From Candidatus Iainarchaeum sp. (GTDB lineage: Archaea > Iainarchaeota > Iainarchaeia > Iainarchaeales > GCA-2688035), in contig JAFCCO010000003.1 in the NCBI GenBank assembly GCA_017610175.1, positions 1 to 64,000 of the forward strand: 64,000 nt of DNA, written 5' to 3'. The position numbers and the translations under genes were made by a program. The notes under the pieces were generated by a model. It did not search any database. It worked only from the letters and a program-made list of their open reading frames with translations, and had not been told where the DNA came from. Below, piece by piece: positions 1 through 64,000 of the stretch. Numbering within the stretch: the first letter of the stretch is position 1; the number at the start of each line of letters is the position of its first letter.

Positions 1-936
1 ATACCTCTGAATATTTGAACAACCCGAAACACTTGAACTTGAAGACTGAACAAATGTGTAAGTGCCGGGGCAGAGATGGCAATAATTGGAACCACTACTG
101 GTCGTCGGACAAGGCACATACCTTCCCAAACTACTGCATCCTGAAATACTTGAACTCGAGGACTGCACATATGTGGGGCCACCGCAGGACTTGGTGCCTG
201 TTGAGGTTCTTGTGTTCCCACAGTTGCTTGTTTGGACAAAAGATTGACCTGAACAAACGGTTGAAGTGACAGGCGTCCAAGTGCTATCCACACAACAGGC
301 TCCGCCGGTCATTGTCCCGGAGGCACTTCGTGTCCTGCTGCAGTCACTTGTTTGGGTAAAAGTCACGCCTGAGCAAACGGTTGAGGTTGCAGGCGTCCAA
401 GTTGTATCAATGCAGCAGGTACCATCTGTTTTGGTCCCATTGTAAATGGTTCCGCACGAATCCGCACACTGCGTTCCAACACAGGTAAGGGCAGCACACG
501 CATTGTTTGGAGTGCAGGGTCCTGTTGTGTCACAAACCCAATTGGTTCCGTCAAACTTAAGGTACTCATCCACACCGCAAACGTAAACATCCCCAATGCT
601 TTCACTTGGAGAGCAAATCCATGCCCCCCCGCTTGACTTGAGCACTTCGTCGTCTGCGCAGGCAGGGATGAAAGGGGTTGAAATTCTTAAGCAGTCGTTG
701 TCAAGGGCCTGCTGTAGCGAAACATCCGAATCCGAGCAGGAGTTCCCTGGAATTGAGTCAAAATGGATAATTATTTCTTCAGAGGAGTGCCCAACTGCGG
801 GAATGCTTGCGGGAGCGGGGCCTGCAAGCTGTAAAATTAAGCCGTCAGCGTAAACACCTGCAACCAACAGGAAAGCCACAGCAAACACTAGCAAAAAAGC
901 GACTGCTTTGGACGAAAGTGAAATGTTCAACTGCAA
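1..936 (-). CDS. Secreted Cys/Thr/Ser-rich repeat surface protein (partial, runs off the window start)
   Basis: Not in the ORF track. My translation of the minus strand from a TTG at 936 (AGGGTG upstream) is open to position 1: MQLNISLSSKAVAFLLVFAVAFLLVAGVYADGLILQLAGPAPASIPAVGHSSEEIII...SLQQALDNDC...WTPATSTVCSG... Signal peptide followed by Cys-rich repeats. Start position approximate. Confidence 0.85.
   Translation of the reverse strand, partial: MQLNISLSSKAVAFLLVFAVAFLLVAGVYADGLILQLAGPAPASIPAVGHSSEEIIIHFDSIPGNSCSDSDVSLQQALDNDCLRISTPFIPACADDEVLKSSGGAWICSPSESIGDVYVCGVDEYLKFDGTNWVCDTTGPCTPNNACAALTCVGTQCADSCGTIYNGTKTDGTCCIDTTWTPATSTVCSGVTFTQTSDCSRTRSASGTMTGGACCVDSTWTPVTSTVCSGQSFVQTSNCGNTRTSTGTKSCGGPTYVQSSSSSISGCSSLGRYVPCPTTSSGSNYCHLCPGTYTFVQSSSSSVSGCSNIQRY
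181..420 (-). repeat. Two ~40-aa (120-nt) intragenic Cys-rich repeats
   Basis: 241-300 and 361-420 are similar at a 120-nt offset (cctgaacaaacggttgaagtgacaggcgtccaag vs cctgagcaaacggttgaggttgcaggcgtccaag). Protein: CCIDTTWTPATSTVCSGVTFTQTSDC vs CCVDSTWTPVTSTVCSGQSFVQTSNC. A second repeat type, T(Y/F)VQSSSSS(I/V)SGCS, lies at about 1-58 and 118-175. Confidence 0.85.
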
Positions 937-1014
937 GAATTGCACCCTTATTTTTTTTCCAATATATCAAGGGGTTACTTATTATATAATTGTTTTGACA
1001 ATTAATTTTATTGC

Positions 1015-1929
1015 ATGGAAGAGCTTAAACTGGTCATTTTGGGAACCGGGTGCAGCAACCCAACAGTGAAAAGAAACCTTTCAGCAATAGCGCTGAAGTA
1101 CATGGGAAACTGGCTCCTTTTTGACTGCGCAGAGGGAACCCAGAGGCAAATGATGAAGGCAGGGGTTTCCTACATGAAAACAAAGTACATTTTCTTCTCG
1201 CACTTTCACGCAGACCACTTTCTTGGGCTTCCGGGGCTTGTTGCAACAATGAGCATGCATGAAAGGGACTATCCCCTGCACATCTTCGGGCCAAAGGGCT
1301 GCAAGGAAAGGGTAAGTCGCGCACTTAACCTTGGGCTTATGAGAAAAGACTTTGAAATAAATGTAACCGAATTAACAAGGGCTGAAAAGATTGTGGACGA
1401 TGAATTCTTCGAGGTTACCGCTTTTCCCCTAAAGCACGAGGTGCCATGCTTTGGGTTTGCATTCAAGGAAAAGGACAAGGACGGGGAATTCCAGAGGGAA
1501 ACCGCCCTGAAGCTTGGAATTCCTGAGGGCCCGCTTTGGGGAAAGCTCCAGAAAGGGCAGAAGGTAAAAGTTAAGGGAAAGGAATTTGCGCCTGACCAGG
1601 TAATGGATTACTCAAAGGGGAAGAACGGGAGAAAAGTAAGTGTTGTAATGGATACCCTGCCCTCTGCAAGCTACTTTGATTACATTGAAAACAGCGACTT
1701 GCTGATTCACGAGTCAGCCTTTACGGAAAAGCACGCAAAAAGGGCAAAGGAAACAACCCACTGCACCGCAAGGCAGGCTGCAAAGGTTGCGGCAAGAACC
1801 CATGCAAAAAAACTTATACTAACACACATCAGCCCAAGGCACAAGAAAAGCTCGGAACTCGAAAACGAAGCAAGGCAGGAGTTTGCCGAAGTGGAAGTTG
1901 CAGAGGACCTGATGAAAGTTGAGCTCTAA
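1015..1929 (+). CDS. rnz: Ribonuclease Z (tRNase Z)
   Basis: LGTG..P...RN start, FDCAEGTQRQM, SHFHADH metallo-beta-lactamase motif, GIPEGPLWGKLQ exosite, HES and THISPR motifs. Confidence 0.97.
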   Translation: MEELKLVILGTGCSNPTVKRNLSAIALKYMGNWLLFDCAEGTQRQMMKAGVSYMKTKYIFFSHFHADHFLGLPGLVATMSMHERDYPLHIFGPKGCKERVSRALNLGLMRKDFEINVTELTRAEKIVDDEFFEVTAFPLKHEVPCFGFAFKEKDKDGEFQRETALKLGIPEGPLWGKLQKGQKVKVKGKEFAPDQVMDYSKGKNGRKVSVVMDTLPSASYFDYIENSDLLIHESAFTEKHAKRAKETTHCTARQAAKVAARTHAKKLILTHISPRHKKSSELENEARQEFAEVEVAEDLMKVEL

Positions 1930-2832
1930 TTATGAAGTGATTGCCTTAACCTTTACAAATGCTGTTTGAGGCTGCCATCCAATCCCGCCTGCATCAACAA
2001 CGTTAACGAGGAAAACGTTGGCCCTGATTTTTATTTCAGATGAGTCCGAATCAACAACCTGCAGCCCGTAAGCATTTGTTTCACCATATGGTGCGACAGC
2101 AACTCTTCCGGAACCATCAGCAGTGTCGCTTACAAACAGCTGAATCATAAACGGTTCAACCCCAAGGGAGTGGACAAAAGTATAAGTGCTTCCCCTTGTA
2201 ACACTTGTCCAAGTGCTTTCATAAGTGTTCAAAGAGCCGCCGCCTGCCCCGCCTAAAAGCGGAAGCCACTGCATGTTCAGAGTGCCCCAACAAACCCCAT
2301 CCGTTCTCTTTCTCTTAACTTTCCAGTAATCATTTGCCTTAACAGGCAAGGTGATTGCGGCACCGCCGGTGTCAATGTAACCGCTTCCGTTCCAAACCTT
2401 TAAGGTGGTTGGGGGGCTGCTTCCGTCAGTGTATCCCTCAACCCCCTGCCCGCAGTGCCCTGCAATCAATTCGGCAACAACAAACCCGTCTGTTGAAGCC
2501 TGGTACACGGTGTTGTGCGCAAGAGCCGCACCTGTCCCGCCAACTTGGTCGGAGTCGGTTGAATTCCAAGCGCCTAAACCGGCTCCACCTGCCCCGCCTG
2601 CACCTAAATGCCCTCCGTCAATCGCGTCCTGCAAAAGCATGTCCCCTTGGTCCGGAATGTTTACAGCAATTGCTGTTGAAGAATGTCCTGCAGCGGGAAC
2701 GCTGCCCGCGGCGGGAGTCGCAAGGTTAAGGATTAGGTTGTCGGCGTAGGCGCTTCCAAAGCCCACAACCGCGAGAAGAACAAGCGAAACCGCAATGAAT
2801 GCAAGCTTCTTGTTTTCAATTTCAAGCTTCAT
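1930..2832 (-). CDS. Secreted modular protein with GHSS N-terminal module and Gly-linked beta-rich domains
   Basis: Signal peptide; YADNLILNLATPAAGSVPAAGHSS...LLQDAIDGG resembles the N-terminus of the 1-936 protein; Gly-rich linkers separate two C-terminal domains. Confidence 0.8.
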   Translation of the reverse strand: MKLEIENKKLAFIAVSLVLLAVVGFGSAYADNLILNLATPAAGSVPAAGHSSTAIAVNIPDQGDMLLQDAIDGGHLGAGGAGGAGLGAWNSTDSDQVGGTGAALAHNTVYQASTDGFVVAELIAGHCGQGVEGYTDGSSPPTTLKVWNGSGYIDTGGAAITLPVKANDYWKVKRKRTDGVCWGTLNMQWLPLLGGAGGGSLNTYESTWTSVTRGSTYTFVHSLGVEPFMIQLFVSDTADGSGRVAVAPYGETNAYGLQVVDSDSSEIKIRANVFLVNVVDAGGIGWQPQTAFVKVKAITS

Positions 2833-2835
2833 GAA

Positions 2836-3711
2836 TCACTTACCGCCCCTTACAATAAGCACTACTGTAAAGGCAAGCACAACAATTAGGGCAATGTTTA
2901 TTTCCGGGACCGCAAAGGCCTCCGCGCCCTTTATGACACTGAATATGACACTTCTTTCGCAGACACTGCAGTTGGCTCCATCAATTGTTGCAACAACCCG
3001 ATAGTTTCCGGTTTCATCAAACGGGCCGTGCATTCCGGAATAGCTTCCGCTTGAAAGGTCAATTCCTGCCACCCCCAAACCTGCAAGCTCAATCCCGGTT
3101 ACAACATCAAAAAACTTGAGGCTTACTGTTGTAGCAGGAGCCACAACCGGGTTTGAAACAGTTAAGGAAACTCTCGTGTCTTGCCCGACGGTAATTGTTG
3201 TTGCCGAAAGCGCATCAAGCGAGGGCTTGTCACTTGCCGCCCCGAAAATGCAGCAAACCTTTTTTGTGTAGCCTGCGCAGTCTGCAATGTGTGCATTTGT
3301 AACGCCTGAAATACTTGCAACGCAGGCTTCACCAGCAGCACATGCAGTGTCCCTGTAGCTGCATGATACCGGCCTGCTAAGGGAACTAATGCAAACATCT
3401 GTGCCGTAATTTGATTGGTCGCTTTGCTCAACATGAGCATTTGTAGTGGCAGAAAGTTTCAATGCAACCGCAAAGTTTCCAGAACACAATGAATCGATGT
3501 CGTCACCTGAACAGCACACTTTTTCACTGTAAGAATCATCACTTGAGGCGTGGGCATTGCTTGTTGCATTCATCTGGAAAAGGTTAATTTCGCCAGCTCC
3601 TGCGCAAGCGCCGTTTTGTACTGAACATGCAAGCTCTGCGGCAAAAGCATTGCTAAAGAAAATAAAGAATGCAAGCAGAACCATTGTTTTTCCAAAGCGC
3701 ATTTTTTTCAC
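2836..3711 (-). CDS. Secreted Cys-rich protein with three NAH repeats and a C-terminal PE-TM-basic anchor
   Basis: Signal peptide (AFA|A); three repeats (TSNAHA, TTNAHV, VTNAHI) each ending near VC; possible Ig-like region; C-terminus VPEINIALIVVLAFTVVLIVRGGK. Confidence 0.8.
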   Translation of the reverse strand: MKKMRFGKTMVLLAFFIFFSNAFAAELACSVQNGACAGAGEINLFQMNATSNAHASSDDSYSEKVCCSGDDIDSLCSGNFAVALKLSATTNAHVEQSDQSNYGTDVCISSLSRPVSCSYRDTACAAGEACVASISGVTNAHIADCAGYTKKVCCIFGAASDKPSLDALSATTITVGQDTRVSLTVSNPVVAPATTVSLKFFDVVTGIELAGLGVAGIDLSSGSYSGMHGPFDETGNYRVVATIDGANCSVCERSVIFSVIKGAEAFAVPEINIALIVVLAFTVVLIVRGGK

Positions 3712-3782
3712 CTGAGAACAGTATTATGATGGCGTTTTGGTATTTAAATTTATTCAACCAAATCATATTTGGGTTTTTTTTA

Positions 3783-4499
3783 ATGAAAGCGGTTATTTTA
3801 GCGGCGGGTCAGGGGCGGAGGTTAAGGCCCTTAACAAACGACAGGCCAAAAGCCTTGGTTGAGCTTGCGGGCAAGCCTTTTTTGGAGCACGTTCTTGAAG
3901 CATTGAGTGAGGCTGGAGTTTTGGAGGTTGGAATTGTTGTCGGCCGGCTTGGGGAAAAAATCGAGGAAAAGTTCGGTGAAAAGTTTGGCGAGATGAAACT
4001 CAGTTACCTAAAGCAGGAAAATGAGGTTGGAACCGCAAAAGCCGTTTACACCGCAAAGGGCTTTGTTGGAGATGACGATTTTATTTGCGCGCACGCCGAC
4101 GTGATAATTGAATCAGGGCTTTACAAAAAACTCATCGAAGAGTTTCATGGAAAAGAAGAGCTTGATGCCGTTATTGTGGGGCGAGAAGTTGACGAGCCGT
4201 GGAGATACGGTGTGCTGAGAACAGAGAACTGTTTTCTCAAAGAAATTGTGGAAAAGCCGGAGAAGGGAAAGGAGCCCGGCAAATTGATTAATGCAGGCGT
4301 GTACTGGTTCTCGCGCAGAATATTTAAAGCAATTGAAGAGACCGGAAAAAGCGAGCGCGGAGAGTTTGAATTGACCGACAGCATAATGAGGTTTGCCGAA
4401 AATAATAGGGCAGGCGTTTTGCATTATGAGGGAAAATGCTTTGACATTGGTTCTGTTGAGGACTTGAAGAACGCAGAAAAAGAGCTTTCCGGAAATTAG
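3783..4499 (+). CDS. Sugar-phosphate nucleotidyltransferase (NTP_transferase family)
   Basis: MKAVILAAGQGRRLRPLTNDRPKAL signature, EKP, INAGVY, RGEFELTD and DIG motifs. Start reassigned to the ATG at 3783. Confidence 0.93.
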   Translation: MKAVILAAGQGRRLRPLTNDRPKALVELAGKPFLEHVLEALSEAGVLEVGIVVGRLGEKIEEKFGEKFGEMKLSYLKQENEVGTAKAVYTAKGFVGDDDFICAHADVIIESGLYKKLIEEFHGKEELDAVIVGREVDEPWRYGVLRTENCFLKEIVEKPEKGKEPGKLINAGVYWFSRRIFKAIEETGKSERGEFELTDSIMRFAENNRAGVLHYEGKCFDIGSVEDLKNAEKELSGN

Positions 4500-5185
4500 A
4501 CTTTTAAGTTAACCTTTTGCCCCGGCTTCATCACAAGCGGCTTTGTTTTGAGCACACTTTTTTCGATGCGTTGGGTAAACTCCCTTGGATCCTGCTTTAT
4601 TGAATCAAATGTATCATAGTGCATTGGTATTGCATACTTTGGCTTCATCGTTTTTACGGCACGAACCGCATCAACAACATCCATGGTGTATGTGCCACCG
4701 ATTGGGAGAATTGCAACATCTGCCTTGATCTCCGAAAAACTGTTCAAAAGAGCGGTGTCGCCCGCGTGGTACACCGATTCATTCCCTGCCGAAATAAGAA
4801 AGCCGAGTGGATAAAATGAATTTGGATGGTGCGCCGGGAGAGCCGTTACATCAATGTTTCGAAGCGTTACCTTTTGGTTCATCTTAAGCGGAAACTTGAA
4901 CCTGTTTGCAATATTGAGGTCCTGCAGCACGTTGTCATATGAAACAACACAGCAATTGTCCCTTGCAACAAGCTCCTCAATTACCTGCTTGTCAAAATGG
5001 TCAAAGTGCTCGTGTGTTACAAGAATTAATGCAATGTTCCTCAAATCCTTTTTGGTGGCGGCACATTTCACTTTTCGCTCAACATCAGAGTTTTTGCTTT
5101 CGCCTACAAAGGGGTCAATCAGGACATTCCCCTTGGAAAAACCAACTTTGAAAAAAGAATGCCCAAAAAACTGAATTTTAACCAA
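4496..5185 (-). CDS. MBL-fold metal-dependent hydrolase (UPF0173/UlaG-like)
   Basis: FFGHSFF, LIDPF, THEHFDH, YHAGDT, LPIGGTYTM and PMHYDTF motifs. Likely TTG start at 5185. Confidence 0.9.
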   Translation of the reverse strand: MVKIQFFGHSFFKVGFSKGNVLIDPFVGESKNSDVERKVKCAATKKDLRNIALILVTHEHFDHFDKQVIEELVARDNCCVVSYDNVLQDLNIANRFKFPLKMNQKVTLRNIDVTALPAHHPNSFYPLGFLISAGNESVYHAGDTALLNSFSEIKADVAILPIGGTYTMDVVDAVRAVKTMKPKYAIPMHYDTFDSIKQDPREFTQRIEKSVLKTKPLVMKPGQKVNLKV

Positions 5186-5292
5186 GTAACCCGAACCCCA
5201 AAATAATTCTGCGGGAAAGGGCATTTAAAGCGAACAGTCCAATTGCGGAATGTTTAAATTAGGGAAATGCGTTTATATTTTCAGGTTTAAAA

Positions 5293-6072
5293 ATGAACAA
5301 AAGAATTGCATTGGTTTTCGCCATTTTGCTTGTTTTGTCAAGTCTTGCAAGCGCACAGGTCTACCAAATTACCACCAAATCCATTGAAATAGCGGTGGAC
5401 GAAGATGGTGGAGCACAGATTACCGAAAAGTTCTTCCTAAGCTTTCCAGACGCATACCAGGTACAGCTGTTTCGCGAGGAAATTGTGGATATCGGGGTTG
5501 ATTTGTGGGGCTGGCAACAGTTAAACGATGAATTCAAGCCAACCCTTGGGAAGGAACAGGACCAGGTTGTAAGCGATATTGGCTTTGTTGAAAACGACTT
5601 CAAATACCTTGAAATCAAGTATACCTTGAAAGAGCCTTTGATGGCAAAGCAAAGCGAAACAAGCAGGCGGGCCGAATTTGCGCTGAACGAAAAGTTCTTC
5701 AGCGGTTTTTTGGACGGAAGCCTGTGGGTTCTTCCAACAAATGTTTCAATAATCATAGATTTGCCGCTTCAGGCAGAACTTACAAATGACATAAAGCCGG
5801 AAGCAAATGTTTCAGGAAACAGGATTGTTTGGACAGGATACAAAAGCACAAACGTGCTCTCCTTGAAATACACGCTCTGGAAACAAATATCCACAGTAAC
5901 CCTAAACGAGCTTGCGGCAGGAATTGCACAAAGTGAATTGTTTACGCCTTTGCTGGGTGTCTCAGTAGTAATACTGCTTGCAATTGTGTGGAAAAGAAAG
6001 GCAATAGCCGGCAAAATAGAAAGCTATCTTGTTGAAAACAGCGAGTTTGCAGAAGCAGAAGAAGAGGATTAA
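5293..6072 (+). CDS. Secreted, C-terminally membrane-anchored hypothetical protein
   Basis: Signal peptide (ASA|Q), beta-rich ectodomain, TM helix followed by WKRK and an acidic tail. Confidence 0.75.
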   Translation: MNKRIALVFAILLVLSSLASAQVYQITTKSIEIAVDEDGGAQITEKFFLSFPDAYQVQLFREEIVDIGVDLWGWQQLNDEFKPTLGKEQDQVVSDIGFVENDFKYLEIKYTLKEPLMAKQSETSRRAEFALNEKFFSGFLDGSLWVLPTNVSIIIDLPLQAELTNDIKPEANVSGNRIVWTGYKSTNVLSLKYTLWKQISTVTLNELAAGIAQSELFTPLLGVSVVILLAIVWKRKAIAGKIESYLVENSEFAEAEEED

Positions 6073-6137
6073 TTAACTGATTTTAGTGAAATAGTTACCT
6101 TTAAATATGGGGGAAGCCCCAATATTTACGAGAGAGC

Positions 6138-6503
6138 ATGTTTTTCAATTTCTTAAACGCAGTGCTTGGTTTCGACATAGCCTGGTTTGTATGGCTAATA
6201 GAACACAACCTGTTCTATGTATTCGCATTTATCACGTTGTGCTTCTTCTTCTGGGGAAACAGCATGAAGAAAGCAGTCATAGTAACTGTTCTCCTAAGCA
6301 TAGTTGCATGGGCCTGGGTTGACTTTGAACTCATCAGCGGATGGGTTTTGTTTGCAGGCGGATTCCTCTCCATATACTACGTGACAAAAATGGTGATTAT
6401 GGTGTTTGCCGAAAGCATGCCGTCGCTGAAAAACAAGCTCATACTTGTCAGCGAAATACAGTTCTTTGCGCTGCTGATAATCTACAATCTTTTCTTGAGG
6501 TAA
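6138..6503 (+). CDS. Small multi-pass membrane protein (paralog A)
   Basis: 121 aa hydrophobic ORF similar to 6695-7045. Confidence 0.75.
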   Translation: MFFNFLNAVLGFDIAWFVWLIEHNLFYVFAFITLCFFFWGNSMKKAVIVTVLLSIVAWAWVDFELISGWVLFAGGFLSIYYVTKMVIMVFAESMPSLKNKLILVSEIQFFALLIIYNLFLR

Positions 6504-6508
6504 AAAAA

Positions 6509-6688
6509 ATGGGAATGCTAAAAAGAGGACTAAAAGGGATGGTTGTAACACTCTTCCTCTTCATTTTGATAGTGTTCACACAGGTTGCCGGCCTGAGCAT
6601 ATTCGACCCCGCAATCGCAACAGTTGCAGGGGCAATACTCATAATTGGCATGGGGTTCTTTGAAACAAATCTTATAACATACGGGTGA
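6509..6688 (+). CDS. Small 2-TM membrane protein (B)
   Basis: ATG at 6509 preceded by GAGGT; 59 aa MGMLKRGLKGMVVTLFLFILIVFTQVAGLSIFDPAIATVAGAILIIGMGFFETNLITYG. Confidence 0.65.
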   Translation: MGMLKRGLKGMVVTLFLFILIVFTQVAGLSIFDPAIATVAGAILIIGMGFFETNLITYG

Positions 6689-6694
6689 AAAAAA

Positions 6695-7045
6695 ATGCTT
6701 TTCCTTGATACACTTACTGCCGCTTTGACCCTTGACCTGGGATTCTTCCACTGGCTGTTCGTTAGCAACTTTCTTTGGATATTCATATTTCTCATGGTAA
6801 TGGTGTTTTTCCAGGCAAGAACAAAGGGAAGAGTCTTTCACATGGTGGTACTGATACTCATGCTCTACGCATTCGTTGACGTCATGGAACTTGTAGGCTG
6901 GCACATCCCGGCAATAATGCAGTTTCCAATGATTGCGGGAAACATCGCCCTCTTTGCATTCGACGACTGCAAAATAATCAACAACAACAAATGGCTTGGG
7001 CTGGCACTGTTTTGGGGGTTGTTCTTTGCATTCAACTTACTGTGA
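6695..7045 (+). CDS. Small multi-pass membrane protein (paralog A')
   Basis: 116 aa hydrophobic ORF with GGTGA upstream; similar to 6138-6503. Confidence 0.75.
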   Translation: MLFLDTLTAALTLDLGFFHWLFVSNFLWIFIFLMVMVFFQARTKGRVFHMVVLILMLYAFVDVMELVGWHIPAIMQFPMIAGNIALFAFDDCKIINNNKWLGLALFWGLFFAFNLL

Positions 7046-7054
7046 GGGATTAAA

Positions 7055-7231
7055 TTGACAAGTTTGCTGAAAATAATTGTGGGAAGCACCTGGCTGTTTA
7101 TTGCATGCTATCTGCTGATTGCCGCCTTTATTATAGCGGGATTCCATTCGTTTGAATTCCTTTTTTCAGAGGCAGCCGCACTGGCCATTTTTGGGCTCAG
7201 CGCAACAACATACCTGGCCGAAAGCCACTAG
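7055..7231 (+). CDS. Small 2-TM membrane protein (B')
   Basis: Not in the ORF track. TTG at 7055 after GTGAGGG; MTSLLKIIVGSTWLFIACYLLIAAFIIAGFHSFEFLFSEAAALAIFGLSATTYLAESH, TAG at 7229-7231. Confidence 0.55.
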   Translation: MTSLLKIIVGSTWLFIACYLLIAAFIIAGFHSFEFLFSEAAALAIFGLSATTYLAESH

Positions 7232-7728
7232 GGCTTTGCGCGAAGCGCCTTAACCGGCGCGGAACAATCGGTGCATTCCTTGCCCTCAAAATCTGGCGAA
7301 AACTCCTTGCCGCAGCCTGTGCAGACTTTTCGAAAAGAAATTGCCTTTGAAATTTTTCCACGCAGAATTGCCTCAAACTTTACACCCAGCAATTTGCACA
7401 AATTCTGCACACTGTAATCATCACTTACAAGAACAAACTCATCCCCTCCCTTTGTGAAATCAAGGGCAAGGGCAAGAAGCGAAACATCGGCCTTGCTTAA
7501 TCTTGTCAACCCCTTCTCCGACGCAAGCTTGTTCACCCGCTCAACACTTGGGGAAGAGGGCTCCTCAAGCTTCAAAAGGCCGTTGCCCAAGGCATTTTCC
7601 GCAATGCTTTTGCTGCGCAAATCCTTAAACTCAGCCATTACGCCTGGGGTTGTAATATAGTCAAACTCTTTTGAAAAAGAGAACCCAGGGTCATTAAGAA
7701 CAACAGCAGAATCAATCAGGCGAATCAT
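7228..7728 (-). CDS. nob1: Nob1-like PIN-domain rRNA maturation endonuclease with zinc ribbon
   Basis: LIDSAVV, LSKADVSLLALA, VSDDYSVQN PIN motifs; C-terminal CTGC...CTDC. Start reassigned to the ATG at 7728. Confidence 0.9.
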   Translation of the reverse strand: MIRLIDSAVVLNDPGFSFSKEFDYITTPGVMAEFKDLRSKSIAENALGNGLLKLEEPSSPSVERVNKLASEKGLTRLSKADVSLLALALDFTKGGDEFVLVSDDYSVQNLCKLLGVKFEAILRGKISKAISFRKVCTGCGKEFSPDFEGKECTDCSAPVKALRAKP

Positions 7729-7754
7729 GCAACCACATAAACCTTTTATTAATC

Positions 7755-7768
7755 TTTTATATATAAAA
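7755..7768. promoter_or_regulatory. Palindromic TATA element between divergent nob1 and pheS
   Basis: TTTTATATATAAAA is a perfect 14-bp palindrome, 22-26 nt from the two ATGs (7791 and 7728). Confidence 0.6.
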
Positions 7769-7790
7769 TGTTTTAAAGCCGGTGCATACA

Positions 7791-9257
7791 ATGAATTTAA
7801 ACCAGGTTATTGCAAGCATTTCAGCAATTGAAAAAGAAACCCTTAAGGCACTTGAAAGCGAAAAGGCAAAGGGCCCAAAAGAGATTGCGGGCGATGCAAA
7901 CATACCGCTTGATTCGGTGCGAAGGGCAGTTCAATGGCTTAAGGAAAAAAACCTGATTCAGCTCGAAGAGCAAGAGGAAAAATCACTCAAGCTAAGCCCC
8001 GCCGGAAAATCAAGCCTGAGAAAAGGGCTTCCTGAAAAAATGTTCATAGAGGCGCTGCAAAGGCTGGGCGGGAAGGCAGCGCTTGAAGAGGTTAAGAAGG
8101 AAAGCAAACTCAACACACCCGAACTTCACGCATCAATGGGGCTTGCAAAAAAGAACGCATGGCTCACAATCTCCAAGGGAGAAAAAGGCGTGGAGCTTGG
8201 GCTAACCGGATTGGAAGAGGCACTCCTTAAGGGAGAGTACTCGCTTGAAAAGGCGCTGAATGCGGTTGAAGCCGGAGAAGAGATTGAAGAAGCGGAGAGA
8301 AAGGAGCTCCTGCGAAGAGGGCTTGCAGGGGAAAGCACAATAGTGAAGAGAACCGCAAAACTAAACCAAAACGGACTTAATGCAATGAAAATGCTTTCAA
8401 CAGTCAAGCAGCGCACATACAATGTGCAGGGGCAGGTTCCAAAGCTGTTCATCGGAAAAAAACAGCCCTACATTCAGTTCCTCGAGCAAATCAGGTCAAA
8501 GCTTGTTGCGCTCGGATTCCAGGAAATGGCTTCACCGCTTACAACACAGGAATTTTACAACTTCGATGTTTTGTTCCAGCCACAGAACCACCCGGCAAGA
8601 AACTGGACAGACACCTACCAGCTAAAAAAACCAAAATCAGGAAAGCTTCCGCCCAACAGCATAGTTGAAAGGGTTAAGGCCGCGCACGAAAACGGATGGA
8701 AAACCAAGAGCAAAGGATGGGGTTATAACTGGAGCCGCGAAGTTGCGGCAAGGGTAATGCCGACCGCGCATGGAACGGCGCACAGCGCAAGGCAAATTGT
8801 CAAGGGAGTGGAGGTTCCGGGAAAATACTTTACAATAGCAAGATGTTACAGGCCGGATGTTGTTGACGCAACACACATGATTGAATTCAACCAGCTTGAG
8901 GGATTCATTGTTGACGAAAGCTTTACATTCAGGCACCTGCTTGGAATGCTCAAGCAGTTTGCAATAGAGGTCGCGGGTGCAGAGGACGTTAAGTTCTTCC
9001 CGGACTACTACCCGTTTACAGAGCCAAGCGTTCAGATGAGCGCAAAGCACCCGAAGCTTGGCTGGGTTGAATTTGGGGGGGCCGGAATATTCAGGCCCGA
9101 AATGATGGAGCCGCTTGGAGTAAAAGCCCCCACGCTTGCATGGGGCCTCGGGATTGACAGGCTTGCAATGTTCAAGCTGGGAATCAAGGACATAAGGTAT
9201 TTGTTTGCACAGGATTTGGACTGGCTGAGAAAAAGCGAAATGGTGAGTGTTAAATAA
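7791..9257 (+). CDS. pheS: Phenylalanine--tRNA ligase alpha subunit (archaeal type)
   Basis: N-terminal wHTH domains, NFDVLFQPQNHPAR, YRPDVVDATHMIEFNQLEG, YYPFTEPS, GAGIFRPE and AWGLGIDRLAM motifs. Confidence 0.97.
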   Translation: MNLNQVIASISAIEKETLKALESEKAKGPKEIAGDANIPLDSVRRAVQWLKEKNLIQLEEQEEKSLKLSPAGKSSLRKGLPEKMFIEALQRLGGKAALEEVKKESKLNTPELHASMGLAKKNAWLTISKGEKGVELGLTGLEEALLKGEYSLEKALNAVEAGEEIEEAERKELLRRGLAGESTIVKRTAKLNQNGLNAMKMLSTVKQRTYNVQGQVPKLFIGKKQPYIQFLEQIRSKLVALGFQEMASPLTTQEFYNFDVLFQPQNHPARNWTDTYQLKKPKSGKLPPNSIVERVKAAHENGWKTKSKGWGYNWSREVAARVMPTAHGTAHSARQIVKGVEVPGKYFTIARCYRPDVVDATHMIEFNQLEGFIVDESFTFRHLLGMLKQFAIEVAGAEDVKFFPDYYPFTEPSVQMSAKHPKLGWVEFGGAGIFRPEMMEPLGVKAPTLAWGLGIDRLAMFKLGIKDIRYLFAQDLDWLRKSEMVSVK

Positions 9258-10906
9258 TGCCGAATGTGGAAGTTAGCCTAAAAGACATGCAGAAGCTTCT
9301 TGGAAAAAAGCTTTCCCTTAAACAGTTTGAAGACGCTGTGCTCTACGCAAAAGGGGAAATTGATGCCGTTGAGGGAGACAAAATTACGGTCGATGTAAAG
9401 GAAACAAACAGGCCGGATTTGCTCAGCGCAGAGGGCCTTGCCCGCGAGATAAGGGGCAGAATCTCAAACGACCGGGGAGTTCCAAAATACAAGATTAAAA
9501 AAAGCGGCGTAAAGCTGCTTGTTGACAAAAACGTTTCGGCCGTTCGCCCGAAAATTGCCGCGGCAATAATAAAGAACGTGAAAATCACACAAGACACGCT
9601 TATTCAAATGATTAACTCGCAGGAAAAAGTCTGCCTAACCTTCGGAAGGAAAAGGAAAGAGGCAGCAGTTGGAATATACGACTGGGGCAAAATGAAGGCG
9701 CCAATGCACTACCGCGCATACAAGCCAAGGGAAAAGAAATTCATCCCGCTTGAATACAAGGCTGAAATGGACCTGAACGAGATTCTTGAAGAGCACCCGA
9801 AAGGAAGGGAGTATGCGCACCTGCTTAAGGGCCACAAGCTTTACCCAATTGTGGAAGACGACAACAGGGTTGTTTCGTCAATGCCGCCTATAATTAATTC
9901 ACAGGTCACGGGGAAGGTTGACGAAAAAACACGCGAGCTTCTGGTAGAGGTGACCGGGCACAAACAGGATGTTGTTGAAACAGCGCTCAACGTAATGGTT
10001 TCTGCAATGGCGGAACGCGAATTTGACGTTTACTCTGTTGACATAGTTTACCCAAAAGAAAAGGTTACAACGCCAAACTTCAAGCCAAAAAAGGCAATTG
10101 TTTCGCTCAAGGAAATCAACAGAATTTCCGGGCTTGAACTGAGCAAAAAGAAGGCGCTTGAGCTGCTTGCAATGGCAAGATACGACGCAAAGGAAAAGGG
10201 CGGAAAAATATACGTTGAATACCCCGCCTACAGACAGGACATACTTCACCCTGTGGACGTAATTGAGGACATAATAATTTCATACGGCTTTAGCAACATT
10301 GAGCCCGCTGAGGTAAAGGTTGCAACTGTTGGAGGGGAATCAAAAGAGGCAAAGCAGGCAAAAATCGTCCGCGAAATATGCGTGGGCATGGGGCTGCAGG
10401 GAATACTTTCATTCACAATGACCTCAAAGGAAAAGCAGGCAAAAAAAATAGCTTTGGACGAGGAAAAAGAGGAATTTGTCGAGATTGCAAACCCGGTTAG
10501 TGAAAATTACGCCGTGTTCAGAAAAAGAATCTTCCCCGAACTGCTTGAATTCCTTTCAAGAAACAAGCACTGCCTATACCCCCAAAAAATATTTGAGCTT
10601 GGAAAAACACTTGAGTTGGATTCAGGCACTGAGACAGGGACAAGGGAAGAGAACACCCTTAGCATTGTGCTCAGCGGAAAAGGTTTTGGCTTTAACGCAA
10701 TAAAAAGTGCGCTTGATGCAGTCAGCGACAACCTTGGAATCAAGTACACACTTAAGGAATCTGCACACCCATCCCTCAAAGAGGGAAGGCAGGCAAAAAT
10801 AAGCTTTGGCGGAAAAAAGGGTCTGCTCGGTGAACTCTCAAATAAAACAAAGCAGTCATTCGGGGTGGAGCAGGACACTGTTGTTCTGGAAATAAATCTT
10901 CCCTAA
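9257..10906 (+). CDS. pheT: Phenylalanine--tRNA ligase beta subunit
   Basis: NRPDLLSAEGLAR, SMPPIINS, PAYRQDILHPVDVIED motifs; coupled to pheS (TAATG overlap). Confidence 0.97.
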   Translation: MPNVEVSLKDMQKLLGKKLSLKQFEDAVLYAKGEIDAVEGDKITVDVKETNRPDLLSAEGLAREIRGRISNDRGVPKYKIKKSGVKLLVDKNVSAVRPKIAAAIIKNVKITQDTLIQMINSQEKVCLTFGRKRKEAAVGIYDWGKMKAPMHYRAYKPREKKFIPLEYKAEMDLNEILEEHPKGREYAHLLKGHKLYPIVEDDNRVVSSMPPIINSQVTGKVDEKTRELLVEVTGHKQDVVETALNVMVSAMAEREFDVYSVDIVYPKEKVTTPNFKPKKAIVSLKEINRISGLELSKKKALELLAMARYDAKEKGGKIYVEYPAYRQDILHPVDVIEDIIISYGFSNIEPAEVKVATVGGESKEAKQAKIVREICVGMGLQGILSFTMTSKEKQAKKIALDEEKEEFVEIANPVSENYAVFRKRIFPELLEFLSRNKHCLYPQKIFELGKTLELDSGTETGTREENTLSIVLSGKGFGFNAIKSALDAVSDNLGIKYTLKESAHPSLKEGRQAKISFGGKKGLLGELSNKTKQSFGVEQDTVVLEINLP

Positions 10907-12309
10907 AACAAAGTAGATTGCTTGTGGTCCAAGTCTTCTTCAGGCTCTTTTTCAGCAGCTTTTGTTTCCTCCGGCTGCTCAAACTGCTTAAGGCGGTGCT
11001 CTCCCAAAGCGGAGAACGACCTGCGCTTTTCAACAATGTGCTTTTGCTTCAACTCAAGTGCCTTCTCAAGAACTGCGGTTGGCTTCTTTGCGCCCGGTTT
11101 TGCATCAAGCATGAACGCAATTTCCTTCCCATCCAAATCAAATTCGGCAGAAAGCCTTGCGGCACGCTCCTTGTCCTTGAAAAGCATTTTCAGGTAAACC
11201 AAATCGCTTGAAATAACTTCGCGCGGGCTGCTGTGCACTTTTTTTCCAATCTTTCTCCCCAGCTCTTTTTTCATGGCGCGCAAAGAGGATGATGCGCTGA
11301 GCTTTTTCAAAAGCTGCGGAAACTGAAGCTTAAGCCAGCCATGGCACTCCTGCGCCTTGCTCATCCCAACCCCGCTTGTAAACAGCTCGGAACTGTAGCG
11401 CTTGAAGCCATAGTGCTGCCTGTTGAATATTCTGCCCTCAAATATGTCCGCCCTTGAAAGAACATTGAATGCGTTTGCAACATCCGTGGGATCAGCATAA
11501 GCACGCGGAATATTTTCCTCAACCCAGCGAAAAAGAAGGTCATTGCTTATCTCGGATGAAAAGCGGGCCTTTCTGATTTCCCCAACCGTCTTGCCCTTGA
11601 AAATTGTTTCCACAACCTTGAAAACATTCTCCTGCCGCTCCCTAAAACCAAGTGTTGAAACAGCTTCCTCATCCACTTTTCCCGAAAGGGAAAGTGTCTG
11701 CGTATCAAGAAGTGCAGACCTGAAATCACCCTTGCAGTTCTTCGCAAGCCCCTTTACGGCATCAGGGTCAAATTCAATGCCCTTATCAGTTAAAAGTTGC
11801 TTGAGCCTGCTTGCAATGCTAAGGTAATTTATTCTCTTAAAGGACATAAGCTGCGACGCCTGCCTGATGGGCGCGAGCTTCTGGTCCTTGTAAATATTGT
11901 TGGCGGTAAGAATGACCGGATTTTTTGACTCCTTGATAATTTTGACAATTGCTCCCGCGCCACCCCTGTCCCTTGACTGCAGGCCGTCTATCTCATCTAA
12001 AAGAACAAGCCTTTTGGAGCCCGAAAAAGATGCCCCCTGTGATGCCACCCCAACGATTCGGTCAATTGTGTCCTTGTTTCTCAAATCGCTTGCGTTAAGC
12101 TCAAACACACTCCAGTTGAACTGCTTTGCCAACAGAAATGCAAGGCATGTTTTTCCAACACCTGTTGCCCCAAAGAACAAAAGAGGTTTCTGTGGCTTGC
12201 CCTCACTCCAAGCAGTAGCCCATTTCCTGGCTTCGTCCACAATTTCAAAGTTCCCAATAAATTCCTCAAAGGTTTTGGGAAAATGCTCGTCGGTCCAAAG
12301 CCCGGTCAT
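10903..12309 (-). CDS. rfcL: Replication factor C large subunit
   Basis: LWTDEHFPK, Walker A GATGVGKT, ELNASDLR, LLDEIDG, C-terminal PIP-like QSTLF. Confidence 0.95.
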   Translation of the reverse strand: MTGLWTDEHFPKTFEEFIGNFEIVDEARKWATAWSEGKPQKPLLFFGATGVGKTCLAFLLAKQFNWSVFELNASDLRNKDTIDRIVGVASQGASFSGSKRLVLLDEIDGLQSRDRGGAGAIVKIIKESKNPVILTANNIYKDQKLAPIRQASQLMSFKRINYLSIASRLKQLLTDKGIEFDPDAVKGLAKNCKGDFRSALLDTQTLSLSGKVDEEAVSTLGFRERQENVFKVVETIFKGKTVGEIRKARFSSEISNDLLFRWVEENIPRAYADPTDVANAFNVLSRADIFEGRIFNRQHYGFKRYSSELFTSGVGMSKAQECHGWLKLQFPQLLKKLSASSSLRAMKKELGRKIGKKVHSSPREVISSDLVYLKMLFKDKERAARLSAEFDLDGKEIAFMLDAKPGAKKPTAVLEKALELKQKHIVEKRRSFSALGEHRLKQFEQPEETKAAEKEPEEDLDHKQSTLF

Positions 12310-12734
12310 TTTTTGCCCCGCCTTGTTTTTTTTGGAGGAGGCTTTTTCGGCTTTGGTTTTGGCTTCTTAACAACTTTCTGTTTCTCAAGGTTCTTGATCC
12401 GTGCAGATGAAAAGCCCTCAATCTCGCGAATCGTCTTCCAAAAATCAGGCATTAGCATACTACCCCATCCTTTTTTTGGAATGCGCCCTGTTGCCCCAAC
12501 TGTAGCCAAAATATCACGCTGTGTAAGAACAGCCAGCCCGCGCGCACTTTTTTTCGGGTTTATTCCAAGCTTCACTTCAAGCAAGGCCATTTTCCTCAGT
12601 TGCTTTAAGATGGCAATCAGTTTGTCCGCACGCCCCTTAAGCTCCTTGTCCTTGGAGCGGCTTGACGCTAAAAGAATTTCCCCTCCGCGCGCCATCCTGT
12701 CTGCAGATTTCGAATCCCTCGGTTTTTCAGCCAA
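12306..12734 (-). CDS. Basic hypothetical protein with Lys/Pro-rich tail
   Basis: ORF whose stop overlaps the rfcL start; ends KKPKPKPKKPPPKKTRRGKK. Start uncertain. Confidence 0.55.
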   Translation of the reverse strand: MAEKPRDSKSADRMARGGEILLASSRSKDKELKGRADKLIAILKQLRKMALLEVKLGINPKKSARGLAVLTQRDILATVGATGRIPKKGWGSMLMPDFWKTIREIEGFSSARIKNLEKQKVVKKPKPKPKKPPPKKTRRGKK

Positions 12735-12801
12735 AACTCAATCCCCTAAAATATTTAAAGCCCCAATTATGTTTTTATTACAACCCCACCTAAAAATTTC
12801 T

Positions 12802-13998
12802 ATGCAAATTGGGGTGGTTGGAAAACCAAGCAGCGGAAAAAGCACGTTTTTTGCGGCAGCAACAATGATTGATGTGGGGATTGCAAACTACCCCTTCACC
12901 ACAATTGAGCCAAACAAGGGAACAGGCTTTGTGAGGGTTGAATGCATTGACAAGGAATTCAATGTGCAATGCAATCCAAGGCACGGTTATTGCAAGAATG
13001 GAATAAGGCATGTTCCTGTTGAATTGGTTGATGTGGCGGGGCTTGTTCCCGGTGCGCACCTGGGCAAAGGAAAGGGAAACGCATTCCTTGATGATTTGAG
13101 GCAGGCAGCCGTACTTGTACATGTTGTGGATGCATCCGGCTCAACAAACGAAAAGGGAGAGCCGGTAGCGGCAGGAAGCCACGACCCCTGCAAGGACATA
13201 GAGTTCCTTGAAACTGAAATTGATTTGTGGTTTTTGGGGATTATTGAGAAGAACTGGGGCAAGCTTGCAAAAATGCCTTTGGGGGGAACAGCCGCAACCG
13301 TCGCAGCGCTTGCGCAGGCCTTAAGTGGAATTGGCGGGGGCGAGGCAACAGTTGAAAAAACACTGCAAAAAACCGGGCTAATTGAGAAAAAGCTTGGGGA
13401 ATGGACCGGTGAAGAGAAAATGGAGTTTGCAACAAAACTTAGGGAAACCTCAAAGCCAATTGTTATTGCAGCCAACAAAATGGACATTGCCGGCTCAAAG
13501 GAAAACCTTGAAAAAATGAGGGAAAAGTTTCCGAAAAAAACAATCATCCCCTGCTCCGGCTTTGCAGAGCTTGCGCTAAAGAAAGCCGCAAAGGAAGGGT
13601 TTATAGATTACCAGCCGGGAAACCCAAAGTTTGAAAAGTTAAAAGAGCTAAATGAAAAGCAGGAGAAGATGCTTTCGCTTGTGGAAGAAAAGGTTCTAAG
13701 CGAATTTGGAAGCACAGGTGTGCAAGAGGTATTGGACAAGACCGTGTTTGATGCGCTTGGATACATTGCCATTTTTCCTGCTGGTGCAAAAAAGCTCGCT
13801 GACTCGGAGGGAAATGTTCTGCCCGACTGCCTGCTGATGCCTGGGGATTCAACCGCGCAGGACTTTGCGTTCAAACTACACACTGATATGGGAAAGGGAT
13901 TTATTCGCGCAATTGATGTTAAGAAAAAGACAATGGTTGGAAAGGGCCATTTGCTAAAGCACCGCGATGCAGTAGAAATCGTTTTCAAGAAACCCTAA
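12802..13998 (+). CDS. ychF: Obg-family YchF/Ola1-like translation-associated NTPase with TGS domain
   Basis: GKPSSGKST, YPFTTIEPN, DVAGLVPGAH, NKMD motifs and C-terminal TGS (AFKLHTD). Real start is the ATG at 12802. Confidence 0.95.
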   Translation: MQIGVVGKPSSGKSTFFAAATMIDVGIANYPFTTIEPNKGTGFVRVECIDKEFNVQCNPRHGYCKNGIRHVPVELVDVAGLVPGAHLGKGKGNAFLDDLRQAAVLVHVVDASGSTNEKGEPVAAGSHDPCKDIEFLETEIDLWFLGIIEKNWGKLAKMPLGGTAATVAALAQALSGIGGGEATVEKTLQKTGLIEKKLGEWTGEEKMEFATKLRETSKPIVIAANKMDIAGSKENLEKMREKFPKKTIIPCSGFAELALKKAAKEGFIDYQPGNPKFEKLKELNEKQEKMLSLVEEKVLSEFGSTGVQEVLDKTVFDALGYIAIFPAGAKKLADSEGNVLPDCLLMPGDSTAQDFAFKLHTDMGKGFIRAIDVKKKTMVGKGHLLKHRDAVEIVFKKP

Positions 13999-14286
13999 TT
14001 ATTCCTGCAAAACAGTTGTTTCTGTTGTTTTGGAAACAGTTTCGGTCATGGAAGGGAGGAGCTCTTCCTTTGTTTCTGTTTTGAGTTCCTTCTCGGTCTC
14101 AACAACTTCCTTCATTACCTTTACCATTACCTGCTTCTTGTCCTTTAACTTTGAAAGAGTGTAGTAATAAGCGTTTATTACCTCATCAAGCTTCAGGCTG
14201 CGCTTGTAGCCAAGCCTTGCAATTTCCTTGAAATAAATCTGCACAATCCTTGTTGCAATATCTTCATTACTCAAACCCTTAACCAT
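13999..14286 (-). CDS. Small hypothetical protein, paralog of the C-terminal domain of the upstream Lys-rich protein
   Basis: LSNEDIATRIVQIYFKEIARLGYKRSLKLDEVINAYYYTL aligns without gaps to the C-terminus of 14298-15329. Confidence 0.8.
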   Translation of the reverse strand: MVKGLSNEDIATRIVQIYFKEIARLGYKRSLKLDEVINAYYYTLSKLKDKKQVMVKVMKEVVETEKELKTETKEELLPSMTETVSKTTETTVLQE

Positions 14287-14297
14287 CAAAACACCCC

Positions 14298-15329
14298 TTA
14301 TACTCTGCCCTTGTCGATTATGGCTTCGACTTCGGTGAGTTCTATGCCCTTGCGCTCAACTCTTGCAAGCGCATAAAAGTATGCGTTAATTACCTCGTCT
14401 AAAGTAAGTTTTCTCTTCAGGCCGTGCCTTGCGACCTCTGTGAAGTACACGTCAAGCATTTTCAGCGCTATCTCCTCTTCACAAAGCTCCTGCCCCGCCC
14501 CCCTGGTTTCTGAAACTATCTTCTTGACTGTTTCAATTCGTTCCTTTTCGCGGACCTGCAATTTCTTCATTGCCTCATTAACAATTACCGCAACCTTTTC
14601 AGCAGGGAAAATTTCCCTTGTTACAACAACCGGCTTTCGCACAGTCCTTTTAACCTTTATAACGCGGTTAACCTTTGGCTTTGCCCTCTTCACAGGCTTT
14701 TTCTTAATTGTCTTTTTCTTGACCATTTTTTTCTTTACGGTTTTTTTTCTAATAACCTTTTTTGCCTTCTTCTTTGGCTTTGGCTTTGCTTTTGCCTTTG
14801 GCTTTGGCTTTGCTTTTGCCTTTGGCTTTGGCTTTGCTTTCACCGGCTTTCTTCTTTTCTTCTTTGGCGGATTCTTAAGCCTGTTCCAGGCAACGATGGA
14901 CTGCTTCATGTTTTTGCCCTGCTTAAGCTGCATTGAAATAAAAATATTGTAAGCGGTTCTTTTCTTTGATTTCTTGGCCTGCTCACGCTTTTTCTTTCCC
15001 CAAAGTGCGGCTGCCTGCTTAAAGGTAAGCCCCTTCTTAATCTGCTGCCGCATAAAGCGGTTGTAATCGGAGAGGCCTGCCCTCTTCTTCTTCTTTATAA
15101 GCTTCTCAATTTCTGCCTTCAAAGCCTCAAGGTCCTTTGCGTGCTTGGAAGTTTTCTTAGAAACAGTTTTTGTGAGTGCAACCTCTTTCTTCAGGCCCTT
15201 TCGCAAAGCCTTAATCTGCTTTGTGACTTTTTTGGTTGGCTTTGCAGCCTTCTTCCTGACCGGCTTTTTTGCCGATTTCCTGGAAGGCTTTTTAGCCCTT
15301 GAAACCTTTTTTGCCTTCTTAACAGCCAT
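14298..15329 (-). CDS. Extremely Lys-rich, histone H1-like protein with two HMG/YABBY-like helical repeats
   Basis: K/A/P/R-rich tracts; repeats LSDYNRFMRQQIKKGLTFKQAAALW and RTAYNIFISMQLKQGKNMKQSIVAW; conserved C-terminal domain shared with the next gene. Confidence 0.8.
   Translation of the reverse strand: MAVKKAKKVSRAKKPSRKSAKKPVRKKAAKPTKKVTKQIKALRKGLKKEVALTKTVSKKTSKHAKDLEALKAEIEKLIKKKKRAGLSDYNRFMRQQIKKGLTFKQAAALWGKKKREQAKKSKKRTAYNIFISMQLKQGKNMKQSIVAWNRLKNPPKKKRRKPVKAKPKPKAKAKPKPKAKAKPKPKKKAKKVIRKKTVKKKMVKKKTIKKKPVKRAKPKVNRVIKVKRTVRKPVVVTREIFPAEKVAVIVNEAMKKLQVREKERIETVKKIVSETRGAGQELCEEEIALKMLDVYFTEVARHGLKRKLTLDEVINAYFYALARVERKGIELTEVEAIIDKGRV
14773..14840 (-). repeat. 24-nt tandem repeat (about 2.8 copies) encoding AKAKPKPK
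   Basis: tttggctttggctttgcttttgcc at 14773-14796 and 14797-14820, plus a partial copy at 14821-14840. Confidence 0.9.
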
Positions 15330-15436
15330 AAAGTTCACTCATTACGATTAATGTATTATATATTTACTGTTCTAGTGTTTTTATTTGTTTCGATAACGCA
15401 AATGAATTAAAAAAACCTTCAGAAGCCAATATTTTC

Positions 15437-16645
15437 ATGATGGTACTTGTCTTTCTGGCATTAATGGCACTTGTCATTTTTCTCGGGGTTTTTGGGGAAT
15501 TTGTTTTCAGCAAAACAAAAATTCCGGATGCACTCTGACTGATTGCGGTCGGATTTATTGCAGGGCCCTTGCTTGGGCTTGTGCCCCAGCAGCAACTTTG
15601 GACAATAGCACCTTTCTTCTCCGCAATTGCGCTAATGGTAATAATGTTTGAGGGCAGCTTGCACCTCAATATCTATGACATAATAAAGAACGCGCCAACC
15701 TCTGTTCTTCTTGCGGTTGTCGGATTCTTCATCAACATGGCGGCAATAACTTTGATTCTGGAGGGATTTGCAGGCGTTGGCTATCTGCAAAACTGGACCC
15801 TCACAAACAGCATTCTGCTTGGCTCAATTTTGGGCGGAATCAGTTCACTTGTTGTCCTTCCGCTTATAAAAACTGCGAAACTCAACAACAAGATTTCAAA
15901 CATTCTCACCCTTGAAAGCAGCCTAACCGATGTGCTTGCCGTGGTCATAACAATCGCAATAATTCAGTTTGTGCTGATTCCTGGAAACGGGGTGCAGGGA
16001 ATTGTAAAAGGGGTTATTGCAAACTTTTCAACAGGTGCAATGCTGGGGCTCTTGATTGGAATGATCTGGCTTTACGTTCTTGAATTCTTCAAAAATAAGG
16101 AAAGGCTTTACAGGCCCAACTACATGCTTACATTCGCATGCCTGCTGTTGCTCTATGCTTTTACGGAATTTGTGGAGGGGAGCGGTGCCATTGCCGCGCT
16201 TGCATTCGGGCTGGTGCTTGGAAATGCATTGCAGCTGCAGAAAATGCTCAGGCTGGAGCAAAAAATAAGGCTGAATTCAAGGGTTGTTGAGTTCAACAGC
16301 CAGGTGAGCTTTTTTGTGAAGACATTTTTCTTTGCATTAATCGGGCTGCTGCTGTTTATTGAGACCGGAACACTTCTTGTTTCCATTGCGGTCGTTGCGG
16401 CGGTAACACTTGCAAGGCCGGTGGCGGTTTGGATTGGAACAATCAGGGAAACCATCCCAAAAAAAGACAAGGCAATAGTAAATGGCCTGATTCCAAGAGG
16501 ATTGGCTGCGGCGGTGCTTGCCATTCTTCCTGCAAGTTATGGGCTGCCTGGAACGGAAGCATTCAGCGGAATAGTGTTCACAGTAATAATTGCCTCGATT
16601 GGAATTACAATGGTTTTGTTCTACATGAGAACAAAAAAAATTTAG
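15437..16645 (+). pseudogene. NhaP/CPA1-type cation:proton antiporter interrupted by an in-frame TGA at 15536-15538
   Basis: From ATG 15437: MMVLVFLALMALVIFLGVFGEFVFSKTKIPDAL*LIAVGFIAGPLLGLV..., in frame with the 15569-16645 ORF carrying LESSLTDV, FFVKTFFF and PRGLAAAVLA motifs. Confidence 0.75.
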
Positions 16646-17766
16646 TCAAGGTATTTTAGCACTGCATCTTTCGGGACCATTAAAGAAATCTTTCTTGTCC
16701 TGCCGCGCACGCCCTTTTCAGTGAATGCCGCCCTAATTAGGTTGAGCGATTCAAGCTTTGAAACCATTGCCCTAAAGCTTCGCTCAGTAAGCGGTTTTTC
16801 AACAGAGGAACTGTACTTCTTAAACAGTTCGCCAGTGCTTGCCTGACCATTGCTTGGAACAAGCGAAAGCAGTGCCTTTTCGTGTTCTGAGAGTGATGAA
16901 ACATATTTCTTTACGCCCGAGGCATCAACCTCCGCAAAAACCTGCTGAAGGTGTTCGGGTGAAAGCTGCGAAGCATTTTCCTTTTCCGCAAGCCTGCCGG
17001 CTCGAAGCAGGCACTCGATTGCAATTCTTGCGTCCCCCCCAAGCTTTGCGGCGTGGGCTGCGGCAACATTGATTGTTTCCTTTTCAATGGCAGAGTCAAA
17101 GAAAGCATACTGTGCACGCTCGCGCAGAATGTCCTTGAGCTGCTGCGGATTGTATGGTTCGAACAAAATTGTCTGGTGCGCAAGGCTGCTTTTAACACGC
17201 GAATCAAGTTTTGAGGAGAAAGAAAAATCGTTGCTGATCAGAACAATGCCAAACCTTGCCTTCTCAAATTCAACAACGCGAAGCAGGTCATAGAAAAGCT
17301 TGCTTGCCTCATCAGCATACATAAGCTGGTCAACCTCGTCCAGCACAATAATCGGGGTAAACTTGGCGCGCTTCAAAGCGAAAAGAAGTTTTGTGTAAGC
17401 TTCATCAGTTGCAATTCCCCTGCGCGGGGTCGGCTCCCCCAAAAAATTGCTTATTTCGGTGAGGATTCCGTGCCTTGTGTTGAACTCAAAGCAGTTTAAG
17501 TAAAGGGCCTTTGCCCTGTCAGAGAATTCCTCAAGCTCCTTAACCACATATTTTACTGCAACGGTCTTTCCTGTCCCGCTTTTTCCAAGCACAAGGGAAT
17601 TTTGCGGCTTTTTGCCCTCGGTAATTGGCTTTAAAGCAAAAACAAGGGAATCAATCTCTGCATCGCGGTGAGGCAGCTTCTCCGGAACAAATTCAGGGTA
17701 GAGAAAACGCTCGTCCCTGAAAATTGAGTTTTCCCGCGATTTTTTGGCAAAAATATTGGTTCCCAT
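16642..17766 (-). CDS. cdc6: Orc1/Cdc6 replication initiator
   Basis: FVPEKLPHRD, GKSGTGKT, VLDEVDQL, FEPYNPQQLKDIL, GDARIAI and C-terminal wHTH (GVRGRTR). Confidence 0.95.
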   Translation of the reverse strand: MGTNIFAKKSRENSIFRDERFLYPEFVPEKLPHRDAEIDSLVFALKPITEGKKPQNSLVLGKSGTGKTVAVKYVVKELEEFSDRAKALYLNCFEFNTRHGILTEISNFLGEPTPRRGIATDEAYTKLLFALKRAKFTPIIVLDEVDQLMYADEASKLFYDLLRVVEFEKARFGIVLISNDFSFSSKLDSRVKSSLAHQTILFEPYNPQQLKDILRERAQYAFFDSAIEKETINVAAAHAAKLGGDARIAIECLLRAGRLAEKENASQLSPEHLQQVFAEVDASGVKKYVSSLSEHEKALLSLVPSNGQASTGELFKKYSSSVEKPLTERSFRAMVSKLESLNLIRAAFTEKGVRGRTRKISLMVPKDAVLKYLD

Positions 17767-17826
17767 GCACTAAATTTAGGGCAGAAGTGGTTAAAATGTT
17801 TTGCAGAAAATAATTAAACTGGGAAA

Positions 17827-18648
17827 ATGGCATCAAAAATACTGTTTGGAACGGCAGGGGTTCCAATATCCACAAAATCAAGGGATTCTGTCTCAGGCAT
17901 AAAGAGGGTTAGGGAGCTTGGGCTTGATGCAATGGAGCTTGAGTTTGTGCGGGGGGTTTCCATGGGACAGGAAACCGCCAAGAAAGTTGCAAAAACCGCA
18001 ATGGAAGAGAACATTGTTCTGAGTGTGCACGCACCATACTACATCAACCTAAACAGCGAGGACGCAAAGAAAAAGCAGGCAAGCAAGAAAAGAATTTGGG
18101 ACTCAATGGAAATTGGAAACATATGCGGTGCACAGACCGTTACATTTCACCCTGCGTTTTATGGAACAGGGTCAAAGGAAGAGTGCATGAAAGAAGTCGA
18201 GAATGCATTAAATGAGCTTGCGGACAAGGCAAGGGAGAAGGGGTTTGGGGTAAAACTCGCCCCTGAAACAACCGGAAAGAACAGCGTTTTTGGAAGCCTT
18301 GACGAAACCGTTGAATTGTGCAGGAGAGTTAAGGGGATTTTGCCAATGCCGGACTTTGCGCATTTGCACGCAAGGTGCAACGGCTGTTTGAAGAAAAAGC
18401 AGGATTTTGTAAAGCTGATTGAAAAAATACCGCGCAAGTATTTGGGTGAACTGCACATGCATGCAAGCGGAATCAATTATTCTGAGAAGGGAGAGCGCAA
18501 CCACCTCACAATGGAGGAAAGCGATTTCAATTACAAAGCAATGCTTGAAGCCTTGAAGGCAAAGAGGGTTTCGGGGGTAATAATCTGCGAAAGCCCAAAC
18601 ATTGAAAAAGACGCGCTCTTGATGAAAAAGTTTTGGGAAAAACTCTAG
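17827..18648 (+). CDS. nfo: Endonuclease IV (AP endonuclease family 2)
   Basis: FGTAGVP, ELEFVRGV, SVHAPYYINLNS, FHPAFY, PETTGK, DFAHLHAR, HMHASGI and ICESP motifs. Confidence 0.93.
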   Translation: MASKILFGTAGVPISTKSRDSVSGIKRVRELGLDAMELEFVRGVSMGQETAKKVAKTAMEENIVLSVHAPYYINLNSEDAKKKQASKKRIWDSMEIGNICGAQTVTFHPAFYGTGSKEECMKEVENALNELADKAREKGFGVKLAPETTGKNSVFGSLDETVELCRRVKGILPMPDFAHLHARCNGCLKKKQDFVKLIEKIPRKYLGELHMHASGINYSEKGERNHLTMEESDFNYKAMLEALKAKRVSGVIICESPNIEKDALLMKKFWEKL

Positions 18649-19538
18649 CCCTTGCTTCCCATAAACAGGCTTACCGCCAACCCTGTTACAAGCGCAACAA
18701 GCGAAGTTGATTGGAAGTATGCAAGGGACAGGAGCTGTTCAATTGGAATTTCGGCCCAAATGAATCCGAGCAATATGGAAAGTGAGCCGCCCACAACAAG
18801 CGCAATAATAAGGTGCCTTATCCCTGTAAGGTAATTGTGGTAAGTTGTTTTGATGAAGATGAATGCCGCAACCAGGAAAAGACCGAAGAAAATAATTCCA
18901 ACCAGTTCGTTTGGGGCTGAAACTGTTACCCCACTGAACACACCGAACTGTGCAACAACCATGTAGCTTAGAACCGCGAGAAGGCTTCTGTCATGGAATG
19001 ATTCAAGCAGTTTCCTAGGGGACAGAGCCTGTCTGGTAAGCATTGCAGGCGACTGCAATTGGGTCGGGGTAATTGCGGGCGCAGCCTTTGCCTCTTTTGC
19101 AAGTTCCTTCTGGAGCTCTGTTTCAACCGCTTCCTTAACATCCTCACGGATTTCACCCATTTTCAATGGCCTTGCCTTGGTCCACTCGCGCTTAACCGAA
19201 AGCAGGGAAATAATTAATGCCACAACCGCAAAAATTACCCCGATTGTTCCAATCCCCAGAACAAAAAGATTTGGGGGGTCAATAAACAATTCAGACTGGA
19301 ACCGCACAAAGAACGCAAGAAGTGAAGCCAGAACTATCAGGAAAAGAATAAACCTTTTGATGAATGAGAGAAGCCAGGAGAACAATTTAATAACAATAAT
19401 CAGCAGGACAAATGCAACAATAACAGTTATTCCCGCAATTGCAATCGCAGATGAATCAAGATTTATCAGCGCAGGCAGGAACTGCTGAAGAAAATAATTT
19501 ACAGGGTCACTTATTATAGCGCCAATTTCAAGATTCAT
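18645..19538 (-). CDS. Multi-pass membrane protein, unknown function
   Basis: About 3 TM helices, a charged helical linker, then about 4 TM helices. Confidence 0.7.
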   Translation of the reverse strand: MNLEIGAIISDPVNYFLQQFLPALINLDSSAIAIAGITVIVAFVLLIIVIKLFSWLLSFIKRFILFLIVLASLLAFFVRFQSELFIDPPNLFVLGIGTIGVIFAVVALIISLLSVKREWTKARPLKMGEIREDVKEAVETELQKELAKEAKAAPAITPTQLQSPAMLTRQALSPRKLLESFHDRSLLAVLSYMVVAQFGVFSGVTVSAPNELVGIIFFGLFLVAAFIFIKTTYHNYLTGIRHLIIALVVGGSLSILLGFIWAEIPIEQLLSLAYFQSTSLVALVTGLAVSLFMGSKG

Positions 19539-19621
19539 CGTATTTTATAGGACCAAACCTATATTTATTTTTTTACTAACAAAAACGAAGGATATTTAAG
19601 CACTTGAGCGTGAACTATGAT

Positions 19622-19918
19622 ATGGGGGATGATGCAAAGGAAGAGGCAAAGCCAATTGCTAAGGCATTAGGAACCATAGATAAGGCATTTGACAAATTCA
19701 GCAGTTACCTTAGTGACCGGATATCCACCTTTGTTGCATTTCTTTTTGTACTCATTGCAGTTGGGGCATTTTATGGTTATTTGGTGGTGCCAAGGTTTCC
19801 GGAAATTTCAATTTACCTGCTCCTTACCCCGCTTGGGCTTGCATTGGTTGCTTACTACAACAGGACCTTTGCAACAATTTTGTTTGCTGGGCTCTTGCTG
19901 ATTACCGTTTTGCTGTGA
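19622..19918 (+). CDS. Small membrane protein
   Basis: ATG at 19622; three hydrophobic segments; directly upstream of the wHTH-TM gene. Confidence 0.65.
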   Translation: MGDDAKEEAKPIAKALGTIDKAFDKFSSYLSDRISTFVAFLFVLIAVGAFYGYLVVPRFPEISIYLLLTPLGLALVAYYNRTFATILFAGLLLITVLL

Positions 19919-19924
19919 TTTTAT

Positions 19925-20533
19925 ATGACTGATATAATACTTGGAAACGTTGAGTTCAAGGCACTTGCATCAGAAACAAGGTCAGGCATTATTAAACTGC
20001 TTAATGAAAGGAACTACACCCTAAGCGAAATAAGCAAGAAAATGGAACTTGCCGCACCAACAATTAAGCAGCACCTTGCCCTGCTTGAGGGCGCAGGGCT
20101 TATTCAGCAAATGGACGAGGGCAGAAAATGGAAATATTATTCACTTACAAAAAAAGGGATACGCATTCTCAACCCGGAAGCACCAACCAATGTGCTGATA
20201 ATCCTTGGGCTTTCAGTAATTGGATTTTTGGGGGTTTTCTACAGCCTGTTTTCAAGAATCTCAATGCAAACCATGGTTTTAACCGCACCAGTAAACAAAC
20301 AGATCAATGATCTGCCGCTTCTTGGAAAAGCAGCAGAATCAATAACAGAAGATGCTCTTGCAGTCGCCCCTGCAACGGCAGTTAACTGTGTTGCGGAGGC
20401 TGCACCAGTAATTGGAAGGGGAATTCCACTTCCCGAAGTGGTGGCACTTGTTGTCGCAGGAATCGCTTTGCTTGCAATAACCCTAATTTTTATGCCAACG
20501 CTGTTCAAAAAGAAAAAACGTTCTTCTTCCTAA
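19925..20533 (+). CDS. ArsR-type winged-HTH regulator with C-terminal TM segments
   Basis: FKALASETRSGIIKLL...TLSEISKKM...TIKQHLALLEGAGLI...RKWKYYSLTKKG followed by two hydrophobic helices. Confidence 0.85.
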   Translation: MTDIILGNVEFKALASETRSGIIKLLNERNYTLSEISKKMELAAPTIKQHLALLEGAGLIQQMDEGRKWKYYSLTKKGIRILNPEAPTNVLIILGLSVIGFLGVFYSLFSRISMQTMVLTAPVNKQINDLPLLGKAAESITEDALAVAPATAVNCVAEAAPVIGRGIPLPEVVALVVAGIALLAITLIFMPTLFKKKKRSSS

Positions 20534-21467
20534 GCTCGCCAATATAGTTTGGCTTGTGCGACGTTGTTTTCAAAAAAAGGTGGGAAACTGTGTTTGTTAC
20601 AAAGCCCGCCCTGAAAGAAATCTTGCTTATGAGGGAATAGAGCTCATCCACATTCTTTGTTCTGATTACCGAAAGAAAACTGTGCCCTGAAAGAAGAGCG
20701 TGGAGCTCGTGCACCTGAGGCAGGCCGCAAAGCATTAATGAAAAGCGGGCGCGGAATTCAGGGGGCACATCAAACAAAACCATTGTGCGCAAAGCCATGC
20801 CTGCATCAAAGTAGTTATCCGGATTAACAAGCGGGGATTTTTTCAGCACAATCTTTGCCTTCCTCAGCTTTCTCCATCTTCTCGAAATTGTGTTCTTGTG
20901 TACCGATATCTCCTTGCCTATTTCGCGAAGCGTTTTGTCCGGATCAATCATTTTCTTGTCAAGCAGGCTTAGATCAATTTCGTCAAGATCAGCGGGGCCC
21001 TTATAGGTGCCGACACAGAGATTGTGTGTTTTGAACTGGTCGGTAACAAAAAGAACCTCCGGTTGTTTAAGCACTTCACCGAATTTGGTTGTAAGCTCAA
21101 GAATTAATGCGTTTATGCTGGCAACATCCTTGCCCACAATTTTGATTGCAAAATCCTTTTCACCGGTAATAAATGCGGCCACATGAACCTGTGGGAACTC
21201 AACAAGCTTTTTCATAAGCTCGCCCTGGTCCTCAACTTCGCTACCTATTGAAAAAAGAACCCATGCAAGGCCGTTTAGCCCAAGCTTTCTGTAATCAATC
21301 TTATACCTAAAACCCTGGAAGACATTGTTCTTTCTCAGCTTGTTGATTGAATAGTTTGTTGTAGAGGACTTTAATCTGAGCTTTTTGGCAATTTCCTCAT
21401 CCGAATAGTGCAGGCCGTGTTGAACGGCAAAATCAAGAATTTTCAAATCTACCGGATTTAAACCCAT
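20505..21467 (-). CDS. Tandem (double) Lrp/AsnC-family transcriptional regulator
   Basis: Two HTH+RAM units: LNPVDLKIL...IAKKL...ITGEKDF and LDEIDLSLL...IGKEI...LSGHSF. Confidence 0.85.
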   Translation of the reverse strand: MGLNPVDLKILDFAVQHGLHYSDEEIAKKLRLKSSTTNYSINKLRKNNVFQGFRYKIDYRKLGLNGLAWVLFSIGSEVEDQGELMKKLVEFPQVHVAAFITGEKDFAIKIVGKDVASINALILELTTKFGEVLKQPEVLFVTDQFKTHNLCVGTYKGPADLDEIDLSLLDKKMIDPDKTLREIGKEISVHKNTISRRWRKLRKAKIVLKKSPLVNPDNYFDAGMALRTMVLFDVPPEFRARFSLMLCGLPQVHELHALLSGHSFLSVIRTKNVDELYSLISKISFRAGFVTNTVSHLFLKTTSHKPNYIGELRKKNVFSF

Positions 21468-21519
21468 TTTACTGCCTCTAAATATACATAATCACAAACA
21501 TAATTTAAACACTTTCGTG

Positions 21520-21555
21520 AAAATCACCTCAAAATAGGCAATTTTTGGTGATTTT
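21520..21555. promoter_or_regulatory. Inverted repeat, candidate operator in the divergent promoter region
   Basis: AAAATCACC-tc-AAAAT-aggca-ATTTT-t-GGTGATTTT between the double-Lrp gene and the 21608 ORF. Confidence 0.5.
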
Positions 21556-21607
21556 TATCAAGACTTCTTATATCCTCGTAATGTTGCAAGTATAATTGGG
21601 GTTAGAA

Positions 21608-21850
21608 ATGGAGCGATATGCGGTGCTGAGAGCAATAGGGATTGTAACGACACTTCTATCACTTTACAGAGGGCTAACTTCGTCAATTCCAGTGGACGAC
21701 TTAATCGCAATGCTTGCAATAGCACTTGCAATAATATGGCTTGGCAACGACCTCAAAAAAAATAAAGAAGTAAATGAGGTTGTTGAACAAGCACAAAAGC
21801 AAGAAACGGAGCTAGAGAAACTAATTACGGCGAACGGGTTGGGACTCTGA
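21608..21850 (+). CDS. Small 2-TM protein with C-terminal coiled coil
   Basis: ATG at 21608 with GGGG upstream; two hydrophobic helices then a charged helix. Confidence 0.55.
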   Translation: MERYAVLRAIGIVTTLLSLYRGLTSSIPVDDLIAMLAIALAIIWLGNDLKKNKEVNEVVEQAQKQETELEKLITANGLGL

Positions 21851-21916
21851 ATAAAATTCGGCAAAAGACGATAGCGGAAATTTGTTTAAAGAATTTTCCA
21901 AAGATGCTCTTTTTGA

Positions 21917-22444
21917 ATGCGCCGGATTAACAAACAAGGGTTCCTGTGTTTCCTTTTGGTAGCGGCATTTGTTTCACTTAGCCTGCAGGCTTCAAAAATT
22001 CCGGAAACTAAGAAGCTTTGGGAAGGTGAAGCGATTGCGATGGAAGCTGCGAATGCAAACTTCTTAAGAAGTGTGATTGAAGAAAATACAGACCTAATAG
22101 TTGCAAAAACAATTGCAATTGAAAGCGCAAGCTGCGAAACCAACCCGCACGAAGTGAAGCAAAAAATAAATGAAGCACTCATTCGATACTTTGATGGGAT
22201 TGAGAGAAAAAGCAGCTTTGCACCAAAAGCCCTAACAAACACCAATGAAAAAATTGGCCTGGTTTTTCTTAACGCAAACAGTTCACTGATTATAAAAAGA
22301 AATTTGCTGGGTTGTGAAGGCATTTACAGATTCCACGGGGGCATCACAAAAAGCAACTTTGTAAAAGCGGAGATATCAGGAAAGAACTTCACGCAGGAAT
22401 TCAGAATCCCAACAGGCTACACAATTACGGGAGGATTTGCATGA
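21917..22444 (+). CDS. Pilin-like protein (possible class III signal peptide)
   Basis: NKQG|FLCFLLV N-terminus; first of four overlapping genes. Confidence 0.6.
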   Translation: MRRINKQGFLCFLLVAAFVSLSLQASKIPETKKLWEGEAIAMEAANANFLRSVIEENTDLIVAKTIAIESASCETNPHEVKQKINEALIRYFDGIERKSSFAPKALTNTNEKIGLVFLNANSSLIIKRNLLGCEGIYRFHGGITKSNFVKAEISGKNFTQEFRIPTGYTITGGFA

Positions 22445-22797
22445 AAAACAGGGGCCAACTTCAGCTTGAAGCAACTATTTGCATCGCCCTGCTCTTCGCA
22501 ATCACGGCGGCGGCACTCTCAACAGTTGCAGAAATTAAAACGCAACACCTTGAAAGCAATGAACTTCTTTTTGCTAAAGCAGGCGCACACAAATGCAGCC
22601 TTATTGCGGGAACAATTTTTGGCAACGGGAGTGGAAAAGTTGAAACAATGGAAAACTGTTTTGCCGCCGGAGAACACAAAGTTGTGTACAAATTTAACGA
22701 CAAAGAAAAATCCAGCTACAGCCTGTCCCGCATTTCATCAACCCAAACAGGCAGTCGTACAATCCTTGAGGCTGAGGTGAATGCCCATTACCAATAA
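22441..22797 (+). CDS. Class III signal peptide minor pilin
   Basis: MKNRG|QLQLEATICIALL. Confidence 0.75.
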   Translation: MKNRGQLQLEATICIALLFAITAAALSTVAEIKTQHLESNELLFAKAGAHKCSLIAGTIFGNGSGKVETMENCFAAGEHKVVYKFNDKEKSSYSLSRISSTQTGSRTILEAEVNAHYQ

Positions 22798-23236
22798 GGG
22801 CTTTGCCCTATCCGCAGATACCGCATTGTCTGCAATGGCAATGTTTGTGATGCTGTTTGTAATAACCGCACACACCGGTTCGGCGGCAAAAGAATCGGCA
22901 AACGCAATAAATGCGTTCGGGCTTGAGAAAAATGCGTTACTTATTGCAGATGCCCTTGTAAAAAACAAGTTCGAAAATCCCTTGCTTGGAAGCGCCGTAT
23001 TCAATGAGGAAAAGCACAGGGTGGAAAGCAATGAACTTAATTTGGAGAGATTTAGAAAGGCAAGAGCAATTGAATCGGACGAGTTCATTGTGAAAGAGAT
23101 TTACATCAAAGAGAATGGGTTGGAGGAAAGAAAGCGGTTAAGCAAATTGGATGGGGTGAATTGCCTTGCGGTTGAAAGGCTTGTTTTGGTTAATGAAAAG
23201 AAGGCGATTGCAGGGGTTGTTGTGTGTGAAAAGTAA
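22781..23236 (+). CDS. Class III signal peptide minor pilin
   Basis: NKG|FALSADTALSAMAMFV; similar to 55579-56082. Confidence 0.7.
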   Translation: MPITNKGFALSADTALSAMAMFVMLFVITAHTGSAAKESANAINAFGLEKNALLIADALVKNKFENPLLGSAVFNEEKHRVESNELNLERFRKARAIESDEFIVKEIYIKENGLEERKRLSKLDGVNCLAVERLVLVNEKKAIAGVVVCEK

Positions 23237-23597
23237 CGGGCTTTTTGCAAGCATTGAAGCAACCCTGAGCCTGCTTATGTTGATAGCGGTTGTTGTTTCA
23301 ATGCCAAGAACCGAACAGCCAAACCTTGAGACCCTGCATATTCTGCAAAAAGAACATGATCTTCTGCTTATTTGGGCAAAAACCTGGCCTGTGCAGCCCG
23401 ATGAAATGGAAGGTGACTTTAGGAAATTATTCCCCGGAAAGAACGGGGCAGTGGAACTGAATACCGACTTGAGGGAAATTGGGGCACTGGAAGGAGAGAT
23501 TGTTTCGTCCGAAATGCATTTTCTTGACCGGTCAGGAAACTGGAACAGGGTTGTTGTTTACGTGGTCAAGAAAAACAAGCCCATTTTCTTTTCTTAG
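23226..23597 (+). CDS. Class III signal peptide minor pilin
   Basis: GTG at 23226: MKSNG|LFASIEATLSLLML; similar N-terminus to 56079-56393. Confidence 0.65.
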   Translation: MKSNGLFASIEATLSLLMLIAVVVSMPRTEQPNLETLHILQKEHDLLLIWAKTWPVQPDEMEGDFRKLFPGKNGAVELNTDLREIGALEGEIVSSEMHFLDRSGNWNRVVVYVVKKNKPIFFS

Positions 23598-23966
23598 CAG
23601 AATGAATGACTTTTCAGATATCGACTGGCGCAATGAAGGAATTTCGTTTGGAAAAGTTAGGGGGATTGTTTTTTCCACGCCAAGAGCCTTGCTTTCCACC
23701 CTAAGAACAAGCTCGTGCCCATCTGATTCAATAAGCCATTCGTTTACCGGCCTGGCTTCAAGTTGAAAGGAAGAGCCGTTGCCAAGAAATGAAAGTTCCC
23801 CCGCACGCAGTTCAAGCGAGGAAGCGAAATTCTTTGCTGCAAGAACATCGCTTGCATAAAAAGCAAGCGAATAAGTCCTGTACATTAATGGCGCAAGGGC
23901 TGCAAAAAAGGAAAGCAGAATCGCCAAAAGCAGGAGATATTCAATGCTTGCCTGAGCTCTTGCCAT
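23532..23966 (-). CDS. Class III signal peptide pilin-like protein
   Basis: MARA|QASIEYLLLLAILL (QxSxE motif). Confidence 0.75.
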   Translation of the reverse strand: MARAQASIEYLLLLAILLSFFAALAPLMYRTYSLAFYASDVLAAKNFASSLELRAGELSFLGNGSSFQLEARPVNEWLIESDGHELVLRVESKALGVEKTIPLTFPNEIPSLRQSISEKSFILLRKENGLVFLDHVNNNPVPVS

Positions 23967-23971
23967 TCAAA

Positions 23972-24154
23972 TCAAATCTTATCGATTTCCTTGAATATCT
24001 TGTCACTCTTTTCCTGAATCAATTTTGTCCCCTCCTCGCTTGTTTCACGAAGTTGTGAAACAAAAAGCAGAACAAGGGCTACAACAGCCGCAAGCACAAT
24101 AATCAATTCAATTGAAATTTGTGCCCTTTCACAGCCAACAGTTTCCAAAAACAT
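23972..24154 (-). CDS. Short class III signal peptide pilin (DUF361-like)
   Basis: ERA|QISIELIIVLAAVVALVLL followed by a short amphipathic helix. Start approximate. Confidence 0.75.
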   Translation of the reverse strand: MFLETVGCERAQISIELIIVLAAVVALVLLFVSQLRETSEEGTKLIQEKSDKIFKEIDKI

Positions 24155-24263
24155 AAAAAGAAACCTGCCCAAAACGCATTAAAAAAGATTGCGGGAATTC
24201 GTTGAAAAGCGAAAAAAAAGACAGGGCATTGTTTTTAATTATTTGCGGGCAAATGAGAGTAGT

Positions 24264-24836
24264 ATGAAAGCAAAGGAAAGAAACGACCTCATAGTCAGCT
24301 GGCTTACGATCAGCGTAGCCTTTGCAATGCTTATTGGGCGGGGTTTCCTCAACATTGTTGCTTTTGTGGTTGCATTCCCAATAAGCGCAATAGTTGTCGG
24401 AACCGGATTTATTGCGCACGAAATGGCACACAGGCAGATGGCAAAAAGGTTTGGCGCGCACGCAGAATACAGGGCGTGGCAAATAGGCCTTATTTTTGCA
24501 TTGATTTCCGCACTCTTTGGATTCATATTTGCCGCACCCGGAGCGGTTTACATTTTTGGAAACATAACCAGAAAGCAGAATGGAATAATTTCACTCGCAG
24601 GGCCTGCAACAAATGTGGTCATTGCTATAGGATTCCTTATACTTGAGTGGTTTCAATTTAACAGCTGGACAAATGTCCTGGGAATGTTGGGCTTCCAAAT
24701 AAACATGTTCCTTGCGCTTTTCAACATGCTTCCAATCGGGCCCCTTGATGGGAAAAAAGTTTTTGTTTGGGATCCAAGAATTTGGGCATTGTTCTTTGTG
24801 CCGCTTGCGGTGGCATACCTAATTGGAATTATTTAG
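24264..24836 (+). CDS. Site-2 protease (peptidase M50) family membrane metalloprotease
   Basis: HEMAH zinc motif, AAPGAV, SLAGPATN and FNMLPIGPLDGKKV. Start at ATG 24264. Confidence 0.93.
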   Translation: MKAKERNDLIVSWLTISVAFAMLIGRGFLNIVAFVVAFPISAIVVGTGFIAHEMAHRQMAKRFGAHAEYRAWQIGLIFALISALFGFIFAAPGAVYIFGNITRKQNGIISLAGPATNVVIAIGFLILEWFQFNSWTNVLGMLGFQINMFLALFNMLPIGPLDGKKVFVWDPRIWALFFVPLAVAYLIGII

Positions 24837-24838
24837 AA

Positions 24839-27037
24839 TCAGCCCACATAACTTGGCTTGTAGTTTGAATAGTTTTCCTTAAACTCATCGTATGCTTCCT
24901 CAGTCTCTTCTGAAATGCTTGGCTTCATCTTCTTGAGGATTGCATCAAAGTGCTTCTTTTCAACAGGCGTCGGTTTAAGGTTGTTTTCCTTTAAGATAAG
25001 TAATGCAGATTCACGCACTAAACCCTCTAAATCGGCTCCGCTGAAGCCCTCTGTTTTTCCTGCAATTTCCTCAAGGTCAACACTTTTATCAAGCATTTTT
25101 TTGGCTTCAATTCTTTTTGCGTGAACTTTAAGAATGCTCAACCTTGCCTTTTTGTCAGGAGCGCTTACCTTTATCAGTTTGTCAATCCTGCCCGGCCTCA
25201 AAAGCCCAGGATCCAAAAGATCGGGCCTGTTTGTTGCCGCAATAAACACAACATTACGTAACGCCTCTACCCCATCAAGCTCTGTAAGAAGCTGGTTGAG
25301 GACACGGTCACCTACATGGCTGCCTGTTGAGTCCCCCCTTCTTGTTGCAATGCTGTCAATCTCATCAAAGAAAACAATTGAGGGCGCAACCTGCCTTGCT
25401 CTTCTGAAAATCTTTCTGATCCCCTTTTCGCTTTCCCCAACCCACATGCTCAAAAGCTCAGGGCCCTTTATGCTTATAAAATTTGCCTCACTTTCGGTTG
25501 CAACCGCTTTTGCGAGAAGTGTTTTTCCACAGCCAGGCGGCCCAAATAAGAGAATCCCGCTTGGCGGCCTTATGCCCATTTTCTTGAACGCATCGGGCTT
25601 TTTAAGCGGCCATTCCACAGCCTGCTTTAGTTCGTCCTTCATGTTTTTCAAGCCACCAATGTCCTCCCATTTTATGTTTGGAATCTCTATTGCAACTTCC
25701 CTCAATCCAGAGGGCTGCACGTCCTTTAATCCGTTCAGAAAATCGCGTCGGTTTACTTCCAAAGTTTCAAGAACTTCAGGGGGAATTATTTCATCCTCAA
25801 GATTTATTTTAGGGAGATATCTACGCAATGCCTTCATTGCAGCTTCCTTTGCAAGTGCTGCAATGTCCGCACCAACAAACCCGTGGGTTATTCCTGAAAA
25901 GTAATCCATGTCAACCTTGCGGTCCTCTTCCTTTGCAAGAGGCATTCCCCTTGTGTGAATTAGCAAAATTTCCTTTCGGGCTTTTTTGTCAGGGGCCGGG
26001 AACTCTATTTCGCGGTCAAAACGGCCTGGCCTGCGAAGGGCTTCATCAATGCTGTTTACACGGTTTGTTGCCGCAATAATAATTACGTTTCCCCTCGCTT
26101 CCAGCCCATCCATTGACGAAAGAATTTGTGCAACAACTCTTCTTTCCACCTCACCAACAACGTCCTCGCGCTTTGGGGCAATAGCATCTAATTCATCAAT
26201 AAAAATTATGCTTGGTGCGTTCTCCTCAGCCTCTTTGAATATTTGCCTGATTCTCTCCTCAGCCTCACCGACAAACTTGCTCATTATTTCAGGGGCATTA
26301 ACCGAAATGAAATGTGCCCTTGTTTCGTTTGCAACGGCTTTTGCAAGAAGAGTTTTTCCCGTTCCTGGAGACCCGAATAACAGCACCCCCTTCGGGGGCG
26401 CAATTCCAAGCTTGCGGAAGAGCTCCGGATGCTTCATGGGAAGCTCAATCATTTCCCTTACTTTCTGAATCTGTTCGTCAAGCCCTCCAATATCCTCATA
26501 GGCAATTCGCGGAATACCCTCAAGTTCACCCTTAACAGGTTTTTCCTTCAACATAAACTGTGTAAAATCAGAAACCTTTACTGTTCCGCGCGGGATAGTT
26601 TCAACAACCTTGTATTCAAATCCCGAGCCAAAAATTGGGACCCAAACTTTGTCGCCCGAAGTTAACGGGCGGCCAAGAAAGCTTTTTTTGAGAATCCGGT
26701 CATAACCGCTTGCAACAATTCTCACTTCCTGTGTTGGCGCAAGAACAACTTTTTTTGCTTCTTTTATTTCAATCCTGCTGACCCTTACTTTTTCACCAAG
26801 ACTGGCACCTGCGTTTTGCCTTATGAAGTGGTCCATTCGGATTATTGCCCTGCCCTCATCCTCGGTCCTGGCAGGCCAGATTATTGCAGCGGTTCTGCGA
26901 TTGCCGGATATTTCAATTATGTCCCCGCTTGTAACGCCCAAAGAAACCTTTGTTCTGCGGTCAAGAGTAACTATATTGCGCCCAACATGGGTTGGATCCG
27001 GCTCGTCAACCTTCAAAACAACTTCTTTTTCGGACAT
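24839..27037 (-). CDS. cdc48: CDC48/VCP (VAT) AAA+ ATPase
   Basis: N-domain plus two AAA modules ([24 protein letters not shown]; [22 protein letters not shown]). Confidence 0.97.
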
Positions 27038-27076
27038 AATTAAATCATTCCCTGTAAAGCAATAAAAAACATTGCA

Positions 27077-27868
27077 TTACCTTTCCGCAACTGCCACATT
27101 TTCTGCGGGAATTGCACGAATCACCTCATCAAGACTTATAGTGAGTTGCTCCTTACTGCGCTTTTTAAGTGTTGAAACTATTTGCTTTGCTATGCCGCCT
27201 GCCTCCTTTTTTCCGTGGACGATTTCAACAGCACAATTGTTTCCTGCAAAAACAGAGGGAGGCGCCCCCATAAGCTCGCCTTTCTTGTTTAGCCCAACAA
27301 TAATCTTTAGCGGTGTTTTTCTGAACCACTTTCTCTTCCCGTAAATCATGAACGAACCGGTTCCAAGTGATGTGCCGCTTGGGGCCTTCTTGCTCACCTG
27401 TTCGGGGGGGACTGCGTATACATCAATCGCAGGCAGGGACTGTTTCCAGGCCTTGCTGAATACCGCGGCAAACTGCGCTGCCTCATTAAAGGTTGTTTCA
27501 GGAATTTCCTGCCTCTCTGCCTTGATTATGCAAACGCTTCCGCCCGGAATGTCGGCGTGGAGGAAATAGTCCCCCTCTTCAAGATGTTTTTTGACAAGCT
27601 GTTCGTTTCCCTTTGCGCTTCTTCCCCCAATCACAAGAAAATTGTCGGATGAAAAAAACCAGTGCAGGCTGTGAAACCACTGCTGCTTTTTCTTTTTGAC
27701 CGGCTTTGCTTTCTCAGAGGGTTTTGACTCAATGCTTGAAATTAATTCTTTTGTGTGCTCGATTGCAATTTTGAGGCCGGTAAGTTTCTTTTTGGCTTTT
27801 TTTGCGCGCTCAAAGTGGAGGGAAGCGTTTTCCTCAACGCTTTTTTCAAAATCAAGTTCGATTGTCAT
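27077..27868 (-). CDS. NFACT-R (DUF814) domain protein, N-terminally truncated Rqc2/NEMF-like
   Basis: IELDFEKSVEENASLHFERAKKAKKK coiled coil, WFHSLHWFFSSDNFLVIGGRSA, LHADIPGG, EAAQFAAVFSKAWK and GSFMIYGKR motifs. Confidence 0.85.
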   Translation of the reverse strand: MTIELDFEKSVEENASLHFERAKKAKKKLTGLKIAIEHTKELISSIESKPSEKAKPVKKKKQQWFHSLHWFFSSDNFLVIGGRSAKGNEQLVKKHLEEGDYFLHADIPGGSVCIIKAERQEIPETTFNEAAQFAAVFSKAWKQSLPAIDVYAVPPEQVSKKAPSGTSLGTGSFMIYGKRKWFRKTPLKIIVGLNKKGELMGAPPSVFAGNNCAVEIVHGKKEAGGIAKQIVSTLKKRSKEQLTISLDEVIRAIPAENVAVAER

Positions 27869-28401
27869 TCAAGAGCCCGTTCCTTTTTGATGAGTTCAAT
27901 TATTGATTTTGTCCTGCTTGCGTTCTTGAAAATCGGCTCCACTGAAAAGAAGCTCTGCGAATCCTTAACCAAATCATAGAAACCCGGAATTGAGCGGTAT
28001 CTTTTCTGGCTTTCAGCATGGTAAGTTTCAATATCGCGATAAATGTGCCTGCTTAGGAAGTTCCAGTTCCCCCCTCCGACAACACTGCTTACCCAGTATA
28101 CATGCGGGTCCTTTTCAATTTCCTCAAGGTACTTTTCAAATGCCTTTTGCGCACTCAAGTCTGCCTGAGTGAAACTCAGAACCTCAAGGTTGTAGCCAAG
28201 TTTCCTGAAATTAACCTTTGGGCCAAAGCCCTGAAGTACGCCTGCCTTCTCAAGGAAGTCGAGGCTGCTTTTAATTGTCGCCTTGTGGTAGCCGGTAATG
28301 CGCTTAATCTGCCTGATATTGGGCTGAACGGTCTTTGGCCCGAGTAAGGCCTCAAGTATATTGATTCTTATTTCATCGGTTACCTTCATTTGGTTTGCCA
28401 T
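27865..28401 (-). CDS. Lrp/AsnC-family transcriptional regulator
   Basis: HTH (NIRQIKRITGYHKATIKSSLDFLEKAGVL), VNFRKLG linker, RAM-like C-terminus. Confidence 0.75.
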   Translation of the reverse strand: MANQMKVTDEIRINILEALLGPKTVQPNIRQIKRITGYHKATIKSSLDFLEKAGVLQGFGPKVNFRKLGYNLEVLSFTQADLSAQKAFEKYLEEIEKDPHVYWVSSVVGGGNWNFLSRHIYRDIETYHAESQKRYRSIPGFYDLVKDSQSFFSVEPIFKNASRTKSIIELIKKERALE

Positions 28402-28647
28402 GCGCCATACACCACTTTACTTTAAACTATACAAAATATTACACCTTAATTAATTTAAGTGTATCGCATATGGCAGCAATAAGTTGATAGTTGTTATATA
28501 TGTTGGACGCGTATACTTATTACAAGGAAACACCACTAGGAGGGATTCAAGAGATTGTGAATCTTTGGTTGAAGAGAGGGATAGGCTCACCAGGCTAATA
28601 CTATTAACAAAAAAAAATTGGCTTCTTTATGTATGTCTCTCTTCAAC

Positions 28648-30741
28648 CTACTTCTTCTTAGTTCCTTCTTTTTTATCTTTAGCTGTTTTCTTTGCAGCCT
28701 TTTCAGCGCTTCTTTTCTTCCACTCTTCTTTTGATGGGCAATTGTAGTCAATGCACATTTTAAACGACATGCGGGGCCCCTTAAGATGAATCATAATATT
28801 TCCGCACTCAGGGCAGCGCTCTTCAATCGGAGAAAGTGAGCCCTTTTGGGGAAGGGGGTATGTTGTTGTGCACTTTGGATAATTGCTGCAGCCAAGGAAA
28901 CGCTTTCCCGTTGCCCTTCCCTTTCTAATCATAAGCTGTCCCCCGCACCCTTTGGTTGGGCAATCGCCAATTATTGAATCGGAAATAAGCGCTTTTCTCA
29001 AATGCGAACCAACATCGTTCTTGTGCTCTAAAAGTATTTCAAGCGCCTTGGAGAGAGCTTCCCTGCTTTCATTGACAACATCCGGCTTCTTCTTTTTGCC
29101 GGCAGCAATAAAATCCATTTCCTTTTCAAGATCGGCAGTCATGTTAGGCTTTGAAATAACCGGGGCATGCTGTTCAAGAGACTCAATTACGGCAAAGGCA
29201 ATCTTATTCGGCTCCAAAGTTGTCTTCCCAAAAATGTAGTTTCTTGCAAGAAGCTTTTGGATTATGTCCGCCCTGGTTGACTTTGTTCCAAGATTTAACT
29301 CAGACATCACCTTAAGCAAGGACCCCTGTGAATACCTTGGCTTTGGCTGGGTCTGTTTTGAGGCAAAGTTAAGGTCAACAAGATCAAGCACGTCCTTTTC
29401 GGCAAGCGAAGGCAGGAACACCTCTGTCGCCTTTGAGTAAGGGTAAACTTCCTTCCAGCCCTTCTTCACAAACACCTGCCCGGTTGCAACAAAGGGCTGT
29501 GCGTTCAAATCAATGTCAACCGAAAGGTTTTCGGTAATCGCATCCTCGGCAAGGGTTGCAAGAAACCGCCTGCAAACCAACTCATAAACTTTCCAAACGT
29601 CGGGCTGGAGCTTTTCCCTTGCAACAGGAGCAACCGGATGAATTGGCGGATGGTCCTTTGAAACCTTTCCCGCAGACGGGGAAATCTTTCCAAGCGCAAG
29701 AATCTTCTGAACATCGGCCCTTAATTCAACCACATTCTCCAAAGACTTTAGGATTGCCTTAAGGTCAATTGTGGGAGGGTATGCAAGGTTGTCTGTTCGA
29801 GGGTATGAAATGAAACCGCTTTGGTAAAGTGATTCCGCAAGCCTCATTGCGCGGCCTGCAGTAAAGCCGATTGAAGTGGCTGCGGCAAGAAAAGAAGTTG
29901 TGTTGAACGGAAACGGTTTTTTTAGGGTGCGCTTTTTCTTCGTAACTTTTGTAACAATTCCTTTGGGGAGATTTTTGCAGTCAAATGCCTTCTCGGCTTC
30001 CTCTTTGTCCCAGAACTTTCCGTTTTTGTGTGAGGCCTCAAACTTTTTTGAGCCTTTGGAGAAAACCGCGGCAATCTCCCAAAAATCCTTTGGGTTGAAT
30101 GCAAGCCTTTCCTTTTCCCGATTTACAATTAAGGCAAGGGTTGGGCCCTGAACACGGCCCATGCTAAGGAATTGTTTTCCAAGCCTGCCTGAAACAAGTG
30201 AAAGGAATCTTGTCAGAACCGCACCCCAAACAAGGTCAATCTCACGGCGCGAGTCGGCCGAGTCAGCCATGTTTTTGTCAGCATCCTCCAAAGAATCAAA
30301 AGCTGTGTCAATATCTTTCGGGGTTATTGCAGAGAACAGGGCCCGCTTAACCTTAATCTTCGGGTTGCCCTCTTTCAAGGCATTTATTGCCTCAAAACCA
30401 ATTGATTCCCCTTCACGGTCATTGTCGGTTGCAATAATTACGAGCTCAACGTCTTTTGCAACTTTTCTCAAAAAATCAAGAATCGGCTTTTCCGTATCCC
30501 TGTACTCAATCTCCGCAACGGCAAGCTTTCGCAAATCGGTTCCAAGCCAGTAGCTGTATTTCTTTGGAAAGTCAACATCTGAAACATGCCCACGGAGCGG
30601 AACGGTGATGTACTGCTCTGTCTTGTGCTCAAACAGGAAAAATTTTGCACCACCCTCCATCGAGGGCGAAACCTTCTTTTCCGCAAGAATTGTTGAAATT
30701 CTCTCTCCTGCAATGGCCTTTTCGGCAACAACTAGAATCAT
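28648..30741 (-). CDS. topA: DNA topoisomerase IA with C-terminal zinc ribbons
   Basis: VVAEK TOPRIM, ATDNDREGESIG, SMGRVQGPTL, ISYPRTD (catalytic Tyr), GTKSTRA, C4 zinc ribbons. Start at ATG 30741. Confidence 0.97.
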   Translation of the reverse strand: MILVVAEKAIAGERISTILAEKKVSPSMEGGAKFFLFEHKTEQYITVPLRGHVSDVDFPKKYSYWLGTDLRKLAVAEIEYRDTEKPILDFLRKVAKDVELVIIATDNDREGESIGFEAINALKEGNPKIKVKRALFSAITPKDIDTAFDSLEDADKNMADSADSRREIDLVWGAVLTRFLSLVSGRLGKQFLSMGRVQGPTLALIVNREKERLAFNPKDFWEIAAVFSKGSKKFEASHKNGKFWDKEEAEKAFDCKNLPKGIVTKVTKKKRTLKKPFPFNTTSFLAAATSIGFTAGRAMRLAESLYQSGFISYPRTDNLAYPPTIDLKAILKSLENVVELRADVQKILALGKISPSAGKVSKDHPPIHPVAPVAREKLQPDVWKVYELVCRRFLATLAEDAITENLSVDIDLNAQPFVATGQVFVKKGWKEVYPYSKATEVFLPSLAEKDVLDLVDLNFASKQTQPKPRYSQGSLLKVMSELNLGTKSTRADIIQKLLARNYIFGKTTLEPNKIAFAVIESLEQHAPVISKPNMTADLEKEMDFIAAGKKKKPDVVNESREALSKALEILLEHKNDVGSHLRKALISDSIIGDCPTKGCGGQLMIRKGRATGKRFLGCSNYPKCTTTYPLPQKGSLSPIEERCPECGNIMIHLKGPRMSFKMCIDYNCPSKEEWKKRSAEKAAKKTAKDKKEGTKKK

Positions 30742-30802
30742 GCAACTTATTTCTTGCATCAAAAAGAATAAAAACAATAAACGCCTTTCTTGATTGAAAG
30801 AC

Positions 30803-32074
30803 ATGATTTCAGCCATCCCGCTAGCACAAATTCCAACAATAGAGCTGTTGACGCAGATTGCAATAGTTCTCTTTTTGGGGGTTATGCTTAATTTTGGAAG
30901 CAAAAAAACAGGATTCCCCTTCATAGTCGCACTTATACTTGTGGGGACCGCCGGAGTTTCATTCGGCTTTCTGGATATGGGGAAGTGGATTGGCTTCAGC
31001 GAACTTATCAGAACACTTGCCCTGATAATTATTGTATTCAGCGCGGGTTTTCATTTACAACTGCAGGAAATCAAAAAGGAATCAAAAATTATTCTCATGC
31101 TTGCAACTCTCGGGGTGTTAATAACCGCGTCATTCATAACGGGGATAACATTCTACCTGCTCAGCATCCCGCTGATTACCGCCGCATTCCTTGGAACACT
31201 TCTTAGCGGAAGTGACCCTGCAGCAATATCCTGCGGCACAGGCAGCGAATGCAGCATAAAGGACAAGCTTTCAAGAATTATACTAAGTGAAAGCGTGTTC
31301 AACCAGCCACTCACACTAATACTGCCGCTGCTTCTGCTTGACTTTGTTACAAAACCAGAACTTGCATTGCTTAACATCCCAAAATTTTTCCTGATGATTG
31401 TGGTTGGAACAGCGGTGGGGGTTGTGGGTGCTGGGCTCGGGCAAAAAATACTTATTTCACTAAGAACAGAGCACGAAGAAATTGCGGGCCTGATGATTGC
31501 AATCTCATCATATGTAATTGCGGAAAACCTTTTTGGTTCAGGAATTCTTGCGGTTGCGGTAACGGCACTGCTTCTCAGCAGCAGAAACATTCCGGAAAAG
31601 GATGTTCTTGGAACATTTTCGGAACAGCTTGCTTTCCTGTTCACCGTGTTTGTGTTCATCCTGCTTGGAATGCAATTCTCATTCCAGCAGCTTATACAGC
31701 TTTCAATCACAAGATACGAAATAATTGCGGTTGTTGCCGCATTAATTATAGGGCGGCTGCTAAGCAGCATTATAGTTCTTTTCAGAACCCCGCTAAAACT
31801 CGTTGAGCGGATAAAAATTGGGCTGATTTCGCCCAAGGGAATTGGGCCCGCTGCCCTGGCTCCCCTGTTGATAGTGCACGGGGTCGTGGGAGGGGAAACG
31901 GTTGTGAAAATCGTTTACATTGCAATAATTGCAAGCATCATTATCTCAAAGTTTTTCATGAGAATGAGTGTGGAACCAAGCCTGCCTGAGCTTGCAAAGG
32001 AAAAAACAAAGGCACACAAAATCGCAAATGGTCAGGCCAAAGAAAAAACCGGAAAGAACAAGCTCGAATCCTAA
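30803..32074 (+). CDS. NhaP/CPA1-type cation:proton antiporter
   Basis: About 12 TM helices; SGSDPAA, LSESVFNQP and PKGIGPAALA motifs. Confidence 0.85.
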   Translation: MISAIPLAQIPTIELLTQIAIVLFLGVMLNFGSKKTGFPFIVALILVGTAGVSFGFLDMGKWIGFSELIRTLALIIIVFSAGFHLQLQEIKKESKIILMLATLGVLITASFITGITFYLLSIPLITAAFLGTLLSGSDPAAISCGTGSECSIKDKLSRIILSESVFNQPLTLILPLLLLDFVTKPELALLNIPKFFLMIVVGTAVGVVGAGLGQKILISLRTEHEEIAGLMIAISSYVIAENLFGSGILAVAVTALLLSSRNIPEKDVLGTFSEQLAFLFTVFVFILLGMQFSFQQLIQLSITRYEIIAVVAALIIGRLLSSIIVLFRTPLKLVERIKIGLISPKGIGPAALAPLLIVHGVVGGETVVKIVYIAIIASIIISKFFMRMSVEPSLPELAKEKTKAHKIANGQAKEKTGKNKLES

Positions 32075-32544
32075 AACCTTTTCTGCAGCGAACTTGAAGG
32101 AAGCGCTTTGCTTCGCTTTATCTCCGAAAGAACAACAAGCGTTTTCAAATCAAGGATTCCATCAAGCAACCCAAGCCTGTTAATTACCTTTTCAGCATTG
32201 TCAAGGTCGTTGACCAGGATTTTTGCAAGCATATTGTATTCGCCCAAAACCTGGTGCAGTTCAACAATGTAGTCAAGTGCACAGAGCTTCTTAATCAGGT
32301 CCTTGTTCTTTGAGATTTCGGTTCTGATTTGGACAAAAATAGGGTTCTCAAAACCAAGAACCTTAAAGTTGATGTCCGCAGAGATTGCGGAAATAACGCC
32401 CTTTCTCTTAAGGCCCTCAACCCTTTTCTTTATTGCAACATCTGTAAGGTTTGTTTCCTTTGCAATACTGCTAAAGGATGCCCTGCCGTCCTCAATAAGC
32501 CTTTTAAGAATGGCCAAATCCACCTTATCCAATGAAACCTGCAT
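32071..32544 (-). CDS. Lrp/AsnC-family transcriptional regulator
   Basis: LDKVDLAILKRLIEDGRASFSSIAKE...KKRVEGLKRKGVI and VLGEYNML RAM motif. Confidence 0.92.
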   Translation of the reverse strand: MQVSLDKVDLAILKRLIEDGRASFSSIAKETNLTDVAIKKRVEGLKRKGVISAISADINFKVLGFENPIFVQIRTEISKNKDLIKKLCALDYIVELHQVLGEYNMLAKILVNDLDNAEKVINRLGLLDGILDLKTLVVLSEIKRSKALPSSSLQKRF

Positions 32545-32663
32545 AAAAAAACTCCCCCTCAAAACATTAAACAAATATACATTAATATTTCAAATAAAAC
32601 TTTATTAAAAAGTTTGCTTTCTGAAAGAAAGGGTTAATAATTTTGCAAAACCTAATTAATCAC

Positions 32664-34262
32664 ATGGAGGGAAGGAACGGAGGCAAACCAATAGCTTCTG
32701 CAGTTGAAAAAATCGCCAAAGAATGCGAGAATGCAGGCTGCTCAACCTGGACAGTAACAAAGATAATCAAGGAAATCTCAAAGGAAGAAACGGGCTCTGA
32801 AGCAAAGCTTCGGAAAAATGCGCTTGTGCTCCTCTCCAAACTCGACCCGGCCGCAGCCCAAGTTTTTGCAAGCTTCCAGCGAATGCTTGTCAGGACAAGC
32901 AAGCAAACAATTGAACACTTTGATCGGGGAAACATAATTCGCTCCCTGTTAAAGGAAACAGATGTAACAAGAGGTGTTGCCGAGAAGATCGGGCACGAGG
33001 TCGAGGAAAAAATAAAGGACCTGGAAATAAGCGCAATATCAACCGCACTAATTAGAGAAATGGTAAATGTAAAGCTGCTTGAATACGGGCACGAAAATAT
33101 TAGGAACCAGTATGCAAGGGCTGGCCTTCCGGTTTACGATGTGATGAAAAAAGTGAAAAGGTTTCCCTACAGCAACAAGGAGGTCCTTGCAGACTTTAAC
33201 CTGCTTAAGGCGATTCCAAAAAAATTCGGGGATATGCACCTTAACTCCAGCATATTTATTGCAAACATTGAGGACTTCTCAACCAAGCCAATTGCATTCT
33301 GCCACCAATTCGAAGAAAAAAACAACATTGAGGAAACGATATTTTCAAACCTTAAGCGAATGAACGAATTAAGCAGGCTTGTCTCCTGGCCGGTGAATGC
33401 AAACAACGTTAACCTTGCGCTTATGCAACACGCAAGCAAGAGAAGCGTGGGAAAGACCGTAAAGCTTTTCGCAAGCGCGTTTAATGCCGTGTTCCCCCAG
33501 GCGCAAAGCATTCCACGCAACATAGGAATCAGCCTGTTTATTCCAGATGAATTTGAGGGCGTTGACCGGGAATTACTTGCAAGCAGCGCAGGCGTTTTCA
33601 TGAAAGAGTGGAAGCGTGAAAAAACCAATTCCACCCTCGTTCTTTCACTTGACACAAAATACAAACTGAAACTGCTTAAGGAATTAAGAGGGGCAATGCT
33701 TTTGAACAACAGCGAAAACAAGCTTAACCCATTAAACGGAATTGCCTCGGAAAAAAACATCTGCTCGCTCTTTGGATTAAACCTTGCAAAATTCGCAAGC
33801 GGTGGAAAAGAAGACAAATTTTACGAACGGCTTGGGGAAAGCATAAAGGCAGTGAAAGAGCTTGCGAAAATCAAGATGGCAATACTCTCCAAAAGGGAGT
33901 ATCACTCAAAAGCAGGAATCAATCCAAAGGAAATGGTTGATGTTGCCGGGCTTTACGGTTTGGCTTACGCAGCACAGGAAATTGCGGGAGAGGGAAAGGA
34001 AGCCGTTAGGTTTGCCGAACGCACCGTCGCCTCAATCTCAAAAGAACTGGGGAACGGATTCATAATAACAGAGCTGTTGAACAAGGTTGGAAGAAATCGG
34101 TTTGAAGAAAATTTAAAAGACCGCGAAAAAGGCGGGCTTTCAAAAAAATTCCGCGAAAGCGATTCGCTCAGAAAAAGAATGCAGCTTGTAATGAAAGCGG
34201 AAAATAAGAGGGAAGCAAGCGAGTTAATTGATTCAGGGTCTGAACTTATAGAGATTCACTGA
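32664..34262 (+). CDS. ATP-cone protein resembling a degenerate class III ribonucleotide reductase (NrdD-like)
   Basis: VRTSKQTIEHFDRGNIIRSLLKET...LIREMVNVKLLEYG...YARAGLPVYDV matches the archaeal NrdD N-terminus; LNLAKFA and VAGLYGLAYA resemble NrdD core strands; no C-terminal glycyl-radical motif. Confidence 0.7.
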   Translation: MEGRNGGKPIASAVEKIAKECENAGCSTWTVTKIIKEISKEETGSEAKLRKNALVLLSKLDPAAAQVFASFQRMLVRTSKQTIEHFDRGNIIRSLLKETDVTRGVAEKIGHEVEEKIKDLEISAISTALIREMVNVKLLEYGHENIRNQYARAGLPVYDVMKKVKRFPYSNKEVLADFNLLKAIPKKFGDMHLNSSIFIANIEDFSTKPIAFCHQFEEKNNIEETIFSNLKRMNELSRLVSWPVNANNVNLALMQHASKRSVGKTVKLFASAFNAVFPQAQSIPRNIGISLFIPDEFEGVDRELLASSAGVFMKEWKREKTNSTLVLSLDTKYKLKLLKELRGAMLLNNSENKLNPLNGIASEKNICSLFGLNLAKFASGGKEDKFYERLGESIKAVKELAKIKMAILSKREYHSKAGINPKEMVDVAGLYGLAYAAQEIAGEGKEAVRFAERTVASISKELGNGFIITELLNKVGRNRFEENLKDREKGGLSKKFRESDSLRKRMQLVMKAENKREASELIDSGSELIEIH

Positions 34263-35044
34263 ATTCTTTTGGATGCTTCGGAAAGGTCCTTGCTTTCAAC
34301 CTGCTCTTTTCTTTTGTTGTCGCCAACAAGCTGCGGCGACTTAATCAAATCAAACTTCAGCATGAAAATATATGTTTTCATAATCTCCACAAATGGCAAA
34401 ACAAATACAAGAGTCAAAAGAAGAGAAATGTATGACCCTACAAAATAAAACCCGTCAAGCAGATGCCCGACAACTGAAACCACCGCAAGCAAAACAGAGC
34501 CCATAACCAGAATCTGAATTGTTCTCTTTGGATGCTTCACAATGAATTCTGCACTGTTCATTATTGAATGGTCCACCCCCTCTTCATCAACCACAATTGA
34601 CTGCGGGGCAAACATTGTTGCAACGGAAATTACAAGCAAAGCAAGCGAAACAGGAATTGCCCCGAAGCCAAGCCAAACCATTGCGATTACTGCCGCAAAC
34701 GAAAATGTGGAAAACAAAACATAGAAAATGAAAATTTTCAAGGTAAACTTCTGAATCATCTCATGCAGGTAAAACTGAAGCTTAAGCTTGCTCAGGCTCT
34801 TTCTGACTGAGAAAATTATTACCGAAATCAGGAAAGAATAAAACACAAGAAAAACAAGCATTATGGGAGCAAGAAAAACCGCTTCAGAAACCGCATTTGC
34901 ATTGTAATCAACAAGCATTGTCCCGGTGCTTGCAAAAACGTTCTCAAAGAATGAAAAAGCGGGCACAAAAACAAGCAAAAGGGCAAAAGCCAGTGCGGCC
35001 TTGATATTGCGGCTGTAGTGCTCAAACACCTTGTTTAAAATCAT
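34256..35044 (-). CDS. Multi-pass membrane protein, unknown function
   Basis: About 6 TM helices; FAPQSIVVDE...SIMNS loop. Confidence 0.7.
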   Translation of the reverse strand: MILNKVFEHYSRNIKAALAFALLLVFVPAFSFFENVFASTGTMLVDYNANAVSEAVFLAPIMLVFLVFYSFLISVIIFSVRKSLSKLKLQFYLHEMIQKFTLKIFIFYVLFSTFSFAAVIAMVWLGFGAIPVSLALLVISVATMFAPQSIVVDEEGVDHSIMNSAEFIVKHPKRTIQILVMGSVLLAVVSVVGHLLDGFYFVGSYISLLLTLVFVLPFVEIMKTYIFMLKFDLIKSPQLVGDNKRKEQVESKDLSEASKRIQ

Positions 35045-35089
35045 CCAATCCCCAAAACTATATTGTTAGGATTGTTCTTAAAAACCATT

Positions 35090-36346
35090 CTAAAGTACGG
35101 TACCCGTTGAATATGTGGCAAATGCCCTGTCTATTTTTACCACTGCAAATTCCCCAAGAAGATTCTGTTCAACCACAACCGCCTTGTAGCCACCGGTTCT
35201 TCCCACAAAGTTCCCCTTTGAACCCTGCTCTGAAACAAATATTTCCTGCTCTGTCCCGACAAAAAGCATGTGCCTTGCAAGTGAAGCTTTGCCCTGCAAA
35301 TCCAGAAGAACACGGCTCCGCTTATTCATTACGCCCCCATGTATCTGATCTTTCATAAAAAAAGCCGCAGTATTGGGGCGCGCTCCAAACTTTGAGACAT
35401 TAATCACATCGGGCTGGATTTCCCTGACAAAATCAAGAGTTTCCCCAAAATCCTCTTCGCTTTCACCCGGAAACCCAACAATTATATCTGTCGCGATTGA
35501 AGCCTTTGGAATGTCAGCCCTAATTTTCCTGCAAAGGGCCAGCGCTGTTTTTGCCGAGTACTGCCGGTTCATTGCATTAAGCACACGGTTGGAGCCGCTT
35601 TGGATGGGAATGTGAAAAAACTTGTACAGCCTGGGGTCATCAAACAATGCAATGTACTCGCCGTAAAATTTCTCAAGGTGATTGGGATTCATCATTCCGA
35701 CACGCAGCCTGAATTTTTTGTTTGTTAAAGCCAGAAGCTTTTGGATGAGTTCAGGAAGGGAAGTTTCAATATCAAAACCGTAACAGCCAGAGTCCTGCGC
35801 AGTAATCCAAATTTCTTTCCCCTGCGAAACGGCTTCAAGAAACTTTGCCTCAATTAGTTCAGGTGAATGGCTTTTTAGTTCGCCCCTTGCATTCTTAACC
35901 GCGCAATAAGCGCATTTCCCCAAACAACCCTCTGCAATTGGGATTATTGAAATGAATTCGCTGAAAGAAACCTCTTTGACCGCAAGCACACTGTCGGGGG
36001 AATCCATGCCAAGCGCAGAGGCAAGCTCGTCCAAAGAGGGACCGACAAGGATTGCGTTTTTGGAAACATCTTTCAAAGCGTCTGCGTTTACTTTGGGCAG
36101 GCAACCGCACACAACAAGCGTTGATTTTAATTCTTTTGACACGGCAGTAAGTTCCTTCAGGCGGCGAACCATCTTGTGCTCGGTCTTGGTTTTTACCGCG
36201 CAAGAGTTCATCAAAATCAATGATGCTTTCTCAGGGCTTTCAACCCTCGAATAGCCCCTGGATTTTAGCAGGCCTGCAATTGCCCCCCCTCCAGCCTGAT
36301 TCAGGCTGCAGCCATAGCTCTCCAGATAAAAAGTTTTGTTCTGCAT
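35090..36346 (-). CDS. MiaB-like radical SAM tRNA methylthiotransferase (archaeal MtaB type)
   Basis: ESYGCSLN, NSCAVK, GCLP (UPF0004), CLGKCAYC radical SAM motif, HIPIQSGS, TDIIVGFPGE and TRAM domain. Confidence 0.93.
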   Translation of the reverse strand: MQNKTFYLESYGCSLNQAGGGAIAGLLKSRGYSRVESPEKASLILMNSCAVKTKTEHKMVRRLKELTAVSKELKSTLVVCGCLPKVNADALKDVSKNAILVGPSLDELASALGMDSPDSVLAVKEVSFSEFISIIPIAEGCLGKCAYCAVKNARGELKSHSPELIEAKFLEAVSQGKEIWITAQDSGCYGFDIETSLPELIQKLLALTNKKFRLRVGMMNPNHLEKFYGEYIALFDDPRLYKFFHIPIQSGSNRVLNAMNRQYSAKTALALCRKIRADIPKASIATDIIVGFPGESEEDFGETLDFVREIQPDVINVSKFGARPNTAAFFMKDQIHGGVMNKRSRVLLDLQGKASLARHMLFVGTEQEIFVSEQGSKGNFVGRTGGYKAVVVEQNLLGEFAVVKIDRAFATYSTGTVL

Positions 36347-36373
36347 AAAAAAGAACCTGGCCCGCAAGGTTTC

Positions 36374-36901
36374 TTATAGCTTTATTTTTTCAAGCGCAAC
36401 CCTTGAAACCCATCCAAGAAGCCCTGAAAGAACAAACAAGTAGAATGCACTTGTTCTCCAGCGCATGAAGAAAAGCCTTGTGGCCTCATCCAAGGTCATT
36501 ACGCGCCCCGCAAGCTGCGCATAATTTCCAATATACCAGAAGATGGCAATGTAAAACGCAGCCATGGATAACGCCAAGAAAAGAACAGGAAGTAAAACTG
36601 AAAACCCCGGTTTCTTCTCAAAGTAATCGTTTATCCAGTCAATTAGGAAAAACATTAAGAAAAATCCAACAACAGGCAAAAGGAAGTACATCGGGCTTGT
36701 GAATTCGGGAACCGGAAGGAAAATGTTTGCAAAGGGAATTTCATTCACCATCTCCCCGATTGCCTTGTTTGCCATACCCAGCGAGAACAAAAGACCGTAG
36801 CCCAAAACGAAAAGGAATGCCGCAATCACATTCCTGTTTGCGCCTGAAACCACTGAATCGCCTGAGTGATTTTCTCCCGCTTGCTCTTTTTCATTTGCCA
36901 C
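36374..36901 (-). CDS. Membrane protein, unknown function
   Basis: About 4 TM helices; probable GTG start at 36901 (the longer ORF overlaps rfcS). Confidence 0.65.
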   Translation of the reverse strand: MANEKEQAGENHSGDSVVSGANRNVIAAFLFVLGYGLLFSLGMANKAIGEMVNEIPFANIFLPVPEFTSPMYFLLPVVGFFLMFFLIDWINDYFEKKPGFSVLLPVLFLALSMAAFYIAIFWYIGNYAQLAGRVMTLDEATRLFFMRWRTSAFYLFVLSGLLGWVSRVALEKIKL

Positions 36902-36998
36902 AAAAACAGCCCCTTTCCAATCAGTAAGAGATAGTGCACTATTATGTTTATAACGGTTTTCTTGCCCTAAATAATTTAAATCTGTTTTGGTGAGAAAA

Positions 36999-37961
36999 AT
37001 GGCGATAGAGCTTCCGTGGATTGAAAAATACAGGCCAAAATACCTAAAAGAGGTAATTGGGCAAAAAGACACCATGGCCAGGCTAAAGAGTTATGTGAAA
37101 AGCAGAAACTGCCCGCACATGATGTTTTCAGGCCCTGCAGGGGTTGGAAAGACCTCTGCCGCCGTTGCACTTGCCCGCGAATTTTTTGGGGATGACTACG
37201 AGCGCAATTTTCTTGAACTAAACGCAAGTGACGAGCGTGGAATAGATGTTGTAAGAAACACAATCAAGGACTTTGCAAGAACACTTGCATTCAATGCCGA
37301 ATTCAAAATAATTTTTCTTGACGAGAGTGACGCGCTTACAAGCGACGCACAGCAGGCGCTGAGAAGGACAATGGAAAAGTACACAAAGACCTGCCGCTTT
37401 GTCCTAAGCTGCAATTACAGCTCCAGAATTATTGAACCCATTCAAAGCAGGTGCGTTGTGTTCAGGTACAAGCCGCTTTCAAGCAAGGAAATAGAGGCAA
37501 GGCTTGATGAAATAGCAAAGCTTGAAAATGTGACATTCGATAAGAAGGCACTTGAAGCAATAATTTACGTAAGCTCAGGGGACATGCGAAAAGCGGTTAA
37601 CGTACTGCAGGCAACATCCTCTTTGGAAAAGAACGTTACAGAAGAAAACGTTTTCAACGTAAGCAGCAGGGCAAGGCCTGCCGAAATAAAAGAAATGATT
37701 TCATTTGCATTCAAAGGGGATTTTTTGGAAGCAAGAAAAAGGCTTGACTCACTGATGTACGAGTACGGAATGTCGGGCGAAGATGTTATTATGCAGATGT
37801 TTCGCGAACTCATGGCAATGCCGGAGGAAGAAATTGACTCCAAGGCAAAAATCGGGTTGGTTGATGTGATTGGAGAATACAATTTCAGGCTGGTGGAAGG
37901 GGCAAACGAAAGAATTCAGCTTGAAGCCCTGCTTGCACAGTTCATGAAATTCAAGAAATAA
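36999..37961 (+). CDS. rfcS: Replication factor C small subunit
   Basis: PWIEKYRP, GPAGVGKT, LELNASDERGIDVVR, LDESDALT, AQQALRRTME and SRC motifs; no intein. Confidence 0.97.
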   Translation: MAIELPWIEKYRPKYLKEVIGQKDTMARLKSYVKSRNCPHMMFSGPAGVGKTSAAVALAREFFGDDYERNFLELNASDERGIDVVRNTIKDFARTLAFNAEFKIIFLDESDALTSDAQQALRRTMEKYTKTCRFVLSCNYSSRIIEPIQSRCVVFRYKPLSSKEIEARLDEIAKLENVTFDKKALEAIIYVSSGDMRKAVNVLQATSSLEKNVTEENVFNVSSRARPAEIKEMISFAFKGDFLEARKRLDSLMYEYGMSGEDVIMQMFRELMAMPEEEIDSKAKIGLVDVIGEYNFRLVEGANERIQLEALLAQFMKFKK

Positions 37962-37962
37962 A

Positions 37963-38268
37963 TCAATCTAATTTTGACAGCTTGCCCGGACGCCTTGCGC
38001 CCTTGCTTTTTCCAAGGAAAAAATAAAAGAATGCAAAAATTGAGTGCTCAACAAGGTAAAGCACAACCATCCCTGAAATGAAATAAAATTTGCTTTCCTC
38101 CGTAAGGAAATCAAACGTAGGATTTGAAGCCTCAACAGACTCCCCTAAAATGGATGTGCGAATCTGGCCCGCAAAATTGAACAGGAAAAATATGACCACA
38201 ACAGTTACTGCAAAAGCAAGAACTATTGAGAGAAGATACTCAAACTGCACCTGAGCACGCGAATCCAT
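37963..38268 (-). CDS. Class III signal peptide protein with second TM helix
   Basis: MDSRA|QVQFEYLLSIVLAF; second hydrophobic helix near the C-terminus. Confidence 0.65.
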   Translation of the reverse strand: MDSRAQVQFEYLLSIVLAFAVTVVVIFFLFNFAGQIRTSILGESVEASNPTFDFLTEESKFYFISGMVVLYLVEHSIFAFFYFFLGKSKGARRPGKLSKLD

Positions 38269-38293
38269 GGCAAAAAATAGGGATTCCGACTAT

Positions 38294-39526
38294 TTAAAAC
38301 CATTGGCTTAAGGTTCTTTGGTGCTTCAAGTGGTCCAAAAGCCTGCTTGTTTTGTTGTAGTCGCGCATTGGAATTTTTAATTTGCGTGAAAGAAACGAAA
38401 GGGAAAGGGAAAGGGAAGAAAACGAAAGCGGTTTGCCCTGAAGTGCGTGCCTGACATTTTCCCTAATCTGCCACACCCCAAGCGGAACCTTGTAGTCCTT
38501 TCCAATCTCCCTGAAAACAATTACCGCCGCCTGGCGCTTCTTTAAAGCAAGGTATTCTGCAACCGCAAGCCTTGCGGCATAATATGCCCCCTCAGTATTG
38601 CTTGCATAGGTTTTGCGCCCGCCGTAAAACTCGTGGTCCTGAATTATTGTAAAAGATTTTGCATTCACTGCCCAGCTTCCCCCTGGAAGCCAGCACTCAA
38701 GCTGCTCAAACGCCCACGAGCCCGGGACAAGCAAAACCCAAAAGTCGTTGTCAAGATAATTGCTGTGGAAAAGCATGAACTCGGAAATTTGCTGAAAACC
38801 CTTTACCTTTTCATCAATTATTTCCCCGCTAATGTTGCTGTCAACCGCAGTAATTGCCCACCTTGTCGGGACAAGCTTTCTCTTCTTCTTAACGCCAAGC
38901 GTTCCCGCCGAGAGGAGCTTGTGCAGTGAGTTTACGGGGATTCCTGAGGAATAAAGTTCAAGCATTGCGGTCTTGCTCTTTGCATTCGTATCCGAAACAA
39001 GATAATCAACCTTTTTTGGAATCTTTGGATTGCCCTCAAGCGAGAACTTTTTCAAAAATCCAACAGGCCCCATAGGGGCAACCCCCTCATCAAACAAAAG
39101 ATTCGGGGAAAGCTTCTTGCTCAAGTCTATGTTTACTGTGACCGGCTCGGAGGACATGGCAAGCTCCTGAATCTCAACCAAGCCATAGGATGGATTGCTT
39201 GCCTCGGTTGCATCAATCATCTTGTTTGGGCGGATAAGCTGCTGCCTCATTGAAATTATTCTCTCCTGCGGCAGGCCAAACCAGCGCTCAGGGGAATCAA
39301 GCAACGAAGTGTCATTGAGAATTGGGGGGCTTAAGGGCGCAATTGAAACCTTGGGATATGATTTCCAGCCAACAAAAACGGACGGAGGGGAATTTCCCGA
39401 AAAATTTGTTCCCTTAATTGTGTTCGCGGAGCTCTTGAAAAAATTCTGCTTTTCCAGAATGGGACAGCTTTTCAGGCCGCATAACAGCTTTCCCTTGCAT
39501 TTAATGCACAGCTTGGGGGAAATCAT
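38294..39526 (-). CDS. nreA: Archaeal DNA repair protein Nre (PCNA-interacting)
   Basis: CIKCKGKLLCGLKSCP zinc motif, SPPSVFVG, RKLVPTRWAITAVD, PLGVWQIRENVR and C-terminal PIP box QRTLSQWF. Confidence 0.92.
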   Translation of the reverse strand: MISPKLCIKCKGKLLCGLKSCPILEKQNFFKSSANTIKGTNFSGNSPPSVFVGWKSYPKVSIAPLSPPILNDTSLLDSPERWFGLPQERIISMRQQLIRPNKMIDATEASNPSYGLVEIQELAMSSEPVTVNIDLSKKLSPNLLFDEGVAPMGPVGFLKKFSLEGNPKIPKKVDYLVSDTNAKSKTAMLELYSSGIPVNSLHKLLSAGTLGVKKKRKLVPTRWAITAVDSNISGEIIDEKVKGFQQISEFMLFHSNYLDNDFWVLLVPGSWAFEQLECWLPGGSWAVNAKSFTIIQDHEFYGGRKTYASNTEGAYYAARLAVAEYLALKKRQAAVIVFREIGKDYKVPLGVWQIRENVRHALQGKPLSFSSLSLSLSFLSRKLKIPMRDYNKTSRLLDHLKHQRTLSQWF

Positions 39527-39679
39527 AAAATAGTATTTGGCAAGGAAACGAGTTAAAGCTTTGCAGGGCAATTTTCCACTATTATTGATTCATTTATATA
39601 AGGAACGGCAATTGCGGAACACAGAAAAGGGTTTTATTCTTTATTCTGCCTGAATTAATGCATAGGGGGAGTAAAAACT

Positions 39680-41419
39680 ATGAAAAAAATTGACTGGAGC
39701 AATGAAGAGGAAAGACACAGGTTCTGGCACAGCAGCAGCCACGTGCTTGCGGCAGCGGTGAAAAAACTTTATCCCGGCGTTAAGTTTGCAATCGGCCCCC
39801 CGATTGAAAACGGATTCTACTACGACTTTGATGTTGAAAAGCCATTCACTCCGCAAGACCTTAAGAAAATCCAGAAACAGGCAAAGAAGTTTGCAGGCGG
39901 AAGCCACAAATTCGAGCACAAGGAAATTGGATTTGCAGAAGCCGAAAAAATGTTTAAAGACCAGCCATACAAGCTTGAGTTGATTAATGATTTGAAAAAT
40001 GCAGGCGAGAAAAAATTAAGCATTTATACAAGCGGCGATTTTGTTGACTTATGCAAGGGACCGCACCTTAAAGGAACCGAAGAAATTAAGGCAATAAAAT
40101 TGCTGAAGGTTGCAGGCGCATACTGGAAAGGCAGCGAGAAAAACAAGATGCTGCAGAGAATTTATGGAATTGCATTCCCTGAAAAAGAAATGCTTGAGGT
40201 TTGGGTGAAGCAAAGGGAAGAAGCGGCAAAAAGAAACCACCTCAAAATAGGAAAAGAACTTGACCTGTTCAGCATGCATGAGGAAAGCCCGGGAATTCCT
40301 TTCTTCCACGGCAAAGGAATGGTTGTGTGGAACGAACTTGCAAAGCTGTGGAGAGAAGAGCACGCAAAGCGCGGTTATGAGGAATTGAACACCCCAATAA
40401 TTCTGAAAAAAATCCTGTGGGAACAAAGCGGACACTGGGACCACTACAAGGAAAACATGTATTTTACAAAAGTAGATGACGAGGATTACGCAATAAAGCC
40501 AATGAACTGCCCGGGTGGAATACTGATATTCAAAACAGCCAGGCACAGCTACAAGGACTTGCCGATTAGGGCAGGGGAAATGGGAGTGGTTCACAGGCAT
40601 GAGCTCAGCGGAGTGCTGAACGGGCTGTTTAGGGTTAGAAAATTCACGCAGGACGACGCACACATATTCTGCACAGAGGAGCAGATTGCACAAGAAATTG
40701 TGGGTGTAATAGACCTTGTTGATTTCTTCTACACAAAAATATTTGGATTCGAATACCACGTTGAACTAAGCACCATGCCTGAAAATGCACTTGGAAGCAA
40801 GGAAACATGGGACACTGCAGAGAACGCATTAAAGAAAGCCATGACCTCGAAGAAAATGAATTTTAAAGTGAACGAGGGAGATGGAGCATTCTACGGGCCA
40901 AAAATTGACTTCCACATAAAGGATTCGATGGGAAGGACCTGGCAGTGCGCAACAATCCAGCTGGACTTTGCAATGCCTGAAAAGTTCTCGCTTGAATACA
41001 TTGGGAAGGATGACAAGCCGCACAGGCCAGTAATGATTCACAGAGTAGTATATGGAAGCATGGAACGCTTTATGGGAATCCTAATAGAGCACTATGCGGG
41101 CGCGTTCCCGCTCTGGCTAAACCCTGTTCAGGTTGCGATTGTTCCAATTGCCGACAGGCACGCGGATTACGCGGAAAAAGTTGGGGCAGAAATGCTGGAC
41201 AAGGGAATAAGGGTTGAAGTCGATTCAAGAGGGGAAAGTGTCGCATACAAAATAAGGCACTGGCAGAAGCTTAAAGCCAACTACATCTTAGTCATTGGAG
41301 ACAACGAAAAGAAGAACAAGACGGTGAATGTAAGGACACGCGATGGAAAAGTCCTTGGCGAAAAGAATGTAAAGGAATTTATTGAAGAAACCATGGAAAA
41401 AACCTGCAAAAGGGAATAA
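39680..41419 (+). CDS. thrS: Threonine--tRNA ligase, bacterial type without the TGS domain
   Basis: HSSSH and DLCKGPH editing-domain motifs, KPMNCPG, HRHELSG, FTQDDAHIFC, GAFYGPKID and anticodon-binding domain. Confidence 0.97.
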   Translation: MKKIDWSNEEERHRFWHSSSHVLAAAVKKLYPGVKFAIGPPIENGFYYDFDVEKPFTPQDLKKIQKQAKKFAGGSHKFEHKEIGFAEAEKMFKDQPYKLELINDLKNAGEKKLSIYTSGDFVDLCKGPHLKGTEEIKAIKLLKVAGAYWKGSEKNKMLQRIYGIAFPEKEMLEVWVKQREEAAKRNHLKIGKELDLFSMHEESPGIPFFHGKGMVVWNELAKLWREEHAKRGYEELNTPIILKKILWEQSGHWDHYKENMYFTKVDDEDYAIKPMNCPGGILIFKTARHSYKDLPIRAGEMGVVHRHELSGVLNGLFRVRKFTQDDAHIFCTEEQIAQEIVGVIDLVDFFYTKIFGFEYHVELSTMPENALGSKETWDTAENALKKAMTSKKMNFKVNEGDGAFYGPKIDFHIKDSMGRTWQCATIQLDFAMPEKFSLEYIGKDDKPHRPVMIHRVVYGSMERFMGILIEHYAGAFPLWLNPVQVAIVPIADRHADYAEKVGAEMLDKGIRVEVDSRGESVAYKIRHWQKLKANYILVIGDNEKKNKTVNVRTRDGKVLGEKNVKEFIEETMEKTCKRE

Positions 41420-41478
41420 GGCAAAACCCCCTCGGAAAGGTTTAAATAAAACAATTGCCTTCTTTATCTGATTTTTCT

Positions 41479-43368
41479 ATGCCTAAAACGGATTACTTAA
41501 AGGAACTTATGGAGAAAGTGAAGGCGGCTAAAAAAAAGCAGCCAGTGGAAGCTCCTGAAAAAGAAGAAGAAGCACCAGTAGAGGAATTTGAATCCCCTAA
41601 AGACGTACCCGCCCCAATCCAACAAATCGAAAGTATTCCAACAGTTTCTGAAAAAGACAAGATTTCACAGGAAATGGAGGATTTGCTTAAGCAGCCCACC
41701 CCCCAACCAAAAGCTGTTGCAGAACCGATTCCAGAACCTGCGAAAACAGTCCCTGTGGCAGTACCCGAACCAACCCCTGCAACAGCTCCAATTGAAGAGC
41801 CTGTTGTCGCAACAAGGGATGAAGTTCAGGCAAAGGAAAGTGTGGCTGAAGGGGTTGCGGAGATTCCAAAAGAAGAGCCTGTTGAGAAAAAAAGCGAAGC
41901 AGAAAAAGACATAGAAAAGGCTGGGAAAAAAATTGAGGTTGCAAGCTACGGCGATGTAAAAATTTACAAGATTCCCGGAAAGCCACTTCTTTACTACTTT
42001 ATTCCAGTCCCGCGATCCACTGGGGCGGAAAAAACAATAATCAACACAATAAAAGAAGCCGCAACAAGGCTAATCACAATCTCACCCTACAAAATAAGGG
42101 AACCAGAGCAAAGAAGGGCGGTTTACAAGCAAAAGATTATGGAAATTCTCAGGGGAAGCCCGGAACTGCGGATTCCTGAAAGAAGATTTGAATTTTACAC
42201 AGATGCTGTTGTAAGGGAAATGGTCGGCTATGGCATAATAGACCCGCTTGTAAGGGACGATAAGCTTGAGGAAATTATGGTCATAGGCCCAAAGAAGCCT
42301 GTTTACCTATTCCACAGGGATTATGAAATGATGACCTCAAACATTGAGTTTTACAACGATCAGGAAATTATTGATTTGATAAACAGAATTGCAAGGGAAA
42401 TAGGTAGAAGGGTTGACATAAGCTCGCCGCTGCTGGATGCACGCCTGCCTGACGGCAGCAGGGTCAACGCCACAATCCCCCCGGCTTCCGTCGCAGGTTC
42501 AACAATTACAATCAGAAAATTCAGAAAACAGCCATACAGCGTAATTGACCTTATTAATATGAACACGCTTTCAGCGGAATGCGCTGCCTTCCTCTGGCTT
42601 GCGGTTGAAGGGCTTGGAGTGAAACCGGCAAACGTGCTGATTGCAGGGGGGACCGGTTCAGGAAAAACCACCCTGCTCAACGTCCTTGCATCATTTGTTC
42701 CGGAAAATGAAAGAATTGTCACAATTGAAGACACCGCCGAATTGAATTTGCCGCTCAAGCACCTAATCCGCATGGAAGCAAGACCGCCTGGGCTTGAGGG
42801 AAAGGGTGAACTGACACTGGACATTCTGACAAAAAACAGCCTCAGGATGAGACCCGACAGGATATTGGTTGGGGAAATAAGGCACGACGAAGCATTCAGC
42901 CTGTTCACCGCAATGAACACAGGCCACGCAGGAAGCATGGGAACGGTGCACGCAAACAGCGCGCAGGAAACACTTATCAGAATAAAAAGCCCCCCAATGT
43001 CCGTTCCGGAAGTAATGCTCAGCGGACTGGATCTTATCCTAATAGAGCACAGAATCCACGACAAGAAAAAGGGAACAATAAGAAGGCTTACTGAAATTGC
43101 AGAAGTGACAGGCGTGCTTGTGGGAAAGGCACAAACGCAAACAATTTTCGAACGCGACCCTGTGGAAGACTCAATAATCAAAACAAACGTTCCAATAAGC
43201 TATCTCAAAGAACTGCAGGACTTTTCCGGATTCAGCAGAAAGCAAATTGACGCAGAACTCAATGACAGAGCAGCACTGCTAAATACCCTGGTTAAAAAAA
43301 ATATACACTTAATGGAAGACGTGCACAAAGAAATGCAAAACTATTTGTTGAAAAAGAAGGAAGCTTAA
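41479..43368 (+). CDS. Type IV pilus assembly ATPase (CpaF/VirB11 family) with Pro/Glu-rich N-terminal extension
   Basis: DARLPDGSRVNA, TIRKF, GGTGSGKTT, TIEDTAEL, LRMRPDRILVGEIR and AMNTGH motifs. Confidence 0.95.
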   Translation: MPKTDYLKELMEKVKAAKKKQPVEAPEKEEEAPVEEFESPKDVPAPIQQIESIPTVSEKDKISQEMEDLLKQPTPQPKAVAEPIPEPAKTVPVAVPEPTPATAPIEEPVVATRDEVQAKESVAEGVAEIPKEEPVEKKSEAEKDIEKAGKKIEVASYGDVKIYKIPGKPLLYYFIPVPRSTGAEKTIINTIKEAATRLITISPYKIREPEQRRAVYKQKIMEILRGSPELRIPERRFEFYTDAVVREMVGYGIIDPLVRDDKLEEIMVIGPKKPVYLFHRDYEMMTSNIEFYNDQEIIDLINRIAREIGRRVDISSPLLDARLPDGSRVNATIPPASVAGSTITIRKFRKQPYSVIDLINMNTLSAECAAFLWLAVEGLGVKPANVLIAGGTGSGKTTLLNVLASFVPENERIVTIEDTAELNLPLKHLIRMEARPPGLEGKGELTLDILTKNSLRMRPDRILVGEIRHDEAFSLFTAMNTGHAGSMGTVHANSAQETLIRIKSPPMSVPEVMLSGLDLILIEHRIHDKKKGTIRRLTEIAEVTGVLVGKAQTQTIFERDPVEDSIIKTNVPISYLKELQDFSGFSRKQIDAELNDRAALLNTLVKKNIHLMEDVHKEMQNYLLKKKEA

Positions 43369-44550
43369 ATGGCAAACCTCAATTTTCTGAAGAAAAAGAT
43401 TTCCGAAAAAAACAAGCAAAAGAAACAGAACTTAGGCGAGCCCAAAGACGCAAAAGAAGAAGCCGTGGACATGGACCGCGTTGAACAAATTGTAAAGACA
43501 ATGAAGAAAAAGTACAAGGAACAGGGAATCGAATTTGAAGAAGTCGGCGGGAGATTAAGGGAACTGCGCGGAATAATAGCAGAGGGACGCACGGGGGAAA
43601 TTGAAATACAAAAAGTTGAAGCCCTTCCCGACATGAAAAATCCAATTGTCAAAACGGTCGGCAATGTTTACATCAAAATGAGAAAAATTTTCGAGCCCAT
43701 CACAAAGCTCGCAATCAGGCTTCCACAATTTGATATGCTTGCATTCTACCTTTATTCCGCAAACATGAGATATTCCGCAAGGCAATATCTTGCATTATCG
43801 GTTACAGGCGCGGGAATAATTCTTGCATTTGCATTTTTTATAATAAGCATTATCATTGCATTGCTTGACATCCCACTAATCACAAAGGTTCTGCTAATTC
43901 CGCTTGTGTCAGTGTTTGTATTCTTCTTTTCACTCATAGTACTGCTGCTTATTCCAAGCCAAAAGGCAAAAGAAAGGGGCGCTGCAATAAGCATAGAACT
44001 TCCGTTTGCACTGCGGCACATGGCAACAGAACTTAGGGCGGGAATAGGTCTGTACAGGACAATTCAAGCTATTGCCACCGCAGGCTATGGTGCGCTAAGT
44101 GAAGAGTTTGCACGCACAATAAACGAAATTGAAGAGGGGACAGACACAAAAGATGCACTAAGGCACCTTGCACTAAGAACACAAAGCCAGGCACTAAGAA
44201 ACGCACTCATGCACATAATCAGGGCACTTAAAACAGGCGGAAACCTAAGCGAAATAATGAACGATATCGCAGAGGATGTTGCATTTGAGCTAAGAATGAG
44301 CACAAGGGATTTTGCCGCCAAAATGAACTTTTTTGGGGTAATATTCATTTTTGCAGCCATAGTAATGCCAGTTATAATTGCCATACTTGGCGGAATAAGA
44401 AACAGCCCGATCGGGGAATCAGGGGGAGTAAGCTTTAAGGACATGCTTCCGCTTGGGCCTGAAGTAATTGCGGGAATATACCTAATACTAATGCCCCTTA
44501 TGCTGCTCATGTTTATACTGTACATAAAAGCTTCTCAACCAAAGGTGTAA
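43369..44550 (+). CDS. Type II secretion system F / TadC-like pilus platform protein
   Basis: ELPFALRHMATELRAG, YGALSEEF, GGNLSEIM and TM helices. Confidence 0.9.
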   Translation: MANLNFLKKKISEKNKQKKQNLGEPKDAKEEAVDMDRVEQIVKTMKKKYKEQGIEFEEVGGRLRELRGIIAEGRTGEIEIQKVEALPDMKNPIVKTVGNVYIKMRKIFEPITKLAIRLPQFDMLAFYLYSANMRYSARQYLALSVTGAGIILAFAFFIISIIIALLDIPLITKVLLIPLVSVFVFFFSLIVLLLIPSQKAKERGAAISIELPFALRHMATELRAGIGLYRTIQAIATAGYGALSEEFARTINEIEEGTDTKDALRHLALRTQSQALRNALMHIIRALKTGGNLSEIMNDIAEDVAFELRMSTRDFAAKMNFFGVIFIFAAIVMPVIIAILGGIRNSPIGESGGVSFKDMLPLGPEVIAGIYLILMPLMLLMFILYIKASQPKV

Positions 44551-44554
44551 CAAG

Positions 44555-45487
44555 ATGGCTAGACAAAATTTGATTAAAAAACTGCTGGAAAAATACAAGT
44601 GGTATTTGAAAAGGGCAGACTTCAATATCCCTGTAGAAGTCTGGGTGCCGGTTTCGTTCGGCCTGGCAATAGCCTCCGCCGTAATCCTGTTCCTGTTTAT
44701 TGCCCTGTTAAATTTGCCTGTAAGCCCACTAATGTCGCTTATAATTTTCCTGGTTGTAGTTGACTTAATGCTTGGATACCCCTACATAAAGGCAACTTCA
44801 AGAATTGATGCAATGGAAGCCGCCTTGCCGGATGCACTAAAGCAAATGGCGGACACACTCAAAGCAGGCGGAACATACGAATACGCACTGCGTGAAATTG
44901 CAACATCACAATACGGGCCGCTTACAAAGGAAATGGGCCTTGCATTGAGAAAACTAGAGGAGGGTGAAACCCTTGAAAACAGCCTCAAAACTTTTGCAGA
45001 CAACATAGGGTCAAGGCTAATAAGCAGAAGTGTTGCGGTAATAATTGACAGCATAAAGGCAGGAGCCGGGCTTGCAACAGTCCTTGATGAAATTGCAGAA
45101 GACATAAGGGCAATGCACAGAATAGGGCGTGAAAGAAGAAGCGGAACCGCCCTCCAAGTAATGTTTATGGTTGCGGCAGGAAGCCTTGTTGCCCCAATAA
45201 TTCTCGGACTAGTTTCAAGCATAATTGGGCTCTTTATTCAGGCTTCAGCAGCACTTGACATAACCGCCGCGCAAAAAGCCCAAGCACTGAGCGTAAAAGA
45301 CATGATTGTGTTTCTGATGCAATCATACATCCTAGTTGAGGTAACTGCCTCAGGAGTTATGGTATCTTTAATGCGAAACGGAAACATAAGCAAAAGTATT
45401 ATATACATCCCTATCCTCTTACTAGTAGCGTATATTACATACTATACCTCGTCATTTGTATCAATGATAGCAATTGGAGGAGTTTAA
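44555..45487 (+). CDS. Type II secretion system F / TadC-like pilus platform protein
   Basis: LPDALKQMADTLKAG, YGPLTKEM, GAGLATVLDEIA and TM helices. Confidence 0.9.
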   Translation: MARQNLIKKLLEKYKWYLKRADFNIPVEVWVPVSFGLAIASAVILFLFIALLNLPVSPLMSLIIFLVVVDLMLGYPYIKATSRIDAMEAALPDALKQMADTLKAGGTYEYALREIATSQYGPLTKEMGLALRKLEEGETLENSLKTFADNIGSRLISRSVAVIIDSIKAGAGLATVLDEIAEDIRAMHRIGRERRSGTALQVMFMVAAGSLVAPIILGLVSSIIGLFIQASAALDITAAQKAQALSVKDMIVFLMQSYILVEVTASGVMVSLMRNGNISKSIIYIPILLLVAYITYYTSSFVSMIAIGGV

Positions 45488-45654
45488 TGAATTTTGCAGA
45501 GGAAGAAAAAGCCCAGGGTTCAATGGAATACCTCATAATATTGGCAGGCACCGTATTTGTAGCGGTTGCAGTAGGATTGTATCTTAAAAGTGTTCCGTCA
45601 CAAACAGAACACAGAGTAGCTCAAGAAACACATGCAGCAATTCACGGTTTTTAA
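45487..45654 (+). CDS. Short class III pilin 1
   Basis: Not in the ORF track (55 aa): MNFAEEEKA|QGSMEYLIILAGTVFVAVAVGLYLKSVPSQTEHRVAQETHAAIHGF; GGAGG upstream. Confidence 0.85.
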   Translation: MNFAEEEKAQGSMEYLIILAGTVFVAVAVGLYLKSVPSQTEHRVAQETHAAIHGF

Positions 45655-45673
45655 AAAAAATGGAGGAAATAAG

Positions 45674-45850
45674 ATGGATGAAAAAGCACAAGGAGCACTA
45701 GAATACCTACTCCTAATAGGAGGCGCAGTACTAGTAGCAGCAATCGTCCTCACACTCGTCACAGGACTTGCCACAACAGGACAACACACAACACATGTAG
45801 GTGGCACAAAGGTCAGTGGCCAGCTAAACGCGCTTAATGCACTGTCATAA
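45674..45850 (+). CDS. Short class III pilin 2 (probable major pilin)
   Basis: MDEKA|QGALEYLLLIGGAVLVAAIV; GGAGG ribosome-binding site. Confidence 0.9.
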   Translation: MDEKAQGALEYLLLIGGAVLVAAIVLTLVTGLATTGQHTTHVGGTKVSGQLNALNALS

Positions 45851-45955
45851 ATATTATATTAATACGCGGAGGTGCAAAAAAATGGATGAAAAAGCACAAG
45901 GAGCACTAGAATACCTACTCCTAATAGGAGGCGCAGTACTAGTAGCAGCAATCGT
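45674..45955 (+). repeat. 74-nt perfect direct repeat at the 5' ends of pilins 2 and 3
   Basis: 45674-45747 and 45882-45955 are identical (atggatgaaaaagcacaaggagcactagaatacctactcctaataggaggcgcagtactagtagcagcaatcgt). Confidence 0.9.
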
Positions 45956-46061
45956 AATTGTTCTGCTTTCAGGACTGACAGGTACACCGCTCCACGCAAG
46001 CGAACAAGCAAATGCAAAACTGAACATAGGGTACTCAAGCCTTAACGCCCAGGCAAAATAA
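45882..46061 (+). CDS. Short class III pilin 3 (probable major pilin)
   Basis: MDEKA|QGALEYLLLIGGAVLVAAIV; GGAGGTG ribosome-binding site. Confidence 0.9.
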   Translation: MDEKAQGALEYLLLIGGAVLVAAIVIVLLSGLTGTPLHASEQANAKLNIGYSSLNAQAK

Positions 46062-46087
46062 TTGCCTGGCAAAAAGAGGATCTAAAC

Positions 46088-46243
46088 ATGGACGAAAAGG
46101 CTCAGGGGGCAATAGAATACTTGCTTTTGATAGCGGGAGCAGTGCTAGTAGCAGCAGCAGTTCTTGCATTTATGACATTTATAGTGCCGCAAACAAAGAA
46201 TACCGCTAATACAAAACTGGTAAATTTCCTCCACGCCATCTGA
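46088..46243 (+). CDS. Short class III pilin 4
   Basis: Not in the ORF track (51 aa): MDEKA|QGAIEYLLLIAGAVLVAAAVLAFMTFIVPQTKNTANTKLVNFLHAI; GAGG upstream. Confidence 0.85.
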   Translation: MDEKAQGAIEYLLLIAGAVLVAAAVLAFMTFIVPQTKNTANTKLVNFLHAI

Positions 46244-46279
46244 GCCAAATTATTTTTACTTAAAAACAAAGGTTTTTGC

Positions 46280-46453
46280 ATGGAAGAAAAAGCACAGGTT
46301 GCATTTGAATATCTCTTAACCGCCCTTTTTGGAATAGTGCTTGCAATATCCGCAGCAATACTGGTTGACACCATAAGGGGAATCTCACTGGTAGCGCAAG
46401 GTGAAATACTTGAGTACAGGGATGACACAATTTCTGCATTGATGCAGGGCTGA
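46280..46453 (+). CDS. Short class III pilin 5
   Basis: Not in the ORF track (57 aa): MEEKA|QVAFEYLLTALFGIVLAISAAILVDTIRGISLVAQGEILEYRDDTISALMQG. Confidence 0.8.
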   Translation: MEEKAQVAFEYLLTALFGIVLAISAAILVDTIRGISLVAQGEILEYRDDTISALMQG

Positions 46454-46462
46454 GGTGTTCCA

Positions 46463-47548
46463 ATGCCCTGGAATCAAATTCTCGTTCTCATTTCCATAGC
46501 AGGATTAGGGATTGCAACATACACTGATTTAAAGCAAAGAATGGTTAGGAACTGGCTCACCTATTCCCTTATTGCAGGGGGGCTTGCAGGAAACCTTGTT
46601 CTTGCAATAATCGAATCACGCCCCGAAATATTCATACTGTCCGCAATAGCAACAGTGTTCGGATTTGGCTTTGCATACCTACTGTGGAAAATGGGCGTGT
46701 GGGCCGGAGGAGATGTAAAGCTGTTTACCGGTTTGGCCGCACTTAACCCGGTTGCCCCGCTTGCATTTGGCTGGATCTCACTATTCCCAATTGCACTTTT
46801 TGTGTTCTCCATTTTCGCAGTACTCCCCTACGGAATAATTATTGCACTGCACGGCCTGATGAAACGAAATGAAGAAAGGAAGAAAGTAATCAAAGACTCG
46901 GCAGTGAAAGTAAAGCAAACAATTCAAATCGGGCTTGCAATAGTGGGGCTTTCATGGATTCTGGGAATGTTCAACATACCCGCACTAGCCATAATCCCCA
47001 TATTAATCGTGTTTGGAATGATAAAAAACGCAAAAGCAATGTGGGCAATTGCCACATTGCTATTTGCGGCAAGTGCATTTAATGCCCCGATTGCAAGCAT
47101 TACAAATTTCGTTGTAATCTTTGCCCTGTTCTTTGGATTCTACCTATTCATAAAACTTTACACAGTATCCAAAATAATCCTGAGGGAAGAGAAAAAAATA
47201 AGTGAACTGGAAGAGGGGGACATTCCTGTTGAATCAATAATTGAATTGGATGGAAACGTAAAAAGAGTAGCCCCCCTGGAAATAAAAACAATTATTAACT
47301 ACCTCGCGAATAATAAAGTACAGGAACTGCTGCAATTACTGCAGTCAAAAGGGAGGGTGATTGCAAACAACAAGAGAGCAAGAGGGCTTACGGACGAGGA
47401 AATAGAAGAGCTCAACGGGCTTGTTAAAAGCAAAAAGTTGAGCAATCTGCTTCAGGTGAAGCTTTCTGCACCGTTTGTTCCCGCATTGTTAATTGCATAT
47501 ATCACACTTTACTTGATTGGAGATTTTGTATGGGCTTTGGTCTTATGA
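46463..47548 (+). CDS. Prepilin peptidase, A24 family (EppA-like long form)
   Basis: YTDLK and WAGGDVKL catalytic Asp motifs, extra TM helices, C-terminal PFVPALL. Confidence 0.9.
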   Translation: MPWNQILVLISIAGLGIATYTDLKQRMVRNWLTYSLIAGGLAGNLVLAIIESRPEIFILSAIATVFGFGFAYLLWKMGVWAGGDVKLFTGLAALNPVAPLAFGWISLFPIALFVFSIFAVLPYGIIIALHGLMKRNEERKKVIKDSAVKVKQTIQIGLAIVGLSWILGMFNIPALAIIPILIVFGMIKNAKAMWAIATLLFAASAFNAPIASITNFVVIFALFFGFYLFIKLYTVSKIILREEKKISELEEGDIPVESIIELDGNVKRVAPLEIKTIINYLANNKVQELLQLLQSKGRVIANNKRARGLTDEEIEELNGLVKSKKLSNLLQVKLSAPFVPALLIAYITLYLIGDFVWALVL

Positions 47549-48024
47549 AAAACAGGAAAGGACAAATATCTATTGAGTTTATACTCATAATACTCATCGT
47601 TCTTGTATACATAACTTCCGTTATTCAGCCAACGGTAAAAATAGCCACCGAAACAACCTGGGACATTACAAGGCTTTCTGAGACAAAATTTGCAGCACAA
47701 AAACTTGCAGCCGCAATAAACCAGCTTGAAGCAAGCGGCGGAGACGGGAAAAAAACAATAAGCCTGTTTGTCCCAAAAGGCGCGGTGGTTGAATGCACCG
47801 GCATAGCATCAATAGACTTCACAGCGTCACTGGGCAGCTTGTCAGTTCCCCCTGTGTGCGATCCTATTGGAAGGGAATGCGCCGGATCAATTGAACTCGT
47901 TTCAGGAATAAGCGGCCTTAACTGTTTTGGAGGAAGCCCAATTGATGCAAGTGCAAGCAACATCTTTAGAAAAGTTGAAGTTATAAAGGACATAACCGGA
48001 ATTAGGGTTGCTTATGCCTCTTAA
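47545..48024 (+). CDS. Class III signal peptide minor pilin
   Basis: MKNRKG|QISIEFILIILIV; Cys-containing globular domain. Confidence 0.85.
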   Translation: MKNRKGQISIEFILIILIVLVYITSVIQPTVKIATETTWDITRLSETKFAAQKLAAAINQLEASGGDGKKTISLFVPKGAVVECTGIASIDFTASLGSLSVPPVCDPIGRECAGSIELVSGISGLNCFGGSPIDASASNIFRKVEVIKDITGIRVAYAS

Positions 48025-48361
48025 CAAAAAAGGGCAGGTGAGCTTTGAACTGTTAATGCTGACAGCCATCATTTTTGTAACCGCCATCTGGACAAGCGGA
48101 TACTACCTAGATATAAAGGATTCAACACTGGCAATACAATTATCAAAAGCCCAGTCAATTCTGGAAATTGAGGAAGAAGACGACCTCTACACAATTGAAA
48201 AAATAGAATTTGTGGAAGTAACGAACGAACAAATAGATATTACAGTAAGATTCTGCCCGGACTCAACAATTGATTTTGATGAAGGGGCGCTTGCAACGAA
48301 GATAACACAAAACACAAAGTACACCACCGCAAACATTGGAGTGGTGGACGGCTCCTGCTAA
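48014..48361 (+). CDS. Class III signal peptide minor pilin
   Basis: MPLNKKG|QVSFELLML. Confidence 0.8.
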   Translation: MPLNKKGQVSFELLMLTAIIFVTAIWTSGYYLDIKDSTLAIQLSKAQSILEIEEEDDLYTIEKIEFVEVTNEQIDITVRFCPDSTIDFDEGALATKITQNTKYTTANIGVVDGSC

Positions 48362-48418
48362 ACGTTCTTCGACGAAAAGAAAACCTGTTTTTAATTGTTT
48401 TTCAAACAAGCACATGCT

Positions 48419-48781
48419 ATGCTTAAAGAAAGACACCTCGCAGCCACTGCCGCTTTGATTGCAGTGTGCGGCATTGCACTAATAGCAGCAGCAAACGCAT
48501 TGGTCGAATACAAAGAAACAAGCATTGCGGAAATTGATGGCGGCAGCATAGGAAAAAGAGTACTGGTTTTTGGGCACATTGAGTGGGCTCTGCAAAAAGA
48601 CAACTTTGTTCTGCTCACACTAAACGACGGGGCAAAAATAAAAGTAGTAGCTTTCTCTCCGACTAAAGAAGAGCGGGCAATTCTTGCACGCGGAGCATAT
48701 GTCTCAGTCAAGGGAACAGTGAAACAATACAAAAACGAGATTGAAATTGTCGCAGAGGAAGTGAATGAGTGGAAGGGATAA
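48419..48781 (+). CDS. Membrane-anchored OB-fold protein
   Basis: N-terminal TM helix; IGKRVLVFGHI...LTLNDG..IKVVAF...VSVKGTVKQYKNEIEIVAEEV is an OB-fold pattern. Confidence 0.75.
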   Translation: MLKERHLAATAALIAVCGIALIAAANALVEYKETSIAEIDGGSIGKRVLVFGHIEWALQKDNFVLLTLNDGAKIKVVAFSPTKEERAILARGAYVSVKGTVKQYKNEIEIVAEEVNEWKG

Positions 48782-49971
48782 TGCTGGCCGTGGTTGCGGG
48801 CTGCATTATTGGAACTGTAACAGGGCTGGTTCCCGGATTGCATGTGAACACAGTTGCAGTGCTTGCAGTCTCCATTCTCAGAGAAAACGCAGGCTTTGAA
48901 ACCGTAATATTAATCGCAAGTGCGGGCATCGTGCACACCTTCCTTGATTTTATCCCAAGCATCTGCCTGGGCGCACCAAGCGATGAAAGCTTTCTGTCAG
49001 TACTGCCAGGACAACGATTTTTTCTCAAAGGAAAAGGCCATTACGCGGTGTCACTAACTGTTTGGGGTGGGCTGGCAGCAGGAACTATGGCAATTGCATT
49101 TGCCCCCCTGTTCATAAAGTTTGTGCAAGCAAATGTCACAACCATAAACTCAATTCTGCCTTTTGTGCTGCTGTCTGTCATCGCACTAATGGTTTTTGAC
49201 GAAAAGGGATTTAAAAGAAAAGGCATTGCACTCACTGTTGTAGTTTTTTCCGCAGTGTTGGGGGTTGTGGTGTTGCGCGAGACAAGCATTGTGAAAAACC
49301 CTCTTTTGCCGCTCGTTTCAGGCTTCTTTGGAGCCGCACCCCTGCTTCACACAATAAAAAGCAAGCCAATTGCAAGAAAACAAGTGACTGAATTTGTTAA
49401 AACACGTTTCGCGCTGGTTTCAAAAAACTCAGCAATTGGATTGGCTGGAGCGGCATTTGTCTCACTCTTCCCCGGAATCGGGCCAAGCCAAGCCGCACTC
49501 ACCATAAAAACAACAGCCGGAAAAATTAAGGCAAATGAATACCTTGTTGTACTGGGTGGAATAAATACTGCAAACATGCTTTTTTCAATCGCAGCACTCT
49601 ATGCAATCGGAACAACAAGAACGGGAATTGCCGCAGCAATAAAGCAAGTTATTGAATTGGATTCAGTGCACTTGCCATCCCTTGCAGGCGCATCACTTGC
49701 AGCAATCGCATTCGGTGCAATTGCAACAATTATTATTTCAAAAAAATTCATTAATGTAATTTCCGGCATTGAATATGCACGAATCAACGAAACCGTGCTG
49801 GTGATTCTTACCGCAAGCGTTTTTATGCTCTCCAATTTCCCGGGGATGATTGCATTTGCAAGCGCAACCGCAATAGGCTTTGCGGCAATTTCACTCAAAG
49901 TCAAAAGAAGTAATTGTATGGCCTTCCTTATGGTGCCTGCAATCCTTCAGTACACAAGTCTATTCATTTGA
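48769..49971 (+). CDS. TctA-like (tripartite tricarboxylate transporter family, archaeal DUF112 type) permease
   Basis: GTVTGLVPGLHVN, HTFLDFIPSICLGAP, SVLPG and FPGIGPSQA motifs; about 11 TM helices. Confidence 0.85.
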   Translation: MEGIMLAVVAGCIIGTVTGLVPGLHVNTVAVLAVSILRENAGFETVILIASAGIVHTFLDFIPSICLGAPSDESFLSVLPGQRFFLKGKGHYAVSLTVWGGLAAGTMAIAFAPLFIKFVQANVTTINSILPFVLLSVIALMVFDEKGFKRKGIALTVVVFSAVLGVVVLRETSIVKNPLLPLVSGFFGAAPLLHTIKSKPIARKQVTEFVKTRFALVSKNSAIGLAGAAFVSLFPGIGPSQAALTIKTTAGKIKANEYLVVLGGINTANMLFSIAALYAIGTTRTGIAAAIKQVIELDSVHLPSLAGASLAAIAFGAIATIIISKKFINVISGIEYARINETVLVILTASVFMLSNFPGMIAFASATAIGFAAISLKVKRSNCMAFLMVPAILQYTSLFI

Positions 49972-49982
49972 CTGCAAATGAC

Positions 49983-50522
49983 TTAATGCTTAACCCCAAC
50001 AACCAATTGGTTGCCGCCAAACAAGAATTGCCTACTCTTTACCACGTCGAAACCAGCACTCTCAATTATTGAGACAAGATCGTCAATTGAAAAAATATTT
50101 TTATGGTCTTGAGCGTCGTGAGCCGATGTCAAACCCAATTTTGCAAGGTAATGATGCAAAGCATTTCCCGCTTTAGATGGAGTGGTGACAACCAACACCC
50201 CTTTCTTGTTAAGACAGGCATAAAGATTTAACAGAAGTGAATTACAATCAGATACGTGTTCAATAACCGCCAGGAGGGCAATCGAATCAAACTTACCCAA
50301 GTCAGACAGATTATTCAAAGCACTGCGCCTAAAAAAAGAAAAATCGTCTGCCGGTTGCTGCAGCACATCAATTCCAACATATTTAGAGGAGTCAGCCAAA
50401 TAATGCCTCAACCCCCCTTGTCTGCACCCAACATCCAAAACCTTTCCGCTCAGAAAGGATTTAGCTATCTTAAACCTCTGCTTTTCAAGAAATCCACTTA
50501 ACATGCCCCGTTTCCTCGCCAT
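49983..50522 (-). CDS. Class I SAM-dependent methyltransferase
   Basis: VLDVGC, YVGID, FDSI...AVIEHV and GVLVVTTP motifs. Confidence 0.88.
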   Translation of the reverse strand: MARKRGMLSGFLEKQRFKIAKSFLSGKVLDVGCRQGGLRHYLADSSKYVGIDVLQQPADDFSFFRRSALNNLSDLGKFDSIALLAVIEHVSDCNSLLLNLYACLNKKGVLVVTTPSKAGNALHHYLAKLGLTSAHDAQDHKNIFSIDDLVSIIESAGFDVVKSRQFLFGGNQLVVGVKH

Positions 50523-50543
50523 CCCAGATCACAACACGCGCAA

Positions 50544-51425
50544 TTATTTTGATTTAGTACTCATATCTGCCAGAAAGCCAAAAAGGATTACCTGCAACCC
50601 TGAAATCAGCAGAAGAAGCATTAACAAAAGCAGTCCTGTGTGCCCCTGGATCCCGCTAGTAAAATGGAGAAAAGTAAAATATAAACCAAGAACAAAACCT
50701 GTTGCGAACAATGCAGCTCCAATAGAGCCAAAAAATTTAAGCGGCGCAAAATCGCGGTATACGCGAAGCAGGTTAATGCCCGCCCTTACTGCATATTCCA
50801 GTGGATGTGCAATGAGTCTGCTCTCGTCATTGCGCTTTGCAAAATAAGCGGGAATTTCGACTACTGCAAAATTGTTTCGCACAGCACGCACCACTTGCTC
50901 TTGAGTATAAGTGTGGTTGGAAATTATTGCAAGCCGGGCTATGTCTGTATTAAATGCCCTAAACCCTGTTTGCGGGTCCGTTATCTTCCTGTGAACAATC
51001 TGAGAAATTACTTTTGCAAACGCAATATTTCCAAGTCTCTTAAGAAAAGGCATCTGCTCGATTGTCCCCAAAAACCTGCTTCCCAATACAAGATCGTTTC
51101 CCTCCTTCATCTTCTCAAGCAAGGAAGGAATTTCATCGGCACGGTATTGCAAATCAGCATCAATATGAACAATAGCATCGGCGTTAAGCTTGAGCACCTG
51201 TTGCATTTCAGTGCGAAAAGTTGATGCAAGGCCCATATTACGCCTGTGGCTGAAGACCTTCGCTCCTGCGGCCCTTGCAAGGCTTGCCGTGCGGTCTGTG
51301 GACCCGTCATCAACAACCAGAATAGAAAAGTCGGTTCCCGACATCGCATCCTTAATTTCTGCAATTTGCCGGGATATTGTGCCTTCTTCATTAAAAGCCG
51401 GTATTGACACAACAATTTGTCCCAA
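50544..51425 (-). CDS. Glycosyltransferase family 2 (polyprenol-phosphate glycosyltransferase-like)
   Basis: IPAFNEE, VVDDGSTD, IDADLQY, GSRF, DPQTGFRA motifs and two C-terminal TM helices. Confidence 0.92.
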   Translation of the reverse strand: MGQIVVSIPAFNEEGTISRQIAEIKDAMSGTDFSILVVDDGSTDRTASLARAAGAKVFSHRRNMGLASTFRTEMQQVLKLNADAIVHIDADLQYRADEIPSLLEKMKEGNDLVLGSRFLGTIEQMPFLKRLGNIAFAKVISQIVHRKITDPQTGFRAFNTDIARLAIISNHTYTQEQVVRAVRNNFAVVEIPAYFAKRNDESRLIAHPLEYAVRAGINLLRVYRDFAPLKFFGSIGAALFATGFVLGLYFTFLHFTSGIQGHTGLLLLMLLLLISGLQVILFGFLADMSTKSK

Positions 51426-51498
51426 AGAGATCCCCTATAAATTATAACCCAACAAGTATTAATAAGTTTAGTTTAGAAGACAATTAGGTGTTGATTTT

Positions 51499-53256
51499 TT
51501 GTTTGGGCTTTTGCTAACAATCATTATTTACACGCTTCCGGGATTTCTTATTTTGGAATGCTTCAAATTCAAGGGAGCAAACAAAATTCTGCTTGGAACC
51601 GCGGTCTCCCTTGCAGTGACCCCAGCCATTATGTACAGCCTATCGCTCGTGGTGCCGATTAACACAGTTGCAGTCACATTGTACTCCCTTGCCCTGCTTG
51701 CACTTGCCTATTCAAAAAGAAAATCCCTTAGACTCGAATTGGGGGCAATCCTTCAGACTCACACACCAAGCAACGCTTTGGAAAAAACCGCTCTTGTCCT
51801 TATGTTTGCTATAATTACAGTCATTAGCACATACCTTATTTTGGCGCCACCTGTTTACTGGGACGACCTCACATACCATGTGCCCTTAATTAATGATTTT
51901 GCAGAAGATGGGCAATTTGAAACCTATGCGCAGCCAAAAAATGACTTCGAGCTTCGATCAAATCGCTATCCCCTTCTCTTTGAAACAGCAGTCGGCATCC
52001 CAAAAATGCTTTCCCCTTTCCCTGCATGGAAACTTGTGCCAGCCATTGCATTTGCTCTCGCAGCATACACCATATTTCTTCTCTCCAAGGAAGCCAAAAA
52101 ACCCACTGTCTGGGGGGCGGTGCTGTTTGTTTCAACCATTGAAATCCTATGGCACTCCGCCGCCTCATTCTATGTCGACATCTACCTGAGCATGCTTATT
52201 GCGGGAGCGGTGTATTTTGCACTAAGATTCTTAAAGGAACGTCAGAAAGCCCTTCTCTTCGCAAGCAGCTTGTTCATTGGAACCGCAATACTTACAAAAT
52301 TTACAGGAATAATTTTTGCAGCCCTGCTCATTGCCTTCATCGCCTTTAAAACCAGAAAAATAAAAACAGGCCTTTGCGCCGCACTAAGTGCACTGGCGGT
52401 AAGCGCAGCATATGCAGTAAGTCAGCTGCTGAGTTACGGCTTTAACACAAATGTTGGCATAGCAAACTATGGCACAATTTCAGAAAATGGAATTGCCCAC
52501 TCTTTTTTGAGGAATATTTCAATGACTGCATCAATACTGGGAAACTTTTTGCTAACATTTAGGTTTTCACCGGTAGTGCTGGTTTTATTTGCTGCATCGA
52601 TTGTAAAAAATCGCAAAAACACTCAGGCTCTTTTAAACCACGCAACGCTTTTGCTGGGAATCGGTTTCTTGTTGGCAACATTTTTTTCAAAGGCATTCCC
52701 CACCCCCACCGGCCTGCCAAGATACCTGTTTCCAATTTATGGGCTTTCATGCGCTTCGGCTGGAGCTTACATAACCTCAATAGACAGAGGGTTGATGAAA
52801 AAAATCGTAATGGCAATGGCTCTTGTGAGTATACTGCTTGGGTTCTTTGTCATTGTTGACGAGTTTGGCCCAAAAATTGAATATTACAGTGCACAAGGCC
52901 CAGAATTGTCATCAGGGGGAATGCCAATTCCAAATGAAAAAGGGATTCGTGTTTTTTTCCCAATTTCCAATGCTTTTGTCCTAGGGCTTGAAAAAACAGA
53001 CCTACGTGACTTTCAGTCCTACAAACATATTGACTCAAATGTGTGTCGCTTTCTAACGGAGCAAGAAATAGACTATGTTGTTCTAGCGGCATTTGACCTG
53101 TGGAAAAGTGAAACAACACGCTTTGGAACTACACGCCTTGGTGTCACGAAAGTCGAATTTGTAAAAAATCTTGAGATTGAAATGGAAAAAAAGGGCTGCA
53201 TAGAAATTATCGGTGGGCAAAATAGGTTTACTACAACACTAAAGGTAAGGAGATAG
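51499..53256 (+). CDS. Multi-pass GT-C-like membrane glycosyltransferase (PMT/ArnT-like)
   Basis: About 14 TM helices; WDDLTYH, YPLL, YVDI, LTKFTG and RYLFP motifs; divergent from the GT2 gene. Confidence 0.7.
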   Translation: MFGLLLTIIIYTLPGFLILECFKFKGANKILLGTAVSLAVTPAIMYSLSLVVPINTVAVTLYSLALLALAYSKRKSLRLELGAILQTHTPSNALEKTALVLMFAIITVISTYLILAPPVYWDDLTYHVPLINDFAEDGQFETYAQPKNDFELRSNRYPLLFETAVGIPKMLSPFPAWKLVPAIAFALAAYTIFLLSKEAKKPTVWGAVLFVSTIEILWHSAASFYVDIYLSMLIAGAVYFALRFLKERQKALLFASSLFIGTAILTKFTGIIFAALLIAFIAFKTRKIKTGLCAALSALAVSAAYAVSQLLSYGFNTNVGIANYGTISENGIAHSFLRNISMTASILGNFLLTFRFSPVVLVLFAASIVKNRKNTQALLNHATLLLGIGFLLATFFSKAFPTPTGLPRYLFPIYGLSCASAGAYITSIDRGLMKKIVMAMALVSILLGFFVIVDEFGPKIEYYSAQGPELSSGGMPIPNEKGIRVFFPISNAFVLGLEKTDLRDFQSYKHIDSNVCRFLTEQEIDYVVLAAFDLWKSETTRFGTTRLGVTKVEFVKNLEIEMEKKGCIEIIGGQNRFTTTLKVRR

Positions 53257-53258
53257 TT

Positions 53259-53627
53259 ATGAGTCTGAAATTAAAACGCCAAACACTTGAAACCATCTGC
53301 GAGGCCTCAAAAAACGTTTACCCAAAAGAATTCATTGCAATGCTTGGAATGAGTGAAGGAAAAGCAATTGATGAAATAGTGGTATTGCCGGCAACCTTTG
53401 GAGAAAACTTTTCATCAATTCGCACAGACTTGCTCCCTGTTGATGCAAGCGTCGTGGGTTCAGTGCATTCACACCCCTCACCCCACCCTTATCCAAGCGG
53501 AGCAGATTTAAATGTTTTCAGAAAAACAGGAAAAATACATTTAATAATTGCTTACCCCTTTTCTTTTAAGAGCGTAAGGGCATTTGATGCAAAGGGCATT
53601 GAATTACAGCTGGAAGTGGTTGAGTGA
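53259..53627 (+). CDS. JAMM/MPN+ (Mov34) metalloprotease
   Basis: YPKEF...GSVHSHPS...PSGADL JAMM motif. Confidence 0.92.
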   Translation: MSLKLKRQTLETICEASKNVYPKEFIAMLGMSEGKAIDEIVVLPATFGENFSSIRTDLLPVDASVVGSVHSHPSPHPYPSGADLNVFRKTGKIHLIIAYPFSFKSVRAFDAKGIELQLEVVE

Positions 53628-55144
53628 AAAAAGTAATCTTTGTAATAAGGGACGGGTGGGGCTACAGGAAAAGCAAGGAAAACAATGCAATAGCAAAAGC
53701 AAATACCCCTAATACAGACCGTTTAATGCGCGAATACCCAAATACCCTGCTTGGATGCACTGGAAAAGCCGTCGGACTGGCAGACGGATTTCAGGGAAAT
53801 TCAGAGGTCGGGCACTTGACGATTGGGGCGGGGAGGATTATTTTCCAGCCAATGGAGAGAATAAACAAATCAATTGAAGACGGTGATTTCTTTGAAAACA
53901 AGGCATTTCTAGAGGCTGTTGAAAACTGCAAGCGCAACAAAACAAGCCTGCACCTGATTGGATTGCTGCAAAGCGAAGGGGTGCATGCACACGAAAAGCA
54001 TCTTTATGCCCTGCTTGAGCTATGCAAGAGAGAGAACCTTGAAAACATACGGGTTCACGTGGTTACCGATGGGCGGGATGCGCCGGTAAACGACGGAATA
54101 AAACATGTGAGAAAATTAAAGGAAAAAATGAAAGAGCTTGGGATTGGAAAAATTGCCACACTCTCAGGGCGATACTTTACAATGGACCGTGATAAGCGAT
54201 GGGACCGCACAAAAAAAGCATATGACTGCATTGTAAATGCAGAATGCGGTGAGTTTGGGGAAATAGAAAAAAAGATAGGGGAAAATTATGCAAAAGGCGA
54301 GACAGACGAGTTTGCAGAACCCGTTAAGACAAAAGATTATTTGGGAATTAAGGAAAATGATTCAGTTATATTCTTCAACTTCAGAACAGACAGGCCAAGG
54401 CAGTTGACCCAGGCAATAGTTGAAAAAAAATTCGACGGCTGGAAAAGGAAAGCGATGAACGTTTTCTACGTTGGAATGACCTCTTATTATAAGCCAATGA
54501 ATGCAAAAGTCGCATTTGGGAACATAAAAATTGAAAACCTACTTGGGCAAGTTGTGAGCGAGTCTGGAATAAAACAGCTCCGCATTTCTGAAACCGAAAA
54601 GTATGCACACGTAACCTTCTTCTTCAACGGGCAAATAGAAAAACCGGCCAAGGGGGAGGATCGCCTGCTTGTGGCTTCACCAAAAGTTGCGACCTATGAT
54701 TTAAAGCCTGAAATGAGCGCTTTTGAAGTTACAGAAAAGCTGGTTCGGGAAATAAAAAAAGACAAATACGGCTTCATTGTTGTGAACCTTGTGAACTGCG
54801 ACCTTGTTGGGCACACGGGCAAAGAAAAAGCTTCATTGAAAGCCGCTGAAACTGTTGACAACTGTGTTGGGCAAATTGTGAGTGCCGGGCTTGAAAAAGA
54901 TTATGTGCTCTTTATATTTGCGGACCACGGGAACCTTGAGGACCAAAGCGACGAGTGGAGAACATCACACACAAAGAACAAAGTACAGTTTATGCTTATT
55001 TCCAATGCCCCTGAGCTAAAAAATGCAAAACTTATTGAAGGAAAGGGCTTGCAGGACATTGCACCAACCGCAATTGAGCTGATGGGATTGGAGAAACCGG
55101 CTGAAATGACAGGTAAAAACCTTGTATCAACGAGCCGACACTAA
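53624..55144 (+). CDS. gpmI: 2,3-bisphosphoglycerate-independent phosphoglycerate mutase (bacterial type)
   Basis: DGWG, GNSEVGH, DGRD, GRYFTMDRD, FNFRTDR, ETEKYAHVTFFFNG, DLVGHTG and ADHGN motifs. Confidence 0.96.
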   Translation: MKKVIFVIRDGWGYRKSKENNAIAKANTPNTDRLMREYPNTLLGCTGKAVGLADGFQGNSEVGHLTIGAGRIIFQPMERINKSIEDGDFFENKAFLEAVENCKRNKTSLHLIGLLQSEGVHAHEKHLYALLELCKRENLENIRVHVVTDGRDAPVNDGIKHVRKLKEKMKELGIGKIATLSGRYFTMDRDKRWDRTKKAYDCIVNAECGEFGEIEKKIGENYAKGETDEFAEPVKTKDYLGIKENDSVIFFNFRTDRPRQLTQAIVEKKFDGWKRKAMNVFYVGMTSYYKPMNAKVAFGNIKIENLLGQVVSESGIKQLRISETEKYAHVTFFFNGQIEKPAKGEDRLLVASPKVATYDLKPEMSAFEVTEKLVREIKKDKYGFIVVNLVNCDLVGHTGKEKASLKAAETVDNCVGQIVSAGLEKDYVLFIFADHGNLEDQSDEWRTSHTKNKVQFMLISNAPELKNAKLIEGKGLQDIAPTAIELMGLEKPAEMTGKNLVSTSRH

Positions 55145-55177
55145 TTTTAAATAGTAGCTAAGGCTTAATACTAGCGC

Positions 55178-55582
55178 ATGAAACGCGGCCAAGTTAGCTT
55201 TGACTTTATCCTTGCAGTAATCGTTGCACTGGTTTTCATTTCAGGCCTGCAGCTTCTCAATACAGAAATACAGCAAACACAGAAATTTGCAGCAGTGAGA
55301 AACCAGGAAAAGGCAATTGCCCTGCAGGTTCACGGAATAATTTCAACCGCGAAAATTCTTGACGAAGCGGGTGCAATTGTAGACATAGAATATGAAACTG
55401 TAAAAATGCTTGTCCCAGGGGAAGCAATACTAAGCGGCTGCACAATAGACCTGCAAAACAAACAAGTGATATACAATCTTAATGGAACAAATGTAGTTAC
55501 GAACATCCCGGATTTTGATGCAGGCAATTTAATAATCCCAAACCAGGTTGACTGCGGGGACATGTTATCAATAACAAAATGA
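55178..55582 (+). CDS. Class III signal peptide minor pilin
   Basis: MKRG|QVSFDFILAVIV. Confidence 0.8.
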   Translation: MKRGQVSFDFILAVIVALVFISGLQLLNTEIQQTQKFAAVRNQEKAIALQVHGIISTAKILDEAGAIVDIEYETVKMLVPGEAILSGCTIDLQNKQVIYNLNGTNVVTNIPDFDAGNLIIPNQVDCGDMLSITK

Positions 55583-56082
55583 TTGGATTGATTGAATTGA
55601 ACAAAAAAGGGCAGATATTTTCACTGGATTTTCTAATTTCATTGATAGCGGTAACACTCGCGATAGGGCTGTTGCTGCAAATGAGCGAGCTAAAGGCTTA
55701 CAATGAAAAAGAGGAAGCCGCATGGCAAAAATTAAAGCAGCTGGGTGAAACCGCTTCAAGGCTCCTTGTAAACAACCCGGACATAATATGCGACGTTGAC
55801 AACGGCGCAAGCGATTTTGTCATAAGCAACTGCATTGACTCAACAAAAACAATTAACAGGGCAGCCCTTGGTCTGCCTTTAGATATTGGGTTTTCAGTTA
55901 AAAGCCACGGCCCTGTTCCAGCCATAGATGAAAGCTCCGGTGCCCGCGGAGTGGATGCCGACTATTACTCGGTTAAGAGAACAGTTGTTGTAAACAACAG
56001 CCAGGTTTCAAAAGCAAATTACCTCAATCAGACATTCACAGAGGGTCCGTATGAAATAGTTTTGGCGGTGTGGAAAGAATGA
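55579..56082 (+). CDS. Class III signal peptide minor pilin
   Basis: NKKG|QIFSLDFLISLI. Confidence 0.8.
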   Translation: MIGLIELNKKGQIFSLDFLISLIAVTLAIGLLLQMSELKAYNEKEEAAWQKLKQLGETASRLLVNNPDIICDVDNGASDFVISNCIDSTKTINRAALGLPLDIGFSVKSHGPVPAIDESSGARGVDADYYSVKRTVVVNNSQVSKANYLNQTFTEGPYEIVLAVWKE

Positions 56083-56393
56083 ATAGAGGGTTTATCTTTA
56101 CCATAGACGCGGCACTTAGCCTGATTTCAGTAATGATACTTGCGCTTCTCTTTACTTCCTACTTTGATACCGCGGAACCAAAAACAGATTTATACGAAAA
56201 GGTGGAAATCAAAGCAAGCGATGCGGCAATTGTTGGAAACCACCTTAACCGGGACGCAGTTGGAATGGGTGTTTCCGCAAGTATGCCTGCAAACAGTGAA
56301 TTTGTTGCATGCCGCAAGTCATACAGGTTTAATGCAGGATCCCCAACATCTGTTACTGAAAACAAATATTGCGTGGGGTCGGCGACGCCATGA
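56079..56393 (+). CDS. Class III signal peptide minor pilin
   Basis: MNRG|FIFTIDAALSLI. Confidence 0.75.
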   Translation: MNRGFIFTIDAALSLISVMILALLFTSYFDTAEPKTDLYEKVEIKASDAAIVGNHLNRDAVGMGVSASMPANSEFVACRKSYRFNAGSPTSVTENKYCVGSATP

Positions 56394-56884
56394 AAAAAGG
56401 ACTTTATTCAGGAATAATAGCGCTTAGCGCACTTGTGCTGGCGGTGGCACTTACATCAAGCGCAAGCCAGGCAATTGCCGCGAAAGATGCCGCAATTTAT
56501 GAAAATGCAATAGTTGACGTTAAAACAAGCTGGCAAAATGCACGCGCGGTACTTGATGAACTCACAAGCGAATCAATTGCCGAGCACATTGAAACCAATG
56601 GCTGCTTATACAGTGACCCATCAGCCCAGCTAAGTGCGGATTACTTCACTGCGCTTGACAATATGTGGGATGGCAAATGCACTTTCATAAGCGCAAACGC
56701 AATTGAAACAGTGCCCGGACAGGTGGATGTAGATGCAAGATTTTCATGCGCCCTTATTTTTGGAACCAAATTCAGCGCGCTCTACGACCAAAGAACAACA
56801 TTCAGCAAAAGCTATGATACAAGCGGCCTCTGTGTTACTGTGACAGATATTGCGTCCGGCAGGGTTGAGGCAACCAGACCATAG
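56390..56884 (+). CDS. Pilin-like or secreted protein
   Basis: MKKG|LYSGIIALSALV; Cys-containing C-terminal domain; last gene of a four-gene overlapping cassette. Confidence 0.65.
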   Translation: MKKGLYSGIIALSALVLAVALTSSASQAIAAKDAAIYENAIVDVKTSWQNARAVLDELTSESIAEHIETNGCLYSDPSAQLSADYFTALDNMWDGKCTFISANAIETVPGQVDVDARFSCALIFGTKFSALYDQRTTFSKSYDTSGLCVTVTDIASGRVEATRP

Positions 56885-58645
56885 CTATTGGTAATAGTAC
56901 TTTCCCTTCTTTTTCTGTTCAACGTCTTTCTGGCTTCCCAACTTGTTTGCACGGGGTCTGCCTGTGCTTGGGTCGCGCCTGAATGACATGCCCATTTCCC
57001 GGAGGAAACGGTTCATTCCAACCTTCTTTTCAAGAGGGGCTGAAGCAATACCATGCTTTGCAGACTCACCGGAAAAGACAATCAGGCTGTCGCTTACATA
57101 ATCCTGGAAAAGAATGTCGTGGTCAACAACCAAGGCGACCTTGCTTTTCACAGCAACAACGCTCTTGATTGCGTCCGCAACCCTCAGCCTGTCCTCCACA
57201 TCAATGAATGCAGACGGCTCATCAAGAAGCAATAGGTCACTTTCAAGAGCAAGATTGTAGGCAACACTTACTTTTTGCAGCTCACCGCCACTCAGTTCAA
57301 AAAGGGGCTTTTCAAACAAGCGCTTTACCTTAAGCCTTCGTTCAATTTCAAGTTCAAAAAGATCCTTATCAATTCCGGATTTAAACAGGCTTGAAACAAG
57401 GGAATCATTTGGTTTTAGGTATTGTGGCTTGTAAGCAACCTTTAAGGAAAAATCAAGCTGGGCATTGTCCGGCTTAATCTCTGACGCAAACATTTTCACA
57501 AGAGTTGTCTTTCCAATGCCGTTTGGGCCCATTAGGCCAATTACCTCTCCCTTTCCAAGGTCTCCGGCCTCAACCTCGAGTGAAAAGTCCCCTAGTTTTT
57601 TCTCCAAAGCAGGGTATTTTGCAATCGTTTCCTTCTCAGTTTCCTCTGTCGCAGCACGCACACTGAAATGAAGTTCCTTTTCCCTGAAACGCATGTTTTC
57701 ATCTCGGAGGAAACCGTCTAGGAACTCATTAATTCCGTTAAGTGTGCTTTTTGGATTTCCAACAATCCCGTAGACCGCAGGGGTTCCGTAAATTATGTAA
57801 ATAATGTCGCTCAAATAATCGAGAACGGCAAGATCGTGCTCTACAACCACAACGTGTTTGCCTGATTCCGCCACCGTTCGGATAAGTTTTGCCGCATTGA
57901 GCCTCTGTCTGACATCAAGATAGGAAGATGGCTCGTCAAGGAAGTAAACGTCCGCGTCTTTCAGCAGGCAGGCCGCAATTGCAATTCGCTGCAACTCCCC
58001 GCCTGAAACCTTTGAAATTTCGTGGTCGAGAACAGCTGCAATCTCAAGCTCTTTGGAAAGGGGACCAAGCTTTGAGCGTTCATCAACTTTTGAAAGCAAA
58101 TCGCGGACAGTTCCGCTGAATTTTTCAGGAATTACATCTACATTCTGCGGCTTGTAAGAAAGTTTTAAACCACCCCTGGCAAGTGAAGTGAAGAAAGCCT
58201 GCTCTTCCCTGCCCTTAAAAAACTGGATTACGCGTTCATAATCCGGGTCTTCATTAAATTTTCCAAGGTTTGGAACAATCGCGCCTGAAAGAATGTTGAG
58301 AACCGTGCTCTTTCCGATTCCGTTTCGACCAAGGATTCCGGCAACCGCCCCCTTCTTTGGGGCAGGCAAGCCGTAAAGCCTGAAAGTGTTTTCGCCAAAC
58401 TGGTGCAATGGCGGGGTTTTTCGCTCCGATGCTAGATTGATTACGGTTATGCAGCCGGTTGGGCATTTTTTAGGGCAAATTCCGCACCCAATGCAAAGTT
58501 CCTCACTTATAACCGGCTTATTTTCTTCATTCAAAACAATGCATTCCTTCCCCGAACGGTTAACCGGACAGACGCCTCCGCAAATGAAGGAGCAGCCCTC
58601 CCCGTTAATGCACCTTTCCCTGTCAATTACCGCTATTCTCTGCAT
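56885..58645 (-). CDS. abce1: Ribosome recycling ATPase ABCE1/RLI
   Basis: N-terminal 4Fe-4S motifs (CIGCGICPKKCP), two ABC domains (GRNGIGKS, GPNGIGKT, SGGELQ), FRRDPSTGRPRANK. Confidence 0.97.
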   Translation of the reverse strand: MQRIAVIDRERCINGEGCSFICGGVCPVNRSGKECIVLNEENKPVISEELCIGCGICPKKCPTGCITVINLASERKTPPLHQFGENTFRLYGLPAPKKGAVAGILGRNGIGKSTVLNILSGAIVPNLGKFNEDPDYERVIQFFKGREEQAFFTSLARGGLKLSYKPQNVDVIPEKFSGTVRDLLSKVDERSKLGPLSKELEIAAVLDHEISKVSGGELQRIAIAACLLKDADVYFLDEPSSYLDVRQRLNAAKLIRTVAESGKHVVVVEHDLAVLDYLSDIIYIIYGTPAVYGIVGNPKSTLNGINEFLDGFLRDENMRFREKELHFSVRAATEETEKETIAKYPALEKKLGDFSLEVEAGDLGKGEVIGLMGPNGIGKTTLVKMFASEIKPDNAQLDFSLKVAYKPQYLKPNDSLVSSLFKSGIDKDLFELEIERRLKVKRLFEKPLFELSGGELQKVSVAYNLALESDLLLLDEPSAFIDVEDRLRVADAIKSVVAVKSKVALVVDHDILFQDYVSDSLIVFSGESAKHGIASAPLEKKVGMNRFLREMGMSFRRDPSTGRPRANKLGSQKDVEQKKKGKYYYQ

Positions 58646-58742
58646 AAAAAACATCTCTGTTGATTCAATAACAGAATAAGCATTAATATAGATATTTTAT
58701 TCAAAAAAGCATTTAAAACTGTTTAGATGCCATTAATTTTAC

Positions 58743-59786
58743 ATGCGCATTCTCAAAATCGACTACAAAACCAAAGAGCTGAAGGTTGTCCCGGAAATTA
58801 ACGATGACCTATGGCATTTGGAGAGAATAATCGAACCGCACGATTTGGTTAGCGGAAGCACTAACCGCAAGATAAAGCCAAAGGAAGAGGGCTCAAAGCA
58901 AATCAGGGTTAACCTATTTTTAACAATTGATGTTGAAAAAATCGATTTTCGAAGGGAAACAGGAAATTTGCGCGTTACGGGAAACATTCTTGAGGGAAAG
59001 CCCGCAGAACTTATTGAAACCGGAGCCTCGCACAGCATAGAAATCGAGCTTGGAAAGGAACTCTCAATTAAAAAAAAGGAGCTGAAAAAGTTTCAAATTG
59101 AAAGGCTTGAGAAAGCAAAGAAGGCAAGCACTCAGGGAAAGGTATTGCTTGTTGTGCTGGATGACGAACAGGCGGATTTTGCTTTGCTAAAAGAATTCGA
59201 GCTCGAACGAAAAGGAATGTTGAAAAGCGGCAAGACAGGAAAGATGTACGAAACAGAGCCTGTGAGGGGCAACTATTTCAGTGACATAATTAAAAGAATT
59301 GAGGAAGCAAAGCCTGAGAAAGTTGTCGTTGCAGGCCCGGGCTTTGCAAAGGAAAAGCTTCACAAATTAATCGATGAAAAAAAGCCGAAGGGAATCCAGT
59401 TTTTTTACGGCGCAACAAACAGCACGGGAATTACAGGACTGCAGGAACTAATTAAGGCAAAAGGCTTTGAAAAGATAATTCAGGAAATGCAGCTGGTGAA
59501 GGAAACAAAAATTGTTGAAAGCATTTTTGCAGAACTTGGAAAGGGCTCAGGGCTTGTGGAATACGGTTTTGAACAGGTGAAGAATGCGGTTGAAGTCGGT
59601 GCTGTAAAGGAATTGCTGGTGGTTGATACCCTGATGCTTGATAAGAGGAGCGAAGTTGAGCCCCTAATGGAAAAAACCGAGCAGATGAAGGGCGAGGTTC
59701 ACCTTATTGACGCCGAAAATGACGCGGGAAAGAAGCTTGAGTCAATGGGCGGGATAGTTGCATTTTTAAGGTACAGGCTGAATTAA
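58743..59786 (+). CDS. pelA: Pelota (mRNA surveillance / ribosome rescue)
   Basis: DDLWHL, LRVTG, HSIEI, VAGPGFAK, YGFEQV and GGIVAFLRY motifs. Confidence 0.96.
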   Translation: MRILKIDYKTKELKVVPEINDDLWHLERIIEPHDLVSGSTNRKIKPKEEGSKQIRVNLFLTIDVEKIDFRRETGNLRVTGNILEGKPAELIETGASHSIEIELGKELSIKKKELKKFQIERLEKAKKASTQGKVLLVVLDDEQADFALLKEFELERKGMLKSGKTGKMYETEPVRGNYFSDIIKRIEEAKPEKVVVAGPGFAKEKLHKLIDEKKPKGIQFFYGATNSTGITGLQELIKAKGFEKIIQEMQLVKETKIVESIFAELGKGSGLVEYGFEQVKNAVEVGAVKELLVVDTLMLDKRSEVEPLMEKTEQMKGEVHLIDAENDAGKKLESMGGIVAFLRYRLN

Positions 59787-60146
59787 CTACCTTATCCTGA
59801 ATTCCAGCCACTCGATTTTTTTCTGATTTACAAGGCCCTTAATCTTCTGCTGCAGAGGGGAGAGGGTGCTGTTTGCCGCCTTGAATTCACAAAAAATTAT
59901 CGAGTCCTCGTTGAATGCAACCCCGTCAATTGGGCTTCCGAGAAAACGGAAGTTCTCGGCATTGAACGGAATGTCCTCAATGAACGGCACAAACTGCTCG
60001 GTCATCTTCCCGTATTTTACGGACTGGCTTTTTTTGCTGAACTCAAGCTCTTCAACACGCAATTCAAGGGCGGTTGCTTTTCTAAAAAAAATGAACGCAA
60101 GAATTGCAAGCAATACAACAAACAGTGTAAGGATTAGTTCAAGCAT
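59787..60146 (-). CDS. Membrane-anchored Holliday-junction-resolvase-like PD-(D/E)XK endonuclease
   Basis: N-terminal TM helix; GKMTEQFVPF...FRFLGSPIDGVAF...IIFCEFKA...LSPLQ pattern. Confidence 0.8.
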   Translation of the reverse strand: MLELILTLFVVLLAILAFIFFRKATALELRVEELEFSKKSQSVKYGKMTEQFVPFIEDIPFNAENFRFLGSPIDGVAFNEDSIIFCEFKAANSTLSPLQQKIKGLVNQKKIEWLEFRIR

Positions 60147-60157
60147 TTGAAATCGCT

Positions 60158-60505
60158 TTAGTAATATTTTGTGCCCTCGCCGGTTAAGACAACAAGCTTG
60201 AATGTTTTTTTGGATTCCTTCAAAGCGGCGAGAAGAGCCATGTGCTCCTTGCCCGAACCGCTGATTATTGAAACCGCAAGCTCTTCCTTTGGAATGCCTG
60301 CCTTAATTTCTTCCTTTACAACTTCGAAACTTGCCCGGTTGTTGATTATTACCCACTCAACATCTTTTTGAAGTGAAAAGTTTTCCTTACTCCACTCACT
60401 CCCCACAAGAATTATACGGCCCCACTCTTCCTCCGCAATAAGCCTTCCAACATGCCCCCATGTCCCCTTTCCGATTCCAAGCAATGCAATTAAAGCTTTT
60501 CCCAT
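60158..60505 (-). CDS. Small alpha/beta (Rossmann-like) hypothetical protein
   Basis: LIALLGIGKGTWGHV and LAVSIISGSGKEHMALLAAL motifs. Confidence 0.7.
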   Translation of the reverse strand: MGKALIALLGIGKGTWGHVGRLIAEEEWGRIILVGSEWSKENFSLQKDVEWVIINNRASFEVVKEEIKAGIPKEELAVSIISGSGKEHMALLAALKESKKTFKLVVLTGEGTKYY

Positions 60506-60544
60506 AAAAAAACCTAATAAAATTGTGCTAATAATGCTTAAAAG

Positions 60545-60853
60545 CTATTCTATTGTAAAGCTCTCCCTTGCCCTTGCATAGATCTTAAGCAAATCGTGCC
60601 CTTTTTCAGTGAGGGAATACATATACTGTTGGGCAATAAAAAGCCTTGTAACAAGGCCTGTGTCAATTAGAGACTGGATCATAACCCGCAAATCCTTATC
60701 GTCAACCCTTGGAAAACTGGAATTAATCTTGTCTTCAGGAATTGAACCCTCTTTTAAGGCATTCAGCAAAGAAATGAAAAGCTCTGATTTGGCAAGCTCG
60801 TTAAGCTCGGGGTGTTTTTCGATGAAAAGAATGAATTCATCTTTTGCAGGCAT
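60545..60853 (-). CDS. Winged-HTH protein
   Basis: LRVMIQSLIDTGLVTR...YSLTEKGHDLL wHTH wing pattern. Confidence 0.75.
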   Translation of the reverse strand: MPAKDEFILFIEKHPELNELAKSELFISLLNALKEGSIPEDKINSSFPRVDDKDLRVMIQSLIDTGLVTRLFIAQQYMYSLTEKGHDLLKIYARARESFTIE

Positions 60854-60873
60854 AAAGAAATAAACTGCTTTGC

Positions 60874-62457
60874 CTAATTTAAAGGTTTGGATACAAAAAC
60901 TCCGTCCCTCTCAAAACCCTGCGAAAAGTAATACTGCTTTGTTCCAAGCGAACTAATTACAAGAAGCTTCTTTGCATTAAATTCGTCAACGGCGATTTCC
61001 TCAGCCATTTGCAAAAGCCTTTTTCCAAAACCACTGTGCTGAATCTCGTTAAATTCGTGCTTTCCCAGCGGGAGCGCCTTGCCAAAAACACGAAGCTCAC
61101 GCACTATTGCAGTGTCCCTTGAAATTTCTTTTCGAAAAGGGGTGTTTGGAAAACGCATCCTCAAAAATCCAAAAAGATTTTCCCGCTGCTTATCCTCAAA
61201 TGAAATGAATTTTTCAGTTCCACCGCTTGCATCATAGCCCTCAACAAACTCCTTTGGAGCCCCAGGACTTTTACTCTTAGAATTTCTTAAACGCAATCCG
61301 ACTTCACGGCAGCGAATGCACGAACACTTTATCCCGCGCTTTTCAGCCTCAAACTGCGCCATCTGCCGCAGGTTTGTTCGGTCAACCCCTGCAGAAACAA
61401 CAGTGCTTGGAATGTCCCTTTGGATTCTCATTATTCTTGCCCAGTAAGGCACAAACTTTTTGAGCTTCAGAACAAGCTCAATTGCCTGTGCGGTATCAAT
61501 TGGTTCAAAACGACCGGCCCTCCAGTCCCTGAAAAGCTTTGTGTTGGGCATAACAAGGCAGGGATAAAGCTTAAGCGAATCTGGCTTGAAATCAGGATTT
61601 GAAAAAAGTTCCCTCAAAGAATCAATATCCTGGTCAAGACTTGTGCCGGGCAAGCCGGGCATAAAATGATATGTAACTTTGAATGCGCTGTCCTTTAGCA
61701 AAGCGGTTGCATTTACAACATCTTTAACGCTGTGCCCTCTTTTAATGAGCTTGTAAACGCGGTCGCTAATTGTTTGAACCCCGAGTTCACACCTGGTCCC
61801 GCCAAAACCAAGCATTGAATTAATCTCTTTTTTGCCGCAATAATCCGGCCTTGTTTCAAAAGTAATCCCCGTTATTCTGCGCTCGGAAGTTAGGGCGGCA
61901 TCCCTTGCAGAATCAATCTTTCTGGCCCTGGAACCTGTAATTGCATTAATGCATGAAACCATAAACTTTTCCTGGAATTTTGCGGGCTGGGAAAGAAAGG
62001 TTCCGCCCATCACAACCAGCTCAATCTTTTCCGTTGAATGCCCTGTTTCATACAACTGCTTAAGCCGGCTTTTGGCCTGTGTTGTCGGATTAAAATCAGC
62101 GCTGACCGCGCGCATGGCGGCAGGCTCCATCCCAGTATAACTTTTGGGAAGGTCTTTTCCCTCAAGCAAAGACCCGGGGCAATAAATGCATTTGCCCGGG
62201 CATTTGTGGGGTTTTGTCATGACCGCAACAACCGCAATCCCTGAAAGGCTTCTGGTGGGCTTAAGCATAAGAAATTTAAGGTGCTTTGAATTCCGATTCT
62301 TTGAAAACGAAAGAATTGTGGGGTTGGACGGCGTGCCTTGAAGCCGGTGTTTTTCAGCAAGCCTGTTTTTTGTTCTGCCCAATGCGTCCCTGTCTTTTAT
62401 CTTGCCCTGCTCAAGCAGTTCAAGCAGTTCTTTTGAAAAAGATTCTATTTTGTCCAT
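60874..62457 (-). CDS. elp3: Elp3 tRNA uridine(34) acetyltransferase (radical SAM plus KAT)
   Basis: KPTRSLSG.AVVAVM, CPGKCIYCP, KSYTGMEP, ETRPD, RIQRDIP, CIRCRE, VRELRVFG and QHSGFG motifs. Confidence 0.96.
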   Translation of the reverse strand: MDKIESFSKELLELLEQGKIKDRDALGRTKNRLAEKHRLQGTPSNPTILSFSKNRNSKHLKFLMLKPTRSLSGIAVVAVMTKPHKCPGKCIYCPGSLLEGKDLPKSYTGMEPAAMRAVSADFNPTTQAKSRLKQLYETGHSTEKIELVVMGGTFLSQPAKFQEKFMVSCINAITGSRARKIDSARDAALTSERRITGITFETRPDYCGKKEINSMLGFGGTRCELGVQTISDRVYKLIKRGHSVKDVVNATALLKDSAFKVTYHFMPGLPGTSLDQDIDSLRELFSNPDFKPDSLKLYPCLVMPNTKLFRDWRAGRFEPIDTAQAIELVLKLKKFVPYWARIMRIQRDIPSTVVSAGVDRTNLRQMAQFEAEKRGIKCSCIRCREVGLRLRNSKSKSPGAPKEFVEGYDASGGTEKFISFEDKQRENLFGFLRMRFPNTPFRKEISRDTAIVRELRVFGKALPLGKHEFNEIQHSGFGKRLLQMAEEIAVDEFNAKKLLVISSLGTKQYYFSQGFERDGVFVSKPLN

Positions 62458-62476
62458 AGATAAAGACCGTTTGGGT

Positions 62477-63265
62477 TCAGAGCAACGCAAGGAATGCATT
62501 TACAAGAAGCTGGGGGAAAAGGGATATTGTGAAAAATGGCAGTCCAAACATGGGTGCTAAAAATTTACCACGAATGCTTGAAATTACAGCCAACTCGGCT
62601 GCAAAGTTGCTGCTAAAATCGTTGAGTTCGGATTTAACGCTGAATGAGAAATTTCTCTGCCCATAGTTTGCGGGATAAACCAAAAGATTAACGTCAAGCG
62701 TTTGAAGAGGCTCCACCTCAAAAGAGGCAGACTCAAACCAATAATTTGGAAGCGAGGACTTAACACTGATTCTTTGTGGCGCTATTGACTCATTGTTGAT
62801 GATAAGCTTGAATTTTGTGGCAACCCCAACCTCGGACTCCTGCTTGAGCCCCTCCATGCTTGCACTCAAAAGATTTTTCTTAACTGTAACGTAAACAGAA
62901 AAGTTTTCTTTGGAAACGGGAGATGCATTGCTCTCCAAAGTAAATGAAATGCGCTGAATGCTTTCAGCTGCATCCTTTGGAATCTTAAATATGGCAATTA
63001 TTGTCTTGTCCTGCAGTTCAAAGGATGCGTCCCATCCGGAGAGCAAGGTTGAATTGTCAAAAGAAATTTTGTCCCACTGAAAGCCTGTGCCGCTTTGGCG
63101 CTGCATCACAACACGAATTGTTTCACCGCGGGCCACATTGCCCAATTCGGCAGAATCGCCTGATTTAAGGCTGCCTGAAATAGGCTCTATGAGAAATGCA
63201 TCGGCTGATGCTTGGGTTGTGAACACAACCAGGACCAATAGCAATGCAAGTGCTTTTTTAAACAA
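62477..63265 (-). CDS. Secreted / membrane-anchored hypothetical protein
   Basis: Signal peptide (ASA|D), two beta-rich repeats, C-terminal hydrophobic segment. Confidence 0.7.
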   Translation of the reverse strand: MFKKALALLLVLVVFTTQASADAFLIEPISGSLKSGDSAELGNVARGETIRVVMQRQSGTGFQWDKISFDNSTLLSGWDASFELQDKTIIAIFKIPKDAAESIQRISFTLESNASPVSKENFSVYVTVKKNLLSASMEGLKQESEVGVATKFKLIINNESIAPQRISVKSSLPNYWFESASFEVEPLQTLDVNLLVYPANYGQRNFSFSVKSELNDFSSNFAAELAVISSIRGKFLAPMFGLPFFTISLFPQLLVNAFLALL

Positions 63266-63309
63266 ATAAACCCTCTGTATTATTTGCGTTCAAAGAAAAT
63301 TAAAAGGTT

Positions 63310-63945
63310 ATGCAAATGAGGGTATTGGCGTTAAGTGATGTTCACAGCGGGACAGAAATGGCTTCAAAGCTCGCAAAACAGGCAGGAAAGGTAGATTACG
63401 CGATTTTTCTCGGCGATTTGACAAATTATGGCGACAAAAAAGCGCTGGAAATCATAAATTCTGTTGGTGCCGAAAAAAACCTTGCCATTCCGGGAAACCT
63501 TGATTCGTGGGAAATTCTTGATGAAATTGAGAAAGAGGGTGTTTCACTGCATATGAAAAGCGTTGAAATCGCTGGATTCAACTTTGTCGGGTGCGGAGGG
63601 GGGTTGCACAACAACCCGGGGCAAGTGCTTTATTCTGAAAAAGAGATTTTCGAAAAGATTGTGCCATTGATGGGGTCGGGAAAAAGCGTTCTGGTGACAC
63701 ATTTGCCGCCATTGAACACAGAAATAGACCTTGCGGGAAACGGAGTGCATATTGGAAGTGCAGCCGTGCGGGAATTGATTGAAAAGTTCCAGCCAGTGCT
63801 TCACTTGTGCGGACATGCACACAAGGCAATGGGGGAAACAATTATTGGAAAAACAAGATGCATTAACGCAGGGCCAACAAAAGAGGGAAACGGGCTCCTG
63901 CTTGAACTTGGAAAAACAATTGAAGTAACAAGACTGAGGGTGTGA
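63310..63945 (+). CDS. Calcineurin-like metallophosphoesterase
   Basis: SDVH, GDLT, PGNLD, THLPP and CGHAH motifs. Confidence 0.92.
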   Translation: MQMRVLALSDVHSGTEMASKLAKQAGKVDYAIFLGDLTNYGDKKALEIINSVGAEKNLAIPGNLDSWEILDEIEKEGVSLHMKSVEIAGFNFVGCGGGLHNNPGQVLYSEKEIFEKIVPLMGSGKSVLVTHLPPLNTEIDLAGNGVHIGSAAVRELIEKFQPVLHLCGHAHKAMGETIIGKTRCINAGPTKEGNGLLLELGKTIEVTRLRV

Positions 63946-64000
63946 AAAGTGAAACAAAGCAGGTTTGAGATGCTGAAAAAGCATAACGATGAACAGTTTG

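Follow-up and report, generated by a model that had tools for sequence, protein, structure and literature searches.

Two adjacent minus-strand genes in the window, i.e. the whole 64,000-nucleotide stretch of a Candidatus Iainarchaeum sp. contig analysed here, belong to a family without a name that is conserved in Iainarchaeota/"Diapherotrites" (DPANN), recognisable by directly observed features, namely its sequence anatomy, its conservation, its synteny with orc1/cdc6, natural fusions of its two members and a variable number of hairpins in the long protein. The pair is real, undescribed and moderately novel. We suggest, with a little less than even confidence, that it encodes a two-subunit nucleic-acid-binding module of Iainarchaeota genetically tied to orc1/cdc6, DNA binding and any origin role of the pair being predictions from sequence.

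Architecture of the gene pair and of the long protein

The locus comprises the following features, listed in the direction of transcription of the pair:

16642..17766, minus strand: orc1/cdc6 (Pfam Cdc6_lid, Cdc6_C, AAA_22), conserved upstream neighbour of the pair
15569-16645, opposite strand to the pair: Na+/H+ exchanger gene (Pfam Na_H_Exchanger), between orc1/cdc6 and the pair
15355..15366, minus strand: TAAATATATAAT, putative TATA-box-like element, read by eye, ending 26 nt before the ATG of the long gene
14298-15329, minus strand: long gene (P0001), ATG at 15329, 343 aa, net charge +91, pI 10.9
15234..15329, minus strand: aa 1-32, K/R-rich N-terminal tail (15 K+R among 32 residues), predicted disordered (pLDDT <50 at residues 1-27)
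15078..15233, minus strand: aa 33-84, single long helix of 52 residues (AF2), putative coiled coil
14964..15077, minus strand: aa 85-122, hairpin 1 (AF2 helices 88-98 and 103-121)
14865..14963, minus strand: aa 123-155, hairpin 2, same motif as hairpin 1 (KKRTAYNIFISMQLKQGKNMKQSIVAWNRLK; AF2 helices 126-136 and 141-152)
14610..14864, minus strand: aa 156-240, K/R/P-rich disordered linker with (AKAKPKPK)n (45 K+R among 85 residues)
14490..14609, minus strand: aa 241-280, helix before the X domain (AF2 helix 243-277)
14301..14489, minus strand: aa 281-343, X domain of the long protein (two helices, 284-301 and 310-339)
13999-14286 (14289 from TTG), minus strand: short gene (P0002), 95 aa from ATG 14286
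14137..14286, minus strand: aa 1-50 of the short protein, X domain (16 invariant columns in 40 sequences; AF2 helices 8-25 and 34-49)
14002..14136, minus strand: aa 51-95 of the short protein, conserved ETKEEL-x-P helix motif followed by a Thr/Glu-rich, mildly acidic tail

The earlier note had described two neighbouring genes with a common C-terminal domain, which our analysis confirms: both lie on the minus strand, 11 nt separate the stop codon of the long gene from ATG 14286 of the short one, and all motifs it had named are found in the two proteins. As printed, P0002 begins at a TTG one codon 5' of ATG 14286; the ATG is preceded by the Shine-Dalgarno-like GGGGTG, and P0037 is the 95-aa form of the short protein (100% identity over 99% of the query). 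A search of 12000-19000 for Rfam families gave no match.

K+R make up 34% of the long protein and 53% of its linker, in which the (AKAKPKPK)n tract corresponds at the DNA level to 3.4 tandem copies of a 24-nt unit (14761-14841). A single Cys (C283) is present and a zinc-finger pattern is absent. AF2 predicts the hairpin region with pLDDT values per 10-residue block of 93-97 at 91-120 and 131-150 and of 87 at 121-130, and the arms with values <50. The designation H1-like given earlier is borne out for the K/A/P composition, which resembles the tracts of histone H1 and bacterial H1-like proteins by composition only; the winged-helix globular domain of histone H1 is missing, the Linker_histone model (PF00538) matching neither the genome (E<=10) nor P0001. 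For the coiled coil also proposed there, AF2 supports the 52-residue helix at 33-84, the coiled-coil state itself being putative; this helix probably self-associates.

The hairpin repeats and their probable relation to HMG-box and YABBY domains

The repeats LSDYNRFMRQQIKKGLTFKQAAALW and RTAYNIFISMQLKQGKNMKQSIVAW lie 38 residues apart and are identical at 12 of 38 positions. Hairpin 1 is laid out as a basic lead-in, an S-x-Y-N-x-F helix, a G turn and an F..A...W helix; the lead-in KKKR/KKR before S-x-Y is present in the hairpins, and Y, N, F, G and W do not vary in any of 15 aligned two-repeat regions. Each repeat is predicted by AF2 to consist of two helices with no third one, as expected for a YABBY-like unit, and shows the helix 1-2 signature of HMG boxes, i.e. 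a basic lead-in, S/T-x-Y/F-x-x-F/Y and a Trp in helix 2. We consider the repeats to be, with fairly good probability, short-loop HMG/YABBY-type hairpins without helix 3. The HMG/YABBY-like character claimed in the earlier note is upheld at the superfamily level, where three lines back it with moderate strength (links found with a hairpin profile, YABBY matches under the cut-off, and ESM neighbours); at the level of a Pfam cut-off or of a fold match it is not.

The profile, A3, was built from 15 hairpin sequences and searched against 1.84 billion protein representatives, resulting in 189 matches at E<=1e-3. Our Pfam scan took in 64 of the 124 listed matches outside 26 own-family rows, and HMG_box, HMG_box_2, YABBY or HMG_WDHD1 was detected at E<=0.01 in 19 of the 64. 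Five of them exceed the whole-protein Pfam HMG cut-off, i.e. P0110 (A3 E-value 1.9e-8), P0124 (1.1e-6), P0135 (5.5e-6), P0138 (7e-6) and P0140 (7.4e-6), providing a transitive profile link from the hairpins to Pfam-positive HMG proteins. In P0110 and P0135 each box is aligned from helix 1 through the loop to helix 2, and the hairpin and the short-loop P0110 boxes agree, as read by eye, at about 12 of 32 positions, among them the basic lead-in, S-x-Y, G turn and Trp. Most A3 matches to HMG-labelled proteins come from the hairpin 2 half of the profile. Single stretches above the Pfam cut-off occur only in P0138, the other four bridge proteins passing by summed weak matches, and the overlap of A3 with P0138, a canonical long-loop box protein, is limited to KKRxPSAYNxFI at the start of helix 1. 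Comparing 85 archaeal hairpins with two canonical P0138 boxes, hhalign aligned 16 columns with a probability of 88%, a match that is circular because P0138 was chosen by that same segment.

The Pfam YABBY model matched 6/35 family members at E<=10, led by P0019 with 21.5 bits (E 3e-4), which is the best single Pfam match and lies under the cut-off of 28.6 bits. When the 1.24-Mb genome was scanned in six frames with this model, a single match at E<=10 emerged, located at 15033-15137 (13.1 bits, E 0.146) and covering the last part of the long helix together with the first helix of hairpin 1. The nearest ESM-feature neighbours of residues 78-160 are HMG_box/YABBY clusters with scores of 0.76-0.81, to be read as a lead only. 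As a side observation, most clusters among the ESM neighbours of the hairpin are viral.

No family member passes a Pfam or NCBIfam cut-off, the NCBIfam search yielding far-sub-threshold rows only, and no PHROG family was matched. HMG_box, HMG_box_2 and HMG_WDHD1 gave no match at E<=10 in the six-frame genome or for P0001 and are not among the 25 families listed for the 35 members. Foldseek (PDB, BFVD) and VIA listed no HMG box; their rows are dominated by the 52-residue helix, so that the hairpins were hardly tested by fold. Searches of PDB sequences with P0001, A3 and A2 returned chance rows only, for A3 solely RGS4 (E 0.74).

With HMG-box proteins (PF00505, PF09011) the hairpins have in common the basic lead-in, the S-x-Y-x-x-F helix 1 and the helix-2 Trp. 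They differ from canonical boxes in the predicted lack of helix 3, and would therefore form no L-shaped three-helix box, and in a helix 1-2 loop about 8 residues shorter than that of the P0138 boxes. HMGB combines tandem boxes with an acidic tail, an arrangement echoed here by tandem units flanked by basic regions and a mildly acidic tail in the presumed complex, although this tail belongs to the other subunit and its acidity is slight (median net charge -4). Plant YABBY proteins (PF04690) consist of an N-terminal C2C2 zinc finger and a two-helix HMG-like domain; the hairpins are likewise helix-loop-helix units without helix 3 and have a near-identical SAYNRF[IM] start, but the long protein has no N-terminal zinc finger and the hairpin loop is shorter.

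The X domain, its distribution and the orc1/cdc6 neighbourhood

The X domain of about 46 aa is common to both proteins (24/46 identities, 52%; E 2e-15), and its long-protein version has E285, Y295, L310, L321 and R323 invariant in 35 sequences. It matches no named family above cut-off (Pfam, NCBIfam), no PHROG and no fold, and an X profile compared with PDB sequences found only a designed repeat protein. Homologues were collected for the long protein (34 at E<=1e-3; 8000 candidates scored) and the short protein (46 at E<=0.01; 52 candidates), the tail of the latter having a negative net charge in 35/40 homologues. With these sets and the invariant residues of the repeats, the features of the pair go beyond coincidence. 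Among ESM neighbours of the short protein, leads only, are the Iainarchaeota cluster to which it belongs (0.87) and a Microcaldota cluster without a name (0.85).

Long and short genes adjoin in every inspected locus carrying both. Three proteins with two X domains in one ORF, i.e. L022 (genome G130), L021 (genome G144) and P0033, represent natural long+short fusions, and family f10 has a single protein with hairpin and short-type X. Modelled as a complex, long 236-343 and short 1-82 scored 0.38 (runs 0.38, 0.37 and 0.39; best control 0.00), at least 74% of contacts being common to the runs and partner pLDDT being at least 65. This is classed as 'weak support': the mark is reached by 58/80 solved complexes and 2/110 mismatched pairs, scores of 0.60 or less comprise 7 of those 80 complexes and both mismatches, and a value of 0.38 lies in a range in which most passes are false unless the pairing is likely beforehand. 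The oligomerisation of the common domain postulated in the earlier note thus gains indirect backing from invariant adjacency and fusions and weak backing from the model, and long and short proteins may pair via X-X contacts. In an X-domain tree (56 rows, 52 columns; without L001 and L002, copies of the window), which is too short for resolving history, long-X and short-X do not form reciprocally monophyletic groups, the long-X rows of f1 and f8 forming one starred clade beside the short-X rows of f1.

X occurs in 138/201 genomes of the phylum and was not found in 63/201, family f6 having 0/20. Of the two partners, the small X-only gene has the wider spread, with 138/201 genomes compared to 92/201 for the long one, and it stands alone beside orc1/cdc6 in several families. 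Long partners contain 0, 1 or 2 hairpins depending on the lineage. In two genomes of the window's own family (G174, G177) the 'long' partner is a basic arm plus X with no hairpins, and in three others (G040, G155, G186) a hairpin match is absent, from which it follows that the hairpins are dispensable. The short protein had previously been regarded as a truncated modulator of the long one; the direction is probably reversed, the X-only gene being the more widespread partner, and its frequency together with its own ETKEEL-x-P motif makes a mere truncated antagonist unlikely. A division of labour comparable to the proposed one, and already cited in the earlier note, exists in H-NS with Hha/YdgT, H-NST and StpA, a DNA binder with a small partner that shares or binds its oligomerisation module, which is a functional analogy only: a relation in sequence or fold is absent, and the small partner here is the commoner one, with a motif of its own.

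Synteny was counted in the 100 genomes listed with an X row as well as a best-Orc1 row. X and orc1/cdc6 share a contig in 87 of them (different contigs in 13), and in 87/87 same-contig cases X has the orientation of orc1/cdc6 and lies downstream of it within 5 kb, in 82/87 within 3 kb; gaps of 26-150 nt are common. The conserved block also includes ychF (convergent, unrelated) and the RFC large subunit, which is why part of the synteny may be historical, and the opposite-strand antiporter between orc1 and the pair in the window implies that co-transcription is not obligatory. A scan with an ORB-like motif gave 27 matches at <=2 mismatches versus 26.1 expected and hence no origin signal. The orc1/cdc6 linkage, the fusions, the wider spread of the short gene and the differing hairpin number between lineages are absent from the earlier note.

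Proposed mechanism and alternative explanations

Our data are compatible with a model according to which the long subunit would bind DNA via its K/R/P-rich disordered arms and two tandem 38-residue helix-loop-helix units, the latter being putative relatives of the HMG-box/YABBY helix-1/helix-2 hairpin that have a short loop and lack helix 3. The N-terminal helix of about 50 residues would probably self-associate, and the C-terminal X would pair with X of the small subunit, which would contribute its ETKEEL-x-P helix and mildly acidic Thr/Glu tail. This tail may temper DNA binding, an effect that HMGB1 achieves in cis with its acidic tail, or may recruit another factor, Orc1/Cdc6 being the obvious candidate. 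We lean towards a replication-origin or replication-linked architectural role rather than a purely genome-wide chromatin role, a preference stated cautiously and at just under an even chance. More specific, and quite unlikely as it stands, is the idea of the X-domain protein as a lineage-specific Orc1/Cdc6 cofactor with the long subunit as an HMG-type tether bending or opening origin DNA. DNA-bending helpers of initiators are IHF/HU with DnaA and HMG/AT-hook modules with ORC, and the cofactor reading, if true, would describe their archaeal counterpart.

A general nucleoid-associated pair, as put forward in the earlier note, is possible, if on the unlikely side. The long protein would then cover or compact DNA throughout the genome, its oligomers being capped or tuned by the short one, and the position behind orc1 would reflect inherited gene order or origin-proximal gene dosage and not function. 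In eukaryotic chromatin, DNA binding by HMG-type hairpins is not sequence-specific, which together with the extreme basicity and the H1-like K/A/P tract would suit such a function; the unrelated ychF and RFC large-subunit genes in the same conserved block and the apparent TATA-like element of the pair, cut off from orc1 by the inserted gene, point in the same direction. Against this, the genome already encodes a histone (PF00808; C26:3740-3928) and Alba (PF01918; C8:1425-1610), so that the pair, matching neither family model, is no replacement for the classical chromatin proteins; the failure to find X in 63/201 genomes and in all 20 of f6 is unexpected for a core chromatin protein, and the same-strand placement directly downstream of orc1 in all 87 same-contig cases, which span many families, is tighter than dosage alone requires. 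We regard it as somewhat doubtful that the hairpins are convergent basic alpha-hairpins of a PPR-like or DUF6434-like kind, with 'HMG' a motif coincidence and the protein a basic-arm nucleic-acid binder. PPR_2 (8/35; maximum 21.8 bits, cut-off 30) and DUF6434 (7/35) match the hairpins below cut-off about as often as YABBY (6/35) and with similar scores, no HMG box emerged from Foldseek (PDB, BFVD) or VIA, A3 retrieved only RGS4 from the PDB, helix 3 is missing from the model and the canonical P0138 boxes have a longer loop. However, A3 matches with E-values of 1e-5 to 1e-8 fall on proteins that Pfam scores as HMG boxes, and PPR or DUF6434 was seen in 0/64 scanned matches, the likeness to the short-loop boxes of P0110 extends over a third of the positions, and the fold searches hardly probed the hairpins owing to the dominance of the long helix.

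A basic RNA- or ribosome-associated protein with PPR-like RNA binding, acting in ribosome biogenesis or translation beside ychF, appears improbable. It could draw on the PPR_2 matches, on weak matches of the short protein to Nop52 (11/40) and Gcd10p (3/40) and on the conserved neighbour ychF, the gene of a ribosome-associated GTPase; yet all these Pfam matches are far under their cut-offs, ychF is convergent with orc1/cdc6 being the co-directional partner, and PPR proteins (PF13041) are arrays of 35-residue repeats, in contrast to 0-2 units at 38-residue spacing here. That a mobile-element, viral or toxin-antitoxin-type cassette sits at the locus by chance is highly improbable: the two-gene layout with a small second gene and the mostly viral ESM neighbours of the hairpin would agree with it, but the chromosomal place by orc1 is fixed (87/87), a PHROG match is absent, most listed genomes have one copy of the long gene (89 of the 92 matching genomes with a single hairpin match, all but three) and the GC content of the 2-kb bin (0.426) is inside the range of the window (0.422-0.489).

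To our knowledge, HMG-box-type DNA benders are regarded as eukaryotic and few accessory factors of archaeal replication initiation are known. A conserved DPANN cellular family of HMG/YABBY-like hairpins would extend the known range of this module, which, if the assignment is true, would be a cellular archaeal gene rather than a eukaryotic and viral invention. The fixed site after orc1/cdc6 and the orphan pairing domain provide a testable candidate accessory factor of replication initiation, and recombinant production is feasible since both proteins are small, though the organisms are uncultured. A survey of 44 model proteomes gives the HMG box as Eukaryota-only within that set (PMC13539645). 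The archaeal chromatin literature that we searched names histones, Alba, MC1, Cren7/Sul7 and Lrs14 and no HMG-type protein, and our search found no paper on HMG-type proteins or on orc1-linked genes in DPANN/Iainarchaeota.

The closest outside relatives of the hairpins are metagenomic short-loop HMG-like repeat proteins (P0098, P0099, P0101, P0110, P0121 and P0124; E 3e-16 to 1e-6), which have the same short G turn (S-G-Y-Q-x-Y-V-S-E-x-M-K-x-G-x-K-M-x-E-A-A-x-x-W-K). Unlike the pair, they contain a helix-3-like E-x-Q-x-x-Y-K-x-K-A segment and 3-5 units and no X domain. Topoisomerase C-terminal repeats are fused to hairpin relatives in 5/64 scanned proteins, again a DNA context.

Gene pair and predicted architecture of the two proteins

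Both minus-strand open reading frames described in the earlier note were recovered, as were all motifs it had quoted, which were found in the translations of the two genes.

14298-15329, minus strand: long gene, encoding a protein of 343 aa (P0001)
14761-14841, minus strand: (AKAKPKPK)n tract of the long gene, a 24-nt tandem repeat in 3.4 copies
13999-14286, minus strand: short gene (protein P0002), its ATG preceded by a GGGGTG motif

The C-terminal domain of about 46 residues said to be common to both proteins (X) is indeed shared, with 24/46 identities between the long and the short protein (E 2e-15). Eleven nucleotides separate the stop of the long gene from the ATG of the short gene, a TATA-like element lies 26 nt ahead of the long gene's ATG, and P0037 from a public collection is the 95-aa form of the short protein (100% identity over 99% of the query). 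AlphaFold2 with a 35-sequence alignment yielded a model of the long protein with a mean pLDDT of 70.4 and a pTM of 0.25; the short-protein model has a mean pLDDT of 71.9.

Predicted segments of the long and the short protein
Long, residues 1-27: disordered N-terminal tail, pLDDT below 50
Long, residues 33-84: one long helix (AlphaFold2)
Long, residues 88-98, 103-121, 126-136, 141-152: four helices, 10-residue pLDDT blocks 87-97 (93-97 in all but one block)
Long, residues about 161-240: low-confidence linker, 10-residue pLDDT blocks averaging 44-53
Long, residues 243-277: helix before X (AlphaFold2)
Long, residues 284-301, 310-339: two helices of X (AlphaFold2)
Short, residues 8-25, 34-49: two helices of X (model)

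In the model the four helices are two helix-loop-helix hairpins (88-98/103-121 and 126-136/141-152), repeats with an offset of 38 residues and 12/38 identical positions. The long protein carries a net charge of +91 (pI 10.9), with 53% K+R in the linker; the proposed likeness to histone H1 holds for composition and does not extend beyond it. Past X, the short protein continues with a helix bearing a conserved ETKEEL-x-P motif and a Thr/Glu-rich tail, which is net negative in 35/40 homologues (median -4).

Hairpins and the HMG/YABBY fold

The HMG/YABBY fold suggested earlier for the hairpins gains support from profile links and feature-space neighbours, but no family member passes a Pfam or NCBIfam cut-off. 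Models of HMG_box, HMG_box_2 and HMG_WDHD1 gave zero matches at E<=10 in the whole genome of the window; the sole Pfam YABBY match at this threshold is 15033-15137 (13.1 bits, E 0.146), which runs from the last part of the long helix into the first helix of hairpin 1. YABBY matches 6/35 family members, and its best score, 21.5 bits, stays below the cut-off of 28.6. A profile (A3) built from 15 two-hairpin regions and searched against 1.84 billion representatives gave 189 matches at E<=1e-3. Those listed comprise 26 own-family rows and then 124 further rows, and the Pfam scan covered 64 of the latter (P0098-P0170 minus nine fragments <60 aa, leaving out P0171-P0221). HMG_box, HMG_box_2, YABBY or HMG_WDHD1 was matched at E<=0.01 in 19 of these 64 proteins, five exceeding a whole-protein HMG-type cut-off, and PPR or DUF6434 in none. 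On P0110 and P0135, A3 aligns with every box from helix 1 through the G-turn to the W-helix. These boxes run on into a helix-3-like segment, which is missing from the archaeal units. As a lead only, residues 78-160 have HMG_box/YABBY clusters as their neighbours in ESM-feature space (0.76-0.81).

Counting against this relationship, PPR_2 (8/35) and DUF6434 (7/35) reach comparable scores on these hairpins, the link to P0138, a canonical box protein, covers only KKRxPSAYNxFI, and four of the five Pfam-positive bridge proteins pass only through summed weak matches. In fold searches with the whole long-protein model the matches were coiled coils, without an HMG box among them, other parts being scarcely probed by these searches. 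The indirect evidence is consistent with HMG/YABBY likeness, and we consider homology to the HMG/YABBY hairpin likely.

Among the matches listed, those from outside the family that lie nearest to the archaeal hairpins are metagenomic proteins (P0098, P0099, P0101, P0121, P0124) in which a topoisomerase C-terminal repeat (Toprim_C_rpt, scoring above cut-off) is joined to 2-5 HMG-like boxes with short loops. Five further proteins of 92-112 aa (P0107, P0113, P0115, P0119, P0155), matching no PHROG family, end in one hairpin like the archaeal ones (…KRKPSAYNIFVGEQLKAGKSF..AV..WKK).

In its survey of 44 model proteomes, PMC13539645 places the HMG-box in Eukaryota only; passages of PMC7463775 and 10.64898/2026.05.13.725050 hold nothing relevant. 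Our literature search returned no description of HMG-type proteins or of orc1-linked genes in DPANN/Iainarchaeota; candidate lists in archaeal nucleoid-protein surveys may bear on novelty. What appears new is that a conserved gene pair linked to orc1 couples a predicted HMG-type DNA binder with an orphan domain for putative pairing.

Distribution, possible pairing and modularity of the X domain

The host is a DPANN archaeon with a genome of 1.24 Mb (34 contigs, 90% complete); homologues bearing a name are labelled 'Candidatus Diapherotrites archaeon', and the ESM cluster closest to the short protein is Iainarchaeota. Scoring 8000 candidates gave 34 homologues of the long protein at E<=1e-3, and 52 candidates gave 46 of the short protein at E<=0.01; none has a Pfam family on record. 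X itself matched nothing in Pfam, NCBIfam, PHROG, PDB sequences or fold searches. It is present in 138/201 genomes sampled from the phylum (47/58 high-quality genomes, 55/76 genera), nearly all from one order and two from other orders of the class, and was not found, for instance, in family f6 (0/20 genomes); A3 matched in 92/201.

Oligomerisation through the shared domain, as previously proposed, is supported in part. The two genes adjoin in every inspected locus having both, two X domains occur in one open reading frame in L022 (G130, 427 aa), L021 (G144, 450 aa) and P0033 (398 aa), and a family f10 protein combines the hairpin with a short-type X. When long 236-343 and short 1-82 were modelled as a complex, the outcome was classed as 'weak support', scoring 0.38 against 0.00 for the best control, where scores <=0.60 were seen for only 7 of 80 solved complexes plus both mismatched pairs that reached the mark (reached by 58/80 solved complexes and 2/110 mismatched pairs). 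At least 74% of contacts agree between runs, with partner pLDDT of at least 65. We slightly favour a heteromer formed by the X domains of both proteins.

The long partner is modular, with two hairpins in families f1, f8 and some others, one in f2, f10, f13, f15 and f23, and zero in G174 and G177, two genomes from the family to which the window belongs, where their absence is not a masking artefact because both loci contain zero Ns.

L008:1055-1486 (G174): 'long' gene, 144-aa open frame, K/R/P arm plus X, no coiled coil, no hairpins
L009:1768-2244 (G177): 'long' gene, 159-aa open frame, K/R/P arm plus X, no coiled coil, no hairpins
L019:2082-3014, plus strand (G027, family f7): X protein of 311 aa, N-terminal coiled coil, X in the middle, unrelated C-terminal module

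An A3 match is absent in three more genomes (G040, G155, G186). The C-terminal module of the G027 protein (…GVTYYLHNKGKLYYFSKDP…) has no Pfam match; the partner modules of X thus seem to be of more than one sort. Families f4, f7 and f22 contain X in 9/9, 12/13 and 7/7 genomes and the hairpin in 0/9, 0/13 and 0/7; their short X-only gene stands alone after orc1, with no hairpin protein detected. The variable hairpin number and these lone short genes thus define X as the constant core, plus a basic arm in genomes that have a long partner. By parsimony, as opposed to a rooted test, the small gene is probably the older of the two, a 52-column tree having given no resolution.

Linkage to orc1/cdc6 and possible roles

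16642-17766, minus strand: orc1/cdc6, upstream of the pair
15569-16645, plus strand: Na+/H+ exchanger gene, between orc1/cdc6 and the long gene

Orc1/Cdc6 was matched in 201/201 phylum genomes; most, including that of the window, have two matches at E<=1e-20, and one of the two in that genome lies in the window. Among the matches listed, X (108 genomes) and best Orc1 (150 genomes) coincide in 100 genomes, on one contig in 87 and on different contigs in 13; a further 63 X rows and 256 Orc1 rows fall outside this comparison. In all 87 same-contig cases X lies downstream of orc1 on the same strand within 5 kb (82/87 within 3 kb), typically in the order orc1, (long), short, these genes being 26-150 nt apart, then convergent ychF and the RFC large subunit. 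The exchanger gene intervenes in 3/11 other f1-type loci (L003, L007, L011) and orc1 directly abuts the pair in most other families; the exchanger gene is apparently a lineage-specific insertion, the cluster around it being older.

Related genomes are not independent samples, and unrelated genes share the block. The synteny suggests, without proving, a functional link with the initiation of replication. We regard the pair as very probably a nucleic-acid binder. For such a putative binder we tentatively favour a replication-linked role, and the rival reading, a general chromatin role, appears less likely; histone (63.8 bits) and Alba (72 bits) genes are present elsewhere in the window's genome. 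In the proposed mechanism, the long subunit would bind DNA via its basic arms and HMG/YABBY-type hairpins, probably bending it, and would self-associate by its long helix, X-X pairing would recruit the small subunit, and the conserved helix and mildly acidic tail of the latter may tune that binding or bring in a further factor.

A second, weak histone-fold match in the same genome (C5:59333-59425) contains a stop codon. In the single-contig genome G014, the record starts a few hundred bases from the X gene (C1:366-608, L027), with orc1 at 5201-6298, a layout that fits an origin-proximal position, the record start being possibly arbitrary. Next to the pair, the plus-strand open reading frame at 12283-13998, with a YchF/YGR210-like GTPase, reaches about 170 codons further upstream across the 5' end of an opposite-strand RFC-like gene; this extension is probably non-coding, since translation from 12796 yields the full GTPase domains.
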